From Candidatus Thermosaccharophagus tengchongensis (lineage in GTDB: Bacteria; Armatimonadota; Fervidibacteria; Fervidibacterales; Thermosaccharophagaceae), in assembly GCA_032161105.1 (NCBI GenBank), contig JAVHTD010000004.1: a DNA stretch of 64,000 nt, one strand, 5' to 3'. The notes beneath the pieces were generated by a model. The model was not told the origin of the DNA. It ran no database searches and worked only from the letters and a program-made list of their open reading frames with translations. The position numbers and the translations under genes are program-made. Below, piece after piece: positions 1 to 64,000 of this stretch; within the stretch, counting starts at the first letter, position 1, and each line of letters begins with the position of its first letter.

Positions 1-919
1 AAACATCCACAGCGTTGTGCAACAGCAAGCTTTCGCGGAGAGCCTCGGTGGGGTTCTCAACAAATTGGCAATATAGTTCGGGGAGTAAGGACGACGGTGG
101 TGCACTCACTGGATGGCGCATGGCAACGCACAGCGTTGAGAGGCGGCAATCACCGAGCTGTTCACCCCACAGCTTGCGGCTGATGTGTATAAGGTCAATG
201 TGCGCTACTGGCTCAACCCACGCAAGCTTATAGCGCATGCAGCGAGAACGCAACATCGGCACATCAAATGCCTTCCCATTGAACGAGATAAGCGCACATC
301 CATTCACGATGCTGAGGAACGCCTCAATGATGAGCGGTTCCTCGGAGTAGTCATGCGCAAGCCATTGATGCAAAACGAGCTTATGCAACCCCCTGAGCCA
401 TTCAAGCGCACCGATGAGGAAAATGGGCATGCTGCCGAAGCCGAGCGTCTCGCAATCAACAAACAAAATTCGGTCACTGGCGCAAGCGGTGAGCAACTCT
501 GAAAGCATGCCATGCCTATTGATGGAGCTCTGTTCCACCGCTGCGCTGATGATGGCATCGGCGCCTGCCAGCGCCTTTGAAGCACGCTCAAGGAGCGGCT
601 GGCGAGCGCATCCGTTGAGTGCATCCTTAGCGATGAACGAAATTTCACCTGTGCGCTGCTGAAGCGCATTCGCTGTAACACCAAATGAAAACTCATCACG
701 CCGATAATGCGGCACACCAGTTGGGCAACACCGCTCGGCTGTGCAATGAGCAGGTTTACCCCCACATTTGTCAGAGGGCATAGGCGAGCGTAAGGCATCA
801 TTACTTGCGGTCTTGAGAGCTTGCCGATTCGCCTCGCGAATGAGCCTGCCGACCCTCGGCAAAAGGCTATTGCCACTGCGAATTGACCACCCATTGCCCC
901 CTCCGACACGCTTGCACAT
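1..919 (-). CDS. RNase H-like (YprB / RNase_H_2 family) exonuclease domain protein, 3'-truncated by window edge
   Basis: Not in ORF track. My translation is open from ATG at 919 (SD GGGGAGGTGAG upstream) to the edge, with motifs ILFVDCETLG, LISFNGKAFDVPML, HIDLIHISRKLW, LLLHNAVDV. Confidence 0.85.
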   Translation of the reverse strand, partial: MCKRVGGGNGWSIRSGNSLLPRVGRLIREANRQALKTASNDALRSPMPSDKCGGKPAHCTAERCCPTGVPHYRRDEFSFGVTANALQQRTGEISFIAKDALNGCARQPLLERASKALAGADAIISAAVEQSSINRHGMLSELLTACASDRILFVDCETLGFGSMPIFLIGALEWLRGLHKLVLHQWLAHDYSEEPLIIEAFLSIVNGCALISFNGKAFDVPMLRSRCMRYKLAWVEPVAHIDLIHISRKLWGEQLGDCRLSTLCVAMRHPVSAPPSSLLPELYCQFVENPTEALRESLLLHNAVDV

Positions 920-931
920 GAGTTAGCGCCC

Positions 932-1732
932 TCACCTCCCCCCAACATCCCTCACGATTGCCTTCATGCCGATCTCGTCAAGTTCCTGAGCAAGCCTTTC
1001 AGCATCGCTGCGCTCATCAAACGCCCCAACGATGATGCGATAAGTCTCACCGGTTGGCGTCTTGGTCACTTCAACGAATGGCTGATAGCCTTTGCTTATG
1101 AGCTCTTGCACGAGCTTGTCCGCGTTCTCCTTCAACCTGAACAACCCAACTTGAACCTGATATCGCCTTTTGACGCTGCCCGGTGGCGCACTGATGGTTC
1201 CAGACTCAGATGACGATTGCTCGCCAACCGTTTCACTTCCACCCGAACGAGGTTCGTAAGTTACAGCGGGCTTTGTTCTCTCAGGCTGTGATACCTTTGT
1301 CGTGGGAGTGACCTTAATGTCCCCTTGCGGTGGTGATGGTGTCGGTTGGGGTTGTCCGGATTCTGATGGCTGTGTCTCCACCTTTTCCTCACGGGTAACC
1401 TCAGGCGCCGTCTCAGATGGCTCTGAGACATTCTGAGATCGCTCCTCACTTCCAGCCGGTGAATAGATCGGCTCAATTGTGACCGTCGTCTCATTCGGTA
1501 TGAGCGCCATGTCGCTCCTGACAAACGCTTGAGATGCATCCTCACGGCTGAGCCCAGTTGTGTCGGTTGTCATTGTGCCCGTTGCTGGGCTGATACGGGA
1601 ACGCAAGTATGGACCGATGACACCTTTCCCAAGCTGATAGAAACCGATTGCCCCAACCACAATAATGATGCCCGCCAAGAACTCAACAAGCGACCTCAAG
1701 CGCTGTCTCTTCGCTTTGCGCATCGTTATCAC
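932..1732 (-). CDS. SPOR domain-containing membrane protein
   Basis: N-terminal TM helix, Pro/Ser/Thr/Glu linker, C-terminal SPOR (YQVQVGLF...ENA...YRIIVGAFDERSDAE). Confidence 0.9.
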   Translation of the reverse strand: MITMRKAKRQRLRSLVEFLAGIIIVVGAIGFYQLGKGVIGPYLRSRISPATGTMTTDTTGLSREDASQAFVRSDMALIPNETTVTIEPIYSPAGSEERSQNVSEPSETAPEVTREEKVETQPSESGQPQPTPSPPQGDIKVTPTTKVSQPERTKPAVTYEPRSGGSETVGEQSSSESGTISAPPGSVKRRYQVQVGLFRLKENADKLVQELISKGYQPFVEVTKTPTGETYRIIVGAFDERSDAERLAQELDEIGMKAIVRDVGGR

Positions 1733-3489
1733 CTGCCCTGCTGCGATTCAATTTGCAAACTCTCCCTGTGGCTGGAAATCGCAGTGACATTCCCGCTCAA
1801 GCGCGCCTGCAAGCTCAACTGGTTTGCGAGCGTCTTGACGAGACGCTCATACTGCACATTCTGCATGCTGAGCGAGACCCTGATGTCAGCCAACTCTGCC
1901 GGGAGAATGATCACCGACCCAACCTGATTAGCCAAGTAACGGCATAAGTCAACCAAGCGCCAGTCCCTTGCATTCACACTGACAATTCGCCTTCCCACAT
2001 CTTCAGTGAACTGACTCAGAGACTTGGCAACCGGATACAGGACAAGCCAACTGCCAATGGCTTTATTTGCGCTCTCAATGACGAGGCGCACTTCGTGTGT
2101 GCCCGGAACAAGCGGGTTAATTGGCACCGGCACTGGCTGCAACTTATTCTCAACGAGGTTGCCCTCCCAAAGCGGGATTGATAGTTGTGGCGACTTTGGA
2201 GGAGACGGCGATTGCGAATCAGCTGCTTGCCTTCTGAACAAGAGAGCTTCCACAGCTGAAGCGTCAATAAACTTTGGAGCGTATGCCAATACGCGCACAT
2301 TCTCCAAGTTCTGCCTCGGGCGAAGCGACATAAGCCATAATCCACGCTGGTTAAGCACTGCCGGTGAGGCTTGCGAAACTTCAACCTCAACTGGCGGTTG
2401 GGTGGTGCTGCTCTCTTGTATCGCGTGCACGGCTGATGGCTGCCTGCGGTGAATGTCCTTCAGCTTCTCCTCGGCAGCGCGCTCAACATCCGGTGGCACT
2501 ACTCCAGCAGCGGCAAACCCCTCGTTTAAAGATTTGGCTAATGGTTTGGGAACATCCAAACCGTGCTGACTCTCCTGCCCCTTCTGACCCTCCTGTCCCG
2601 CCAATTTGGTCGGCTCACCCTTAGCCTTCGGTGACTCACCGTGCCCCTCACCAACCACCTGTAGCGGTGCTGCTGGCAGAGTTAAACGGCTACTCACCCT
2701 TGAGCTTCTCGCCTCGGCTCTCTCACCAACTTCCTCTGCACTTTTCGGTGCCGCCTCCACAGCAATTGGTTCTGGCAATTCAACCTCACTCGTCACACCG
2801 CCTCTCAAAGCCAACGGGCGCTCCAAGCTCGGCGCTTCCCTCTCCTTTTCCACACTTTCGTGAAAAGACCTCGGAGTCAGAGGCACCGGCTCAATATTGA
2901 GAGCAGCACTCGGTTGACGGCGTTGAATTTGAGCACGCGCAATCTTAACTGCCCTTTGCTCCCGTGTAGTGCTCAGCGCTACCTGTGGCTTAGCCATACC
3001 GCCGCGTTCCTTCACCACTGCCGGCACACTGCTGCTCGGTGGTGCAGGAGTTAGCCTTTTTCGCTCACCGACCGACCTTGCTGTTGGAGCTGCCATTTCC
3101 ACTGAGGCGATGCGCCTCTCAATGCCAGTGCGCGAGTAGATTGCAAATACCGCCATAGCAAGAATTGAAGCGGCTCCAAACACAAACGCCAATTGCGCGG
3201 GCAACCTCCTCCACGCAATGCTGCCTCCCGATGGCAACCCTCCAACTCGCTTTAGGACAGCTTCGCATGTGCGCTCATAAGCCCCTTGCGGTGGCGCAAT
3301 GCTATCTGAGGAGATGGAGCGCAGCGCGGCTACAACAGCCGTATAACTTTCAAGCGCCCTGCGGCACTCATCGCACATGTTCAAATGCTCTTGGAATGCC
3401 GATAGGAGTTTTGGCTCTCGCTGCAAGCTCCCATCAGTGTATTCAACGAATAAGTTTCGGATGCGCCTGCACTTTATCCTGCCAAGCAT
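1729..3489 (-). CDS. Zinc-finger (ZAS, zf-HC2) transmembrane anti-sigma factor with long extracytoplasmic region
   Basis: HLNMCDEC = HxxxCxxC, one TM helix, directly downstream of the ECF sigma gene. Confidence 0.8.
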   Translation of the reverse strand: MLGRIKCRRIRNLFVEYTDGSLQREPKLLSAFQEHLNMCDECRRALESYTAVVAALRSISSDSIAPPQGAYERTCEAVLKRVGGLPSGGSIAWRRLPAQLAFVFGAASILAMAVFAIYSRTGIERRIASVEMAAPTARSVGERKRLTPAPPSSSVPAVVKERGGMAKPQVALSTTREQRAVKIARAQIQRRQPSAALNIEPVPLTPRSFHESVEKEREAPSLERPLALRGGVTSEVELPEPIAVEAAPKSAEEVGERAEARSSRVSSRLTLPAAPLQVVGEGHGESPKAKGEPTKLAGQEGQKGQESQHGLDVPKPLAKSLNEGFAAAGVVPPDVERAAEEKLKDIHRRQPSAVHAIQESSTTQPPVEVEVSQASPAVLNQRGLWLMSLRPRQNLENVRVLAYAPKFIDASAVEALLFRRQAADSQSPSPPKSPQLSIPLWEGNLVENKLQPVPVPINPLVPGTHEVRLVIESANKAIGSWLVLYPVAKSLSQFTEDVGRRIVSVNARDWRLVDLCRYLANQVGSVIILPAELADIRVSLSMQNVQYERLVKTLANQLSLQARLSGNVTAISSHRESLQIESQQGR

Positions 3490-3531
3490 TTTCGGTCACC
3501 CTTTGCTTGCGTTAGGAAGCATTGCCATGTT

Positions 3532-3561
3532 TTAGACTCCATGCCAATTGCGGCTTGTTCC
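3532..3561 (-). promoter_or_regulatory. Putative ECF sigma promoter (GGAAC-N19-GTCTAA) between sigma and anti-sigma genes
   Basis: Minus strand reads GGAACaagccgcaattggcatggaGTCTAA, ending ~42 nt before the anti-sigma ATG. Confidence 0.6.
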
Positions 3562-3581
3562 GCAGCGCCATCAGGCGGCTT

Positions 3582-4286
3582 TCACATCTTCTGGCGCATC
3601 ATTTTGGACAACTCATCCTTCAGCGCGAGCCTCGCCCTATTTAGCCTTGATTTAACCGTGCCAATTGGGACTCCAAGCACATTGGCAGCCTCTTCGTAGC
3701 TCAAGCCCTCCAAATCGCACAGCACGATCACGAGGCGCATATTCGTCGGAAGACGGTGAATGGCTGTCCACACGAGCTCCTTCAAGTCACCCCGTTCGGC
3801 AACCTCTTCGGGCGATGGAGAAGGATCTTGCACTGCAAACGCTTCGCTTCGTTCCTCCTCAGTTAAGGATGACATCGGTGTCTCCCGTCTCCTGCGAAGG
3901 TGCTCAAGACACACATTCACTGAAATGCGATAAATCCAAGTGCCCAAAGTTGAGCCCTTGCGGAAGCGCTTCAACCCCTCAAAAACTTTGATGAAGACTT
4001 CCTGCGTCACATCTGCGGCATCATCGTGGTTGCCAAGCATACGGTATACCATCCCGTAAACTCGCCCGTGAAAAAGCTCAATCAACTTGCGCCACGCCCA
4101 TTCATCGCCCTGCAGACATGCCTCAATGAGCCTTCCCTCATGCGACCCACTGTCATAGGCGCAATAAGCTTCCCCATCTGATGCGTGATACATGCCCTTA
4201 CCAACGGCACTATCACTGTTGTGCTTCGTGCCACCTTGCATTCCGTGTGCAGGTATTGAGCTATCGCGACCCGCATGCTTTGCCAT
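3582..4286 (-). CDS. ECF-type RNA polymerase sigma-70 factor
   Basis: Region 2 (DAADVTQEVF, TWIYRISVN) and region 4 (LSYEEAANVLGVPIGTVKSRLNRAR); start placed at ATG 4286 behind GGAGG (ORF track 4340). Confidence 0.95.
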   Translation of the reverse strand: MAKHAGRDSSIPAHGMQGGTKHNSDSAVGKGMYHASDGEAYCAYDSGSHEGRLIEACLQGDEWAWRKLIELFHGRVYGMVYRMLGNHDDAADVTQEVFIKVFEGLKRFRKGSTLGTWIYRISVNVCLEHLRRRRETPMSSLTEEERSEAFAVQDPSPSPEEVAERGDLKELVWTAIHRLPTNMRLVIVLCDLEGLSYEEAANVLGVPIGTVKSRLNRARLALKDELSKMMRQKM

Positions 4287-4336
4287 AAAAATGGGACACC
4301 CTCCAAAGTGCCGCCTTTTCGGGCGCGCTTTTGGCG

Positions 4337-5992
4337 TCAAAGCATCTCCTCGCGCACGAGCCTCCCGTTGACATATACCCTTATGACCACTCTTGCACCC
4401 CTTCCCATGACTGTGCGAGTCACAACATCACCGGGGACATGTTCACCTTTGTAAGCCAATCGCTTGCCATCCTCATCAATGACCTCAATCTCAACCGTTT
4501 GGAGCAACTCACCTTTGCCCACGCTGACAGTAACTCTCGCTGCTTTATATCCAGGCTTGGGCGTTTGCTCCTCCACCTGCGGTGGACGCCCAGAGCTAAC
4601 CACAAGCTGCACAATACCTCCCTTTGGAAGACGATACCCATGTGGCGGTTGCTGACCGACTATACGCCCCTCGGCGACAATCTCACTGTATGTCTTTGCA
4701 ATCACCCTCGGAACCAATCCCTCAGAGCTAATCCTCTGCTCAGCTTCCTCAGCTGGTAGGTCAAGGACATTCGGCACAGCAACTTCCTCAGGACCGCTGC
4801 TCACAACGACATCAATGACCCTCCCACGCCGAACAAGCTTCCCCGGCTCAACACCAATCATTGAGATGACATGGTTTGCTGGGATATCGGAGCTATACTC
4901 AGTCTGCGCCACACGAAGATGCAATCCAACCTCTGCCATCTTCTGCTGAGCCTCAAGTAATGGCATCCCCGTCACATCGGGCACACTCACCTCTGGTGAT
5001 GGTGTCCCCACAAGGAGCCACCATATGATGAGCGCAAGCAGGAACATGCCAATGATTGAACCCGCTATAGTTATCAAAGCCCTACTGAGCAAACTGACAC
5101 CCATTGGTTGTCGCTCCTCAGCCTGCATCTCCGCCCGAACGGATATCGGCTGGACGGATACGCTCACTTGGTCAAGCGCTGAGATAGCCTCCCTTAAAGC
5201 GCTCCCCATCTCCTGAGCCGAAGAGAAGCGCTTCTCGCGATCCTTCTCAAGCGCACGCAGTATTGCCCTCTCCACAACCCTTGGGACAGCCGGATTTAGG
5301 TCACTTGGCAGCGGCGGCGGTGTGCTCAGGTGCATCGTGGCTATGTCAGTCATTGAACCACCGCGAAACGGTAACACGCCGGTGACCGATTGAAAGAGCA
5401 CGATCCCAAGCGAGTATATGTCGCCGGCTGGCTCCACAATGTCTTCCTCAAACCTTTCGGGAGGTAGGTAGTAGATTGCCCTTCTGACCCACTCAGCTTC
5501 AAGGAGCTTCTCGGAAGCTATCACTTCGTGGAGGGCATAATCAATCAACTTAACTTCGCCACGGTGCGTTACGAGTATGTGTTCCGGACGCAGGTCACCA
5601 TGTGTGATGCCGAGTTCATGCAACTGCTCAAGTGCATCGCATATCTGTATTCCCACCCTGAGTGCTTGCGTTACCGGTATGATGGCACGCCTTTGGAGGA
5701 TGGCGGCGAGGCTCTCTCCGGGGACATACTCGCACGAGAGGTAAAGGGTGCTATCAGCCTCACCAACGCTGAGGTAGCGAACCAAGTTTGGGTGCAGTAT
5801 GTTCAAGCTTGGCTCAACGCATTCCCTGAAGCGTTCCCTGAACTGTTGACTCCTCGCCCACGCCTCATGAACCACCTTCAGGGCAACAATACTCCCGGTC
5901 AACCTGTCTCTCACTTTATAAACGGAGAAGAGCACACCGCTGCCCATCTCTTCTATGAACTGGTAACGGTAACTGAGCACTTGTTCTACCAT
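4337..5992 (-). CDS. PknB/PrkC-like Ser/Thr kinase-fold protein with TM helix and 2 PASTA domains (catalytic motifs degenerate)
   Basis: VALK, HPNLV, HGDLRPEH, DYA, YLPPE, DIYSLG; PASTA repeats VPDVTG... and VPNVLD... Confidence 0.9.
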   Translation of the reverse strand: MVEQVLSYRYQFIEEMGSGVLFSVYKVRDRLTGSIVALKVVHEAWARSQQFRERFRECVEPSLNILHPNLVRYLSVGEADSTLYLSCEYVPGESLAAILQRRAIIPVTQALRVGIQICDALEQLHELGITHGDLRPEHILVTHRGEVKLIDYALHEVIASEKLLEAEWVRRAIYYLPPERFEEDIVEPAGDIYSLGIVLFQSVTGVLPFRGGSMTDIATMHLSTPPPLPSDLNPAVPRVVERAILRALEKDREKRFSSAQEMGSALREAISALDQVSVSVQPISVRAEMQAEERQPMGVSLLSRALITIAGSIIGMFLLALIIWWLLVGTPSPEVSVPDVTGMPLLEAQQKMAEVGLHLRVAQTEYSSDIPANHVISMIGVEPGKLVRRGRVIDVVVSSGPEEVAVPNVLDLPAEEAEQRISSEGLVPRVIAKTYSEIVAEGRIVGQQPPHGYRLPKGGIVQLVVSSGRPPQVEEQTPKPGYKAARVTVSVGKGELLQTVEIEVIDEDGKRLAYKGEHVPGDVVTRTVMGRGARVVIRVYVNGRLVREEML

Positions 5993-6007
5993 GCAATGTC
6001 TGCACCT

Positions 6008-6556
6008 CTACGCGAGGAGCTGGCTGAGCTGCTTGCGTTGGCTTGCTCCCACACTGAATTTTGAGTGCAACCTTTCAACCGTTAGGATCACAAGCGGCGC
6101 AATTGAAACTGCATAGGCAGTTTCAACGAGAGCCACTGCGACGGCTGATATATCCAGTTTGCCAAACGAGATTAGAAGCTGCGGGGCTGTCATCAGCATT
6201 GTCACCTCGCACACAGCTGAGCCGACGAGAGCGCATAGGAATGGCATAAGCCAATGTTCATGGAGCACATACTCCCTTGCCCAACCGGCTGAGAAGCCAG
6301 CTGCGAGCCTGCTCATCCCATATTGCCCATGATAAGCGCCGACAAGACTCCCTTGAAACAGCCCAAGCATTAAGCCCACAATAGCCCCATTCAAGCTGCC
6401 CTTGCGCAAGCCCACACAAATGCATGTGATTATGAAAAGGTCTGGCACAACGCAATGCCAGTCATATCTGACTTTCGGTAACACGCCGACCGCCAAGGAG
6501 AAAAAGGCAGTCACAGCGAACGCCCAAAAGAGCATCACTTTAACTCCCCTTATCAT
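6008..6556 (-). CDS. mreD: Rod shape-determining protein MreD
   Basis: Hydrophobic, PDL motif, follows mreC with 4-bp overlap. Confidence 0.8.
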   Translation of the reverse strand: MIRGVKVMLFWAFAVTAFFSLAVGVLPKVRYDWHCVVPDLFIITCICVGLRKGSLNGAIVGLMLGLFQGSLVGAYHGQYGMSRLAAGFSAGWAREYVLHEHWLMPFLCALVGSAVCEVTMLMTAPQLLISFGKLDISAVAVALVETAYAVSIAPLVILTVERLHSKFSVGASQRKQLSQLLA

Positions 6557-7398
6557 TTGACATCCTTCCCCTGAGGAATGATGAACACCTCCTGCAAGCT
6601 CCCAAACTTAACGAATGGCTCAACAATGCCCTCAACAGTCTGGCTCGCCTCAATCTGATGGACCCTAACCACCTTCCCCACAGGGATTCCCACCGGGTAA
6701 ACTTCCCCGAGCCCGGATGTGACCAACTCATCGCCAGCTCTCAAATCGCCGTTTGAATCAAGCAGCCTCACCGAGCACTTTCCGTTGCCACAACCACGCA
6801 CGAACCCTATTGCACCATTTCTTTTGACGCGCACACCGACACCACATCGCTTATCAACAACGAAGAGAACAACACAACTGCTTTGCGAGATGCGCATCAC
6901 TTGCCCAACCAATCCGCTACACGCCACAACGACATCGCCGACGGAGACACCGTCTTTAGCGCCCCGATTCAACACGGCAGACGCGACCCAATTGGACGGG
7001 CTTACGGCGATCACCTCAGCAGCTATGTGAGCTTGCGGCAGCTTCGGCTCAAGCTGCAACAGGCGGCGCAGGCGGTAGTTCTCCGCCATGTAACGGCGCA
7101 GTTGCCTATTTTCGCTCTCAAGCTCAAAAATCCTCCTTCTGAGCTGCCTGTTCTCCCTCCTCAACTGATCAGCCTCATGAGATAGCCTGAATACCCCTCT
7201 CACCCTCTCAGCTGCATCAGAGAGGCGTCCGATAATCACCCCGATGGGCGCTGCGATTAGGACGCCAATCTGCTCAACCTTTGTGACATAAGCTGAGGCA
7301 CTCGGGCGCAGCCATAGCATCAAAGAGAGAGCCACACCAACTACTCCGCCGAGAAGGAAGAAACGGGATAGGCGGCGTTTTGGTGCTGCCGTCTCCAT
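6553..7398 (-). CDS. mreC: Rod shape-determining protein MreC
   Basis: TM, coiled coil (ENRQLRR), LNRGAKDGV, LVTSGLGEVYPVGIPVG. Confidence 0.95.
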   Translation of the reverse strand: METAAPKRRLSRFFLLGGVVGVALSLMLWLRPSASAYVTKVEQIGVLIAAPIGVIIGRLSDAAERVRGVFRLSHEADQLRRENRQLRRRIFELESENRQLRRYMAENYRLRRLLQLEPKLPQAHIAAEVIAVSPSNWVASAVLNRGAKDGVSVGDVVVACSGLVGQVMRISQSSCVVLFVVDKRCGVGVRVKRNGAIGFVRGCGNGKCSVRLLDSNGDLRAGDELVTSGLGEVYPVGIPVGKVVRVHQIEASQTVEGIVEPFVKFGSLQEVFIIPQGKDVK

Positions 7399-7477
7399 CT
7401 GTGGTCACCCTCAAGCGATGAGAAAGGGAAGCCAAAATGCAAATGGGCAACGCTTGTGGATTGACATGAGCGAAGGT

Positions 7478-8515
7478 CTATGGTCTGCTCCCATCCAAGA
7501 TGCGCTTTATGTAGGTATCCCACTCTTCAACAGCCCTCCCAGCACCCATGACGACACAAGTCAACGGGTCGTCAGCAATCCTTGTAGGGATGCCGGTATC
7601 GGCTGATATGAGCTTATCAATGCCTCGCAGCAATGCACCGCCACCGCAAAGCACTATGCCCCTTTCCATGACATCAGCTGCGAGTTCTGGTGGTGTGTGT
7701 TCAAGCGTAGCCTTCACAGCTTCAACAATTTGATAGACTGGCTCTGAGATGGCTTCCCTAATCTCCTCGCTCCTCAAAACGATGCTCTTTGGAAGCCCAG
7801 AGACAAGATCCCTCCCGCGAACTTGCATGCTCAGCTCCTTCTCAAGCGGGAAGGCTGAACCAATCCGTATCTTGATTTCTTCGGCTGTGTGCTCTCCGAT
7901 GAGCAAGTTGTATGTATGGCGAACATACGACATTATCGCCTCATCAATTTCGTCGCCAGCTATCCTTATCGGGTTCGCCGTCACTATTCCGCCGAGCGAT
8001 ATCACGGCTGCTTCAGTTGTGCCGCCGCCGATGTCAACAATCATGCTCCCAATCGGCTCGCTAACTGGCAACCCGGCACCTATAGCAGCAGCCATCGGCT
8101 CTTCAATTATGCAGGCTTCCGCAGCGCCAGCTTCAATTGCAGCCTCCTTGACAGCGCGCCTTTCAACCTCTGTGGCAACCGAAGGTATGCCAATGACGAC
8201 CCTCGGTGAAATGAAGCTGCTGCGCCTATGAACCTTTCTCATGAAGTAGCTGAGCATCTTCAAAGCCGTATCGTAATCGGCTATCGTGCCATCCTTAACG
8301 GGGCGCTTGGCGACTATGTGCCCCGGAGTCCTACCAACCATACGCTTTGCTTCCTCACCAACTGCCCTTATCTCACCGGTCTCCAAGTCCTCGGCAATCA
8401 CCGATGGCTCCCTGATTAAGATTCCACGCCCACGAACATACACGAGCGTTGTTGCAGTCCCAAGGTCAATCCCCATATCGCATGAAAAGCGCCTTAGCAA
8501 TGCCCTCCAAAACAT
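7478..8515 (-). CDS. mreB: Rod shape-determining protein MreB
   Basis: DMGIDLGTA, EEPMAAAIGAG, VDIGGGTTE, GGGALL. Confidence 0.98.
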   Translation of the reverse strand: MFWRALLRRFSCDMGIDLGTATTLVYVRGRGILIREPSVIAEDLETGEIRAVGEEAKRMVGRTPGHIVAKRPVKDGTIADYDTALKMLSYFMRKVHRRSSFISPRVVIGIPSVATEVERRAVKEAAIEAGAAEACIIEEPMAAAIGAGLPVSEPIGSMIVDIGGGTTEAAVISLGGIVTANPIRIAGDEIDEAIMSYVRHTYNLLIGEHTAEEIKIRIGSAFPLEKELSMQVRGRDLVSGLPKSIVLRSEEIREAISEPVYQIVEAVKATLEHTPPELAADVMERGIVLCGGGALLRGIDKLISADTGIPTRIADDPLTCVVMGAGRAVEEWDTYIKRILDGSRP

Positions 8516-8664
8516 GTTCCTCTCCTCCCATCATCGTCCTCCGTCAATGCGCTATCAACCATCAGATACAAAGTTTAGCAGCGCACTGCAAAGGTCTGTA
8601 ATGTCACATGCAGCTGCAGAATGAGCTGCATCAACTTCCATCTTCACCACGCCTGCTTCAACTT

Positions 8665-9360
8665 TCAAATCTTGCCTCGCTCGCGAAGGCTCACAAACAC
8701 CCCATCACCAATGATGATATGGTCAAGCACATTTATTCCGAGCAGCTTGCCCGCCTCTATGAGCTGCTTGCTCAATTCAATGTCGCAATCGCTCGGCTGC
8801 GGATCGCCACTTGGATGGTTGTGCACGAATATAACGCTCACGGCGCTTTGCCTTATCGCCTCCTTAAAACACTCCCTCGGATGGGCAAGCGATGCATCCG
8901 CCGTCCCAACCGAGACTATTGGGGCACCGAGCACCCTGTTTTTGGCATCCAAAAGGACGATGCGCAGCACTTCCCTGTCAAGATAACGCATCTCTGACAT
9001 GAGCAGCTGAGCCACATCTTGAGGCGACTTTATGACTGGACGCTCACTTGGGGCGCCGGTGAAAGCCCTCCTTCCGAGCTCAAGCGCTGCCTTGATTTGG
9101 ACAGCCTTCGTCTTGCCCACACCCTTAACTTTGCACAATTCCTCAATCCCGGCGGAGTGTAATTGGCGCAAGCCGCCAAACTGCACAAGGAGGCGCTGCG
9201 CAAGCTCAAGGGCTGTCTCACGGCTTGTTCCTGTGCGAAGGATTATGGCGAGCAATTCAGCATCTGAGAGAGCAGGCGCACCATCGCGCATTAGACGCTC
9301 CCTCGGACGGAGTTCCTTTGGCATATCCTTGAGCGTATAACGCGCCTTGCCACCGCCCAT
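8665..9360 (-). CDS. radC: RadC family JAB-domain protein
   Basis: RPRERL, LSDAELLAIILRTG, HNHPSGDP, LDHIIIG. Confidence 0.97.
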   Translation of the reverse strand: MGGGKARYTLKDMPKELRPRERLMRDGAPALSDAELLAIILRTGTSRETALELAQRLLVQFGGLRQLHSAGIEELCKVKGVGKTKAVQIKAALELGRRAFTGAPSERPVIKSPQDVAQLLMSEMRYLDREVLRIVLLDAKNRVLGAPIVSVGTADASLAHPRECFKEAIRQSAVSVIFVHNHPSGDPQPSDCDIELSKQLIEAGKLLGINVLDHIIIGDGVFVSLRERGKI

Positions 9361-9572
9361 AACCGTTCACCGCCCCAAATGATGCAAGCCAACATGGGTA
9401 AAACATAAGCGGCTGAGCAAACACAAGCCCTGAAACATCGCCATTGGGCTGCAGATGTAATTTTACTGCAGCTTGATGTGCACTGCAGGTGATGGGGACG
9501 ATGGTGAAGACGGTGTAGCATTCAACCGCTGGCTGTGCGCCATAATGTGTAGCGATTGCTAACGGAGTTGAG

Positions 9573-10601
9573 GTGAGGCAGTTGAGCGATCGGCATCTTG
9601 CCAGCACACTTGATGATGAATTGAGAGCCGTTGAGAGATTGCGCGAGGCAAGGGAAGCAATACTTGGCGAGATACGGAAGGTCATCGTTGGGCAGGACGA
9701 AGTCATTGAACTCGTCCTCATTGCCCTATTCTCACAGGGTCATTGCCTCCTCATCGGCGTCCCCGGGCTGGCAAAGACTTTGCTCGTAAACAGCGTAGCG
9801 AAGGTGCTTGACCTATCATTCAAGCGGATACAATTCACACCGGACTTGATGCCGGCGGACATAATCGGAACCGACATACTTCAGGAAGACGCGCAGACCG
9901 GCAGGCGCATATTTGAGTTCGTGAAAGGTCCGATATTTGCTAACATCATCCTCGCCGATGAAATAAACCGTGCGCCACCGAAGACGCAATCGGCTCTGCT
10001 TGAGGCAATGCAAGAATACCGAGTGACAGCTGGCGGAAGAACTTACGAGCTCCCACTGCCGTTCTTCGTCCTCGCCACACAAAATCCGATAGAGCTTGAG
10101 GGGACTTATCCGCTGCCCGAAGCACAACTTGATAGGTTCATGTTTGCGATCACGCTTGACTACCCATCTCACGATGAGGAAAAGGAGATTGTGCGCCTGA
10201 CGACATCGCTGAGGAACCAAACGATTAACCCTGTGATGGGGGCAAAGGAAATACTTGAAGTGCAAGCACTCGTGCGCGGCGTGCCAGCTACCGAAAGCGT
10301 GATTGATTATGCAACACGGCTGGTCAGAAGCACACGCCCTCAGGATGAGCTCGCACCAAAGTTCGTCAAGCAATGGATCAGCTGGGGCGCTGGACCAAGA
10401 GCCTCGCAGTTCCTTATACTTGGAGCAAAGGCGAGGGCTATAACGATGGGAAGGTATGCGGCATCGGTTGAAGATGTGAAGGCAATAGCACATCCAGTCT
10501 TGAGGCACAGGATCGTTCTGAGCTACTCCGCAGAGGCTGACGGAGTGACTGCTGACCAAATCATCTCAAAGCTCATTCAACATGTCCCGGAGCCAAAGTG
10601 A
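9573..10601 (+). CDS. MoxR family AAA+ ATPase
   Basis: GVPGLAKT, RIQFTPDLMPAD, DEINRAPPKTQSALLEAM, TYPLPEAQLDRF. Confidence 0.95.
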   Translation: MRQLSDRHLASTLDDELRAVERLREAREAILGEIRKVIVGQDEVIELVLIALFSQGHCLLIGVPGLAKTLLVNSVAKVLDLSFKRIQFTPDLMPADIIGTDILQEDAQTGRRIFEFVKGPIFANIILADEINRAPPKTQSALLEAMQEYRVTAGGRTYELPLPFFVLATQNPIELEGTYPLPEAQLDRFMFAITLDYPSHDEEKEIVRLTTSLRNQTINPVMGAKEILEVQALVRGVPATESVIDYATRLVRSTRPQDELAPKFVKQWISWGAGPRASQFLILGAKARAITMGRYAASVEDVKAIAHPVLRHRIVLSYSAEADGVTADQIISKLIQHVPEPK

Positions 10602-10681
10602 CGATCTTAAAACAGGATGCCGATTGCCACCCGACCAAAAATCCCGATGGCGTTGCCGCTGTGTGCCCATTGAGGGACGGC

Positions 10682-12289
10682 TCATTGCTCATCCTCGCCG
10701 TTAAAGATGAGCTTGCGCACATCAATCAACTGCCCACTTGAAGGCTGAGGAGGTTGCTCAGGTTGCCGACCCACATGCGATTTGGAGGGCGCTTTTGAAT
10801 TCGTCTTGCTGCCCCGCGGCATTGACTCGCCTCTCATTGATGGTTCGGATCTTAAGTTCATAGCGCCGACCTTAATGATCGTCGGCTGCGGTGGATATGT
10901 ATCCTCATGGACTAACTCCTTGCGAACGAGCTTGCCATCCAAATATGTCAATCGCCATGTGGCTGTGACATATCCGCAGCGACCAAACTGCTCAACTCGC
11001 CTCTCACCAACGGGTAACGACGGATCCGCCTTTGATACAGTTGGTGGCGGAATAACCCTCATCAACTCACTGCGCACTTCATGCCGCACACCGATGCGCT
11101 TTCCGAGAATTAACACCGTCAGCTTCCCACCAATGGCACTTGCCTTTATGCAAACTGGGTAAGGATACGGGTTGCGCAGCTTGAGGTCAAGGCGCCCATA
11201 GTCAACTGTGGCATCCATCCCAGCTGGCAAGTAGCCAATCGGGCGGCTGTGGTGATGCCTCTCCACAATCTCCAAACCAGCGCGCAATGCTGCATTGAAC
11301 AGCGTCCCAGACACCTGACACACGCCACCACCAATGTCATGCTCAAACCTCCCCTTAACAAGCACTGGTGCAACTTTGTAGCCCCTATCAAAGCACCTCG
11401 GACCCACAGCCTCGTTAAATGAAAACACCTCACCTTGGCGAATGAGCTTCCCGTCAATTGCCGATGCCGCAAGACGAATGTTGTGCGAGCGCGTTGCCTT
11501 GCGAGTGCTGTAGTAGGTGGTGGACTTTCCAATGATGGCGTCTATGTGAGCCACATCCTCAGTTGAAACTCTCGGTGGCACTGGCGTGACGAAGATGGGC
11601 AGCTCACGCTCTATGAAAGCGCCCGTCTCAACAAGCCACCTCCATAAGCGCAGCGTCATCTCCTCCTCGCCCTCACCAAAACGAACCCCATAAGAGCTGC
11701 CAATGATTTTCGGTCGCTCACCAATGAGCATCACCTTGGCGTCCTTTGGCGGGCGCTCCATCATTTGTCCAAGTCGCCTTATCAAACGCATTGCAACATC
11801 GCCATCCAACACATACTTTGGTGGGACTTCAAAGCCGTGCACTCTCGCCCGCAGGCGCTCACGCAGCCGACATGTAAAGCCGCCGCGCCGACCATACTCA
11901 TATGCGGTTTTGACGACCCAATCAACATCAAATCGGATGCCGACTGAGCGCGCTTCATATTCCCATGAGGCTTGGCAATGATTGCCTTCGGTCATCCTCA
12001 CCACTATGCGAACCCTGCTTTGCCCTATGCGCCTCGCAAAGGATTGATGTAGCTTCCTTCTCGCCCGCTCCGGCGTCATGCCGCTTAGATCGCAACCGGT
12101 GAAATCACAAAGCGGGGAGAAGCCAATCCCGCGAATGATTCTCCCATCATCCCGGTAGGCGAAGGAGAGCGCCAGAATAACAAGAGCTGATGCGGCGACC
12201 GATGATGCGGCAATCACGAGCAAGCGCATGTTAAAGCGCCCCAACCTTTGACTCACATCGCCGGTCATCCCGCCATCCGAATGCACCAT
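10682..12289 (-). CDS. VanW family protein with G5 domain
   Basis: FSFNEAVGPR, GGGVCQVSGTLFNA, ERHHHS, DATV; C-terminal G5-like segment. Confidence 0.92.
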   Translation of the reverse strand: MVHSDGGMTGDVSQRLGRFNMRLLVIAASSVAASALVILALSFAYRDDGRIIRGIGFSPLCDFTGCDLSGMTPERARRKLHQSFARRIGQSRVRIVVRMTEGNHCQASWEYEARSVGIRFDVDWVVKTAYEYGRRGGFTCRLRERLRARVHGFEVPPKYVLDGDVAMRLIRRLGQMMERPPKDAKVMLIGERPKIIGSSYGVRFGEGEEEMTLRLWRWLVETGAFIERELPIFVTPVPPRVSTEDVAHIDAIIGKSTTYYSTRKATRSHNIRLAASAIDGKLIRQGEVFSFNEAVGPRCFDRGYKVAPVLVKGRFEHDIGGGVCQVSGTLFNAALRAGLEIVERHHHSRPIGYLPAGMDATVDYGRLDLKLRNPYPYPVCIKASAIGGKLTVLILGKRIGVRHEVRSELMRVIPPPTVSKADPSLPVGERRVEQFGRCGYVTATWRLTYLDGKLVRKELVHEDTYPPQPTIIKVGAMNLRSEPSMRGESMPRGSKTNSKAPSKSHVGRQPEQPPQPSSGQLIDVRKLIFNGEDEQ

Positions 12290-12321
12290 GGCATATCGCC
12301 TTCATCGCATCATGTGCGCAT

Positions 12322-13761
12322 TCATGTTGCCCTTCTCCATCTTGTGCCGGTTTGTGTATCCTCAAGGATGATCCCAAGCTGCTTCATGCGTTCCCTTATC
12401 ATGTCGGCGAGTTCGTAATCCTTCCTTTGACGCAGCCTCTGCCTCACATCAATTAAAAGCTCAATCAGGCGCTCAGTCTCACCGACGCCGATTGCAACCT
12501 GTGGCACATCTATTCCGAGTATGCTCAGAGCCTCATTCACAGCGCCAATGCAATTTGCGATTTCCTCACGAACGGCGTCAGAGGGCGATGAGAGCTCACC
12601 GAATAGAGCATTTGCAACTTTAACGAACTCAAACAGCTCGCCAATGGCTTGCGCTGTGTTAAAGTCATCCTCCATCGCCTCATGGAATGAGCGCACAAAT
12701 CGCTCACGCTCGTCACGGAGCTTATCCACGACTCCGCTTCCCCCCTCACCGCTTGAGGGAAGCCTCATTAACGAATTTGCGGCTGCCAAAAAATTCCCGA
12801 CGCGCTCAAGTGCCGCCTTGGCTTGCTCAATGCGCTCATCGGTGTAATCCATCGGGCTCCTATAGTGCACGCTCAAAAATGCAAGGCGCAATGCATCCTT
12901 ACCGTGCTCCATCAATGCTTCCCTCAGCCGAACGAAGTTCCCGAGCGACTTCGCCATCTTCTTTCCGCCGACAGTCACAAGTCCGGAATGCACCCAATAG
13001 CGCACAAATGGGCTTTGCCCAGTGTAAGCCTCAGATTGCGCAATCTCGTTCTCGTGATGCGGGAAGACAAGGTCAAGTGCGCCACCGTGTATGTCAAAGC
13101 CACCACCGAGATACTTGAGCGACATAGCGCTGCACTCAATATGCCATCCCGGACGACCCTTCCCCCAAGGGCTATCCCAACATGGCTCGCCCTCCTTTGC
13201 GGCTTTCCAGAGGGCGAAGTCAAGCGGGTTTTTGAGGCGCTCATCAACTTCAACTCTCGCTCCAGCAATAAGTGAACTCAAGTCCTGCTTTGACAGCTGC
13301 CCATAGCGTGGAAACCTTGAAACATCAAAGTAGACATCGCCATTGACTTGGTAAGCATAGCCTTTCTCAATCAGAACGCGCACCATTTCAATTATCTCGG
13401 GGATGTGCTCCGTCACTCTCGGTTCAACATGCGGTTTTAGTAGCCCAAGCGCACGCATATCCTCTTCAGCTTCAGCAATCTGGCGTTGGACGAGTTCGCT
13501 CGGCGATATGCCAAGCTCCCTTGCACGGTTGATTATCTTGTCGTCAATGTCGGTGATGTTCTGCACATGGAAAACATGGTAGCCACGATGTTCCAAGTAG
13601 CGCCGTATGACATCAAATACCGTGAATGTCCTTGCGTGCCCAACATGAAGGGCATCATACGGCGTTATGCCGCACACATACATGTAGACCTTGCCCTCTT
13701 CCCTCGTCACAAACCTCTCCTTGGTTTGCGTAAGCGTGTTGTATATGAAGATGTCGCCCAT
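12322..13761 (-). CDS. cysS: Cysteine--tRNA ligase
   Basis: YVCGITPYD, HVGH, GRPGWHIECSAMS, FPHHENE, KMAKS; start moved to MGDIFIYNTL. Confidence 0.97.
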   Translation of the reverse strand: MGDIFIYNTLTQTKERFVTREEGKVYMYVCGITPYDALHVGHARTFTVFDVIRRYLEHRGYHVFHVQNITDIDDKIINRARELGISPSELVQRQIAEAEEDMRALGLLKPHVEPRVTEHIPEIIEMVRVLIEKGYAYQVNGDVYFDVSRFPRYGQLSKQDLSSLIAGARVEVDERLKNPLDFALWKAAKEGEPCWDSPWGKGRPGWHIECSAMSLKYLGGGFDIHGGALDLVFPHHENEIAQSEAYTGQSPFVRYWVHSGLVTVGGKKMAKSLGNFVRLREALMEHGKDALRLAFLSVHYRSPMDYTDERIEQAKAALERVGNFLAAANSLMRLPSSGEGGSGVVDKLRDERERFVRSFHEAMEDDFNTAQAIGELFEFVKVANALFGELSSPSDAVREEIANCIGAVNEALSILGIDVPQVAIGVGETERLIELLIDVRQRLRQRKDYELADMIRERMKQLGIILEDTQTGTRWRRAT

Positions 13762-13866
13762 ACCGTTGCATACCCCCAATGGCGCAAGTGATGGACATGT
13801 TCGTTCCGATGCATCATACTCATTTGGCGTGCAATGCATGTTCACATCAAAGCATGGTGCGCAGTT

Positions 13867-15312
13867 ATGGCGCGGAAAATCGCAACCGCAACATTGATAG
13901 CATTGCTCGCGCTGATCATAAGGTGCGCCGTCACACTCACATGGTTCAACCAACGGGAGAGAATATTTGCCCCCGATTCGTATGGTTACGAGAGGCTCGC
14001 CATCAACTTGATTGAGCATGGCGCATTCTCTCAGTCGGCTATCCCGCCGCTTGTCCCGGATACGCACCGGACACCACTTTACCCGCTGTTCATCTTGGCA
14101 GTTTATCGCGCAGTTGGCGAGTATCCAACGGCTGTCGTCATCTCCCAAGACATCATTGACGCCATTAGCACCATCCTCATTTATGCCATAGCGAGCGGCG
14201 CATCAACGCACGCTGCGGGTGTGCTCGCATCAATTGCATATGCCATAGCGCCTCTCCCCATATTTCAATGTCAGAGGATGCTATCAGAGACGCTCTTTGT
14301 CTTTCTCACGCTCGCAGCTGTGCTTGCTGGGTTAAAGGCGCTTGCGCGCTTCCGCACGGGAGCAATAGCGGCTTGCGGCTTGCTCCTCGGACTGGCAACG
14401 CTCACAAGACCCATCGGCATTGGCATCTGGCTCATTTGGCTTGTGGCGCTCGCAGTGGCAGCTCGCAGGCTCGCTTTCTCCACATGGCTTCAAGCGATGG
14501 GCAAATTCGCGCTCTCATTCCTGCTCCCGATTGCGCCATGGCTCATACGCAACTTCATCGCTTTTAAAATGCTCTTCCTGTGCACAGGGCATCATCTCGC
14601 ATTCGCTTACTACAATGCCGCTGCAGTGCTTTCACGAGCAAAGGGCATATCGCTTGAGCAAGCACAAGTTCAGCTATTTAACCAGTCCATAAACGACTTC
14701 AAAGGAATGCGCCCATTCAAAGCCGAGAGAGCAAACGACATATGGCAACCGGCAGTGCAAGACCCGAGGAATGTAGCGGCATTGGTGAGGCATGCCAGAG
14801 ATGTCATAAAGCGATACCCGATTGAAGCCATATCGGTGCACACTGAGGGCTTTGCGCAATACATGTTCATGACGCTCCCGATCAGGGATGTGCTTGCCAA
14901 GTTTGCCGGCAGCGAGGAGCACAGCAAGCCGATACGGGAGCGAATAATGAAGCTGCTCAGGGATGGCAAAGTAGGCGCTGCCATCTCAACCGCTTGGAAT
15001 GAGCGGCTGCATCAACTTCCACTCGCGGCAAAGTTGCTATGGCTATACAGTCTCCTGTTTGCGCTTCTCGTTGAAGGTGTGGCACTCAGCTCCGTCAAGG
15101 TGTGCATCAGGCGCGGGAATGCTGTGAGGACGGTTTGCCTGCTTTGCATGTCAATGGCGCTCTACTTGCTCCTCAGCCCCGGTCCGCAACTTGAGCCACG
15201 ATTTAGAGCAATCGCAGAGCCGTGGCTAATCATCCTCGCCTCAATTGGCATCTCCAACATTGCCGAGGGCAAGCGAAAGGGCGCAATGCAGCAAAGCGCA
15301 ATCAGCAGATGA
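13867..15312 (+). CDS. GT-C fold membrane glycosyltransferase (ArnT/PMT_2-like)
   Basis: PDSYGY, RTPLYP, LSETLF, LATLTRP, PWLIRN; many TM helices. Confidence 0.8.
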   Translation: MARKIATATLIALLALIIRCAVTLTWFNQRERIFAPDSYGYERLAINLIEHGAFSQSAIPPLVPDTHRTPLYPLFILAVYRAVGEYPTAVVISQDIIDAISTILIYAIASGASTHAAGVLASIAYAIAPLPIFQCQRMLSETLFVFLTLAAVLAGLKALARFRTGAIAACGLLLGLATLTRPIGIGIWLIWLVALAVAARRLAFSTWLQAMGKFALSFLLPIAPWLIRNFIAFKMLFLCTGHHLAFAYYNAAAVLSRAKGISLEQAQVQLFNQSINDFKGMRPFKAERANDIWQPAVQDPRNVAALVRHARDVIKRYPIEAISVHTEGFAQYMFMTLPIRDVLAKFAGSEEHSKPIRERIMKLLRDGKVGAAISTAWNERLHQLPLAAKLLWLYSLLFALLVEGVALSSVKVCIRRGNAVRTVCLLCMSMALYLLLSPGPQLEPRFRAIAEPWLIILASIGISNIAEGKRKGAMQQSAISR

Positions 15313-15324
15313 CCAAGCCAGCAA

Positions 15325-15945
15325 TCAATCTTTAGTCAATTTGAGCCGCATGAGGAAGCGCTCCGAAATGATTGCGCGCCTTTCGGTAATGACGCAATCC
15401 ACCGGGACATCATCCTCATCGGATGGCACCGAATCAAACACTTGGAATTCAAATGCAACGCCGATGGTGCATGCCGACTTTGGCAGCTCCCCCAAAAAAC
15501 GGTCGTAATAACCGCCTCCCCTACCAATGCGCCTGCAACGCTCATCAAACGCCCTCCCCGGAACTATCACGGCTTCAATTTCATCCAAGGGCACAATCTG
15601 ACACTCCCCCTTTGGCTCCCTTATGCCGTAGGTGCCAACCGCAACTTGCTCATCAAAAGATGAGATGAGCCTCGGTATGATTCTCCTTGAGGTTCTCTCA
15701 ACCTGTGGAAGGCACACGCGCACACCGACGCTGAGCAACTGCCGTATCAGCGGCTCAACATTAACTTCATCATTCATCGGAGCATAAAGCATGACCGTAG
15801 ATGCACCAATTGAACACAGCAACTGAAAGACACTTTGACAGATTGACTCGCTGAGCACTTGCCTATCATTCGCTTTAAGCGACTCAAACCTTTCCCTGAC
15901 GAGCCTCCTCAAATTGGCTTTTCGACGCTTCAACTCGCTTCCCAT
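15325..15945 (-). CDS. 5-formyltetrahydrofolate cyclo-ligase
   Basis: IVPGRAFD, RIGRGGGYYDRFL. Confidence 0.95.
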   Translation of the reverse strand: MGSELKRRKANLRRLVRERFESLKANDRQVLSESICQSVFQLLCSIGASTVMLYAPMNDEVNVEPLIRQLLSVGVRVCLPQVERTSRRIIPRLISSFDEQVAVGTYGIREPKGECQIVPLDEIEAVIVPGRAFDERCRRIGRGGGYYDRFLGELPKSACTIGVAFEFQVFDSVPSDEDDVPVDCVITERRAIISERFLMRLKLTKD

Positions 15946-16129
15946 ATGCCGGCATCACCTCAATCTGGAACGGGCGGCAAAGGGCATCAAGTGCATGGCT
16001 CCCATTCAATGTTGCCAGCAGCATGTTATGCCGTTATGCTAATAGCGAGATTTAACTCAATGCCGAGTTGAAAGCTTCAGCACCATTGTGATGGCTAATT
16101 TTGCTCGGCTCAACTTGGGGTGTAAGGTA

Positions 16130-17620
16130 ATGCACAAAATCAGGCCGACATTGAGTGAGTTCATTGAGCTCTCGTCGCGTGGCAATTTGATACCCGTGTA
16201 TGGCGAGATGCTCGCCGACCTGGAGACGCCCGTATCCGCATTCCTGAAGCTATGCGGAGAGCCATTTTCATTCCTCCTTGAGAGCGTTGAGGGTGGTGAG
16301 ACAATTGCACGCTATTCCTTTCTCGGGACAAATCCGTTCATGCGCTTCTCAAGCAAAGGCAACACGGTGCGGATTGAGAGAGGCGAAACTGTCATTGAGA
16401 GGCAGCTGAAGAACAATGAAGATCCATTGCATGTCCTTCAGGGCATAATGAGTGAGTTCAAGTTTGTATCGCTCCCCGAGCTGCCCCGCTTTTGCGGTGG
16501 CGCAGTCGGATACATCTCATATGACATGGTCAGGTTTTTTGAGCGCCTTCCGGAGCTGGCTGAGGACGACCTGCAGCTCCCGGATTGCCAATTCATGCTC
16601 GCCGATACGCTCGTCATCTTTGACCATGTGATGCGAAAGATGAAGGTGCTCGTCAATGCTTATATTGAGGGCGACCCAAAAGCCGCGTATGATAATGCCG
16701 TTGAAAGGGTTGAGGGAATGCTCAAAGTCCTGATGGAGAGACAGCTGACCATGTTAAAGCCACAGAGGGCACAAAGCGACTTGCAGCTGAATATCACCTC
16801 AAACATGAGCCAAGATTACTTCATGGACATCGTCAGGCGAGCGAAGGAATACATCGCCGCCGGAGACTGCATTCAAGTTGTGCTCTCGCAGCGCTTGCAC
16901 ACGAAGGTCAGCGCTACCCCTTTCAACATCTACCGAGCATTGCGCTCAATCAACCCCTCACCATACATGTTCTACCTGACATTCGGCGACTTGCACCTTG
17001 TAGGCTCATCCCCGGAAATACTCGTCACCTGCATTGGCAGGCATGTCCGCACAAGACCACTTGCAGGAACGAGGCGGCGAGGGAAGACGCCAGAGGAGGA
17101 TAAACGACTTGAAGCGGAGTTGCTGAGCGATGAGAAAGAGCGTGCCGAACACATAATGCTCGTTGACTTGGGACGAAATGATATTGGGAGGGTTTGCAAG
17201 ATAGGCAGCGTTAGAGTAACAGAGCTGATGCAGGTTGAGCGCTATTCGCATGTCATGCACATTTACTCCACAGTTGAGGGCGAACTTGATGAGCGCTATA
17301 CGCCGTATGACCTGCTCAGGGCTTCATTCCCAGCTGGGACGGTCTCAGGGGCGCCAAAGGTGAGGGCTATGGAAATAATTGAGGAGCTTGAGCCAACAAG
17401 GCGCGGCCCTTATGCAGGCGCCGTTGGCTACTTCAGCTTCTCCGGGAACATGGACACTGCGATAACAATACGCACAATCATCATGAAGGGCGAGGATGCA
17501 TATGTTCAAGCCGGCGCCGGAATAGTTGCCGACTCCATCCCGCAGCGTGAATATGAGGAGACGATGAACAAGGCTATGGCACTGATAGCTGCAATTGAGA
17601 TGGCACACAGGGAGCTTTAA
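16130..17620 (+). CDS. trpE: Anthranilate synthase component I
   Basis: FLLES, NPSPYM, SSPE, PLAGT, KERAEHIMLVDLGRND, AGAGIVADS. Confidence 0.93.
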   Translation: MHKIRPTLSEFIELSSRGNLIPVYGEMLADLETPVSAFLKLCGEPFSFLLESVEGGETIARYSFLGTNPFMRFSSKGNTVRIERGETVIERQLKNNEDPLHVLQGIMSEFKFVSLPELPRFCGGAVGYISYDMVRFFERLPELAEDDLQLPDCQFMLADTLVIFDHVMRKMKVLVNAYIEGDPKAAYDNAVERVEGMLKVLMERQLTMLKPQRAQSDLQLNITSNMSQDYFMDIVRRAKEYIAAGDCIQVVLSQRLHTKVSATPFNIYRALRSINPSPYMFYLTFGDLHLVGSSPEILVTCIGRHVRTRPLAGTRRRGKTPEEDKRLEAELLSDEKERAEHIMLVDLGRNDIGRVCKIGSVRVTELMQVERYSHVMHIYSTVEGELDERYTPYDLLRASFPAGTVSGAPKVRAMEIIEELEPTRRGPYAGAVGYFSFSGNMDTAITIRTIIMKGEDAYVQAGAGIVADSIPQREYEETMNKAMALIAAIEMAHREL

Positions 17621-17648
17621 AAGCCATACCTGAAGAGGGTGAACGGCT

Positions 17649-18098
17649 GTGCGGGCGGTAGTGCAGCGCACGCAATATGCGCATGTTGAAGTTGATGGGA
17701 ATGTGGTGGCGGCAATCGGCAACGGGTTAGTGGTTCTCCTCGGCATCGGAGTCGGGGATGACGAATCGGATGCCAATTACCTCGCAAGCAAAGTTGCGCA
17801 CTTGCGCATCTTTGAAGACGACTCGGGAAAGCTCAACCTTTCGGTGCTTGAAGTCAACGGCGAAGTGCTCGTCGTATCCAACTTCACGCTTTACGGCGAC
17901 TGCCGAAAGGGGCGCAGACCGAGTTTCACTGAGGCAGCACCACCTGAGTTGGCAGAGCGCCTTTATGAGGCGTTCATAGAGGCGCTCAGGTGTGAGGGCG
18001 TAAAAGTATCTCAAGGGTTGTTTGGCGCAAGGATGGTCATCAGGATAGACAACGATGGACCAGTGACACTGCTCCTTGACAGCAAGAAGCAGTTTTGA
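17649..18098 (+). CDS. dtd: D-aminoacyl-tRNA deacylase
   Basis: [27 protein letters not shown]. Confidence 0.97.
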
Positions 18099-18252
18099 AA
18101 AGCTCCCGAAATGCATTCACATTCATCGGCTGATGATCGTAGCAGCATAGTCGGATGCTTGCAAGAGGCGCTCAAGTGATGCGCTATATGCTAAACCATC
18201 GCGCTACACTGTCGTATATGCATATGGCAATTTAAAGGGGTGGAATGTTGCT

Positions 18253-19113
18253 ATGGCAGCGGCACAGGTGCTGAGCGTTGAGGAGCTGAAGGAGAAGGCA
18301 AGGGTTATCCGAAAGCACATTATCGTGATGACGACGCTCGCTGGGTCGGGTCATCCAACAACTGCACTATCAATGGTTGAGGTGCTCGTTGCACTCTACT
18401 TCGGCGGGATACTACGCTACGACCCAACCAATCCGCATTGGGAGGACAGAGATAGGTTTATCCTGAGCAAGGGGCATGGCTGTCCAGCGCTTTATGCAGT
18501 GCTTGCCGAAGCCGGTTACTTCCCAGTTGAGCAGCTCAAAACTCTGCGCCAGCTTGGGAGCCCACTTGAAGGTCATCCGAACATGCGCGCCCTACCGGGA
18601 ATTGAAGCATCCACTGGCTCGCTCGGGCAGGGGCTCTCAATCGGCTTGGGACACGCGCTTGCAGCTCGCCTTGATGGGCGAGATTATCATGTGTTTGTCA
18701 TGGTCGGTGACGGTGAGTGCGATGAAGGGCAAGTCTGGGAGGCTGCAATGGCTGCAAAGCATTTCAAGGTGGACAACCTGACCTGCATCGTTGACCATAA
18801 CAAGTATCAGCAGACTGGCTGCGTGTTTGATGTGATGGACTACCGTCCATTCGCCGACAAGTGGCGCGCTTTTGGTTGGCATGTGCAGGAGATAGATGGA
18901 CACGACATTGAGCAAGTGCTTAATGCGCTTAGGCTCGCAAAGGGCAAGCCAGAAAAGGGCACACCAACCGTCATCATCGCGCACACCGTAAAGGGCAAGG
19001 GCGTTTCATTCCTTGAGCACAGAAGCGACATGCACGGACGCGCGGTCAAAATTGATGAAGCCAAAAGGGCATTGGAGGAATTGGGATGGAGCTGGGAAGA
19101 AGAATTGGGTTAA
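18253..19113 (+). CDS. Transketolase, N-terminal (ThDP-binding) subunit
   Basis: DRFILSKGH, TGSLGQG, GDGECDEGQVWEA, HTVKGKG. Confidence 0.95.
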   Translation: MAAAQVLSVEELKEKARVIRKHIIVMTTLAGSGHPTTALSMVEVLVALYFGGILRYDPTNPHWEDRDRFILSKGHGCPALYAVLAEAGYFPVEQLKTLRQLGSPLEGHPNMRALPGIEASTGSLGQGLSIGLGHALAARLDGRDYHVFVMVGDGECDEGQVWEAAMAAKHFKVDNLTCIVDHNKYQQTGCVFDVMDYRPFADKWRAFGWHVQEIDGHDIEQVLNALRLAKGKPEKGTPTVIIAHTVKGKGVSFLEHRSDMHGRAVKIDEAKRALEELGWSWEEELG

Positions 19114-20051
19114 AGCTTGGTCTCTCAACGAGGGAGGCATTTGGCAGGGCACTCGCCGAACTCGGCGAGGAGGTGCCAAACATCGTCGTCATAGACGGCG
19201 ATGTGAATAACTCAACTCGCACTGAGCACTTCGCAAAGCGCTTCCCGGAGCGCTTCTTCAACTTTGGCATTGCTGAGTCAAACATGGTCGGCGTAGCTGG
19301 CGGCATGGCTGCATGCGGCAAGATACCGGTCGTGGCGAGCTTCGCCTGCTTCCTGATGTGCAACGCCTTTGATCAACTGCGCATGTCAGTTGCATACCCG
19401 AGGATGAATGTTAAGCTCGTCGGGAGCCACGCCGGAATAAGCATTGGGCAGGATGGTCCTTCACAGATGGGTGTTGAGGATGTGGCGCTCGCATGCGCTC
19501 TGGGTGGCGTCGTCGTCATAGTGCCGGCAGATGAGGTTGAAACGAGGGAGGCAGTTAGGGCGGCAATTTATCACGAAGGTCCGGTTTACATCCGCGTTGG
19601 GCGTCCGGAAGTTCCGATCGTTTACACCGACGGGTGCGACTTCAAAATAGGCAAAGCAAACAAGCTGCGAGATGGCACCGATGTGACGCTCATAGCCAAC
19701 GGGATCATGGTAGCTGCAGCACTTGAGGCTGCATACCTCCTTGAACAAGAGGGGATAAGCGCACGCGTCCTTGACATGCACACCGTTAAGCCAATTGATG
19801 CCGATGCGATTGAGGAAGCCGCAAGGGAGACTGGCGCGATAGTAGTTGCAGAAGAGCACTTTGCATATGGCGGGCTCGGAAGCGTTGTTGCGATGGCTGC
19901 CGCACAGAGGCATCCAGTGCCAATTGAATTTATCAACCTCGGCGATACTTACTCCCCCTCCGGTGTTCCGGATGACCTTTTGCGCCATTACGGCTTAACC
20001 GCAGACAATGTAGCCAATGCCGCAAAGAGGGCGATTGAGCGCAAGCGCTGA
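19086..20051 (+). CDS. Transketolase, C-terminal subunit
   Basis: TREAFG, GIAESNM, GQDGPSQ, HTVKPID; overlaps the N-terminal subunit gene. Confidence 0.95.
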   Translation: MELGRRIGLKLGLSTREAFGRALAELGEEVPNIVVIDGDVNNSTRTEHFAKRFPERFFNFGIAESNMVGVAGGMAACGKIPVVASFACFLMCNAFDQLRMSVAYPRMNVKLVGSHAGISIGQDGPSQMGVEDVALACALGGVVVIVPADEVETREAVRAAIYHEGPVYIRVGRPEVPIVYTDGCDFKIGKANKLRDGTDVTLIANGIMVAAALEAAYLLEQEGISARVLDMHTVKPIDADAIEEAARETGAIVVAEEHFAYGGLGSVVAMAAAQRHPVPIEFINLGDTYSPSGVPDDLLRHYGLTADNVANAAKRAIERKR

Positions 20052-20085
20052 GAGCGTAAAGGGCTTTGCGTGAGGCTCAAGACAG

Positions 20086-20463
20086 ATGGCGGATGTCATT
20101 GTGGGGTGCGCGCCTATGCGCACAACAAAGTCAACGGCGCAAATGGAAGACGAGGCAAAGCTTCGCAGTGAACTTGAGGCTGCACTTTGTGAGCTTGGCG
20201 TGCGCATACTGAAGGGCAAGTTCTCCGGAAAAGGCGGCTTAGGGCGATACAAGGGGAGGTGGATTGTGGCACTTGATTATAACCTACCAGAGCATGTTAA
20301 GGTGATGCTCCTCGCCAAAGCTGCCTCAATGTTTGATGCCGGCTCGCTCAAGCTTTCACAGGAAGCTCAGGCACTGGTTGAGCGCCTTCGGACCGATGAG
20401 AAGCAAATCAAGCCAATTAGCATGGAGAGCGAGGAGAGCGAGAGGAATAAGCCGAGCAAATAG
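20086..20463 (+). CDS. Hypothetical protein
   Basis: Fills the gap after transketolase; protein-like sequence (GVRILKGKFSGKGGLGRYKGRWIVALD); 3' end overlaps the convergent gene. Confidence 0.55.
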   Translation: MADVIVGCAPMRTTKSTAQMEDEAKLRSELEAALCELGVRILKGKFSGKGGLGRYKGRWIVALDYNLPEHVKVMLLAKAASMFDAGSLKLSQEAQALVERLRTDEKQIKPISMESEESERNKPSK

Positions 20464-22919
20464 GATGTGGGCAGATAGACAAATGTGAGCTTTAACTCGG
20501 CAGGCTTTACGAGCTTCGGAAGTGCCGCACAGCGCAGCGCATACTGTGCCGGGAGCAACTGCAACTCAATTTGCTCACCTTCGGACAAAAGCCACACCTT
20601 CCAGCCCGGGTAAAAGACATCGCTCAGAACAAGCACAACGCCACCAACGCCATAGCCGATGACAGTCACAGAAACACCATCATCAAGAAGGGCGGAACAA
20701 TTAAACCACCCACCAGCTGCAAGCTTGAGCGATGTGTCTGTGCATGTCACAATAGCTGTTTCGCTTCCCCACACCGCATTGCGGTGAGCCAACGACTTGA
20801 GGGAGTCAAGCGCTTGTCCACCATCACGACACACCACAATGCGTTTTGGTATCCACACCCTCGCAAGGGCGCCTTCAACTTCACAGAGCCACAAGCTGCC
20901 GACTTGCTTCATCGCCTCGCAATTGACCCCAATGACCTGCGATGGTTTTCTCACCAAAATGTAGCGGACGGCGAGTTGCTTCAGCAGCGGCGATTTGACA
21001 TTGCGCAGCAAGACCATATTCCCATTCTCAGGCGGGCACGGATGAGCGCCCTCAACAACTTCCACCAGCGCCTTGTAGCTTCGGAGCATGAGGGAATCGT
21101 AAGCCTGCGGGTCGTATAGCCCGACGAGGCTCATGAGGTTCGGCGGAAAGAGCGCATCTGGCAAACTGTGCGTCCTCAGCCACTCATCGTAATTCCAGCG
21201 ACCCAGCGCCTGTTCGTGAAACTGCTTTTGCCAAATTGAGCCACGCAGCCTCCATTTGATGCTCACGGGCAACACGCGAAACAAAACCCTCTCACTGTGA
21301 GGTATACATTCGCGAAGTGCTTTGAAGTATGCGTCATTCAAAAGGCGCGCCTCATTACGGCTCAATGCTTGATTGTGACCGAAGCCGAAGAGGAATAATT
21401 CAATTGCCATAGCCACAACGGCTGCATGGACAAGCAACCCTGCACGCAAGTAGCGCATGAGGAAAGGCAAGAGGAGCGAAGTTATCAGCGCAAACACCGC
21501 CCCGGCGTTTGACCGTAAGAGCCGCAGCATCTCGCCGCTAAGCCCAACGCCGTATAGCTGTGCACGGTAGATTGAAAACACCAACAGCAGACACATGGCG
21601 CACATAGCAAGCGATGCTGCTATAAGCGATGCCACCTTAGCAAACGATGCATGCTCATCGGAGAGACGGTCAATGCCAACACCGCACATTAGAGCCAACC
21701 CAAGAGCGCTTAAAAACCATGCCCTCGTTGGCGTTCCAATTTGAGCGAATCCCGGCAGGGCAAAGTAAAAGGGGATGTTAAACGGGCTTCCAGTGGCTAA
21801 GAGGATGCCGAGGAGCGCAAGGCGTATTCCGATCGCTGCAGCGGCGCTATAGCGCTTTGCCACGCATGAACTCCCACGCATTGACGCAGTGGCGGCGAGC
21901 GCGAAGAGCAAAGTGATGATCCCGACATACGGGCAGTAGTCAGCGAAGTTTTCTTTCCCAATGTAGTCGCCGAGCTTCGGCGTTCCCCAAGCATATGGCA
22001 GGATGAGCATGGCAAAATCTTCCAAGCCCATCCCCCTTGAGGAAAACCAAAGGTAGCCATCCCATGTTGGCTTTCCCGAACGATGGGAATACATGGCAAG
22101 CTCAGCCGCCGGAAGGAGCTGTGCAGCGCTAATGCATACAGCAAGTGCCATTGAAAGGACGACGAGAAGGAGATGAAGCGAAGGCAAACTGGCATTGCTG
22201 TGCATGCGAAGGGCTGTGCAGGTGAACGGCAGAACCGCAATTGCAGCGATGAGCGAGTATATGCAGAGTTGAGGGTGACCGCTCAGGATGAGCATGAGGC
22301 ATGCAACGGAAATTGAGAGCAAGCGAAGAAGCACTGGCTGACGCAAGTATGCAACGATGCACGCCATAAGGCATGGCAACCAACACATGGTGTTGAATGC
22401 CGACGGGAGCATTTGCCAAGTGATGAGCGGTGCGCTGAATGCGAACGAGATTGAGCAGGCGAAGCTGCCGAGGGGCGAAATCCCAACAGCCCTTGCAAGC
22501 CAAAATGAAGAGAGCAGCGCTATGGCGGTGTGCAAAAATGCGGACCAACCAATGGCGACCTCAACTGGCATGAGCCAGAACAAAATGTTCAGCGGATAGA
22601 AAACGCCAACCTGCGGGTTGGCGAGCAGCGGCATGCCACAACCTTGATGCGCATTCCAAAGTGGAACGATGCCACGCCTCAACATCTCATGGGCGGTTTT
22701 CCTCCACGCCAAGTATTGAGCCACGCTATCCCACTGAAGCGCATCCCAACGCACCAACTTCTCAGTGGGCGCGCCACACAGCGCTGCAGTGGCTTCGGGG
22801 AGCATGAGCATGCCGCCGAAGGTATAACGCCAGTTGAAGAGAAGGGACAAAGCTATGAGCAGCACAACAGCAACTGCATCAGCCCATCGTGAAGGAGTTC
22901 CTCTGTCACTCATCTGCAA
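20367..22919 (-). CDS. YfhO family membrane protein (GT-C-like)
   Basis: PLWNAHQGCGMPLLAN...FYP, SGHPQ, QLLP, VLSDVFYPGW. Confidence 0.88.
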   Translation of the reverse strand: MQMSDRGTPSRWADAVAVVLLIALSLLFNWRYTFGGMLMLPEATAALCGAPTEKLVRWDALQWDSVAQYLAWRKTAHEMLRRGIVPLWNAHQGCGMPLLANPQVGVFYPLNILFWLMPVEVAIGWSAFLHTAIALLSSFWLARAVGISPLGSFACSISFAFSAPLITWQMLPSAFNTMCWLPCLMACIVAYLRQPVLLRLLSISVACLMLILSGHPQLCIYSLIAAIAVLPFTCTALRMHSNASLPSLHLLLVVLSMALAVCISAAQLLPAAELAMYSHRSGKPTWDGYLWFSSRGMGLEDFAMLILPYAWGTPKLGDYIGKENFADYCPYVGIITLLFALAATASMRGSSCVAKRYSAAAAIGIRLALLGILLATGSPFNIPFYFALPGFAQIGTPTRAWFLSALGLALMCGVGIDRLSDEHASFAKVASLIAASLAMCAMCLLLVFSIYRAQLYGVGLSGEMLRLLRSNAGAVFALITSLLLPFLMRYLRAGLLVHAAVVAMAIELFLFGFGHNQALSRNEARLLNDAYFKALRECIPHSERVLFRVLPVSIKWRLRGSIWQKQFHEQALGRWNYDEWLRTHSLPDALFPPNLMSLVGLYDPQAYDSLMLRSYKALVEVVEGAHPCPPENGNMVLLRNVKSPLLKQLAVRYILVRKPSQVIGVNCEAMKQVGSLWLCEVEGALARVWIPKRIVVCRDGGQALDSLKSLAHRNAVWGSETAIVTCTDTSLKLAAGGWFNCSALLDDGVSVTVIGYGVGGVVLVLSDVFYPGWKVWLLSEGEQIELQLLPAQYALRCAALPKLVKPAELKLTFVYLPTSYLLGLFLSLSSLSMLIGLICFSSVRRRSTSA

Positions 22920-22961
22920 CCACGCTTTGTTGGAGCGCCGGGGTTAAAACGAAAAGCAGCT

Positions 22962-23036
22962 TGGTGGAGGCGGCGGGATTTGAACCCGCGACCTCTGGAG
23001 TGCGATTCCAGCGCTCTCCCCCTGAGCTACGCCCCC
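22962..23036 (-). tRNA. tRNA-Ala(CGC)
   Basis: GGGGGCGTAGCTCAGGGGGAGAGCGCTGGAATCGCACTCCAGAGGTCGCGGGTTCAAATCCCGCCGCCTCCACCA; anticodon CGC, G3:U70 Ala identity pair, encoded CCA. Confidence 0.97.
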
Positions 23037-23056
23037 ACCAATTTGCCCTGTGGTCA

Positions 23057-23065
23057 ATTATAGCA
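23057..23065 (-). promoter_or_regulatory. Extended -10 promoter (TGnTATAAT) for tRNA-Ala
   Basis: TGCTATAAT on the minus strand ~20 nt before the tRNA 5' end. Confidence 0.65.
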
Positions 23066-23090
23066 CCCAATCGGCTTCACGATACAGTTA

Positions 23091-25880
23091 TCACCAACTC
23101 CTGCCGAATCTCGTGATGGAGAGCGAGCCCCTTGTCACACGAAGCATGATTGCGCCATCTTCGTCGGTCCGAAGTATCTCACTCACACCGCACCTTCGCA
23201 ACCTCTCAATGACTTCCGGATGTGGATGACCGAATGGGTTGAAACGCCCGCATGATATGAGGGCAATTTTGGGGCGCACAACCTCAAGCAGCTTATGGCT
23301 GCAAGAGCCTTTGCTACCATGATGAGGCACATAAAGCGCATCCGCACGGAGTTCATCCGGTCGGCAAATTGAGAGCAGGTGCCTCTCTTGCTCATCCATC
23401 ATGTCGCTCGTCAGCAGTATTTTCCACCCGAGCATGCTCAGGCACATTACTACGACATTGTTGTTCACATCGTCCTTTGTGCCCCTTAGTAGCGGTTCGC
23501 TGGGCGCAAGCACGCTCGCAAAAACTTCATTACGACTGTCAAGCACAACGGTCTGACCACGGCGAGCTAACACACATCTGACACCTCGTTGAACCAAAGC
23601 TGAGGCAGCCCTGAGATACGCAGGTTCATCGGATGGAAGTTGTGGATCAAGCACAGCGCCAATCGGCATGCGCTCAATTATTGCCGGAAGAGCCGACACA
23701 TGGTCGCTGTCAGGATGCGTTATGACGAGCACATCAATTTGGCGGACACGCTCTCGGTAAAGGAACGGCAGTATGATCTCCCTTGCGATGACATCCCCAG
23801 CGGCTTCATCCTTGCCCTGAGTGCCAGCGTCCACAAGCATGCACCTTCCATTTGGGGCTCGAACGAAGATGCATTGCCCCTGCCCAACATCAAGCATTGT
23901 CAATGTAGCAGTTGGCTTCAGGCGCCAAAAGATGCCACCTGTTACCCATAGCAAGATCGCCAGCGCCAATGCGAGTGCCAAGCGAGCCAATGGTCTGACG
24001 AAAGCACATAAGCTATCTCCCCTAAGCTGACGCCGAACAGTTATGAGGCAGCGCAGAGCGAGCGGGAGAAGGGCAAGCAAAGCATAAGCAACGATGAGCA
24101 TCACTGGGCTCTTGGCGACATGCCCGGGAACATCAACGGTTGCAAACGGCAGGTTTGCAAATTGCCCCATCAACCAAACGAGCAATTTGGAAAGCCAGTG
24201 AGTCACCATCATCAAGGTCTTCCCGCAAGCAGCGATGGCTTGCGCCACATATGCGGCTGGAGTGAAGTTAAATGAAGCTGCCGCTTCGTGCGCAATTGCA
24301 AGCAGCGCTCCGGCAAACGATAAAGCGACTGTGGGAAGAGCCAATGGCACCACGAACAGATTTGATATGAAGCCGATGAGAACGAGCTTTGAGAAGTGAT
24401 AGGATATGAGCGGCATCGTCATCAGCTGCGCACCGCCTGTGGCGGCTGGATACCAAATGAGCGCCTCCATTGCCTTCTCAGCTCGGCTTCGCGAATTCCT
24501 CACAACGGGCGCGACTGTATTAACCAGCGATGCACCAATCCAGAGTATCCCAACTACGGCTGCGAATGAGAGTTGAAAGCCGATGTTAAGAAGCGAAGCT
24601 GGAGCAATTGCCACCATGAACGCGGCTGAGACGCAAACGGCAGTGCCCCAATCGCGCGTGTAGCCTTTCATGCGATGCATCTGCTTGAATGACGAACCAA
24701 TAAGCGCGTATGCAAACATCAATGCAGCACGAGATATGGATGGCTCACCCTGACTGACAAACCAATAGCATGCGACGATGAAGAGGCTTAATGCGATTCC
24801 GAAGCCGCCAAGCGGGCGCGCAAGCATGAGCACAAGCATGCCTATGAAACTGACATGCAGTCCAGATATCACGAGCACATGAATTGCACCTGAGCGCCTC
24901 GCCACATCAGCTATGCCCTTTGGGAGATCGGCAGAATGCATTCCGAACAGCATGCTCCCGATGAGCGACATCGTCTCCTCACGAAATTCCAACGGCAGCC
25001 AAGAGCGCATTCGCTCAAATAGCCGTTCCCTGAATCGCACCCTGAAAAGGTTCAACCCCGCTTTCAAACCGTAAACCTTTGGCGGGTAAGAGTTTGATTC
25101 GCCATCGGCAATGGCGACACCGTCCACATCAGCTTTGAAACGAGCAATGATGCCGTTCATCAGGAGCTTGTAAACCACGCTAACTTGCCCCGGGTTGCTC
25201 GCCCTCGGGAGCGGACTTAAACCGCCCGTCACTTTCAAAACCGAGTTTGGTTCAATTGGCGGCTTCAAATCCGCTATGCTGCGCTCAACGATGCACAGCA
25301 AGATGCTGTGCCCTTCAAGCTCACGCAACTCCTCCTTTGGCTCAACCACATCCAGAACCAATGCACCGGCTTGGTAAGTTATGCCCTCATTACCCGCTAA
25401 CTCAATGCTTGGATACCTCTCCCTCGGGTGCTCATATGGGAGCACTAAAAGTGTGCATCGCTCTACTCGCCGGCGCACTACTTTCAATGTGCCGTTTAGC
25501 TGCGCCATGCGGTATTGCTGCAATGCCACACTGGCGCTGAAGAGACCTATGAGGAAGACGAACACGCCCTCAATGGCTCTCCAGCGTGAGCAAATGTAGA
25601 GGCTGAGTGAGACATAAATGACTGAGGCGATTGACCACACAATGACGCCTATTGTCGCACGCTCAATCGGGATTACAAGCCAACCAACTGCAACCCCAAC
25701 GATGTAAGTGAGGGAAGCAATCTTGAGGGCATGTTGGCGCAATGCCTCATGAAGCCGCTGCAAACTCCATTCACCACTCAACTTCAGTTCAAGCGTTCGC
25801 CACGGGTATGTGATCCCGACATACTTGAACACTGCCCGCTTACGCCATAGCGCAGCATTCAAACCGCCACCGCCTACCAC
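23091..25880 (-). CDS. comEC: Competence protein ComEC/Rec2
   Basis: HVLVISGLHV, GFQLSF, LDVGQG, THPDSDH, PHHGS, NPFGHPH; exact start uncertain. Confidence 0.95.
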   Translation of the reverse strand: MVGGGGLNAALWRKRAVFKYVGITYPWRTLELKLSGEWSLQRLHEALRQHALKIASLTYIVGVAVGWLVIPIERATIGVIVWSIASVIYVSLSLYICSRWRAIEGVFVFLIGLFSASVALQQYRMAQLNGTLKVVRRRVERCTLLVLPYEHPRERYPSIELAGNEGITYQAGALVLDVVEPKEELRELEGHSILLCIVERSIADLKPPIEPNSVLKVTGGLSPLPRASNPGQVSVVYKLLMNGIIARFKADVDGVAIADGESNSYPPKVYGLKAGLNLFRVRFRERLFERMRSWLPLEFREETMSLIGSMLFGMHSADLPKGIADVARRSGAIHVLVISGLHVSFIGMLVLMLARPLGGFGIALSLFIVACYWFVSQGEPSISRAALMFAYALIGSSFKQMHRMKGYTRDWGTAVCVSAAFMVAIAPASLLNIGFQLSFAAVVGILWIGASLVNTVAPVVRNSRSRAEKAMEALIWYPAATGGAQLMTMPLISYHFSKLVLIGFISNLFVVPLALPTVALSFAGALLAIAHEAAASFNFTPAAYVAQAIAACGKTLMMVTHWLSKLLVWLMGQFANLPFATVDVPGHVAKSPVMLIVAYALLALLPLALRCLITVRRQLRGDSLCAFVRPLARLALALALAILLWVTGGIFWRLKPTATLTMLDVGQGQCIFVRAPNGRCMLVDAGTQGKDEAAGDVIAREIILPFLYRERVRQIDVLVITHPDSDHVSALPAIIERMPIGAVLDPQLPSDEPAYLRAASALVQRGVRCVLARRGQTVVLDSRNEVFASVLAPSEPLLRGTKDDVNNNVVVMCLSMLGWKILLTSDMMDEQERHLLSICRPDELRADALYVPHHGSKGSCSHKLLEVVRPKIALISCGRFNPFGHPHPEVIERLRRCGVSEILRTDEDGAIMLRVTRGSLSITRFGRSW

Positions 25881-26491
25881 AACTTGACATATGGGCGCAA
25901 TGCCTCGAGCTTCTTCTGCCCAACGCCCTTAACATTGAGCAGCTCATCAACGGATTTGAAGGGACCATGCTGTCTGCGATACTCAACGATGCGTTGTGCG
26001 AGCGCCGGACCAATACCGGGCAAACTTTCAAGCTGCTCAGCAGTGGCAGTGTTGATGGCAATCTTACCAATTGGAGCTTTAGTAGCTTTTGCGGCTCTGG
26101 TGCTATGACGGCTTGATGCCTCGCTAAACGCCTCAAGCGCCCTTGTGCGCCTATCCGGGACAAACACCTCATCGCCGTCCTTCAAGAAGGCTGCAAGATT
26201 GATTGCATCAAGATCTGCGGTGGGCAGACTGCCACCAGCTTTCTTTATAGCATCCTCAACACGCTCACCAAAGATGAACTCGTAGACGCCGGGCTTCCTG
26301 ACAGCGCCCTTGACATGGACTTTGAGTTTTGGCGGCTCGCCAACGCTTTTAACACCAATGGATGTTCCACCCACACCGGTGATGATAACCTCGGGAGCGG
26401 ATGGGCGCTTACCTTGAATCATCAAAGCAACCACAGCGACAGCGATTGCCGAGGTGAACAAAGCAATGAGCACCCTGTCAAACCACTGCAT
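25874..26491 (-). CDS. comEA: ComEA DNA-binding protein (SLBB + HhH)
   Basis: VHVKGAVRKPGVY, INLAA, INTATAEQLESLPGIG; start moved to MQWFDR. Confidence 0.95.
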   Translation of the reverse strand: MQWFDRVLIALFTSAIAVAVVALMIQGKRPSAPEVIITGVGGTSIGVKSVGEPPKLKVHVKGAVRKPGVYEFIFGERVEDAIKKAGGSLPTADLDAINLAAFLKDGDEVFVPDRRTRALEAFSEASSRHSTRAAKATKAPIGKIAINTATAEQLESLPGIGPALAQRIVEYRRQHGPFKSVDELLNVKGVGQKKLEALRPYVKLW

Positions 26492-26507
26492 TGCTGTTAC
26501 CACCCCT

Positions 26508-26918
26508 TCAAGCTTCCTCGGGGAGGCGATTTGGATGCGTCTCTGAGAGCAATCTCCTGACAAGCGAGAGCAAGACCTCGGGGTCAAACGGCTTGGACAA
26601 GTAGCTGTCGGCTTCGTGTTCAAAAGCGGCTACAGCGCCGACATCGCTTGGGAAGGCTGTAAGCATGATGACAGGTATGTTAGCCATTTCCGGATGAGCT
26701 CGCATCACTTCAAGCACTTCATAGCCATCAAGGTTTGGCATGACAACATCAAGGATGACCAAATCCAGCTGTTCAGAGTGGATCACGCGAAGCGCCTCAG
26801 AGCCATCATTTGCCACAAGGACCTCGTATCCCTCGTGCTCAAGGTTCGTTCTTACAAGTTCGGTAACGGCTACCTCATCATCCACAACGAGTATCTTGAA
26901 TCTCCTCGTAGAAGCCAT
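26508..26918 (-). CDS. Single-domain response regulator
   Basis: LVVDDE, LDVVMP, MLTA, YLSKPF. Confidence 0.93.
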   Translation of the reverse strand: MASTRRFKILVVDDEVAVTELVRTNLEHEGYEVLVANDGSEALRVIHSEQLDLVILDVVMPNLDGYEVLEVMRAHPEMANIPVIMLTAFPSDVGAVAAFEHEADSYLSKPFDPEVLLSLVRRLLSETHPNRLPEEA

Positions 26919-26954
26919 CTTGCCACCACCGCAGTCATCTCTGAGTTGAGAGCT

Positions 26955-27344
26955 TCAGTCCGCCTTTTCCTCACGCCTTCGTGTGCGCCTTATGCGCCTC
27001 TTCTTGCCACCCTCACATGAAACTGCAATTTGAGCCTCCTCATGAACTTCGGCGCCAGTCGCTTCGCCAATTGCTTTTGCTGTTTGAGTTTCCTCAGGCG
27101 ATGGTGCTGCTTGTGACCCTTCACAAGCTGCCTCCCCGTGAAGCTGCTTCAACAATTGTTCCTCTTGCTCAACCAATTTTGAGCGCCTTTCATCAAGGCG
27201 CTCAAGTTCGCGCCTAAGCGCCGGCGCAGAACCCTGCATAGCCATCCTGCGTTCAAGGTGAAGCATGTGCCTCTCAATCTGCATCCTTTGCAATCTCAGT
27301 TGCTGCAACTTGCGCCGCAACTTCTCTTCTTCAACCACCGTCAT
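26955..27344 (-). CDS. Hypothetical coiled-coil protein with basic tail
   Basis: Heptad-like LQQL/LERL runs, SD upstream, co-oriented between leuS and the response regulator. Confidence 0.65.
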   Translation of the reverse strand: MTVVEEEKLRRKLQQLRLQRMQIERHMLHLERRMAMQGSAPALRRELERLDERRSKLVEQEEQLLKQLHGEAACEGSQAAPSPEETQTAKAIGEATGAEVHEEAQIAVSCEGGKKRRIRRTRRREEKAD

Positions 27345-27375
27345 TCACCTCACTCCAACGAGCGCTCCTGCCCGA

Positions 27376-30009
27376 TTACCGCACGACTATGTTCACGAGC
27401 CTGTTTGGCACAACAATGACGCGCTCAATTTTCCTTCCGGCAATGTGAGCCTGCACACCCTTGCAATTGAGGGCGAGCTTGCGCAACTCATCCTCCGGTG
27501 TGCCGACTGGCACGGTGAGCCTATCCCTGACTTTGCCATTCACCTGCACGACAATGACTTGCACCTCTTCCCTTGCAGCCTCTTCGTCAGCCTCACACCA
27601 GCGCTGTTGGTATACACTCCCGACCTTACCAAGCCTTTCCCAAAGTTCATCTGTAATGTGTGGCGCAAACGGATGGAGGACGACTTGCATCAATTCCATC
27701 GCTTCAGACAGAACAACCCTGTCGGCAAATCCCTCCGGTTCACCCTTTGGGCGCATTGATGAGGCAAACGATTGCACCTCATTGAGAAGCTCCATGAGCG
27801 CTGCAATTGCCGTGTTGAATCCGAAGCCCTCAATGTCATCGGTGACCTTCTTGATAGTCTGATGGAGTTTCCTTCGCAGCCCCCTTTGTGCGCCATCAAG
27901 CGACGGCTTGAATTCGCCAAGCCTGTCGCGCCAATCGGGGATGTAGTCGCTCAAGTGCTCATTGACCAACCTCCAAAGCCGATTCAGGAAGCGATATACC
28001 CCCTCAATCCCTTGCGGATTCCACTCGGCATCCTGCTCGGGCGGACCGATGAACAGGATGAACAGGCGTCCCGTATCAGCTCCGTATTGCTCACACACAT
28101 AATCGGGAGTCACAATGTTGAGCTTTGACTTGCTCATCTTGTCCATGCCAATCTCAACTTCATCCTCGCACACACCGCATCTAACTACCCTCCCACCCTC
28201 ATCGGTGCGCTCAGCCTTGACTTCCTCTGGACGCCTGTAAGTCCTGCAACGCCTGCAATAGTAGCTCTCGTGATAAATCATCCCCTGAGTAAACAGGCGT
28301 GTGAAAGGCTCGCTCGTCTTCACCAAGCCCATGTCGTAGAGGACCTTCGTGAAGAAGCGCGCGTAGAGCAGATGCAAAACGGCATGCTCAATGCCGCCAA
28401 CATATTGGTCAACTGGCATCCAGTAGTCAACGGCTTCACTGCTAAACGGCGCCTCATCATTGTGCGGGTCGCAGAAGCGCAGGAAATACCAAGAGCTGTC
28501 AACGAATGTTGCCATTGTGTCCGTCTCACGCTTAGCCGATGCGTTGCATCTTGGGCATCTCGTGTTGACAAACTCCGGAACCTGAGATAGCGGTGAACCG
28601 CCTTTCCCCGTTATCTTCACATCGGGTGGCAGAAGGACCGGAAGCTGCTCCTCTGGAACCGGCACTATGCCACACCCATCACAGTAAACAATCGGTATTG
28701 GGGTTCCCCAATAGCGCTGCCTTGAAATGAGCCAATCCCTGAGCCTGTATTGAACGCTGCGCCTGCCAACGCCAATTTGCTCCATGTAATCAGCTATCGC
28801 CTCTTTTGCGCGCTCACTGTCCATGCCGCTGAATTGAGCCGAGTTGACCATTACGCCCGGTTCAACATATGCCCTCTCCATTTGCTTTGGGTCAAGCTCT
28901 GCGCCCGGCGGCTTGATGACGACGCGCACATCCAAACCATACTTGCGCGCAAATTCCAAATCACGCTGGTCATGTGCCGGGACTGCCATGATTGCGCCCG
29001 TGCCATACTCCATCAGGACATAATTCGCAACCCAAACCGGGACCGGCTCCTTGGTGAGCGGGTGAATGGCATACGCGTCAAGGAATGCGCCCTCCTTCTC
29101 CACCTCCTCTGACGAGCGCTCCTCAATGCTTCTTGAGAGCATCCTTTGGACAGCGGCATGCAACTCGGAGCGCCTCGGGCTGCGTTCAATCAGCTTCGGG
29201 ACGAGCGGGTGCTCCGGGGCGAGCACGATGAATGTGACACCGTAAACGGTGTCAATCCTCGTTGTGAATACCCTAACCTTCTCTCCGATCCCGTCAAGCT
29301 CAAAGTCAAATTCAACACCCTCACTCCTCCCTATCCAGTTGCGCTGCATAACTTTGACTCTCTCCGGCCAATGCTCAAGCAAGTCCAGGTCCCTAAGCAG
29401 CCTTTCAGCATATGCCGTTATCCTCAAGAACCACTGTTCAAGCCAGCGCTTTTCAACCGGCGTTGAGCATCGCCAACAGTAACCCCTTTCAGCCTCCTCA
29501 TCGGCGAGTGTCGTCTCGCATGTCGGACACCAATTCACGGGCGCCGGACGCCTGTATGCCAACCCGCGCTCATAAAACTTGAGGAAGAACCACTGGTTCC
29601 ATCTGTAGTATTCCGGAGCACATGTGCGTATCTCGCGCTCCCAATCAAACGATATTCCGAGCATGTCAAACTGGCGACGCATCCTTTGAATGCACTGTTC
29701 AGTCCACACCCTCGGATGCATGCCATGTTGTATCGCCGCGTTCTCAGCTGGCAACCCAAAGGCATCATAGCCCATCGGGTGAAGCACATTGTAGCCGAGC
29801 ATATGCTTGTAACGGGCGATGACATCGCCAATGATGTAATTGCGCATGTGCCCCATGTGCAGCTCGCCACTCGGATACGGGAACATGTCAAGGTAGTAAA
29901 ACTTTGGGCGTGAGGGATCTTCCACCGCCCTGAACAAGCCCCATTCAGACCATCGCCTTTGCCATTTGCGCTCTATCGCTTTGAAGTCGTATTTCTCAGC
30001 ACTGCTCAC
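27376..30009 (-). CDS. leuS: Leucine--tRNA ligase
   Basis: [17 protein letters not shown] editing domain, [16 protein letters not shown]. Confidence 0.98.
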
Positions 30010-30142
30010 TCAACATCGCCCCCTTGACAGAGCGACGATTTGAACTTCCTCCCGCACATGGTGGGTATGCAGAGCAAAATCAATTTCAGTTGGCAGTATG
30101 GCACACGGCATGCCGATAAAAGGCTGCATAAAAGCTCACGCG

Positions 30143-31264
30143 CTAAAGCCAAGCCGCAAATGTTGCAGCTTCGTTTCCCTCCCTCAACACCCACCTGACG
30201 CAGGATAAAGGTGTTTCGGTAACCTCAGAGATGAGTGCCAGAGTGCCACAGCGCAGCCATGTTGACAGCATGTTGCTTTCGTCAGCGCGAACGCTCAACC
30301 ACTTCATCCCAAAGTGACTATGCTCGGTCCGCAACCGCCTCCCAACGCAAAATCCGCCATCATTGTTCTGCAAGCCCAATGACAGGATGGAATGCTGCAA
30401 TCGGCGCAGCGCTGTCTCCGCCTCAATCTGCCTGTGCTCACAACGCATCAGCATCCCGCAAAGGAGCATTGCAGCTGCAAAGTCAGCCTCTGGCGTGCCG
30501 CCAAACAGACCATCTTGACGCTGAAGCGAGATGACGGAGTCAATGACCCTGTCAGGGTAAAGCACGAGCCGTGACTGGTGAAAGTATAGCGAATAGATGT
30601 AAGCCGACCCGCACATTGAACTGAGCATCCCGCATCCCTCTCTTGTGCCCCAAAAGCCAGTTGAAGGGTCAACAGTGGAATCAAGCCACCTGAAGAACAC
30701 CTCAACGATGTCGTGCGACAAGTTGCCCCACTCATGCTCACATATGAGCAATCCGCCAATGTGGAATATCAACCTCCCATCAATTGAAGCCCTGTCAACT
30801 GGATAGCCTTCGGATGATGCCACCCAAGTTCTCTCATCAAGCCATTTGACAAGCGCGGGCGCATTGGCAAATGCCTCAAGGAAGCGCATCGGATATAGCG
30901 GCAATGCACCGAGTATATCAAGCGCAGATACGCATGCGTGTGTGAGCTCAAGCTTGAAGGATACCTCATCCACATCCCGCGACAAGCGCTCGTCAATAAA
31001 GTAACCGCTCTCGGGCTGCTGGAACGAACGAAGAAAGTCAACCCACTTTGTCCTCTCCAAATCGCTGAGCGATGACAGGTCATCAAACAAGTCCCGTATG
31101 AACACAGCGAGCGCTGAGGAGTATACATCATGGAACTGGCGCGATGGCGCAAACCGATAGCGCCCATATGGCTCTTCAGGCAAGCGCATACTCTCAACCC
31201 ACTCAAGGACATCGCCGCGAAGCGTCAGCGCTTTCTCAGCGAGCAGATGATCAAGCATCCTCAC
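30143..31264 (-). CDS. Hypothetical protein with prenyltransferase/squalene-cyclase-like repeats
   Basis: Repeated QxxDGxF-type motifs (FQQPESGYF, LQRQDGLFG, LQNNDGGF). Confidence 0.65.
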   Translation of the reverse strand: MRMLDHLLAEKALTLRGDVLEWVESMRLPEEPYGRYRFAPSRQFHDVYSSALAVFIRDLFDDLSSLSDLERTKWVDFLRSFQQPESGYFIDERLSRDVDEVSFKLELTHACVSALDILGALPLYPMRFLEAFANAPALVKWLDERTWVASSEGYPVDRASIDGRLIFHIGGLLICEHEWGNLSHDIVEVFFRWLDSTVDPSTGFWGTREGCGMLSSMCGSAYIYSLYFHQSRLVLYPDRVIDSVISLQRQDGLFGGTPEADFAAAMLLCGMLMRCEHRQIEAETALRRLQHSILSLGLQNNDGGFCVGRRLRTEHSHFGMKWLSVRADESNMLSTWLRCGTLALISEVTETPLSCVRWVLREGNEAATFAAWL

Positions 31265-31305
31265 CTTACCTCCGGCGCAGACTATCCATCAAACGAACTT
31301 CGGCA

Positions 31306-32766
31306 TCACTCATAGCCGCGCCTCTTGCACTCCTCACGAAAACGCATATATGCATCATCATAGGCTTTGGAGAGCTCCTCGCACGGCTCAAATGTCTCCT
31401 CAAGTTTCACCATAGCATTTGCAGCCTCGCCCAGCGATGAGAACCAGCGCCGAGAAGCCGCAATTATTGCCGCACCGAATGCCGCTTCAACGACTTTTGG
31501 TCGGATGAGCCTGCGCCTCAAAACGCTTGAGCGCACAGTGTTCCACAGCTTGGATTTTGAACCACCACCGGTGATGAAGACCACATCGCCGACGCTGTGC
31601 CCAATCCCTTCAAACACCTCAAAGCACCACCGCTCAACAAATGCCACACCCTCAATGTGAGCGGCATAGAATTCAACTTCGTCCCTTGGCTCGCCAATGA
31701 TGAATCCCTCGGCACGCTCATCAACGAATGGGAAGCGCTCGCCGCGCCTCACCAACGGGTAAACGAGTAACTTGGTCGGGACGCGCATTTGCGCCATCAT
31801 GTCCATTTCCAAAAGATCCCTGTTTGGGAAACGCTCGCGCAGGCACTCACCGCCAGTGCTGCTTGCAGCACCGGCAAGCCAAAAGCCATCCGGATGACGA
31901 TGGTAGTATATTCGCCCTCGCTCATCCGAGATGATTTGCCCACACAAGCCGCGCAAGACAAGCGTGCTACCAAGATTTGAATTCCATTCACCAATAGACC
32001 TCGCCCCGGAGCAGATGAAGGCAGCCGTTCCATCTGTGGCGCCTGCAACCACAACAGCGCTTCTCGGTAAGCCAGTCTCAATTGCAGCATCGCTGCTCAC
32101 AAATCCGACCTCATCTCCCGGGACGACCACTTTCGGGAGTTTCTCAAGCGGTATTCCGAGGGCGCTCTCAATCCATTCGGGATAGCGCATCTCAACGATG
32201 TCAAAGCATGTCTTGAGAGCATTTGAAAAGTCGCTCACGCCAACTATCCCAGTCAGCTTGCTGACGATGAAATCGGCAGCGTGAAGGAGCTTTGCGCACC
32301 TCTCAAACACATGTGGCTCATGCCTTTTCAACCAGAGCATCTTCGGCAAAGCGAAGGATGGCTGTATGCGATAGCCGAGCTTCGCCTCAAGCTCGTAAGC
32401 ATGCTGGCGAACTTCATTCGCCTCCTCAACGGCGCGCATGTCACTATACATCAAGGCATTGCGCAATGGGTTGCCGGATGAATCCACCGGGACAAATGTG
32501 CCCGATGTAGAAGTGACGGAGAGCGCCACAATGTCGGATGCATCCACTTGCCTACAAAGAAGCCCCAAAGCACGCTTTGTAGCCTCCCACCACAAATTTG
32601 CATCCTGCTCAAACCACCCATCGCGAAGATGCAATTTGGGCTGCTCGTGTGGCACGCTCACACTGCCGGCAATTTCACCAGATGCATCGGCTGCGATTGC
32701 GCGCACGCCTTCAGTGCCAACATCAACGCCAACGAACAAAAGTTTTGACCGCCACATTGGCGACAC
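31306..32766 (-). CDS. FGGY-family carbohydrate kinase
   Basis: GVDVGTEGVR, STSGT, GATDG, RRGERFPF, TGGGSKS. Confidence 0.92.
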   Translation of the reverse strand: MSPMWRSKLLFVGVDVGTEGVRAIAADASGEIAGSVSVPHEQPKLHLRDGWFEQDANLWWEATKRALGLLCRQVDASDIVALSVTSTSGTFVPVDSSGNPLRNALMYSDMRAVEEANEVRQHAYELEAKLGYRIQPSFALPKMLWLKRHEPHVFERCAKLLHAADFIVSKLTGIVGVSDFSNALKTCFDIVEMRYPEWIESALGIPLEKLPKVVVPGDEVGFVSSDAAIETGLPRSAVVVAGATDGTAAFICSGARSIGEWNSNLGSTLVLRGLCGQIISDERGRIYYHRHPDGFWLAGAASSTGGECLRERFPNRDLLEMDMMAQMRVPTKLLVYPLVRRGERFPFVDERAEGFIIGEPRDEVEFYAAHIEGVAFVERWCFEVFEGIGHSVGDVVFITGGGSKSKLWNTVRSSVLRRRLIRPKVVEAAFGAAIIAASRRWFSSLGEAANAMVKLEETFEPCEELSKAYDDAYMRFREECKRRGYE

Positions 32767-33020
32767 CTCTCATGAGGCATTGGAGGGTGCATCATTCAGG
32801 ATAGCAAAGGGCATTAAAATGAGAAAGGACGCATGTGTCACTTCAGCACATGCGCCCCTCTCACCCTGAGGCGATATATCATCTTGCAGCTTAGCACCGT
32901 TAAATGCACATGCGAATGCTCAACCGTCCACCGAAACAATTTCACCCGCCAGACGCTGCATGCTGCAACAATAATACCGCATGTGCGAGCCCCAACAAAT
33001 CAAAGGCTGCAAAAACGCCC

Positions 33021-34916
33021 CTAACGCCTGCTTGCGCCCTTGCCTTCTGGCGCCACTCCACCGCCGCCAAGGGAGCCAATGACGAGAGACTTTGCGACCG
33101 CCATCGGTGCCTCCGAAGTTATGATGCCCTCAACTTCGTATTCGCCCGCGTCAACTCGCTTTCCGTCATTGTCAACTTGATCCCACTTCTCATCAAAGGA
33201 GCGCTCCCCACCGGGAGGTATCTCCATCTCTCCGATGGCTTGTGTAAAGGCTTTTCCGTGCGACCACTGCCAGATGACATCACCATCCAAATTGCGCACA
33301 ATGAAGTCATAACGCTGTCCCGTTCTAAATCGCAACCTTACCGGCTCACTGCCTTCATTGCGCAGAATTAGCCTCATCTTGACGGGTTCACCAACGCTTA
33401 CTTGCTCTGGCAACTCCAAATCAATCGTCAAGCCAAGCTGCAGCTTGGTGAGCTCAAAGTCTTGAGTGGCGGTTTGATTGGCGACCACTTTCACGATGGT
33501 GCCCTCGGGCACATACTCATCCTTCCACGCCGTGATGAAGTATTCGCCCTCGGGGAGCACGAGCTTGTAGAAGCCATTCTCATCGGAGATGGCGCTTGCG
33601 CGCACCGGTGGTTTAATCGGTGACAGCTTTGGTGGTCGGATTGGCTCTATTGGGCGAAAGCCCGGCGCGCCGGCTTGACCAACCTTTCGCTTGGCATGAT
33701 GCACATGCACAAGGGCAACTACCTCACCGGGAACTCTAACCCAGTTATCCCAGTCAAGATATGGGTCGCCAAATACCGTTGCTGCGACAATCGCTCCTTT
33801 AATTGGCTGCTTCGTCTCAGCGTCACTAACCCGCCCTTGGACAATGCCAAACTTGGCACTGAGCTCAAAATCAACACGGACGCTTTCACCCGGCTTCACC
33901 TTTACATTTCTCTCATCGCTGCCATAGCCCTCCTTGAACGCCACAACCCTATACTCACCCGGCTTGACATCGTCTATCCTGTAATTGCCCTCGGCATCGG
34001 TGAACGCAATTCTCATACGCCCCCAAGCTGGTGGGACGACAATTTGCTTTTTGCCCCCCTTCGCAAGCTGGTTTGGGAACATCCCAAGCAGGGTTATGGG
34101 CTGTATCTCAAAGATCGGCTCAGGTGGCTGTGGTTCTCCCATTGCAGTGAGCACAACGATTGCGCCAGCAACCGGCACAAGCTGCCCCTCTAAATTTGCT
34201 GTAACCTTGCCATGCACAGCTCCAAGGTTCTCCTTGGGAATGCTCCGCAGTCCTAAGTCGCATGCAACTGTAGTTAGTGGTTCAACAACTACTGTATCCA
34301 TCGCAGGTTGATAGCCGGGTGCACACGCTTCAATGAGATACTCACCCTCAGGGAGGAAGAGCTCATAGCTCCCTTCCCTGTCGGTTTTCGTCATGGAGAA
34401 AACGCTGCGAGATATCTCCCCCAACTGATCGCCTTCGTCACCGACTCCGATTGCCCTCGCTGTGACCTTCGCGTCGGCAATCGGTTTAACCCTGTTGCCA
34501 TCCTCATCAACCTCATAGACGAATCCAGAGACTTTACCCAACTGCTCTACCTCAACATTGCCGACATCTGTCACCTTGTTCGGGAAGACCAAAGCGACGA
34601 ACATCGCACCGCGCATGCCATCTTGCTCACGGATGCATACAACTTGCTCTCCGGCTGGCACATTGTCAATGCGAAATCTATCCCCATCAAAGGTCACTTG
34701 AGGTGTAACCGTCTGTGCGCCCATGATGGCGGCGGATACAACGACACGGCTTTTACCGCCGCCTGTCACCAAGCGCCCAGTTATGCTGCCAGTTGGTGTG
34801 GCGCTTGTGGGACGACCACCGCCACCTCCACATCCGCTCATCAATGCAATGCCAATGAGCGATGTCCCAACGAAAGCCGCTGTGAGGATGCACGCTGTTA
34901 AATTCAGCCGCCTCAT
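33021..34916 (-). CDS. Lipoprotein with carboxypeptidase-regulatory-like beta-sandwich repeats and C-terminal BsuPI-like domain
   Basis: Lipobox LMSGC followed by G5; repeats G.V...PI.GA.V...TD..G.Y; C-terminal FRTGQRYDFIV...IWQWSHGKAFTQA. Confidence 0.8.
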   Translation of the reverse strand: MRRLNLTACILTAAFVGTSLIGIALMSGCGGGGGRPTSATPTGSITGRLVTGGGKSRVVVSAAIMGAQTVTPQVTFDGDRFRIDNVPAGEQVVCIREQDGMRGAMFVALVFPNKVTDVGNVEVEQLGKVSGFVYEVDEDGNRVKPIADAKVTARAIGVGDEGDQLGEISRSVFSMTKTDREGSYELFLPEGEYLIEACAPGYQPAMDTVVVEPLTTVACDLGLRSIPKENLGAVHGKVTANLEGQLVPVAGAIVVLTAMGEPQPPEPIFEIQPITLLGMFPNQLAKGGKKQIVVPPAWGRMRIAFTDAEGNYRIDDVKPGEYRVVAFKEGYGSDERNVKVKPGESVRVDFELSAKFGIVQGRVSDAETKQPIKGAIVAATVFGDPYLDWDNWVRVPGEVVALVHVHHAKRKVGQAGAPGFRPIEPIRPPKLSPIKPPVRASAISDENGFYKLVLPEGEYFITAWKDEYVPEGTIVKVVANQTATQDFELTKLQLGLTIDLELPEQVSVGEPVKMRLILRNEGSEPVRLRFRTGQRYDFIVRNLDGDVIWQWSHGKAFTQAIGEMEIPPGGERSFDEKWDQVDNDGKRVDAGEYEVEGIITSEAPMAVAKSLVIGSLGGGGVAPEGKGASRR

Positions 34917-35006
34917 CCAAATCACCTCCCTATGAAGGTTGCAAACAGCCTCGCATTGGCTATACCCGATTCCGTGGTTGCTTAAACAGCCAGCCAAAAT
35001 GCCCCC

Positions 35007-35708
35007 TTAACCGCGGCGTTGCCGAAGCCTTTGTTCAATCAAACTGAGCATGCGTTCCACAACCTCTTGGGGCGTCATGTGAGTTGTGTCAATCACAACC
35101 GCATCGCTCGCCATAGCGAGTGGTGAGTCGGCTCTTGTGGCGTCAAGCTCGTCGCGCTTTTTAGTCCGCTCAATCTCCTCTTCAATGGTGACATCGTATC
35201 CCTTTGACCTGAGTTCAAGCCAACGCCTCCTCGCCCTCTCCTCAAGTGATGCCGTGAGGAAGACTTTCAAGTCAGCATCTGGGAAGACAATGGTTTGCAT
35301 ATCCCTGCCCTCGGCAATGACATGGGAGCATTCCGCGAGCTTGCGCTGCAGTGTTTGCATGGCTTTTCTAACAGCGCTGTGCGCACTCACGATGGAGACG
35401 GCTTCATCCACAGCCGGAGTGCGTATGGCTTCCGTCACATCCTCGCCATCAAGCAACACCCGCTGCGTCCCATTCGGCAAACTCACAAGTTCAATGCGCG
35501 CTGATGATGCAATTGCTGCGAGCTTTCCTTCGTCATCCAACGGCACATTCAATCTCAATGCCTTGAGTGCAATTGCACGATACATTGCACCGGTGTCAAT
35601 GTGCATCCATCCAAGATGCCTTGCAAGCAACTTTGCGACGGTGGTTTTTCCCGCTCCCGCAGGTCCATCAATTGCAACTACAAATTTGCTGCACCGCAAT
35701 ACCCTCAC
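35007..35708 (-). CDS. cmk: Cytidylate kinase
   Basis: AIDGPAGAGKTT, DTGAMYRA, EGRD, ASLEERARRR. Confidence 0.97.
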   Translation of the reverse strand: MRVLRCSKFVVAIDGPAGAGKTTVAKLLARHLGWMHIDTGAMYRAIALKALRLNVPLDDEGKLAAIASSARIELVSLPNGTQRVLLDGEDVTEAIRTPAVDEAVSIVSAHSAVRKAMQTLQRKLAECSHVIAEGRDMQTIVFPDADLKVFLTASLEERARRRWLELRSKGYDVTIEEEIERTKKRDELDATRADSPLAMASDAVVIDTTHMTPQEVVERMLSLIEQRLRQRRG

Positions 35709-35720
35709 TCTCCGCCGATG

Positions 35721-37043
35721 CTAAGATGGGCATTCAACCAATCCTTCCAGCATCTCCCAGAACTGCGGGAATGAAATTGAAACACATTCAGCGCCATCAA
35801 TCTCGGTCTCACCATCAGCTAACATTCCAGCGATGGCGAGGCTCATGGCAATGCGATGGTCTCCGCCACTTTCAACACGAGCGCCGCGCAGACGCCTAAC
35901 ACCAACTATGCGCCAACCATCCGGCAGCTCAGTTATGTTCGCGCCCATCTTTGATAGCTCCGATGACATTGCTGCAATCCTGTCGCTCTCCTTGATGCGC
36001 AGCTCTTGCGCATCCCGTATCAAACTCTCACCTTCGGCAATGCTGCACAGCACGGCAAGCAAAGGCAATTCATCAATCATCGTCGGTATGGAGTCGCCGC
36101 AGATGTTGATTGAGCGGAGACGCTCGGTGCCAGTAACTATCACATCCCCAACTGGCTCACCCGAAACCGTCCTCTGATTCTCAATGCGCACATCTGCGCC
36201 CATGCGGATTAATGCCTCAAGGAAACCAACCCTTGTCGGATTGAGCCCGACGCTTTTGATCGTGATTTGCGCATCGGGCACGGCTGCTGCGAGCGCCATA
36301 AAAAATGCCGCCGATGAGAAGTCACCCGGAACTGCAACATGCTGTGCGCGCAATCTCGCCCCGCCAATAACCGAAACCTTCAATCCATCAACCACCACAT
36401 CAGCGCCAAAGGCTTTGAGCATGCGTTCCGTGTGGTCTCGTGAAGCTGCCGGCTGAATGACGCTCGTTATGCCATCGGCAAACAAGCCGGCGAGCAATAT
36501 CGCCGATTTCACCTGAGCACTTGCCACCGGCATCTTGTATTCAATGGCGCGCAGCTCGCCACCGCGGATGCTCACCGGCGGATAGCACTTTTCGCCCTGC
36601 CCAACAATGTGAGCGCCCATTTGTGTGAGCGGGATAGCCACCCTATCCATCGGACGGCGCCGAAGCGATTCGTCACCGTCTATGGTCACCTCAAATCTGT
36701 GCGCCGCAAGCAATCCAAGCAATAGGCGCATGGTCGTCCCCGAGTTGCCAGCGTCAAGCACATCCTGTGGGGCGCTAAAGTTCGCGCCACCAACACCGTG
36801 CACGGAAAGCGACGCGCTTGCGCCGCTCAATGACGCATCTTCACTTAACCCATCAATGCGCACGCCCATCTCCCTAAGGCACCTTGCGGTGCTCAGGACA
36901 TCTTCCGCGACCAAGCAGCCTTCAATCGTCGTTACACCCTCAGCTATAGCTCCAATTAGAAGCGCCCTATGCGATATTGACTTATCACCCGGCACCTCAA
37001 TCGTCCCCGAGATACGCTTACATCCCCTAACGACCTTGCGCAT
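35721..37043 (-). CDS. aroA: 3-phosphoshikimate 1-carboxyvinyltransferase
   Basis: PGDKSISHR, GNSGTTMRL, SAQVKSA, KESDR, DHRIAM. Confidence 0.98.
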   Translation of the reverse strand: MRKVVRGCKRISGTIEVPGDKSISHRALLIGAIAEGVTTIEGCLVAEDVLSTARCLREMGVRIDGLSEDASLSGASASLSVHGVGGANFSAPQDVLDAGNSGTTMRLLLGLLAAHRFEVTIDGDESLRRRPMDRVAIPLTQMGAHIVGQGEKCYPPVSIRGGELRAIEYKMPVASAQVKSAILLAGLFADGITSVIQPAASRDHTERMLKAFGADVVVDGLKVSVIGGARLRAQHVAVPGDFSSAAFFMALAAAVPDAQITIKSVGLNPTRVGFLEALIRMGADVRIENQRTVSGEPVGDVIVTGTERLRSINICGDSIPTMIDELPLLAVLCSIAEGESLIRDAQELRIKESDRIAAMSSELSKMGANITELPDGWRIVGVRRLRGARVESGGDHRIAMSLAIAGMLADGETEIDGAECVSISFPQFWEMLEGLVECPS

Positions 37044-37050
37044 GCGTCAT

Positions 37051-38475
37051 TCACCTCGCGCAAAATGCAGCCGGCTTTATCGTCCAACATTGCAGCTTTG
37101 CCAGCCCGATCAATCTGCGCCCATAAAATCCGTGTGGGAAAATCACCCACCTCCAAACATCCGGAGAATCCTCAACACAACCCTCGCTCTGGAGCACCAC
37201 TTCCTCCACTTCAATCGCCTCGGCATGATTTGAGAGCAATTGAATGGCGCAGCGCGCACACGCAAAGGCAAATTGAGCCGGAGATAACGCCACTCCATCA
37301 ACCTCAACCCCATCCGGGATGAAACCACCGGACAACATGTGCCCCTCAAGCTCCCGGCAGGCTTTAAGGATGCCATCACAGCTTAACTTCGCTTTTTTGA
37401 CGACCTCACCGCTGACCTTCTTCGGTCCGAAGAGCTTTTGTGTGGGCAATTCCACTTCCTCTGCGAACTTCCCACCATAGTAGGTGTTGAGCCATCTGAC
37501 GAGAAGGAGAAGGCACTCAGCTGCTGAGAGCCATACGCCGCCGATATGCTTGAACGAAACGCCATTAAGCAGCGCCTTCGCAAGCTCAACTAACTCATCT
37601 GAGCGAAACCTTCTTCCAACAGCTTCATCACGCATAAGTTCAAGCAACTCGCTGGCACGAATAAACCTGCATCCTTCGGCATCCTTTATGTGCGCCAAGT
37701 AGGCTTTGAAGTCATCCATGCGTCTTTTTGCCTCGTCCGCTTCAAGCAGCCTCGGCATGCGCCAATTTTCCTTGGGCGTGTTAATACCATTGGCGAAATT
37801 GACCCCGTCCCAGAATTCGGCGGTTGAGAATTCGCACTCGTGGAAATAAATGCTCACAACACCATCCCTGCCATCACCGCCAACCATTTTCCTCCGCAGC
37901 CGCTCAAACCTATCAATGGCAGATTCAAGCCTGCGCGGCTCACCCCAGTTTATGCGGGTGCAGTTTTGGCGCATGCGGTAAACTGTCAAGATGCCACAAT
38001 ACCAAAATGGTGTCCCATCAATGCCGACATGCCCACCCTCATCAAGGTATATAGGTATGCCGAGACGATGAAGCGCCCCATAAACTTGTGGCGCCCAACT
38101 TGCCCCCGGTTGACCATAACAAATCACCGGCTTGTTGAACGCCTCCCTAACGACATCAAAGCCACCGCGCTCACGCCTCTCAAATTCGGCTATGCCTTCG
38201 TCCCATCCCAGCCCATCAAGATACTCGGCTACCGTTGGATGAACACTGTGCATATCCGTGTGGTAGCCAACATCAAATAGCTCGCTTCGGCGCACGAGTG
38301 AGAGTATGTCATTGCGCCTGCGGCGCTGCAAAGCACGAACGCGCTCACCGACAAACTTCAATGTTGCAGGAATGCCCATCTCCGAAAGAAGGTTCAACAA
38401 CCATAGGAGCGCATCATCGCTTTCCGGAGCGATGTAGTCCTCAACATCAAACCAAAGCACAACATAAGCGCTCAA
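37051..38475 (-). CDS. Polysaccharide deacetylase-like (NodB/GH57-type barrel) protein
   Basis: FDVED, GYHTDMHSVHP, SIYFHECE; start moved to a TTG behind an SD. Confidence 0.7.
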   Translation of the reverse strand: MSAYVVLWFDVEDYIAPESDDALLWLLNLLSEMGIPATLKFVGERVRALQRRRRNDILSLVRRSELFDVGYHTDMHSVHPTVAEYLDGLGWDEGIAEFERRERGGFDVVREAFNKPVICYGQPGASWAPQVYGALHRLGIPIYLDEGGHVGIDGTPFWYCGILTVYRMRQNCTRINWGEPRRLESAIDRFERLRRKMVGGDGRDGVVSIYFHECEFSTAEFWDGVNFANGINTPKENWRMPRLLEADEAKRRMDDFKAYLAHIKDAEGCRFIRASELLELMRDEAVGRRFRSDELVELAKALLNGVSFKHIGGVWLSAAECLLLLVRWLNTYYGGKFAEEVELPTQKLFGPKKVSGEVVKKAKLSCDGILKACRELEGHMLSGGFIPDGVEVDGVALSPAQFAFACARCAIQLLSNHAEAIEVEEVVLQSEGCVEDSPDVWRWVIFPHGFYGRRLIGLAKLQCWTIKPAAFCAR

Positions 38476-38618
38476 CCAACTCACCACCCATCGTGCGCTT
38501 CGGGCTTGGAAATCGTCACAGCCTCTTGATAGAATTGTGTCAATGATTGGAAGGGAGCCGGCACACAGCCAACTAATGGGGCTTGCCATACAAAATTAAC
38601 AAGGTGGGTGAATGCGTG

Positions 38619-39668
38619 ATGGCAGGCGGACAAGTCAATGTGGGCATAATCGGGTATGGGTATGCCGGGCGCGTCATACATGCGCAGTTGATTAAGCTTG
38701 TGCCGAGACTAAACTTATACGCCATCGCCTCAAGGGACGAAAACAGACGCTTGCAAGCAAAAGCCGAACATGGCGTGGTGACCTATGAGAGTTACGAGGA
38801 GTTGCTCCGTGACACCAAAGTTGATCTGGTCGTGATAGCAACGCCACATGACAGCCATGCCAAGCTTGCCATTAGCGCAATGGAAGCCGGCAAGCATTGC
38901 GTCGTTGATAAGCCAATGTGCATCACGACGAAGGAAGCCGACCTCATGCTGAGAGCGCGGGATAAAGCCGGCGTGCTCCTGAGCGTCTTCCACAACAGGC
39001 GATGGGATTGCGACTTCCTGACGCTACAACATGTCATTGGTGCCGGCATGCTCGGTGAGCCATTCCTGATTGAGTCATGTGTTGTGCGCTATGGCAAGCC
39101 CGGTAGCCAATGGCGATGCGAACGCAACCTTATGGGCAGCATATTGCACGACTGGGGTGTGCACTTGATTGACCAAGCACTGCAGCTTATGGGGCGTATG
39201 CCATCCTCAATTGGCTGCTGCACCAATTTCCTCGTTTGGGATATGAGCGTTGAAAGCTACGCTAACATCCAAATGCAATTTGATAAGGCACTGTATCGCA
39301 TTGAGGTGAGCTACATCTCGCATGCGCCTCGCCCAAGGTGGTATGTGCTTGGCACTAAAGGTGGTTTTGTCAAGTTCGGGTTAGACCCACAAGAGGCTGC
39401 ACTGCAGCGTGGCGATGTCAAAGCCGCAAAAGAAACCCCAGAGAACAGGGCTCGCCTGTTCACCACGCTGAATGGGAACAAAGTTGAGATGGTGATTGAG
39501 TCCATCCCCGGAAGATGGATATCGTTTTATGAGAACATCGCCGCAGCATTGCTTGATGGCGCTGAGTTGGTTGTCAAGCCGGAGCAGTCAAGGCAGGTTA
39601 TAAGGCTGATTGAGCTTGCGTTGACATCGGCAGGGCATGGCAAGCCTATAAAAGTCACATCGCTTTAG
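38619..39668 (+). CDS. Gfo/Idh/MocA oxidoreductase
   Basis: GIIGYGYAG, VVDKP, FHNRRWDCDF, DWGVHLIDQ. Confidence 0.93.
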   Translation: MAGGQVNVGIIGYGYAGRVIHAQLIKLVPRLNLYAIASRDENRRLQAKAEHGVVTYESYEELLRDTKVDLVVIATPHDSHAKLAISAMEAGKHCVVDKPMCITTKEADLMLRARDKAGVLLSVFHNRRWDCDFLTLQHVIGAGMLGEPFLIESCVVRYGKPGSQWRCERNLMGSILHDWGVHLIDQALQLMGRMPSSIGCCTNFLVWDMSVESYANIQMQFDKALYRIEVSYISHAPRPRWYVLGTKGGFVKFGLDPQEAALQRGDVKAAKETPENRARLFTTLNGNKVEMVIESIPGRWISFYENIAAALLDGAELVVKPEQSRQVIRLIELALTSAGHGKPIKVTSL

Positions 39669-39705
39669 CGCATCCTGCAGGACGGCTTACTTATCAGCAC
39701 GGTGT

Positions 39706-39751
39706 AAAAACGCACACCGGCGGTAGCTTTCACGCCACCGCCGGTGGGGCG
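39706..39751 (-). terminator. Intrinsic terminator of the Spy-like gene
   Basis: Stem CACCGGCGGT/ACCGCCGGTG followed by TTTTT on the minus strand, between convergent genes. Confidence 0.8.
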
Positions 39752-39825
39752 AGGGAGGGATGAAAATGAGGCGCGCAGTTCGTTTCTTAAGACGATACAA
39801 CTCACGCTAAGGTTGCATCACGATG

Positions 39826-40401
39826 CTACCTTGTCTGCCCACCTCTAACACGACCCTGCTGCCTTTGACCGGCTGCAGGCGGCTGCGCGCCCGGCTGCCC
39901 ACCACCTGCGCCAAATCGCCAGCCAAACATCCCGCCACCGTAGCGCCCAATAGCGCCGACGGCTATCAGCAATGCATGCAACTTCGCATTGGCTTTGTAG
40001 TTGAGCTTGGCATCAAGCTGCTTCTCAATCTCCTCAAGCTGCTTCTCGTAACTGCCAACCGCCTTCTCATAAGTCTCAATTGCTGCCTTCAACTGAGCAT
40101 CTGTAGCGCCCGAACGAAGCGATGCCATCAAGCTGCGGCGTGCTTCCATTAACTTCGTGAACGCATCCATACGCTCTTTCATTGCCGCTTGTATCGCCTG
40201 CTTCTGTTCGTTCGTCAGTGTGAGGTTGAGCTGCTTCGTCCAGAAGTCAAGCATTTGTGATATGCGCTCCTCTGGTGAAAGCTGCCTTACACCCGGAGGT
40301 CCACCAGCGCCCGGTCTTCCCGGAGGCTGTGCCATTGACACTGACATTGCGATGAGCAATCCAAGCGCCACTGCCATCCAACACTTTTGGTTGTGCAACA
40401 T
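39826..40401 (-). CDS. Secreted helical protein, Spy/CpxP-like
   Basis: Signal peptide ending SMA-Q, Gly/Pro-rich termini, LNLTLTNEQKQ (LTxxQ) motif. Confidence 0.65.
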   Translation of the reverse strand: MLHNQKCWMAVALGLLIAMSVSMAQPPGRPGAGGPPGVRQLSPEERISQMLDFWTKQLNLTLTNEQKQAIQAAMKERMDAFTKLMEARRSLMASLRSGATDAQLKAAIETYEKAVGSYEKQLEEIEKQLDAKLNYKANAKLHALLIAVGAIGRYGGGMFGWRFGAGGGQPGAQPPAAGQRQQGRVRGGQTR

Positions 40402-40459
40402 CCCTAATCGCCCTCCTTGAAATTGGATTTGCTGCACACGCCTTCACAGGTTCACTTCA

Positions 40460-40488
40460 TTAGACGACAAGGTTGCTCGTTAGTTCAC
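40460..40488 (-). promoter_or_regulatory. Putative ECF sigma promoter (GTGAAC-N17-GTCTAA)
   Basis: Minus strand reads GTGAACtaacgagcaaccttgtcGTCTAA upstream of the Spy-like gene. Confidence 0.55.
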
Positions 40489-40497
40489 CCGCAGCCT

Positions 40498-41847
40498 TTA
40501 GCTGACTTTGCGCAAGCGCGCTATGAACACACCGTCGGTATCATGCCTGTGTGGGAATAAACGCACATAGCCTTCCGGTGTCCTGCACCCCTCAATTCTC
40601 GCTGGCAAGTATGAGCTTGCATCCTCAACCCGAAACTCATTGTGCGCACTCAGAAAGGCATTTACGACATCCTCATTCTCCTCACGCTCAAGGCTGCATG
40701 TGCTGTAAACGATGACTCCGCCGGGTTTAATGACGCGCGATGCGGCTTCAAGCAAGCGCGCTTGCAAAGCTGCAAGCTCAGCAATGCTGCGTGTGCTCTT
40801 CTTCCAACGCACATCCGGCTTACGCCTGAGCGTTCCGGTGCCGGAACACGGCACATCAAGCAGGCACCTATCGGCAATACCTTCATACTGCTTTGCCAAC
40901 TCGGTGAAATCCCCCACCACAAATTCAATTGAATGCAGCTTCTCCCTGATTGCAGCTTCCTTAACCAGCTGCATCCTGCCTTCATGCGCATCCACAGCTA
41001 TGACGCGCGCTGCGTCATTTGTCATCTCGGCTATGTGTGTCGTTTTACCGCCGGGCGCGGCACAAGCATCAATGATCACTTCGCCTGGCTTCGGCTCAAG
41101 GATGTAAGTGACAAGCATTGCCGCTTCATCCTGAGCGGAAAAGAGCCCCTCCTTATAGCCCGGCAGTTTGGAGATGTCCGTTGTAGTATCAATGCGCAAT
41201 CCGCACGGAGCATACTTCGCCCGCTCAACACTGCGACAGCGCAATTCAAGCATCCTCGCAACTGACTCAACATCAGTCCAACGCATGTTGACCCGTATGC
41301 AAAGCGGCGGCGGAAGGTTGTCAGCCTCGCACAGGGCGAGTGTCTCTTCAAAGCCGAATTGCTTTATCCACTTCTCAACGAGCCAGTGCGGATGGGAGGT
41401 CTTAATGGCGATATGTGCAATTGGATCCTCCTTTGGGGACGGCAACTGTATGTGTTGCCATTCCTCGCTCAGCCTCCTCAGAACAGCGTTCACTAAGCCA
41501 GCTACGCCAACATGCTGATACTTCTTTGTGAGCTCAACATATTGGCTCACGACAGCATACGGCGGATGCGACAGCACGGCAAGCTCATAAGCGCCCATTC
41601 GCAGGCAGTTGCGCACAAATGGCGTCAAACGGTGGAAGCGCTCGCCACAAAAATGCTTGATAAGGTAGTCAAGGTAAAGAAGCATCTTAGCTACACCCAT
41701 AGCAAGTTGCGTTGCAAAGGCGCGCTCCACGGCTTTCATCCTTCTGTCGGACATCAGTTCACGGAGCGACAAGTTAATGAACGCATCTTTCTTATCCATC
41801 TCAACCAGAGCGAGTAACGCTATTTCCCTCGCCTGCGATATCTTCAC
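40498..41847 (-). CDS. rsmB: 16S rRNA m5C967 methyltransferase RsmB
   Basis: NusB-like N-terminus, DACAAPGGKT, DVPCSGTG, YSTCS; start moved to a GTG behind GGAGG. Confidence 0.95.
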   Translation of the reverse strand: MKISQAREIALLALVEMDKKDAFINLSLRELMSDRRMKAVERAFATQLAMGVAKMLLYLDYLIKHFCGERFHRLTPFVRNCLRMGAYELAVLSHPPYAVVSQYVELTKKYQHVGVAGLVNAVLRRLSEEWQHIQLPSPKEDPIAHIAIKTSHPHWLVEKWIKQFGFEETLALCEADNLPPPLCIRVNMRWTDVESVARMLELRCRSVERAKYAPCGLRIDTTTDISKLPGYKEGLFSAQDEAAMLVTYILEPKPGEVIIDACAAPGGKTTHIAEMTNDAARVIAVDAHEGRMQLVKEAAIREKLHSIEFVVGDFTELAKQYEGIADRCLLDVPCSGTGTLRRKPDVRWKKSTRSIAELAALQARLLEAASRVIKPGGVIVYSTCSLEREENEDVVNAFLSAHNEFRVEDASSYLPARIEGCRTPEGYVRLFPHRHDTDGVFIARLRKVS

Positions 41848-41988
41848 GGAAAACCGCCCTCCAAAGAATACGCGGTGCAAAATTGACGGCGGGCTGCCAC
41901 CATGTCGGATAGGCACACAGCCCGCCGGTTAAGAGAGCTGATCCAGCTGCAATCTGGGTGTTACTGTATGGGTGGTTAACTTGGCAAC

Positions 41989-43458
41989 TTAACTCAACAC
42001 TACGGGCTCAATGCCCAGATACTCACACGCCGATACAAGCTCACCAACCCAATCTCCAACGGCTGCATGGATGTGGTTGCACGAGAACTCCCTTGCAACG
42101 ACCTCCATCGGGCAATCAAACCTCGCAAACGCATGTGGCCATTCAAATGTTGTCTGGCGAGCAAGATCCTCATCCTGCTCCGGTGAGAAGCGGACAAATT
42201 TGCCCGTGAGGATATGCATGCGCATTTTGCCCGCCCTGCGTGTTATGCGTGCGAATGTGACTCGCTCAGCCGGCTCGGCGAAAAACTTAACGGATGCTCC
42301 ACCACATGGGAAATACATCGCCGGTGCCGGATACAGCTCAACCTCTTTCCAATTCTCACGCCAATCGTCGCTTCGCTTCGCAAACCACGGCGCGTGCTCG
42401 CCGGAGTTGCACAGGTCATAGATGTCAAGGTCTTCATGGTAATGGCGCAAGTCCGCAAAGAGCACCGGAGTGCCAGTGAGGAAGTGAAGGAGCTGCATCG
42501 TCAAAGCGCCATTTGAGTCGCACTCGGTTGCGCAAATTATTATCCGCTTATGCTCCTCCTCCCAATCGGTGAAATCGTTGAGGAGCGCCTCTGGCAAGTC
42601 CATTGTGCACCCCTCTTCCCACTCCGTGAAGTCAAGCTGTCCGGTCAACCCGCAAAAGTCAATTCCCTCCTCATAGCAATAGTCCTTGATGGCGAGGTAT
42701 AACCTGACCTGCCTTGCGAGGGTTCCGTTCATTCCCGGCGTGAGTGTTTTCCCGTCGTAATGTATCGCCTTGCAGTTCTCCTCGAGCCACTTCAATCCGG
42801 CTTCAACCCGCTCATCAGCGACCTTTTTCATCCTGTAAGCGAGTGTCAATTGACTACAGTGGTGCACATGAATCCCGAGTTCCCTCATCCACTGACTCTG
42901 GTCAATGTGACCGGTATACATGCCCATTGAGGGGCCGTCAAACTCACCATACCTTAAGCCGCATAACTTCTTTGCGGCATCAACACCTCGCTTCCTCCTG
43001 TTCGGCTCGCAGCGCTCAAGGAAGCTGCGGATCGCCTCTTGCACTCGTCTATCGGTGATGTCACCGAGAGCTCTCCCATACAAGCGCCCAATCTCATCAA
43101 GTGCTCCGGCTGAGGCGAAAAACGCAACCCAACCCGGATATGCCGGATTGATGTTGCCGAGCAACAAAATTGGCACGCCATCAAGCTGCTGTGCCGTTTG
43201 AACCGTGAAGTCGGGGAACGACCAAACGCAGAAGTTGAAAATTACGGCATCACAGCCGGCATCTTTGAGCCGCATCCCCTCACCCCTCGCCGTCGCATAA
43301 TTCCAGATGATCTCCTCAGCCTCCACGACATCGTGCCCTTCATCACGCAGCCAATTGGCAATGCGCCTCTGGAAGTGAAAACAATCCTCACGAAGCAAGT
43401 CTGCAACTCTCTTCCTCCCATCAGTGAATGTGCACACGCCCACCTTCATCTCCATCAC
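41989..43458 (-). CDS. L-fucose/D-arabinose isomerase family protein
   Basis: SMGMYTG, ATECDSNGALTM, LFADLR, LCNSG, NHIH. Confidence 0.88.
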   Translation of the reverse strand: MMEMKVGVCTFTDGRKRVADLLREDCFHFQRRIANWLRDEGHDVVEAEEIIWNYATARGEGMRLKDAGCDAVIFNFCVWSFPDFTVQTAQQLDGVPILLLGNINPAYPGWVAFFASAGALDEIGRLYGRALGDITDRRVQEAIRSFLERCEPNRRKRGVDAAKKLCGLRYGEFDGPSMGMYTGHIDQSQWMRELGIHVHHCSQLTLAYRMKKVADERVEAGLKWLEENCKAIHYDGKTLTPGMNGTLARQVRLYLAIKDYCYEEGIDFCGLTGQLDFTEWEEGCTMDLPEALLNDFTDWEEEHKRIIICATECDSNGALTMQLLHFLTGTPVLFADLRHYHEDLDIYDLCNSGEHAPWFAKRSDDWRENWKEVELYPAPAMYFPCGGASVKFFAEPAERVTFARITRRAGKMRMHILTGKFVRFSPEQDEDLARQTTFEWPHAFARFDCPMEVVAREFSCNHIHAAVGDWVGELVSACEYLGIEPVVLS

Positions 43459-43609
43459 CCTCCTTGTGGAAGTAGTTGGTCAAATGCAAAATGGGATTTT
43501 TAGCGCGCCGTTTGGCGTGCCGAAAACACCATTTGCAACTCATTCGCCATCGCAAAATCACACCCACCAGTGGGAAGGCTTGGATGCTTAATCAGTTGAG
43601 CATCAATGC

Positions 43610-45241
43610 TCAAAAGCGCGCCATCCGTTCACGCCTCTTCAGGTGCTGCTGATACATCTCAAGGTATAGCTCAAACTTCACCCGATGATACTCAAATGTA
43701 GCTGCGTTGGGTTCAATTACCTCGCCGCTATGGCACATGCCCTTCATCGCCTCAGGTATACTTGAGTATGCCCCGGCTGCCACAGCCGCAAGAATTGCAG
43801 AGCCAAGCACAACTGCCTCCTGCTCCCTCGGCAAGTAAATCTTGCACTCGGTTATGTCGGCATGCTCCCTGAGCCATAATGGGTTTTTCGTCCCGCCACC
43901 ACACGCGTATATTCGCTCAATGCGATAGCCATGCCTGTTTAATGTCTCAATGATGTTGCGCGTGCCATATGCAATAGCCTGAATTGTCGCATAGTAGCGC
44001 TTTGCGAGTGACTCAATGGATGTGTCCAGCGTTAGACCATCAATAACGCCTTTGGCGTGAGGGTCAGCATACGGTGAACGATTCCCATGATGGAAGTCAA
44101 GGATGTGTATGTCCTTCGTCAGGCGCTCATACAAGCCGGTGCGCTGGCGCAATTCTTCAACGACCTCGTTTAGGACCTCATAAACAGTCCTCCCAGTTTG
44201 CTCTGCCATCTCCCTGACCTTGGCGGCTTGAGCGCTATCGCTTATCGTGTAGTCAATGAGCGATCCTGTGGCGCTTTGTCCGCCCTCCGTTAGCCACATC
44301 CCCGGGATCATCGCGCCAAAGTAGGGTCCCCAAACGCCGTCAATGAACTTCGGTTCGCGAGACACAGCCATGTGGCATGATGAAGTCCCACCAATGAGCG
44401 CTATCGCTGTCTCAAGCAATTCAACCGGTGTCCCATCAGTCTCCTCCCACACCGCCCCAAGAACACCAATTCCACCGGCATGAGCATCAATTATTCCGAC
44501 ACCGACAACTGTCCGTTCGCTCAACCCGAGTTCTTCAGCAGCTTGCCTCGTTAAGTTGCCAGCAGGCACACCCATCGGTTGGACATTCTCCGAAACCTTA
44601 TTACCCTCAAACAAATCGCCAAGCCCAATGCGCTCATAGAAATCGTAATCCCAGCGCGCCTCGTGCCCCATATAAAGCCATTTGCAGACAACCGTGCACA
44701 GGCTTCGGACATCACTTCCGGTTGACCTGTAGACCATGAAGTCGGCGAGGTCAAAGAACTTCCCAGCGCTGCGCCAAGTCTCTGGGAGATGCTCTTTCAG
44801 CCACTTCAGCTTTGGCGGCTGCATCTCAGGCGATATTACGCCGCCCACATACCTGAGCGCACTATGCCCGGTGGAATTTATCTCGTCGGCATACCGAATG
44901 GCTCTGTGATCCATCCAGACGATGACATTCCACTTCTTATCACCGGTGGGTGAGACTGTTATTGGTCTTCCAGCCTTATCAAGGGCTACAAGTGAGCAGG
45001 TGGCATCGTAACTTATGCCGATGACTTCCTCACGCCTCACACCAGCATCAGCAACGCATCTACGGACCGCCTTGCAAGTTGCCTCCCATATGTTGTCTGA
45101 TGACTGCTCAACGAAGTTTTCCATCGGATGCGAAATCTCAATCGGCTCAACGGCGCACGAGAGCATTCTCCCATCAAGGGTGAAAATTCCGGAGCGCACG
45201 CTCAATGTCCCAACATCAACCCCAACTACATACTCCCCCAT
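43610..45241 (-). CDS. FGGY-family pentulose kinase (D-ribulokinase-like)
   Basis: GVDVGTLSVR, DATCSLV, VWMDHRA, SPEMQPPK, IDAHAGG, EGGQSATG, HGNRSP. Confidence 0.92.
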   Translation of the reverse strand: MGEYVVGVDVGTLSVRSGIFTLDGRMLSCAVEPIEISHPMENFVEQSSDNIWEATCKAVRRCVADAGVRREEVIGISYDATCSLVALDKAGRPITVSPTGDKKWNVIVWMDHRAIRYADEINSTGHSALRYVGGVISPEMQPPKLKWLKEHLPETWRSAGKFFDLADFMVYRSTGSDVRSLCTVVCKWLYMGHEARWDYDFYERIGLGDLFEGNKVSENVQPMGVPAGNLTRQAAEELGLSERTVVGVGIIDAHAGGIGVLGAVWEETDGTPVELLETAIALIGGTSSCHMAVSREPKFIDGVWGPYFGAMIPGMWLTEGGQSATGSLIDYTISDSAQAAKVREMAEQTGRTVYEVLNEVVEELRQRTGLYERLTKDIHILDFHHGNRSPYADPHAKGVIDGLTLDTSIESLAKRYYATIQAIAYGTRNIIETLNRHGYRIERIYACGGGTKNPLWLREHADITECKIYLPREQEAVVLGSAILAAVAAGAYSSIPEAMKGMCHSGEVIEPNAATFEYHRVKFELYLEMYQQHLKRRERMARF

Positions 45242-45247
45242 GCTTCT

Positions 45248-46522
45248 TCACCCCCGCCTTAGGAGGCTGCCAAGCACAGCCCTGATGCGAGCCGTTTGAA
45301 AAAACTTTAGCAGCGCGGCAAGGCATATTGCGATGAGCACGGCAATGGAGAGGCGTCCAACGGCTCGCCCCAAAAGGGAAGATGTTGAAAGCGCAACATC
45401 GCATCCGGAAATAAGCTCAATCAAATGCCTTGATGCCCTCGGAGAGGTAACTTCAATGTAGCCAACAACATCTCCCTTCCTTATCGGCAGTTCAAATGGC
45501 TTTTGATGGATGCGCCAGCTGACCTTGTTGATTTCATCCCTGCGCACAACCGCATAAAAACTGCGCCTTGGAAGGGCTGGAATGCAAGATGGCACACCGC
45601 CATGGATGGCGAAGTAGGCTATAACTTGACCGGTAACAGCTATCGGCAAGCAGACGAAAGCTGAAAACCCAAAGTCAAGGAGCGCCGCTGCATCCTTAAA
45701 AGCGTCCTCACTCTTGAGCACGATCGCCATAAGCTGCCAACCGTTCCTTGTGGCAGTTGCAATGAGACATCTTCCAGCCGGAATGGTGTAACCCGTCTTG
45801 ACCCCATCAGCGCCTTCGTATTCCCAGAGCAACCTATTTCGGTTTCTGAAGACCCTCGCCGGAGATTTGTTAGTCGGTGGCATTTCAAAGGTGATGGTTG
45901 AAACTGCCCTCCGTATCTCCCCGTAGCTGAGTGCAGCCATCGCTATGCGCAACAAGTCAAGAGCGGTTGTGTAGTGGTCTTTGTGGTGCAACCCGTGTGG
46001 ATTGCAAAAGTGAGTATCTTGTGCACCGAGTTCAAGGGCACGCTCATTCATCATCTTGACGAAGGAGTCAACTGAGCCAGCTATGTGTATCGCCGCAGCA
46101 ACACACGCGTCATTTGCCGACCTGACAAGCACAAGATAAAGCAATTGGCGCAGCGTCACCAATTCGCCCTCTTTCAGGTTCGCTGACGATTCCCCGATAA
46201 GTGTTGCCTCCTTGGGAACTGAAACGACCTCATCCAAGTTGCCGCGCTCAACAATGAGCAGAGCCGTCATGAGCTTAGTCAGGCTTGCCGGGTAACTGCG
46301 TTTTGTTGGGTTAAGTTCGTATAGCACAGTCCCGGTTCGGACATCCACGAGCAGCGCTGATATTGCCGTCAGCCTTGGCGGCTCAAAAGGATTTCTTCTT
46401 CCGTCCTCACTCACATTGCCACGCTCATGCTCAGCGCTGTTAGCGCCGCATATTGCGATGGAGAGGGCGGCGAGGATTGCAAATGCACATCTGCACCGAT
46501 TACACCAATGCACCACTTCCAC
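45248..46522 (-). CDS. D-alanyl-D-alanine carboxypeptidase (S11)
   Basis: ASLTK (SxxK), SAND (SxN), KTG; N-terminal signal and C-terminal anchor. Confidence 0.93.
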   Translation of the reverse strand: MEVVHWCNRCRCAFAILAALSIAICGANSAEHERGNVSEDGRRNPFEPPRLTAISALLVDVRTGTVLYELNPTKRSYPASLTKLMTALLIVERGNLDEVVSVPKEATLIGESSANLKEGELVTLRQLLYLVLVRSANDACVAAAIHIAGSVDSFVKMMNERALELGAQDTHFCNPHGLHHKDHYTTALDLLRIAMAALSYGEIRRAVSTITFEMPPTNKSPARVFRNRNRLLWEYEGADGVKTGYTIPAGRCLIATATRNGWQLMAIVLKSEDAFKDAAALLDFGFSAFVCLPIAVTGQVIAYFAIHGGVPSCIPALPRRSFYAVVRRDEINKVSWRIHQKPFELPIRKGDVVGYIEVTSPRASRHLIELISGCDVALSTSSLLGRAVGRLSIAVLIAICLAALLKFFQTARIRAVLGSLLRRG

Positions 46523-46527
46523 CCCCC

Positions 46528-47484
46528 CTACGCCGCAGCCTTAAGCCAAAACCAAGCGAGCGCTGCAGCGCCAACTTGCCCCGCGCTATCCCCAAGTGAG
46601 CTTTGAAGTATCGGTGCCGGCGAGAGAGCCCTTAAAGCGACCTCCTCTCTCATCGGTGAGAGTATGAGTTCGCCAGCTTGAGCTACTCCGCCGCCAACGA
46701 CAATGCAATCCGGATTGAGGACATTCATCAGCGACGAGATGGCTATCCCGATGTATCTCCCAGCCTCCCCAAGCAATCGCCTGCACAATGCGTCGCCTTC
46801 CGAAGCTGCCTTAGCAACAAGCTCACATGTGACTTTGCCGTCGCCGACGATTGATTGCAGTGTCGTCCTCACACCCTTAGCCATATACTCTTCGGCGCGC
46901 CTTGCTATAGCTGGTCCCGATGCGAGCGCTTCCAAACAGCCATAATTTCCACAGGCACACCTTGGACCATCAGGGACAACAGTTATATGACCAACCTCAC
47001 CAGCTGTGAAATTAGAGCCGTGATATAGCCTTCCGCCGATGACTATCCCACCACCTATTCCAGTGCCGATGGCAATGAAGATGACATTCCGCATTCCAAC
47101 TGCGGCGCCAAACATGCATTCGCCAAGTGCCATGACATTCACATCGTTATCAGCAAACGCCCTTATGCTAAAGCGTTCCTCAATGAACTGCTTCAATGAA
47201 AAGCCACTCCACTGCGGTAAATTCACAGCTGCCTGAACGATGACACCGCTTTCTGGGTCTATTATCCCCGGACTGCCAATGCCAACTGCAAGCACTTTCT
47301 CGCTGATGGAGCGCGCTTTCTCCACAAGCTCGCCGACCGCAGCGCCAATTTGCTCAAGCACAAACTCTCGCCCAAGTTCCGGATGAGTTTGGCGGCGCAC
47401 GGATGATATAACGCAGCCACGCTCATCAACCAATGCGGCGGCTATCTTAGTCCCGCCTATATCAAGCCCGATCACGACGCTCAT
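46528..47484 (-). CDS. ROK family sugar kinase (glucokinase-like)
   Basis: DIGGTK, DNDVN, GTGIGGG, GEVGH, CACGNYGCLE. Confidence 0.93.
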   Translation of the reverse strand: MSVVIGLDIGGTKIAAALVDERGCVISSVRRQTHPELGREFVLEQIGAAVGELVEKARSISEKVLAVGIGSPGIIDPESGVIVQAAVNLPQWSGFSLKQFIEERFSIRAFADNDVNVMALGECMFGAAVGMRNVIFIAIGTGIGGGIVIGGRLYHGSNFTAGEVGHITVVPDGPRCACGNYGCLEALASGPAIARRAEEYMAKGVRTTLQSIVGDGKVTCELVAKAASEGDALCRRLLGEAGRYIGIAISSLMNVLNPDCIVVGGGVAQAGELILSPMREEVALRALSPAPILQSSLGDSAGQVGAAALAWFWLKAAA

Positions 47485-47762
47485 GGGTGTTTTCCTCCCG
47501 CGCGAAGTTGGAAGCACGATCAAAGCACAAGTGTAGCATTGTGTGCTTGTTTCTGTCCGCAAGCACATGCTCAACATGGTTTATTGAGCAACCCATCACA
47601 GATGCATTTTACGGTTACCTGTGCGAGTGCTTGTGCGGCACCATTTGATAAGGGGCTGGCAAGTCATTGACGATTGCCACGACATTATGCCCAGTTGACG
47701 CCCGCAAGATTTGAGCGACGCCAACGAAGCGTTTCAGATAGCAAAAGCAGGGTGAGCGAAAA

Positions 47763-49529
47763 ATGAGCAGAGAGGACACGCGCAATGGGGGACAAACGGA
47801 GAACGGGAAGGACTTTGACTACACAGAAACCGCAGTGGGCACAATTGCGAGCATCTCGTCATTTCACAGCGTCAGCCGCGTCTTGAGCGCCTTCCCAAAC
47901 ATTGACGAATTGATGAGGGTAGCCCTTGAGGAGGCGCTGAGGATCTCACGCGGGAAGCGCGGCTTCATCGCCTTGGTTAACTACCACACAGGTGAACTCA
48001 CAATCGGTTGGACAGCCGGCTGCGGATGGACTCCGGAGAAACGCTCAACAAAGTTCAAGCTCACACGAGAACCGGGCAAGGGAATTGAGGGTTATGTTGC
48101 GCTTACTGGTGTGCCTTACTTATGTGGCAACTTGGAGAGCGACCAATATCACTACTCGCTGTTTGACGACTCGCTCAGCCGAATAGTTGTCCCATTGAAG
48201 GGGCGCGGTGGCAAAGTCATTGGCACATTGAGCATAAGCAGCGACCACTACAACGCCTTTGATGAAAATGACCTGAGAATAATACAGGCACTCGCCGATG
48301 TCGTTGCATTGGCAATGTCAACTGCCGATTACTATGCAAGGGAGCAGAAGCTCATAGAGTTGGGCAGGTTGCTTGCCTCGCAGACCAACATTGATGCTCT
48401 ACTTGACGAAGTTGTCGGTGCCGCTATTGAGATACTGCAAGCGGACGATTGTTCCCTTTTCCTGATTGAGGAAGACTCAAAGCTCGTGCTCAGGGCATCT
48501 AAAGGAGCATTGAAGGAGCAGGTGGGTAAAGCCATCTACAGGATTGGTGAGGGGTTGACCGGTTGGGTGGCACTGCATGGCGAACCAATACGGTTATCGG
48601 ACGTGCGTTCTGACCCAAGATGGAAGGGACGATACACCGAATTGCCAGCCGAGGAGATAGGGGCTTTTCTGGCTGTGCCGGTCATGGGACAGCGAAGCTG
48701 TAAGGGTGTGCTGCGCGTAATAAGGAAGCGCCCACAGGATGCATCATATTCAAACCCGTTCACTTCGGATGACCAAAACCTGCTTTACATGCTCGCAAGC
48801 CAAGTTGGTGCCGCGCTTGACAGGGTAGAATTGCAAGAGCGTCTAATTGAAGCCGAGAGAATGGCTGCCTTCGGGGAGATGGCTGCGAGGGCTGCGCACA
48901 TGCTCGGAAACAAAATCTTCTCACTTAAGGGCGCATTGAAGGAACTCAGAACGCCACAAGCCGCTTTGGGTGAGGAAAGGGAAAGGCTTTATGCGGCTGT
49001 GGACAGCACGATCAAAGAGATGGAGGAGCTCCTTCAGGAGTTCCGATATTTCGTCAAGTCCGCGAGGATTGAAAGGAACCCAATTGAGCTTGTTTCGTTG
49101 CTCAGAGAGTTTGTCGGGCACATCTCCCATTCAGTTAGCGATGTGAATGTGCACTTTGAAACCCACTTGGATGAAGCGTGGATTGAGGGCGATGCCGAGA
49201 GGCTGAAGAGGTGCATTGGCGAGTTGATTGAGAACGCCACATACTTTGTGCCGCGTGGCGGTGTTGTTACCGTCAGCATTGAATCATCGCCGCACGGAAG
49301 TGTCGTGATCACCGTCTCAGATACCGGAAGGGGCATACCAGACGAAAGTAAGGAGAAAATTTTTGAGCCGTTCTACAGCACGAGGGCGCAGGGGCTCGGG
49401 CTCGGCTTGGCAATAGTGAAAAGCATCGTGCAAGCGCATGGTGGAACAATTGAAGAGAGCGGTCGCTATGGCGAGGGCGCAAAGTTTGTCATAACGCTCC
49501 CGGCTGCAAAGCCACCGCACCAGAGATAA
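47763..49529 (+). CDS. Cytoplasmic histidine kinase with two GAF domains
   Basis: Two GAF-like repeats, H-box AAHMLGN, ELIENA, DTGRGI, FEPFYST, GLGLGL. Confidence 0.93.
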   Translation: MSREDTRNGGQTENGKDFDYTETAVGTIASISSFHSVSRVLSAFPNIDELMRVALEEALRISRGKRGFIALVNYHTGELTIGWTAGCGWTPEKRSTKFKLTREPGKGIEGYVALTGVPYLCGNLESDQYHYSLFDDSLSRIVVPLKGRGGKVIGTLSISSDHYNAFDENDLRIIQALADVVALAMSTADYYAREQKLIELGRLLASQTNIDALLDEVVGAAIEILQADDCSLFLIEEDSKLVLRASKGALKEQVGKAIYRIGEGLTGWVALHGEPIRLSDVRSDPRWKGRYTELPAEEIGAFLAVPVMGQRSCKGVLRVIRKRPQDASYSNPFTSDDQNLLYMLASQVGAALDRVELQERLIEAERMAAFGEMAARAAHMLGNKIFSLKGALKELRTPQAALGEERERLYAAVDSTIKEMEELLQEFRYFVKSARIERNPIELVSLLREFVGHISHSVSDVNVHFETHLDEAWIEGDAERLKRCIGELIENATYFVPRGGVVTVSIESSPHGSVVITVSDTGRGIPDESKEKIFEPFYSTRAQGLGLGLAIVKSIVQAHGGTIEESGRYGEGAKFVITLPAAKPPHQR

Positions 49530-49562
49530 GAGTTAGAGATGCATGGTGAGGTGGGATGATGA

Positions 49563-50042
49563 ATGGCTCGCATACTCGTTGTGGATGACGAGGAACTGGC
49601 GAGGGAACTGATCAAGCGCAGGCTTGAGCGTGATGGGCATAAGGTTGACACAGCAGCCGATGAAGCCTCTGCAATACGAATGATCTCGGAGGCGGAGCCA
49701 TCATACGATGTCGTCATCACGGACATGGTTATGGACACCGATCAAAGCGGGCTTAATGTGCTCAAGGCTGCACTCCTCAGGGACATCTTTACCGAGGTGA
49801 TCGTTCTAACGGCATATGGGAATGTGGCGAACGCCGTTGAATGCATGAAGCGAGGCGCCTACGACTATGTTGAAAAGAACATACCCGGTGTGGATGTGTA
49901 TGATCTGCTCGCAATGAAAGTTGAGAGGGCGCTTGAGGAGCGCCGTGATACGCTAATGACGGTGCACCGATTGAGGCTCGCCGAGCAGCTCATCTCCGCC
50001 GGTGAGACCAAATCCAGCCGGACAACTCAGGATGACACATAG
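49563..50042 (+). CDS. Response regulator (receiver plus short helix)
   Basis: LVVDDE, TDMVM, LTAYG, YVEK. Confidence 0.92.
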   Translation: MARILVVDDEELARELIKRRLERDGHKVDTAADEASAIRMISEAEPSYDVVITDMVMDTDQSGLNVLKAALLRDIFTEVIVLTAYGNVANAVECMKRGAYDYVEKNIPGVDVYDLLAMKVERALEERRDTLMTVHRLRLAEQLISAGETKSSRTTQDDT

Positions 50043-50055
50043 GCATTCTAACGGC

Positions 50056-51231
50056 TCAATCAACCAAAACCAATGGTGGCAGTTCTTCCCTATCCTGCAG
50101 CATCTCCTCAAATGTGACCCTCCTACCCTCATCAAGTGACTTGCGGATCATCAGCCCAACATATGATGCGGCTATGCCGTTCTCAATCCCTGCATAGACC
50201 ATCTTTGGATCTCGTGCCCTAACGGCATCAAAGAAATTCTGCATGTGCTCCCTCGTATCCCCACCGGGACCCTCACCGCGAATTGGCTGCTGCTGTCCAC
50301 GAAGCTGCATTGTGCAATCAAGAATGTCGGCACCGCCCTTCGTCCCAATGATCCTGCAACTCATCCCGGTATACCCGGGCGGGCTAATCCAGCCGTGCGT
50401 GTAATGCACGATAAAGCCATTTGGATACTCAAGCACCGCTGTGTAGTAGTCAGTGATGTTGCGCTCCTTGTTTTCCGGCTCAACCACATTCCTTCTTCCC
50501 CTTGCATACGCTGCTATTGGATGCGCCTGCGTCACCCACCAAAGCAAATTGAATTCATGCACAGCTTGCTCAAGCATCCAATCGCCAGATAACTCACGCC
50601 TGTTGAACCACCTCCCCAAGCTCCCCCAACCGTTGTATCTGTGGAATCGCCCTTCAATCAGTTCGCCGATCATCCCATCTCGTATCTTGCGGACGATGTC
50701 AGCGCGGCTCATACTCGCCGCCCATTGGAAGCCAATTTGGACAACCACATCCGGGTTGCGCTTGCGAGCCTCTTGGATCATTTCAATCTCACGGACGGTT
50801 ATGGCTATCGGCTTTTCGCCATAGAAGTGCTTCTTTGCATTCAGGCAATCAACATACATGCGCCCATGCCAATTGCACGGCGTCGCTATGACGAGACAAT
50901 CAATGTCGTCGCGCTCAAGCAGCTTGCGGTATGCAAACGGATCTCTATCCTCACCGTAGCCCTGAGGCGGCTTTCCGGTTCGCTTTTCAACGAGCGATAT
51001 GGCATTGCTCAGCCTTGCGGGATTGGTGTCGCAAATTGCCACTATCTCAACGCCGGGCAACCCGAGCGCAGTCTGCAATAACCCACCACCTCTCCCACCA
51101 ACCCCTATGAAGCCAACACGCAATGGCTTTTGCTGCGCCTCTTGAGCCTCAAGATGAGTCACACCAACCGCAAGCATGCCAGCACCAACTGCACCAACCT
51201 CCATGAACTTGCGCCTCGTCATACCGCCCAT
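50056..51231 (-). CDS. Tat-exported Gfo/Idh/MocA oxidoreductase
   Basis: TRRKFM twin-arginine signal, GFIGVGGRG, EKP. Confidence 0.9.
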   Translation of the reverse strand: MGGMTRRKFMEVGAVGAGMLAVGVTHLEAQEAQQKPLRVGFIGVGGRGGGLLQTALGLPGVEIVAICDTNPARLSNAISLVEKRTGKPPQGYGEDRDPFAYRKLLERDDIDCLVIATPCNWHGRMYVDCLNAKKHFYGEKPIAITVREIEMIQEARKRNPDVVVQIGFQWAASMSRADIVRKIRDGMIGELIEGRFHRYNGWGSLGRWFNRRELSGDWMLEQAVHEFNLLWWVTQAHPIAAYARGRRNVVEPENKERNITDYYTAVLEYPNGFIVHYTHGWISPPGYTGMSCRIIGTKGGADILDCTMQLRGQQQPIRGEGPGGDTREHMQNFFDAVRARDPKMVYAGIENGIAASYVGLMIRKSLDEGRRVTFEEMLQDREELPPLVLVD

Positions 51232-51274
51232 AGTGCTCACCTCCTCGTAGCGTGCGCCGCAGGAACATAAAGTT

Positions 51275-52162
51275 TCACCTTGTAAGCTCAAGCCATAGCG
51301 CCCTGTAGTAGCGCATCAGGCGAAGCGCGTCCGGGCTTTCCGGTATTTCGGCGAGCGTGAATCTGTCGTAGCCAGATGCCTTGAGCAAAGCGAAGAGCTC
51401 GCGCCATGGATAATCCTCACGCCAAAGCTCATTTATATGCACCGACTTGATGTATGGGCGAAGCAACTCAAAGTATTCCCTGACAGAGCCGTCTTTCACA
51501 TCCGTGTTGTTGGAATTCCAGCAGACGCCAACATTGTGCGCCTCGCAGCTCTCCATGATTTTGCGTATGTGCGGCGGATGAGAAGTCCCCTGCCCATGAA
51601 CCTCAAGCCAAATCTCAACGCCATAGTCGGCTGCGAAATTGCCGCACTCGGTTAATGCCCTCCCTATCTGCTCAAGTGTTTTCTCAACCGGCACACCCTT
51701 GGGAAGAGCGTTTGGGCGCACCTTTACGCCCCTTGCCCCAATGTCCTTTGCGAGCACAACAAATGCCTTGCACATCTCAATGTTGCGCCTGACCTCATCC
51801 TGGTTTGGCGAGTGAAACTCGCAGACTGTCCCGAGCCCCCAAAGGACTATGCCGCTATCCTCAAACATCTTTCGCACTTCAATGCGGCGCTGCTGGCTGA
51901 TATCGGGCTCAACACCATGCTTATGAGTTGTGCGCAACTCAACGCCATCAAACTTCGCCTCACGGCAGTTCTTGATTATTGTCGGCAAGTCCCAATCCTT
52001 AGCCAAGTTGTAAGTGACCAACCCTAAGCGCATCCCTCTCACCCCCGCCTTGTCGTGCTCAACTGATGCTCCAGCCCATGTCCCCTGTGGCAATCCGCAT
52101 AACCACGCCACACTTATGCCAACTGCCCCACCGACGAAATTCCTCCTCGTCACGCGGCGCAT
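51275..52162 (-). CDS. Tat-exported sugar phosphate isomerase/epimerase (AP_endonuc_2 TIM barrel)
   Basis: TRRNFV signal, GVELR, LEVHG, VHINE. Confidence 0.85.
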   Translation of the reverse strand: MRRVTRRNFVGGAVGISVAWLCGLPQGTWAGASVEHDKAGVRGMRLGLVTYNLAKDWDLPTIIKNCREAKFDGVELRTTHKHGVEPDISQQRRIEVRKMFEDSGIVLWGLGTVCEFHSPNQDEVRRNIEMCKAFVVLAKDIGARGVKVRPNALPKGVPVEKTLEQIGRALTECGNFAADYGVEIWLEVHGQGTSHPPHIRKIMESCEAHNVGVCWNSNNTDVKDGSVREYFELLRPYIKSVHINELWREDYPWRELFALLKASGYDRFTLAEIPESPDALRLMRYYRALWLELTR

Positions 52163-52175
52163 GACATAGCGCACC

Positions 52176-53393
52176 TCACTCAAACGATATAAGCGGCGGC
52201 TCAGAATACGCCCTGTAAAATGAGGCGACATTTCCCGACTGCGCATCCCCCTTGTGTATGAAAACTCGGTATCGGAACTTGATTGATGTGCCCCTGTGCA
52301 ATGTGTAACTCCCATCGCCCGAGCCGGTGAAGGAGCGCACACCGAATGGGTTGGCTGCAAATAGCCCATATGTTCTCACATGCCAGTATGTTGGATGGCG
52401 GAAATTCTGAGGATGGTCAAATATGGCGATACCAACTTTATCACCATTGAGAGTGCCACTGTAATCGCACCACTCGGCGCGCTTGCCCCAAGCTTTTGCA
52501 TCTTTGTCACCGCGAGAATTCACAATGCACCCACCGCCACCATCAACCTGAATTGAGCTTGCAACGCGCAATCCGAACATGCCCTCCTTCGTGTCACCAA
52601 ACCTGACATCCACATCAATGGCACGCAACTCCACATTGAAGTCAAGCAACCTCATCCCACTAACACAGTAGACGATCAATTCGCGAATGTCCTCAAGGAG
52701 ACGCTTTCCATCCGGCGCAACCCAATCGCACCTTGCCACAATGCGCCCAAAGACATAACCACCCTCAACAACCTCAAATGAGCGATGGACTATCTTGCCC
52801 GCCTTCCCGCCCTCACTCCAAAAGTCAATCCCATTGACATCGCCAAATGTAAACCACATGGAGCGGTGATGCCGATGGTCAGTGGGTTCCCCGGGGACAT
52901 CGGTGCGCATTGGGAAATGACGGACAACCGCCTTCCCAGTCGGTCCGATCAGCGGATAGCAGTAAGGCTTTGGCGCATCGCCATAGCGATATGCCGTCAC
53001 GAGTTCATCGTTGACATAAATCTCAACCGCATTCTCGGCTCTCTTAACCGCTGCCGTTGGCTTGTCTTTAAGTGCCTTCGTAAAGACAAGCCTATAGCGC
53101 CTCGTCTGACCACGACTCAATTGGCGCTCAATCCACACGAGGTATAACCCATCATTGGAACGCATTATCTGAGCCGGGATGATTTCACCGGATAAGCTGT
53201 CCATCAAAGCAGGGGTGAGCTCACCCCAAACCTTCACCCCATCAAGCCTGATTGACAGCGGCGCTATTGGATAGTCGTTGCTCAAGGCTCGCACAACTAT
53301 TGTTCGCTTACCGTCCACGATATCGCTCGGAAGTTGTGCTGCACCGTAGAGTAGCATCGCAAAGCTGAGCGTCATGGCATTGGTAAAGCACAT
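52176..53393 (-). CDS. Secreted DUF6807 ('PmoA-like') family protein
   Basis: KPYCYPL, DHRHHRSMWF, IDFWSE, DTKEGMFGLRV, WCDYSG, HPQNFRHPTYWHVRTYG. Confidence 0.8.
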   Translation of the reverse strand: MCFTNAMTLSFAMLLYGAAQLPSDIVDGKRTIVVRALSNDYPIAPLSIRLDGVKVWGELTPALMDSLSGEIIPAQIMRSNDGLYLVWIERQLSRGQTRRYRLVFTKALKDKPTAAVKRAENAVEIYVNDELVTAYRYGDAPKPYCYPLIGPTGKAVVRHFPMRTDVPGEPTDHRHHRSMWFTFGDVNGIDFWSEGGKAGKIVHRSFEVVEGGYVFGRIVARCDWVAPDGKRLLEDIRELIVYCVSGMRLLDFNVELRAIDVDVRFGDTKEGMFGLRVASSIQVDGGGGCIVNSRGDKDAKAWGKRAEWCDYSGTLNGDKVGIAIFDHPQNFRHPTYWHVRTYGLFAANPFGVRSFTGSGDGSYTLHRGTSIKFRYRVFIHKGDAQSGNVASFYRAYSEPPLISFE

Positions 53394-53449
53394 ATAGCAT
53401 CACCACCCTCCAGATGATTTTTCCGCCATGCACCCGAGTTTGAATTGCC

Positions 53450-56359
53450 CTACGCTGTGACCTCAGAGCACAGCTCTAAAACTCGCCTCGCATACCTGCG
53501 AACATATGCACGCTCATCTTCAACATGCCTCTTTGGGATATCGGGCATCGGTCTTCCGAGCCTTGCGAGAACTTCGGCAGCTGCAAGCTCAATTTGCCAA
53601 CGGGCATCCTCAATTACCGACTCAATATCTCCCACGCTCACCTGCATCTGGCGTTGTGTTGGCAAATCGTCTCGCCCGAGGAACTGCAAAATTTCGTCGC
53701 ACACCGACCTATCCCCGATCCTACCGAGCGCCCTCAGTGCGGCGATGAGCGCATCAATCGGTGCAGAGCTATCCTTGAGCACGCCGACAATCTCTGGAAC
53801 TGCATTTTGGCATTTCAACCTTCCGAGCATCGCGATGGCTACAACCCATGTCGGCGCTGCTTTCAGCCCCTCGTGCAGCTTCCCACGGCGCTCACGAACA
53901 CAGGCAATCAGCTCCTCAGCTCCATCATCATATCCGAGCATGGCAAGCGCTGCAGCAGCGTAGAAGCGCAATTTTGGCGAGCCACTTTGCAGCGCCCTTT
54001 GCAAGATGACACGAGCACCATCACCATTGTGCGCGAGCACCCACACAGCCTCCTCCGGTTTCTCCGAATACAGAAAGCGCTCACACTCATCAAGCGCATC
54101 CTGTGGAAGTCTCCTCAACACCGCTTCAGGGGAGCGACGAACCTCCTCGGGAAGCCTCAGGCTTAACGGGTTTGGTATGGCGCTGTCATCACCGATCAAG
54201 TTGCGCCTGCGCAATTCTCCCTGAAGTTCGGCAATGTCAACGCCTCTAACGGTTGTGCCGTGCCTCAAAGCAATGATTGATGCAACCGCAGCCACTTCAC
54301 CGAGACGCTGCATGTCACGGAGCATCCTGAACTCATGGTGCGCATCAACGGTGAGAGAGATTGCGCGACATGCCACGAGCAGCCCATCAATTCCCCTTGC
54401 GAGCATGCACCGGTATGGCACTTCACAACCAATGCGCTTCCCCCACTGACCGAGCACCCATGTCCAGAAAATGGCTTCGTCACTCTCATTCTCGTAATCA
54501 AACGAGTGATTGTCGTAGTGAGCCCATGTGTAGCTGACGGCATCCTCAAACTTGCGTCCGACAATTTCGTCGACAAGCGTAAGTTGGTAGTCACCGACTA
54601 TATGCCTGCCCTGCCTTATGCCCAAAAGCGGCGCTATGTAAAGCGGGCGATTCTCTTCGGTGAAGCGCTCACGCCAGTAATGCCTTATGCCCATCCGACG
54701 AGCGCGAGTCATGTCTGTCACATCAGTTGGGTCAACATAGCCTGCATCAATGTTTATGAAGCTCAACCTCCCACTGGCGTCAATAACTCCAACGGGTTGC
54801 GAGTAAGCGTGCAATAGGCAATCGGCATCTCTACCCAGAATGAACTCCGCACCGGCAAACGCAGCAAGATCTCCATCACCAGTGCAATCAATGAACGAGT
54901 GCGCTTGCAATGTGAGAGAGCCATCAACTCCAACTGCCTCAACAGCCTCAATGTGCTTCACATCGCCAACTTGCCTTGTATGTGCGCCGACGATGAGCGT
55001 GAGGAATTTCAAGTCAACGCCTGCTTCAACCGCCATTTGCGTCAGCACAACCTTTTTCGCCTCCGGGTGAAAGCCAACGAAACCCCACCTGCCCGAAAAA
55101 AGCTTTGAGAGCTCATCAACGCGCTCATCAATTTCGTCCTGCAGACCGCCTTTGACACCGTGGTAGTAGGTGTGGATTGCGCCGCCAGTCCCCATCCCGC
55201 CAAGCAGCGAACTCCATTCAAGCAACTTAACGCTTGCCCCCTCCCTCGCCGCCGCTATTGCTGCGATTGCGCCGGCAGTCCCGCCACCAGCTACGGCAAT
55301 GTCCGAGCGCTCATGGCGAGGTTCAAAGCATGGCTTTGCCACATCCAAGTCCTCAAACAGCCTTTCGGCATGCCGCATGCGCGATATCTCTTCGGAAAAA
55401 CGGCTCGCACATGCGCCGGCAAGCTCACCCCATGCGAGTCTGCCAACGACGCCGTTCAATCTATTCCCCAAGCCCTCTTCGCATGCCCACAAGCCAGCCC
55501 CAACGAGATTGATCACATGCGGATGCAAATGCGCCTCCTCACGCTTTGAAGTGCACACGGGGATGTCAACCGAAATGGGTTCATGCCCGGTGTGAGTCAC
55601 GATAGCCTCTGAGAGAGCATCAACCGACTTTCTTGCATGTTCAATTATGCTCGGGACTTTGATCCTGCAAGCTGTTGGAGAAAGCTCGCAGAGCGTGAAC
55701 TCAACGAAAGCCTCACCACGCCACACCGATGGTTGGACAACTACCTCAAGCACGCCGAGGTCGTCCGGGCATCTCAATTGGGCTGGCTGAGTTATCTCGC
55801 GAGCGACATGATTGAATGCTATCACCTGCTTCACGCGCCTTGCATTGTGCGCCTCTAACGAGGCTCCCGCCTGTCGCCAGAGCAATCCATCTTCAGTTGC
55901 ATCAACAAAGACGCTGGCTCTGATCAACCCCCTGCCACCCTTGCATCCAAGAGATGCAGCTGGGGCAATTTTTCGGTCTCCGTCAAAGAGGAGCAACCCT
56001 TCGGGGAACGAAAAAAGCAGCACATCAATGCCAGCTTCATCAAGCCACCTGTCAAGGAGCATCTCAGTGATTGCTGCATCAATTCGCCCGTGACGCAACC
56101 CGCCGACATCCTCCATCTGGCGCGCAAACTGCTTGACGATGGTGAACTCGTTCCCGCTGAGCGCGCCCAACTGGCTCATGTCAAACGAGAGTTCATATGC
56201 CCATGTTATCTCCCAACCGAGCGCTGAGCGCCCCTCAACCACAATGACGCTCTTGCCATCCATTGCTGCCCTCAAAGCCGCCGCAACGCCGCAAAGCCCA
56301 CCGCCAATCACAGCAACATCATAATGCCTTTCAAATGGATCGCGATGCACCGCTACCAC
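53450..56359 (-). CDS. FAD-dependent oxidoreductase with two tandem FAD-binding modules and C-terminal HEAT-like repeats
   Basis: VIGGGLCG...FVDATEDG and VAGGGTAG...FIDCTGDGD, VPYRCM; helical repeats at the C-terminus. Confidence 0.85.
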   Translation of the reverse strand: MVAVHRDPFERHYDVAVIGGGLCGVAAALRAAMDGKSVIVVEGRSALGWEITWAYELSFDMSQLGALSGNEFTIVKQFARQMEDVGGLRHGRIDAAITEMLLDRWLDEAGIDVLLFSFPEGLLLFDGDRKIAPAASLGCKGGRGLIRASVFVDATEDGLLWRQAGASLEAHNARRVKQVIAFNHVAREITQPAQLRCPDDLGVLEVVVQPSVWRGEAFVEFTLCELSPTACRIKVPSIIEHARKSVDALSEAIVTHTGHEPISVDIPVCTSKREEAHLHPHVINLVGAGLWACEEGLGNRLNGVVGRLAWGELAGACASRFSEEISRMRHAERLFEDLDVAKPCFEPRHERSDIAVAGGGTAGAIAAIAAAREGASVKLLEWSSLLGGMGTGGAIHTYYHGVKGGLQDEIDERVDELSKLFSGRWGFVGFHPEAKKVVLTQMAVEAGVDLKFLTLIVGAHTRQVGDVKHIEAVEAVGVDGSLTLQAHSFIDCTGDGDLAAFAGAEFILGRDADCLLHAYSQPVGVIDASGRLSFINIDAGYVDPTDVTDMTRARRMGIRHYWRERFTEENRPLYIAPLLGIRQGRHIVGDYQLTLVDEIVGRKFEDAVSYTWAHYDNHSFDYENESDEAIFWTWVLGQWGKRIGCEVPYRCMLARGIDGLLVACRAISLTVDAHHEFRMLRDMQRLGEVAAVASIIALRHGTTVRGVDIAELQGELRRRNLIGDDSAIPNPLSLRLPEEVRRSPEAVLRRLPQDALDECERFLYSEKPEEAVWVLAHNGDGARVILQRALQSGSPKLRFYAAAALAMLGYDDGAEELIACVRERRGKLHEGLKAAPTWVVAIAMLGRLKCQNAVPEIVGVLKDSSAPIDALIAALRALGRIGDRSVCDEILQFLGRDDLPTQRQMQVSVGDIESVIEDARWQIELAAAEVLARLGRPMPDIPKRHVEDERAYVRRYARRVLELCSEVTA

Positions 56360-56385
56360 CCCCCACTGGACTGCTCACCGCCCGC

Positions 56386-57924
56386 TCATCCATCCGGACG
56401 ACACCCCGATGTTATGCCCTCCACTGGCAGGGCAAATTCATTGTGTTGCCATTCTTCGGAACGCGTCAGCTTGCCTGAGGCGACATCAGCGACAAGCTTG
56501 TAAAGCCGCAGCCCAACTGCACTTATGCTCTCACTGCCCTCGGCTATTACGCTCGCATCCAGGTCAATGTCCATCGGCATCCTCTCCATCAGCTTCCTGT
56601 TGCTGCCGACCTTTATGACGGGCGCTATCGGGCATCCGACTGGAGTTCCCCTGCCAGTGGTGAAGATGACAAGTTGAGCGCCACCGGCGACCATGCCGGT
56701 TATGGATTTAACATCGTGTCCGGGAGTGTCCATGAATATGAGCCCGCGCCCCTTCGGTCTCTCACCGTAGCGCACAACCTCACATAGCGGCGAAGTGCCA
56801 GCCTTCCTTATGCATCCGAGCGACTTCTCCTCAAGCGTCGTCAAGCCGCCCTCAATGTTGCCTCGGGTGATGTATGCACCAGCCTCAGGCGCATCCACCT
56901 TTGCCAACCCTCTTTCAACCCTCTCAACTGTGCGAAGGAAATCATTTGCCACCCTTTCACTCACAGCCCTCGCAGCAACGATGTGCTCACCACCAATCAC
57001 CTCGGCGGTCTCAGAAAACACGACCGTCCCACCAAGCGCAACATGCAAGTCGCATGCATGTCCAACTGCCGGATTGGCAGTCAGACCGGAAAATGCATCC
57101 GAACCGCCACACTCCACAGCGATGGTCAGCTCGCCCATCGGTATGGCTTCTCGGCGAAGCCCCCTTGCCAAAGTCATCATCACGCTCGCAGCCCTGATGC
57201 CCTTCCTGATAGAGCCATCGCTGCCGCCATCATTTTGTATCGTGATGAGCTCAACAGCTTGCCCAGCCATTGCGAGCTCATCGGCAACGGCGACAAAGTC
57301 AACAGTCTCACAACCGAGCGCCACTATGATGACGCCAACCACATTCGGATTTGATGCATAGTTGATGAACATCCTCTTCAAGAACTCATTCTCCGACTCG
57401 CTGAATGTGCACCCGTATGGGTGAGCAACAGAGACTGCGCCATTGACCGACGAGGCAATCCGCTCAGCTACCTTGTTTGCGCACACCACTGTTGGAAGAA
57501 TGAGCACGACATTCCTCGTTGCGCATCTTCCATCGGCTCTCCTGTAGCCCCAAAACTCCCTCGGGACATCCTCCGGGAGCATCACCTCTGCAGGGCGAAC
57601 CTTTCCGACCTCCCTCAATTTGACTCTATGCCCGAAGCCGCGCATCCCGACAAGGTTATGCGTGTGCACATGCTCTCCAACAGCTATGTCCCTTGTCGCC
57701 CTGCCGATCACCTCGCTGTATTTGATGACCGGCTCGCCGGCTTTTATGCGGCGCAAGGCGATCTTGTGTCCGATACGCACATCATCCCTTGCCCTGATGA
57801 ACTCGCGCTTGCAGTTGCCAAGCAGCCTCACCCTTTGACCAGCCATGACTTGTGTCAGCGCCGTGGCAACATTGTCGGCAGCATCAACGACGATAGCCCT
57901 CGGCTCCGTATCCACCACAGCCAC
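56386..57924 (-). CDS. UxaA family sugar-acid dehydratase (SAF + catalytic domain)
   Basis: DNVATAL, GHKIA, HVHTHN, CGGSD, GNIEGGLTTLEEKSLG, FTTGRG. Confidence 0.92.
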   Translation of the reverse strand: MAVVDTEPRAIVVDAADNVATALTQVMAGQRVRLLGNCKREFIRARDDVRIGHKIALRRIKAGEPVIKYSEVIGRATRDIAVGEHVHTHNLVGMRGFGHRVKLREVGKVRPAEVMLPEDVPREFWGYRRADGRCATRNVVLILPTVVCANKVAERIASSVNGAVSVAHPYGCTFSESENEFLKRMFINYASNPNVVGVIIVALGCETVDFVAVADELAMAGQAVELITIQNDGGSDGSIRKGIRAASVMMTLARGLRREAIPMGELTIAVECGGSDAFSGLTANPAVGHACDLHVALGGTVVFSETAEVIGGEHIVAARAVSERVANDFLRTVERVERGLAKVDAPEAGAYITRGNIEGGLTTLEEKSLGCIRKAGTSPLCEVVRYGERPKGRGLIFMDTPGHDVKSITGMVAGGAQLVIFTTGRGTPVGCPIAPVIKVGSNRKLMERMPMDIDLDASVIAEGSESISAVGLRLYKLVADVASGKLTRSEEWQHNEFALPVEGITSGCRPDG

Positions 57925-57950
57925 TCACCTCACTGTATTGAACGAATTTG

Positions 57951-59378
57951 CTAAGCCTCACCGACGATGTGCACCTTGATGAAGTTGGCTTTCCCTTTGA
58001 GCTGCAGAGGTATTCCGGCAACCATGATGACTGTATCGCCACGCTCAACAAACCCGCTTAGGAGCAATCTCTCATCCATCTGCCTTACGAGTTCGTCCGT
58101 GTTGTCAATGTATCCGAGCTGGCACGGCACAACGCCCCAAAGCAAGGAGCAGAACCTGCAAACTGATTCATAGGGCGTGAATGCTATAATCGGTGTCCTC
58201 GGGCGATGCTTGCTCAAGAGGAGCGCCGTTGAGCCGCTCTGAGTGAACACAACTATTGCCTTTGCCTCAAGCTCCTCTGCAGCAACACATGCTGCGCTGC
58301 TTATAGCCTGTGGTATTGCGAGCGACCTCTCAATGCCGGCATGGCTTTGCCCCCTCATTGGCAACCTGAACTGCCACATCACTTCCTCCGCCTTCTGCAT
58401 GAGCCTGTCCATCATTTGCGTCGCTTCAATTGGATATTCGCCAATGGCTGTTTCGCCCGAAAGCATGAGCGCGTCGGCACCATCAAGCGTTGCATTGGCA
58501 ACATCGGAGGCTTCAGCTCTTGTCGGGCGCGGCGACTCCGTCATTGACTCAAGCATTTGAGTTGCGACTATGACCGGCTTGAGCAGCCTGTTTGCCTCGG
58601 AGATGATTTGCTTTTGCAGTATGGGAACATCCTCAGGGGGCATTTCAACCCCGAGGTCACCGCGAGCCACCATCACACCATCACATGCCTCAAGTATTTT
58701 GGTCAAGTTTGCGATTGCGTCCGGGTGCTCAAGCTTCGCTATGATCGGCTGATTGCCACCGAGTGCCTGAACTGCGTTTCTTATGATCTGCACATCCTCA
58801 TCTGAGCGCACAAATGATGCGCCTATGAAATCAACGCCCTCCCTTACGCCCATTGAGAGTTCGTCAAACTCATCGTCTTCAATGATTGGGACTGCCAAGC
58901 GCACTCCCGGGACATTGATTCCCTTCCTTGACTTGAGCACGCCGCCACGAATGACTTCGCAGCGAACTCGCACGCCATCGGTCTCCTTGACCACAAGCTC
59001 AATCTTACCGTCATCAATGAGCAGCCTTTGACCAGCCCTAACTGATATGGCAAGGTATGGCGATTGAATCGGTATCTCACCGGCGCCAAGATGCGCCTCC
59101 GAGACAAGCGTTACAGAATCGCCCTGATGCAGCTTTACCTCGCTTTCCAAGTCGCCAACTCGCATCCTCGGTCCACGAAGGTCAAACAGCACAGCCACAT
59201 GCTTCCCCAGCTTACTTGAAGCTTCCCTTACAAGCCTTATCATTTCAACATGTTCATCAGCCGTTCCGTGCGAGCAGTTAATGCGAGCCACATCCATACC
59301 GGCGCGAATCAGCTGCTCAATGCGCTCCTTTGAGAATGTCGCAGGTCCGAGTGTGCATACGATTTTTGTGCGGCGCAC
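57951..59378 (-). CDS. pyk: Pyruvate kinase
   Basis: RRTKIVCTLGP, MVARGDLGVE, ATQMLESM, PTRAE. Confidence 0.98.
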   Translation of the reverse strand: MRRTKIVCTLGPATFSKERIEQLIRAGMDVARINCSHGTADEHVEMIRLVREASSKLGKHVAVLFDLRGPRMRVGDLESEVKLHQGDSVTLVSEAHLGAGEIPIQSPYLAISVRAGQRLLIDDGKIELVVKETDGVRVRCEVIRGGVLKSRKGINVPGVRLAVPIIEDDEFDELSMGVREGVDFIGASFVRSDEDVQIIRNAVQALGGNQPIIAKLEHPDAIANLTKILEACDGVMVARGDLGVEMPPEDVPILQKQIISEANRLLKPVIVATQMLESMTESPRPTRAEASDVANATLDGADALMLSGETAIGEYPIEATQMMDRLMQKAEEVMWQFRLPMRGQSHAGIERSLAIPQAISSAACVAAEELEAKAIVVFTQSGSTALLLSKHRPRTPIIAFTPYESVCRFCSLLWGVVPCQLGYIDNTDELVRQMDERLLLSGFVERGDTVIMVAGIPLQLKGKANFIKVHIVGEA

Positions 59379-59499
59379 AGGTCCTCACCCCGTCAACCGG
59401 AGAGGCAAACAGAAATTGCGCCCAATAGCTGTTGCAGTGTAAAATGATAACCGTGAACGACGGGGCGAGCAAATCGGGCAAGGAGGGTGAGCTGCAATT

Positions 59500-60051
59500 G
59501 TGACGGAGCTTAACCGCCTATCGGCATCAAGGGCAGCGCTGATCCGGCACTTGGTGAGTGCCAAATTCGCACTCACGCTCCTCTTGTTGAGCGCATGCAG
59601 GTCTCCAACGAGAGTAACCACCATAAAGCCAACGGTTGAAGGGGCAACACAATCAGCAGAGCCATACAAAGCTGCTGTGGTGGAAGAAGCTGGGGCAGAA
59701 AAGTGGGTGCAAAAGGCTTTCACGGAAGCCGAACTCGGGATTAAACTCTACCCGAAGGCGAAGCCGATAGAGAGGGACTCATTTGAAACGCTCATCCCAT
59801 CACAACTGAAGGGCTACATGCGCCACTACATCCATGCCGCTTACGAGACCACCGACAGCTACAGCCAAGTGCTCACATGGTATCTCGCGGAGTTGAAGGG
59901 GCTGAATGTGAAGGTTGAGGAGTTTAAGGCAAGCAACGGGATGAACGCAATCTTGCGAATTGATGGTGAGACCGATAAGTGGCTGATCAGCTTGCAACAG
60001 CTTGAAGGCAAGCACGGCACGCTGATCGTGATTAAGCGTGTCAGCTATTAG
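59500..60051 (+). CDS. Putative lipoprotein
   Basis: Lipobox LLSAC after a hydrophobic stretch; LGIKLYP. Confidence 0.7.
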   Translation: MTELNRLSASRAALIRHLVSAKFALTLLLLSACRSPTRVTTIKPTVEGATQSAEPYKAAVVEEAGAEKWVQKAFTEAELGIKLYPKAKPIERDSFETLIPSQLKGYMRHYIHAAYETTDSYSQVLTWYLAELKGLNVKVEEFKASNGMNAILRIDGETDKWLISLQQLEGKHGTLIVIKRVSY

Positions 60052-60236
60052 GTGTTGGGACCATCTCAAGTTGTTAGCCAGCAAAACAAAGCAGCTCACT
60101 TACCCTACCCCTTCGCTGCAAGTGGGCAAAGCCTGCCCGACAAACCCCTCGTCCGAATCGGCGGCTTATCTGGTCGCCCTTGATTGACCTCGCTAAAATT
60201 CTGTGAGGACACACCCGATGGGAGGGGTGAATCGCA

Positions 60237-61007
60237 GTGGGCGACAGAGTGCTCGCCTTTATGGCGCATCCTGACGATGCGGAGTTCCTTTGTGCTGGCA
60301 CACTCGCCTTATTGCATGAGCGCGGTTATGAAGTGCACATTGCCACGATGACCGCAGGTGATGGCGGCTCAACCGAACTCCCGCCGGAGGAGATAGCACG
60401 CATAAGGCTCGGTGAAGCTGAGCGCTCAGCGGCGCTGCTCAACGGAAAATACCACTGTGCTGGGTTTAAGGATTTCCTCGTCACGGTTAACGACGCGAGC
60501 ATTAAACGGGCAGTTGAGCTGATGAGACAAGTTGACCCGCTCATCGTCTTCACACATCATCCAGGTGACTACATGCTTGATCACGAGATGACAAGCATAC
60601 TCGTAAGGCACGCATGCTTCTGCGCCGGTGCGCCGAACATGAAGACTGACCATTTCCCTTCGGCAATGCCGACCGGGCGCATTCCGTATCTCTACTACTG
60701 CATGCCGATTGAAGGTATAGACCACTTTGGGAATGAGGCGCCAATGAACATATTCGTTGACATCACATCCGTCATGGAGCTGAAGGGGAACATGCTCAAG
60801 TGCCATGAGAGCCAGAGGCAATGGCTGTTAAAGCACCATAAGGTGGATGAGTATGTTGAACGCATGCGTCATTGGGCAATGCAAGCCGGCAGGAAGATTG
60901 GGGTTGAATTTGCCGAGTGCTTCGTCCAGCATCGTGGGCATGCCTTCCCTAAGGACAACATTCTCGCGAAACTGCTAAACGGCATTGTGGTTGAGGTGCA
61001 GCGATAA
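60237..61007 (+). CDS. PIG-L family deacetylase
   Basis: AHPDDAE, TAGDGG, DYMLDHE, HESQ. Confidence 0.93.
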   Translation: MGDRVLAFMAHPDDAEFLCAGTLALLHERGYEVHIATMTAGDGGSTELPPEEIARIRLGEAERSAALLNGKYHCAGFKDFLVTVNDASIKRAVELMRQVDPLIVFTHHPGDYMLDHEMTSILVRHACFCAGAPNMKTDHFPSAMPTGRIPYLYYCMPIEGIDHFGNEAPMNIFVDITSVMELKGNMLKCHESQRQWLLKHHKVDEYVERMRHWAMQAGRKIGVEFAECFVQHRGHAFPKDNILAKLLNGIVVEVQR

Positions 61008-61174
61008 CGGCAACCGGTGCAAAGTTGCCAAGGGCGCTTTCAACGCTTGAACTTTGTAGGCAACGCTTGGTTCGCAACCTGAAGGCGCAGCAATGTATCG
61101 CTAACTCAGTTGCTACTGCACATCAATCGCGGAATGATGTGAAAGCCAAATGAACGGCGCGGAGGTGAGGCAGC

Positions 61175-62557
61175 ATGGCTCGCGGCGTTGGAGAGCTGCG
61201 TCTTTCGCAATTCCGTGAGGAGTGCAAGCTCGTTGAAAGGATACTTGCAAACTGCGAGGCTGTTGACAAATCGTTCGGCATACCTACGGAGGAATTCCTT
61301 GAGAGGCAGCGCAAAGTCTACGAGGCGTTAAGGGGCATCGGATTAGAAGTTGGGTTTGTATTCTCCGATGAGCACTACGATGGTGATGTCCCATACCTTG
61401 GCGGGAACACGAATGTCCATGTTGAGCAAGTCGCCGGGGTGATAGGCAAGACTGGCTTCCACATAATCGCTGGGCTTGAAGGCGGCTATGTCGCAGAGCA
61501 ACTGGCATGGAGAGCAAAGGCACATGTGCATAAGGTTGAGATGCTCAAGCTCGCCGATGAGGAATACCCAATCAAAGCTGAAAGGCTCGAGGATGTCATT
61601 GAAGCGGCAGCTGGCGGAAAGGTAAACGCCATCGGATTACTGACGCCGAGGCAGGTCATCCCGGCATCTCTCGTTGAGTATCTTGAGGGATTGTTTGGTA
61701 AGGATGGCGTCATTGACTGCCAGCACATTTACCAGCGCATCAAGTATGAGAAGTCGGACAATGAAATGCGCCTCATAAGCGATGCGTGCAAGATAGCAGA
61801 TGCGGCGATGAGAGCCATGCTCGCCGTGCTCAAGCCGGGAATGACGGAAACACAAGTTGCAGCGTGGGGCTACTTCGTTGCAAGGGAGCTCGGAGCTGAA
61901 GAGATGGGCTGGGACATCATACTTGGCGCCGGCGAAAACAATCGCACGCTAATTGGGAAAGCACTCAACAGGGTTATCGGTGACGGCGAGTGGGTGCATA
62001 TTGGCGTTGCTCCAAAGCGTGATGGATTGAATGCGTGCATTCGGCGCTCTGTGATCGCCGGGCGAAAGCCAAATGAACTCACCCCTGACCAGCGCTATTG
62101 GTTTGATTTCATTGAGGAGGCATACGATGTCGGCTATAAGGCGCTCGTTGAGGTTGCGGAAAAGAACTTGCCAGCTTACTTGCAGGAGAAAGCGCTCGTT
62201 GACTACTTCGCATCAAAGTCGGAGGAGGTTTCAAGGCGCATCGGAAAGCAAGTTGACCTTACGATGCTAAAGCCATACACTGGCACACACAACGCCGGCT
62301 ATACGGAGTGCCAAGAGTTCTATGGTGCAATAACACTTAACTCAACCGAACCTTTGGGGAATCAAATCGTCATAATGCTTGATGTTGCATTGCGCGGCAT
62401 AGGTGACAGGTGGGATGAGGTCATCATTCCCGACCTTGATTACATCGTCATTGAGAACACCTGTGGCAAATATGGTCCGAGGGTTGAGGAGCTGAATAAG
62501 CTGCCGCGCAATGTCCAACACATGGTCGGAAATGTTGATGAGCTTGCTACGGCGTAG
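61175..62557 (+). CDS. M24 (creatinase/Xaa-Pro aminopeptidase) fold protein, atypical active site
   Basis: KSDNEMRLI, LKPGMTETQV, THNAG, IENT. Confidence 0.8.
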   Translation: MARGVGELRLSQFREECKLVERILANCEAVDKSFGIPTEEFLERQRKVYEALRGIGLEVGFVFSDEHYDGDVPYLGGNTNVHVEQVAGVIGKTGFHIIAGLEGGYVAEQLAWRAKAHVHKVEMLKLADEEYPIKAERLEDVIEAAAGGKVNAIGLLTPRQVIPASLVEYLEGLFGKDGVIDCQHIYQRIKYEKSDNEMRLISDACKIADAAMRAMLAVLKPGMTETQVAAWGYFVARELGAEEMGWDIILGAGENNRTLIGKALNRVIGDGEWVHIGVAPKRDGLNACIRRSVIAGRKPNELTPDQRYWFDFIEEAYDVGYKALVEVAEKNLPAYLQEKALVDYFASKSEEVSRRIGKQVDLTMLKPYTGTHNAGYTECQEFYGAITLNSTEPLGNQIVIMLDVALRGIGDRWDEVIIPDLDYIVIENTCGKYGPRVEELNKLPRNVQHMVGNVDELATA

Positions 62558-62723
62558 CTATAGCGCAATGGAGCGATATAATGCGCACTTGGACTGCAGC
62601 AAATCAAAGGGCAAAGGAGGTGAGCACCATAAAGCGAAGTGGGAGGTGATAATGCGCCACTCACATTGACTGGATGAAAGGCTGCCGTATATCAAACCTA
62701 ATGAGCTTAAGGGGGGATATAGG

Positions 62724-63359
62724 ATGTGCAGTGAGAAGACGCGCACAGGACGATGCGGCTTTACCCTGATAGAGCTGCTGGTGGTGATCGCGATAATCGC
62801 GATTCTGGCAGCGATATTGTTCCCCGTGTTTGCGAGGGCAAGGGAAAAGGCAAAACAAACCTCATGCGCTTCTAACTTGAAACAGGTTGGCACATCAATG
62901 TTAATGTATGTTCAAGACTACGATGAACGCTTTCCCCTTGATGACGGTGGAACGGATGATTGCACTGACCGAGCATATCCATGGGCATGGTATAATGCTA
63001 TCATGCCTTACATGAAAAATGACCAGTTGCTTCTCTGTCCCGCTGTCTCAGCAGGTATATTTTGCAACATTCTCCCCGCTACCGACTACTCCGCTAACAA
63101 CGCTATCCTCAACAACATAATTTCAAGGATAAATTACCCAGGGCAAACAATAATGCTCCTTGAACGGCAAAGGGATAAGAACAATGTGACGGAGGGATGG
63201 GGCGACTTCTCATGGCGTATAAACAACGAACGCTCCACCTTAGAGCGCCACTTTGGTGCCATAAACTATGTCATGGTTGATGGTCATGTCAAATTGCTTA
63301 ACTGGCGTCTAATTGGGCAAGACGCAACTTCGGGCAAAACTGCGTGGTTTAATCCGTAA
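62724..63359 (+). CDS. Prepilin-type N-terminal cleavage/methylation protein, DUF1559 / H-X9-DG
   Basis: [52 protein letters not shown]. Confidence 0.95.
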
Positions 63360-63433
63360 GGAATGGCTGGTGAAAAAATGGGCAGGCAACGGGATGGCTT
63401 TACTTTGATAGAGCTGCTGGTGGTGATCGCGAT
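62767..63433 (+). repeat. Identical 28-nt block shared by the two prepilin genes (62767-62794 and 63406-63433)
   Basis: TGATAGAGCTGCTGGTGGTGATCGCGAT in both genes. Confidence 0.9.
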
Positions 63434-64000
63434 CATAGCCATTCTGGCGGCGATACTGTTTCCGGTGTTTGCGAAGGCTCGTGAGTCGGCAAGAAAAGCC
63501 TCATGCGCAAACAACTTGAAACAGCTCGCCTCAGCAATGCTGCAGTATGTCCAAGACTACGATGAGCGCTTCCCAGGTCGTGATGTCGGCGGTCTCCACT
63601 GGCGCACGCTAATTCTGCCTTACATCAAGAATGTCCAAGTCTTCAAGTGCCCATCAAACCCGTCCACTACAAACGACCCTCAGGGCATAGTTGCTAACTA
63701 CGCCATCAACAATGCCGGAAACCAATTCCCATCAGGAGGCTCGCGCCCAATATCCGACTTCCAAGACCCGGCAAGGGTTATCCTCTTTTGCGAGTTGAGG
63801 AATCAGGGTTGGAACGATTATGCCTCAAACTGGTGGACAGGCGTCCCGGGTAACTGGGTTAACGGATATGCTGGGCACAACTCCACTTGGAACTTGGCGT
63901 TCATTGATGGGCATGTTAAGTCACTGCGTCCAACTCAGACTGCCGATCCAATAAACATGTGGCCTGGTTGGACGAGCAATCCGAACATAGCTGTTTCAAA
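63363..64000 (+). CDS. Second prepilin-type DUF1559 / H-X9-DG protein, runs off the window
   Basis: Not in ORF track. My translation gives [14 protein letters not shown]..., [27 protein letters not shown]; start at 63363 or 63378. Confidence 0.93.

Follow-up and report, generated by a model that had tools for sequence, protein, structure and literature searches.

A PASTA kinase, SigE-like sigma factor and membrane anti-sigma factor form a conserved three-gene unit in an order of Fervidibacteria and adjoin mreBCD in one genus

Introduction

The closest described system to the locus reported here is the PknB-RseA-SigE pathway of mycobacteria. According to the accessible part of the source, the kinase PknB phosphorylates the anti-sigma factor RseA on T39, upon which RseA is degraded by ClpC1P2 and SigE is released. 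The portion of the ECF classification available to us records this phosphorylation, and describes an Armatimonadetes subgroup within the SigE group, ECF14, in which position +1 encodes a ZAS anti-sigma factor. The same portion gives an O-methyltransferase at -1 and Tat/HtrA genes as neighbours of ECF14 and describes the anti-sigma factors of the group as soluble or single-pass proteins. A Hanks kinase gene is also conserved beside an ECF sigma factor gene in ECF43 and related groups (PMC7826278) and in the EcfK-PknS pair of Xanthomonas citri (PMC13147305), as far as the available sections of these papers go. In those sections of PMC7826278 the kinase-linked groups typically lack an anti-sigma factor, with ECF267, which has a FecR-like factor with TPR repeats, as the one named exception, and the kinases are not described as PASTA kinases. 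ECF39 subgroups, in the part of the source at hand, link cell-wall sensing by PASTA to an ECF sigma factor by way of PASTA domains fused to the anti-sigma factor, with no kinase involved. The FecR/PupR regulators are single-pass anti-sigma factors with a periplasmic STN-fold end, and Streptomyces PkaI, a Hanks kinase, phosphorylates MreC and PBP2 in the accessible part of PMC4416010.

Here we describe a PASTA kinase, a SigE-like sigma factor and a membrane anti-sigma factor whose genes are kept together across an order of Fervidibacteria, whereas their link to the mre genes is confined to one genus. The initial annotation of the locus had called the combination one without a characterised precedent, which does not stand against the mycobacterial pathway, where a PASTA kinase acts on the ZAS anti-sigma factor of SigE.

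Results

The window, the stretch of 64,000 nucleotides that we analysed, comes from an uncultured Fervidibacteria-type bacterium (Armatimonadota). It contains a string of nine co-directional genes with intergenic gaps of 0-149 bp, whose borders are, upstream, a MoxR gene running divergently and, downstream of the exonuclease gene, a SIS/PGI gene running convergently. In the direction of reading the features are:

8665..9360, minus strand: radC, first gene of the string, 231 aa (Pfam RadC 5.5e-44, and UPF0758_N)
7478..8515, minus strand: mreB, 345 aa (MreB_Mbl 3.3e-144; NF010539 502.9 bits, above cut-off)
6553..7398, minus strand: mreC, 281 aa (Pfam MreC 9.7e-39; TIGR00219 129.1 bits, above cut-off)
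6008..6556, minus strand: mreD-like polytopic membrane protein, 182 aa, with hydrophobic segments; 4-bp overlap with mreC
4337..5992, minus strand: Hanks-type Ser/Thr kinase (Pkinase 1.8e-38; PASTA 1.1e-25 in two stretches)
3582..4286, minus strand: ECF sigma factor, SigE-like (Sigma70_r2 1.6e-18; r4_2 2.2e-16)
3525..3561, minus strand: ECF-type promoter-like footprint GGAAC-N19-GTCTAAA(A/G)CATGG, in the gap between sigma and anti-sigma genes
1729..3489, minus strand: membrane anti-sigma factor, 586 aa, with an N-terminal ZAS domain (HxxxCxxC and an upstream Cys)
932..1732, minus strand: bitopic SPOR-domain protein, 266 aa (SPOR 3.8e-15; membrane segment aa 11-40)
1..919, minus strand: RNase-H-fold exonuclease (RNase_H_2 / YprB-like, DEDD-type), last gene of the string (RNase_H_2 2.4e-18 within the window)

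All nine genes lie where the initial annotation had placed them, contiguous and on one strand, with a kinase/ECF/anti-sigma signalling unit among them, and the spacings it gave are correct for mreD to kinase (15 bp), anti-sigma to SPOR gene (4-bp overlap) and SPOR gene to exonuclease (12 bp). The sigma and anti-sigma genes are likewise part of the string, but the junction between them is not tight, the gap being 92 bp.

At the upstream end, radC scored 268.8 bits against NF000642, above the cut-off, and the mreD-like protein 33.5 bits against TIGR03426, slightly below the cut-off of 34.85; an ortholog of the latter, 46% identical, occupies the same position in genome G001. The order radC-mreB-mreC is common to the window, the sister family and radC-mreBCD operons. 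The genes that usually follow mreD are mrdA/rodA or minCD. Neither follows mreD in the window, and both SEDS genes of the genome are on other contigs.

The kinase has a single membrane segment (approximately aa 299-335), two PASTA domains and a conserved beta-rich C-terminal tail, and scored 323 bits against NF033483, below the cut-off of 450. Both PASTA matches of the genome fall inside its gene and, judged from the genome sequence, it is the sole PASTA Hanks-type kinase of the cell, predicted to sense the cell wall. The kinase has the catalytic residues Lys39, Asp133 (of the HGD motif) and Asp151 (of DYA), a triad that all 12 order-level sequences share without change. The Asn of the catalytic loop is replaced by His in all four genomes of the genus and in that genus only, and the DFG motif reads DYA or DYG, so the enzyme could be weak or unusual. 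With Lys/Asp/Asp kept, the product of what the initial annotation called a PASTA kinase-fold gene does not count as a degenerate kinase in the ordinary sense.

The longest frame of the sigma factor (3582-4340) begins with a TTG (4340) overlapping the stop codon of the kinase gene. An MAK start shared with genome G003 suggests that translation likely begins at the ATG at 4286, giving 234 aa. The closest solved structure is SigE (2.6e-33), and the top NCBIfam model is SigE NF007229, at 147 bits against a cut-off of 265. In a tree of 93 sigma factors, it fell into one clade (SH-aLRT 93) with 19 SigE-like rows, 17 of them labelled Actinomycetota, with the branching of family-1, family-2 and actinobacterial sequences left as a polytomy. 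By these comparisons the protein is closest to actinobacterial SigE, with scores below the curated cut-offs, and a place in ECF14 would be putative. All 13 order-level sigma factors keep Ser139 of the sigma2-sigma4 linker, and the proteins of the window's genus carry a Ser/Thr-rich N-terminal extension. Region 2 retains its acidic stretch, DDAADVTQE, intact, whereas phosphorylation-dependent sigma factors have it in altered form.

The anti-sigma factor consists of the ZAS domain, a membrane segment (aa 96-120), a long low-complexity linker and a periplasmic beta-sandwich with an STN/FecR_C-like domain (aa ~375-575). Its assignment as a ZAS protein is sustained by Cys7, His35, Cys39 and Cys42, invariant in 13 of 13 relatives, but not by the zf-HC2 score of the window copy, which at 19.8 bits falls under the Pfam cut-off of 22.2; the relatives scanned exceed it. 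No invariant Ser or Thr was found in the cytoplasmic domain across the order. An AlphaFold2 model of aa 375-586 (pLDDT 81.6) matched the C-terminal domain of PupR (6ovm_R; Z 6.8, rmsd 1.5 A over 72 residues) and, next, the Bacteroidales FecR-like anti-sigma factor BDI_1681 (4m0h, Z 6.3), all Z values being below 8 and hence middling on the scale of the comparison tool. Of the 26 partial matches of the domain profile that were scanned, 23 were STN, FecR_C, N0 or secretin-family proteins.

The whole string is retained in all three congeners, in this genus only. The unrelated flanks (cysS, vanW-like, moxR) are equally collinear within the genus, so this conservation says little. The triad of kinase, sigma and anti-sigma genes is adjacent in 4/4 genomes of the genus and at 9/9 genome loci of the sister family, where a few bp separate the kinase and sigma genes and the sigma and anti-sigma genes overlap by 4 bp. 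It is also adjacent in 8/8 metagenome contigs, counted where the kinase was at least 41% identical and downstream sequence was present; these contigs may be of the same species as the genome loci. The genes around the triad are scrambled from one family to the other. Beyond the genus, the elongasome link that the initial annotation had proposed does not hold: in the sister family the triad has its own TATAAT-like, housekeeping-type box and, at all nine loci, no mre or SPOR genes nearby, a convergent uppP gene comes after mreB-mreC, an MreD-like frame is located elsewhere, and in five of five genomes the single SPOR gene lies elsewhere. Further out, none of eight kinase orthologs from eight other Armatimonadota families has an adjoining sigma gene; aroB lies at most two genes upstream in six of them and rpe directly downstream in four. 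Outside the order, two of the 80 closest relatives of the sigma factor have a Hanks kinase no more than 6 kb away, and both matches leave the PASTA part uncovered.

The promoter-like footprint is invariant in 4/4 genomes of the genus while its 19-nt spacer has diverged. It occurs once in the window against 0.09 expected, and is the sole such site in positions 1-12000, where no ECF-type site was found upstream of radC, mreB or the kinase gene. The nine sister-family loci lack the footprint, and no ECF-type site was found there. Genome-wide the pattern is not enriched (5 matches in G000 and 6-7 in each congener, against 11-25 in the reversed control), and a regulon is not definable from it. Near mreB there is a sigma-70-like site, TTGATA-17-GATGAT at 8558-8530, in a region whose promoter-like matches do not outnumber those of shuffled sequence. 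Between mreD and the kinase gene, 4/4 genomes of the genus have a gap of 15-24 bp with a common ribosome-binding site, too short to hold a promoter. Two junctions, mreD/kinase (5903-6101) and anti-sigma/SPOR (1650-1911), are crossed by metatranscriptome contigs with 95-99% identity to the window, though such contigs cannot prove one single transcript. Taken with the gap and the ribosome-binding site, they are weak evidence that the string is probably co-transcribed in the genus. In the raw reads of one run, all pairs over the kinase, sigma and anti-sigma bins have the first mate on the plus strand (12 reads over the whole stretch).

The SPOR protein is the single SPOR match of the genome and resembles FtsN, DedD and RlpA models weakly, below threshold. 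The initial annotation had cast it as a second sensor, which is not supported; because its gene sits behind the ECF-type promoter-like footprint, the protein looks more like an output. The exonuclease frame is 322 aa in full (L120:8390-9358; RNase_H_2 3.6e-20), ending about 50 bp past the window start, and it was found behind the SPOR gene in one of three congeners.

Discussion

As in PknB-RseA-SigE, the locus combines a PASTA Hanks kinase, a SigE-type sigma factor and a ZAS anti-sigma factor encoded directly after the sigma gene. The mycobacterial kinase gene lies outside the sigma locus, whereas here the kinase gene belongs with the other two to one conserved unit. The ECF14 neighbours named above were not seen at the window locus, and the anti-sigma factor, unlike those described for ECF14, has 586 aa, sits in the membrane and carries a beta-sandwich/STN-like module on its periplasmic side. 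That end, in the predicted model, recalls FecR/PupR, but the N-terminus is a ZAS zinc domain and not FecR-type, the sigma factor is SigE-like and not FecI-like, and a gene for a TonB-dependent transducer is absent from the cluster. With the kinase-dependent ECF groups the locus shares a Hanks kinase gene conserved beside the sigma gene; it differs from what the available sections say of them in the PASTA domains of its kinase and in the ZAS partner that is always present in the order. Unlike in ECF39, PASTA is on the kinase and the anti-sigma ectodomain is different.

We propose that the three genes form an envelope-signalling module, a hard-wired relative of PknB-RseA-SigE that was secondarily joined to mreBCD, and we give this reading about an even chance. 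The module would have originated in the common ancestor of this Fervidibacteria order and, in the window's genus, would later have moved directly behind mreBCD and ahead of the single SPOR gene. The PASTA ectodomain would read peptidoglycan precursors or fragments, and the kinase would phosphorylate the cytoplasmic ZAS domain of the anti-sigma factor, as PknB does on RseA to free SigE. A second input may arrive through protein contact at the periplasmic beta-sandwich/STN-like domain. The freed sigma factor would then fire the GGAAC-N19-GTCTAAA promoter ahead of the anti-sigma, SPOR and exonuclease genes, giving negative feedback and induction of the SPOR protein. In the genus, the kinase and sigma genes would have no promoter of their own and be read from the mre promoters, in which case their dose would track elongation-gene expression.

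It is possible, if on balance unlikely, that the genes are co-expressed without cross-talk, the kinase being a PrkC/PknB-type regulator of growth and the cell wall in general and the sigma/anti-sigma pair an independent envelope-stress switch working through the STN-like sensor alone, in one operon because all are needed in growing cells. The anti-sigma factor does own a complete sensor module and shows no conserved phospho-acceptor, a sole PASTA kinase must have other substrates, and most of the phylum has the kinase without an adjoining sigma gene. Against this, the triad stays adjacent, with very tight junctions, at 13/13 order-level genome loci despite scrambled surroundings; persistent adjacency usually reflects functional partnership, and the nearest characterised sigma system is kinase-controlled.

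An integrated surveillance of the elongasome, linked in function to MreBCD, in which PASTA and SPOR both sense peptidoglycan and feed a single ECF regulon, seems to us improbable. In its favour, the genes of the string lie side by side in the genus and are probably transcribed together, the genome encodes one SPOR protein and one PASTA protein, and PkaI is a precedent for a Hanks kinase acting on Mre proteins, as far as the accessible part of PMC4416010 goes; Mre targeting by the window kinase finds no support here. This reading is at odds with the missing mre/SPOR adjacency in the sister family, with the collinearity of the genus reaching into unrelated genes, with the output position of the SPOR gene, and with the lack of an ECF-type site before radC, mreB and the kinase gene. 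Least probable in our view is the sigma factor's direct phosphorylation in the manner of ECF43 and EcfK-PknS, with the anti-sigma factor secondary. The kinase gene immediately upstream, the invariant Ser139 and the Ser/Thr-rich extension would fit such a scheme. The intact acidic stretch of region 2 speaks against it, as does the constant ZAS partner, since kinase-linked groups typically lack a co-encoded anti-sigma factor in the available sections of PMC7826278, and the sigma factor groups with SigE-like sigma factors and not with the kinase-linked groups.

The gene string

The first 9.4 kb of the window holds nine co-directional minus-strand genes, and the description of this string in the initial annotation was correct.

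Genes of the string, from radC to the exonuclease (window coordinates)
8665-9360, minus strand, radC; 149-bp gap to mreB
7478-8515, minus strand, mreB; 79-bp gap to mreC
6553-7398, minus strand, mreC; 4-bp overlap with the mreD-like gene
6008-6556, minus strand, mreD-like; 15-bp gap to the kinase gene
4337-5992, minus strand, two-PASTA Hanks kinase; 50 bp from the probable sigma ATG (4286), overlapped by 4 bp by the longest sigma frame
3582-4286 (longest frame to 4340), minus strand, ECF sigma factor; 92-bp gap to the anti-sigma gene
1729-3489, minus strand, ZAS-type membrane protein of 586 aa; 4-bp overlap with the SPOR gene
932-1732, minus strand, SPOR protein; 12-bp gap to the exonuclease gene
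from 919, minus strand, RNase_H_2/YprB-like exonuclease, ending about 50 bp beyond the window start

A divergent MoxR gene limits the string on one side and a convergent SIS/PGI gene on the other, and the GC content of 0.52-0.57 shows an even base composition along its length. MreB and MreC score above their curated cut-offs, and the order mreB-mreC-mreD is that of the mreBCD rod-shape operon. The MreD-like protein scores 1.35 bits below its cut-off, yet it is polytopic and its gene has the canonical position and 4-bp overlap. Two SEDS genes are present in the genome, both on contigs other than that of the string. We also observed a minus-strand frame of 154 aa at 9257-9721, which matches no family, overlaps the starts of both radC and moxR and is unlikely to be a real gene.

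The kinase-sigma-anti-sigma triad is the conserved unit

The class Fervidibacteria has been placed within Armatimonadota in a published account. Using the kinase as query we detected Hanks kinases in 41 of 41 related genomes, with full-length two-PASTA orthologs throughout the phylum, and compared 20 loci taken around the best kinase ortholog. In all three congeners (kinase identity 70-85%) cysS, a vanW-like gene, moxR, radC, mreBCD, kinase, sigma, anti-sigma and SPOR are kept, with the exonuclease following SPOR in one. Unrelated flanking genes are equally collinear within the genus, so this conservation tells us little about function.

The comparison also covered a sister family of the same order (kinase identity 35-44%). 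Kinase, sigma and anti-sigma genes are adjacent in 9/9 loci, while RadC, MreB, MreC, MreD and SPOR gave no match in the 16-20 kb fetched around any of the nine. Across the order the ZAS gene follows the sigma gene in 13/13 genome loci. Since the triad is kept in the sister family without mre or SPOR, the conserved unit is the triad, and only in one genus was it joined to mreBCD and to SPOR. The elongasome-coupled cell-wall surveillance system proposed in the initial annotation holds as physical contiguity within that genus, whereas conservation does not support functional coupling. Among metagenome contigs found with the kinase alignment, the triad was present in 8/8 that carried a kinase of at least 41% identity together with downstream sequence (first 45 of 78 loci); these contigs may come from the same species as the genome loci.

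At another place in the sister-family genomes, a convergent uppP (BacA) gene comes after radC-mreB-mreC (mreC/uppP at L116:4971-6642, L117:4845-6462 and L118:4832-6515), and the MreD-like frames are detached from mreC and lie beside galT (L121:4064-4537). A single SPOR gene is found away from the triad in 5/5 genomes. The sister-family triad begins behind a conserved TTTATAATTGCC box. By Pfam, four of five loci have a calcineurin-like phosphoesterase gene running divergently from the triad; at the fifth the upstream DNA is homologous, with the phosphoesterase frame outside the scanned set.

Calcineurin-like metallophosphoesterase genes divergent from the kinase across the TTTATAATTGCC box (sister family)
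L019:10894-11580, calcineurin-like metallophosphoesterase
L020:8329-9015, calcineurin-like metallophosphoesterase
L022:12350-13015, calcineurin-like metallophosphoesterase
L023:11027-11737, calcineurin-like metallophosphoesterase

The encoded protein is a candidate partner phosphatase of the kinase. A 54% identical ortholog lies at G000:C9:21414-22073 in the genome of the window, on a contig other than that of the triad.

In eight other families of the phylum (kinase identity 27-33%) no locus has an adjacent sigma gene (0/8), with a sigma-70-family gene two genes upstream of the kinase in one. Here aroB lies at most two genes upstream of the kinase in 6/8 loci and rpe directly downstream in 4/8. 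The usual context of the two-PASTA kinase in the phylum is aroK/aroB, kinase, rpe, a small gene, ribD and ribE (L024, L026, L027, L030 and L031), and the kinase-rpe neighbourhood is shared with Bacillus. In the genome of the window aroK/aroB, rpe, ribD and ribE are scattered over contigs C7 and C20. A 33-residue MreB-like BLAST match 7 kb from the kinase in L026 was rejected as spurious, the mreB-mreC genes of that genome being on another contig. A MoxR ATPase gene lies near the triad in both families of the order, on different sides (window 9573-12289; L017, L019, L020, L021; L129-L136), with DUF58/VWA genes as its neighbours in the two sister-family loci examined for them. The genus and a single sister-family locus (L020) also encode a VanW/G5/PG_binding_4 protein close to the triad.

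The kinase

The kinase domain matches Pkinase (1.8e-38) and is followed by a single membrane segment (hydrophobic, aa 299-335) and two extracellular PASTA domains (aa 335-468), the only PASTA domains in the genome. NF033483 (PknB/PrkC/Stk1) is the top-scoring model at 323.3 bits, below its equivalog cut-off of 450. The catalytic Lys, HRD-loop Asp and DFG Asp (K39, D133 and D151) are invariant in 12/12 order-level sequences, and the kinase is non-RD (HGD), as are 20 of the 21 phylum sequences compared. The catalytic-loop Asn and the DFG residues bind metal. Within the loop HGDLRPEH the canonical Asn is replaced by His in 4/4 genus genomes and in 0/17 other sequences of the phylum, and DFG reads DYA in the window and DYA or DYG across the genus, in that genus alone. 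The Asn to His change, at residue 138, occurs in the same four genomes (the window and L013-L015) in which the kinase gene stands behind mreD.

The sigma factor

Matches to Sigma70_r2 and r4_2/r4, with none to region 3, show that the sigma factor consists of the sigma2 and sigma4 domains only, and it scores 107.3 bits against TIGR02937 (cut-off 42.9). Among solved structures SigE is the best match (2.6e-33), followed by 8z6g_B and 6in7_B (1.3e-31 to 1.7e-31) and RpoE (3.2e-29). The best NCBIfam model is likewise SigE (NF007229), at 147 bits against a cut-off of 265. A quick maximum-likelihood tree built from 93 sigmas puts the four genus and nine sister-family proteins in a single clade (SH-aLRT 93). 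Its other members are 19 SigE-like rows, of which 17 bear an Actinomycetota label, and one long-branch row from Clostridia. The inner branching is not resolved; gammaproteobacterial and acidobacterial relatives fall outside the clade.

The supplement to the ECF classification lists an Armatimonadetes subgroup within ECF14, to which SigE belongs and in which a ZAS anti-sigma is encoded at +1. Judged by PDB, NCBIfam and tree, the sigma factor may belong to this group. The ZAS anti-sigma is indeed encoded at +1, whereas the O-methyltransferase at -1 and the Tat/HtrA-type neighbours are absent, the kinase standing at -1 and SPOR and exonuclease genes coming after. Some ECF14 subgroups likewise lack the O-methyltransferase and Tat/HtrA neighbours, according to the same supplement. 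Beyond the order, the 80 sigmas most closely related to it (identity at most 43%) include only two with any Hanks kinase gene within 6 kb, and the PASTA part was matched in neither. Ser139 (234-aa form) is invariant in 13/13 order-level sigmas, in an otherwise variable sigma2-sigma4 linker; it could be a phospho-acceptor.

The anti-sigma factor

The putative zinc ligands in the N-terminal helical domain of the anti-sigma factor, C7, H35, C39 and C42 (HxxxCxxC and the upstream ligand), are invariant in 13/13 sequences. The protein of the window scores 19.8 bits against zf-HC2, below the cut-off, and 5/5 sister-family copies are over it. A single membrane segment (aa 96-120) and a long low-complexity linker lead to a C-terminal module, modelled with a mean pLDDT of 81.6 as a beta-sandwich and a beta-alpha-beta domain. 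VIA-align pairs the last domain with the STN subdomain in PupR, an anti-sigma regulator (6ovm_R, Z 6.8, rmsd 1.5 Å over 72 residues), and with 4m0h, a FecR-like anti-sigma from Bacteroidales (Z 6.3), all fold Z values being below 8 and thus middling. PupA and FecA also gave fold matches through their signalling domains, as did secretin N0 domains, with Foldseek returning the PilQ N0 domain (4ar0). No Pfam match to FecR or FecR_C was found on the window's protein, and phmmer with the whole protein gave no matches among solved structures.

Searching 1.84 billion representatives with a profile of the C-terminal module yielded 68 proteins, 44 of which were scanned. Among these 44, all 18 full-length matches have an N-terminal zf-HC2 match, 17 of them above the cut-off, and 23 of the 26 partial matches carry STN, FecR_C, N0 or secretin-family domains. 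The family is small, with about 20 clusters at 50% identity among the 1.84 billion representatives; a word-indexed homolog search with the C-terminus returned only three clusters. Protein atlas matches scored 0.76 and include STN and FecR_C clusters, which we take as leads only. The anti-sigma factor unites a zinc anti-sigma domain with a FecR_C/STN-like ectodomain, modules otherwise known from separate anti-sigma classes. With the FecR/PupR regulators it shares a C-terminal periplasmic STN-fold domain, but differs in having no FecR-type domains, a SigE-like rather than a FecI-type sigma and no adjacent transducer; no TonB-dependent transducer was found among the genes of the cluster. A complex prediction of the kinase ectodomain (aa 330-551) with the C-terminal module scored 0.00 and is uninformative on binding.

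Relation to known systems

In the mycobacterial response to surface stress, RseA, a ZAS-type anti-sigma, becomes the target of the PASTA kinase PknB; once phosphorylated it is degraded, and SigE is released. This route is the nearest characterised system to the triad. Two other arrangements invite comparison. Kinase-linked ECF groups typically have no anti-sigma factor, as stated in PMC7826278; the kinase-dependent ECF43-like sigmas are of this kind, without a co-encoded anti-sigma, whereas here a ZAS gene follows the sigma gene at 13/13 loci. In other lineages PASTA domains are fused to the anti-sigma itself (ECF39, in the supplement's entry for that group). The triad is a third solution: a single operon hard-wires the kinase to a SigE-like sigma and a ZAS anti-sigma, and the ectodomain of the anti-sigma is of the FecR_C/STN type. 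A full-text search with partial literature coverage returned no published description of an operonic PASTA kinase-ECF-ZAS triad. Among the characterised ECF systems in the literature covered, PASTA-kinase control links separate loci and was revealed by genetics. One conserved operon, far from Actinobacteria, makes the kinase-to-anti-sigma route directly testable with three neighbouring genes, and suggests that its origin lies further back than the mycobacterial case, or that its distribution is wider. Fervidibacter sacchari has been described as a cultivated hyperthermophilic member of the class; its proteins may be thermostable and so suited to biochemistry and structural work.

A promoter-like site, transcription and SPOR in the genus

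In 4/4 genus genomes the sigma and anti-sigma genes are separated by 89-106 bp, and this interval contains GGAAC, a diverged 19-nt spacer and GTCTAAA(A/G)CATGG, roughly 35 nt ahead of the ribosome-binding site and start codon of the anti-sigma gene. It is the sole such site in window 1-12000, and it is absent from the nine sister-family loci, where the sigma and anti-sigma genes overlap. The geometry is similar to that of the SigH motif GGAAYR-N17-18-GTT, as quoted in an entry of the ECF classification supplement. The pattern is not enriched genome-wide, with five matches in the genome of the window and 6-7 in each congener against 11-25 for a reversed control. The site is a putative ECF-dependent promoter that would drive the anti-sigma, SPOR and exonuclease genes.

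The mreD-kinase gap of 15-24 bp, with a shared ribosome-binding site in 4/4 genus genomes, is too short to hold a promoter. In one metatranscriptome, contigs matching the window at 95-99% identity cover parts of all the string genes, two of them crossing the mreD/kinase (5903-6101) and anti-sigma/SPOR (1650-1911) junctions. Run X4 has 12 raw reads over the stretch, too few for mapping transcript ends, and every read pair falling in the kinase, sigma and anti-sigma bins places its first mate on the plus strand; runs X2 and X3 gave no reads and have no bearing. The RNA contigs, the reads and the short gap agree with co-transcription of the string, being compatible with it and no proof. A scan of 1-10000 found nine terminator-like and six promoter-like sites against 8.5 and 5.4 in shuffles. 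A weak hairpin at 4312-4295, in the kinase-sigma gap, was rejected as a terminator as it overlaps the ribosome-binding region.

The SPOR protein is bitopic, with a membrane segment at aa 11-40 and a C-terminal SPOR domain (56.4 bits, cut-off 21), and is the only SPOR protein in the genome. It does not qualify as FtsN (TIGR02223, 31 bits against a cut-off of 107.65). The initial annotation had made it a second sensor; we consider that it is placed better as output. It is conceivable, if rather unlikely, that the order has a two-sensor switch of its own, in which the kinase responds to peptidoglycan precursors and the anti-sigma to protein contact through its STN-like ectodomain, jointly gating the SigE-like sigma, and that the genus fusion made this a dedicated circuit, with elongation-gene expression setting the dose of kinase and sigma and the septal-peptidoglycan-binding SPOR protein as the sigma's direct output. 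Such a circuit would inherently couple elongation with division. The joining of the triad to mreBCD and SPOR in this genus is a natural experiment in the rewired expression of a signalling module.

Of the five matches to the promoter-like pattern in the genome, only the window site and one on contig C34 are intergenic. The latter (G000:C34:9767-9794, GGAAC-N18-GTCTA) precedes a frame of 496 aa that weakly matches DUF4139, and follows a thioredoxin-reductase-like gene.
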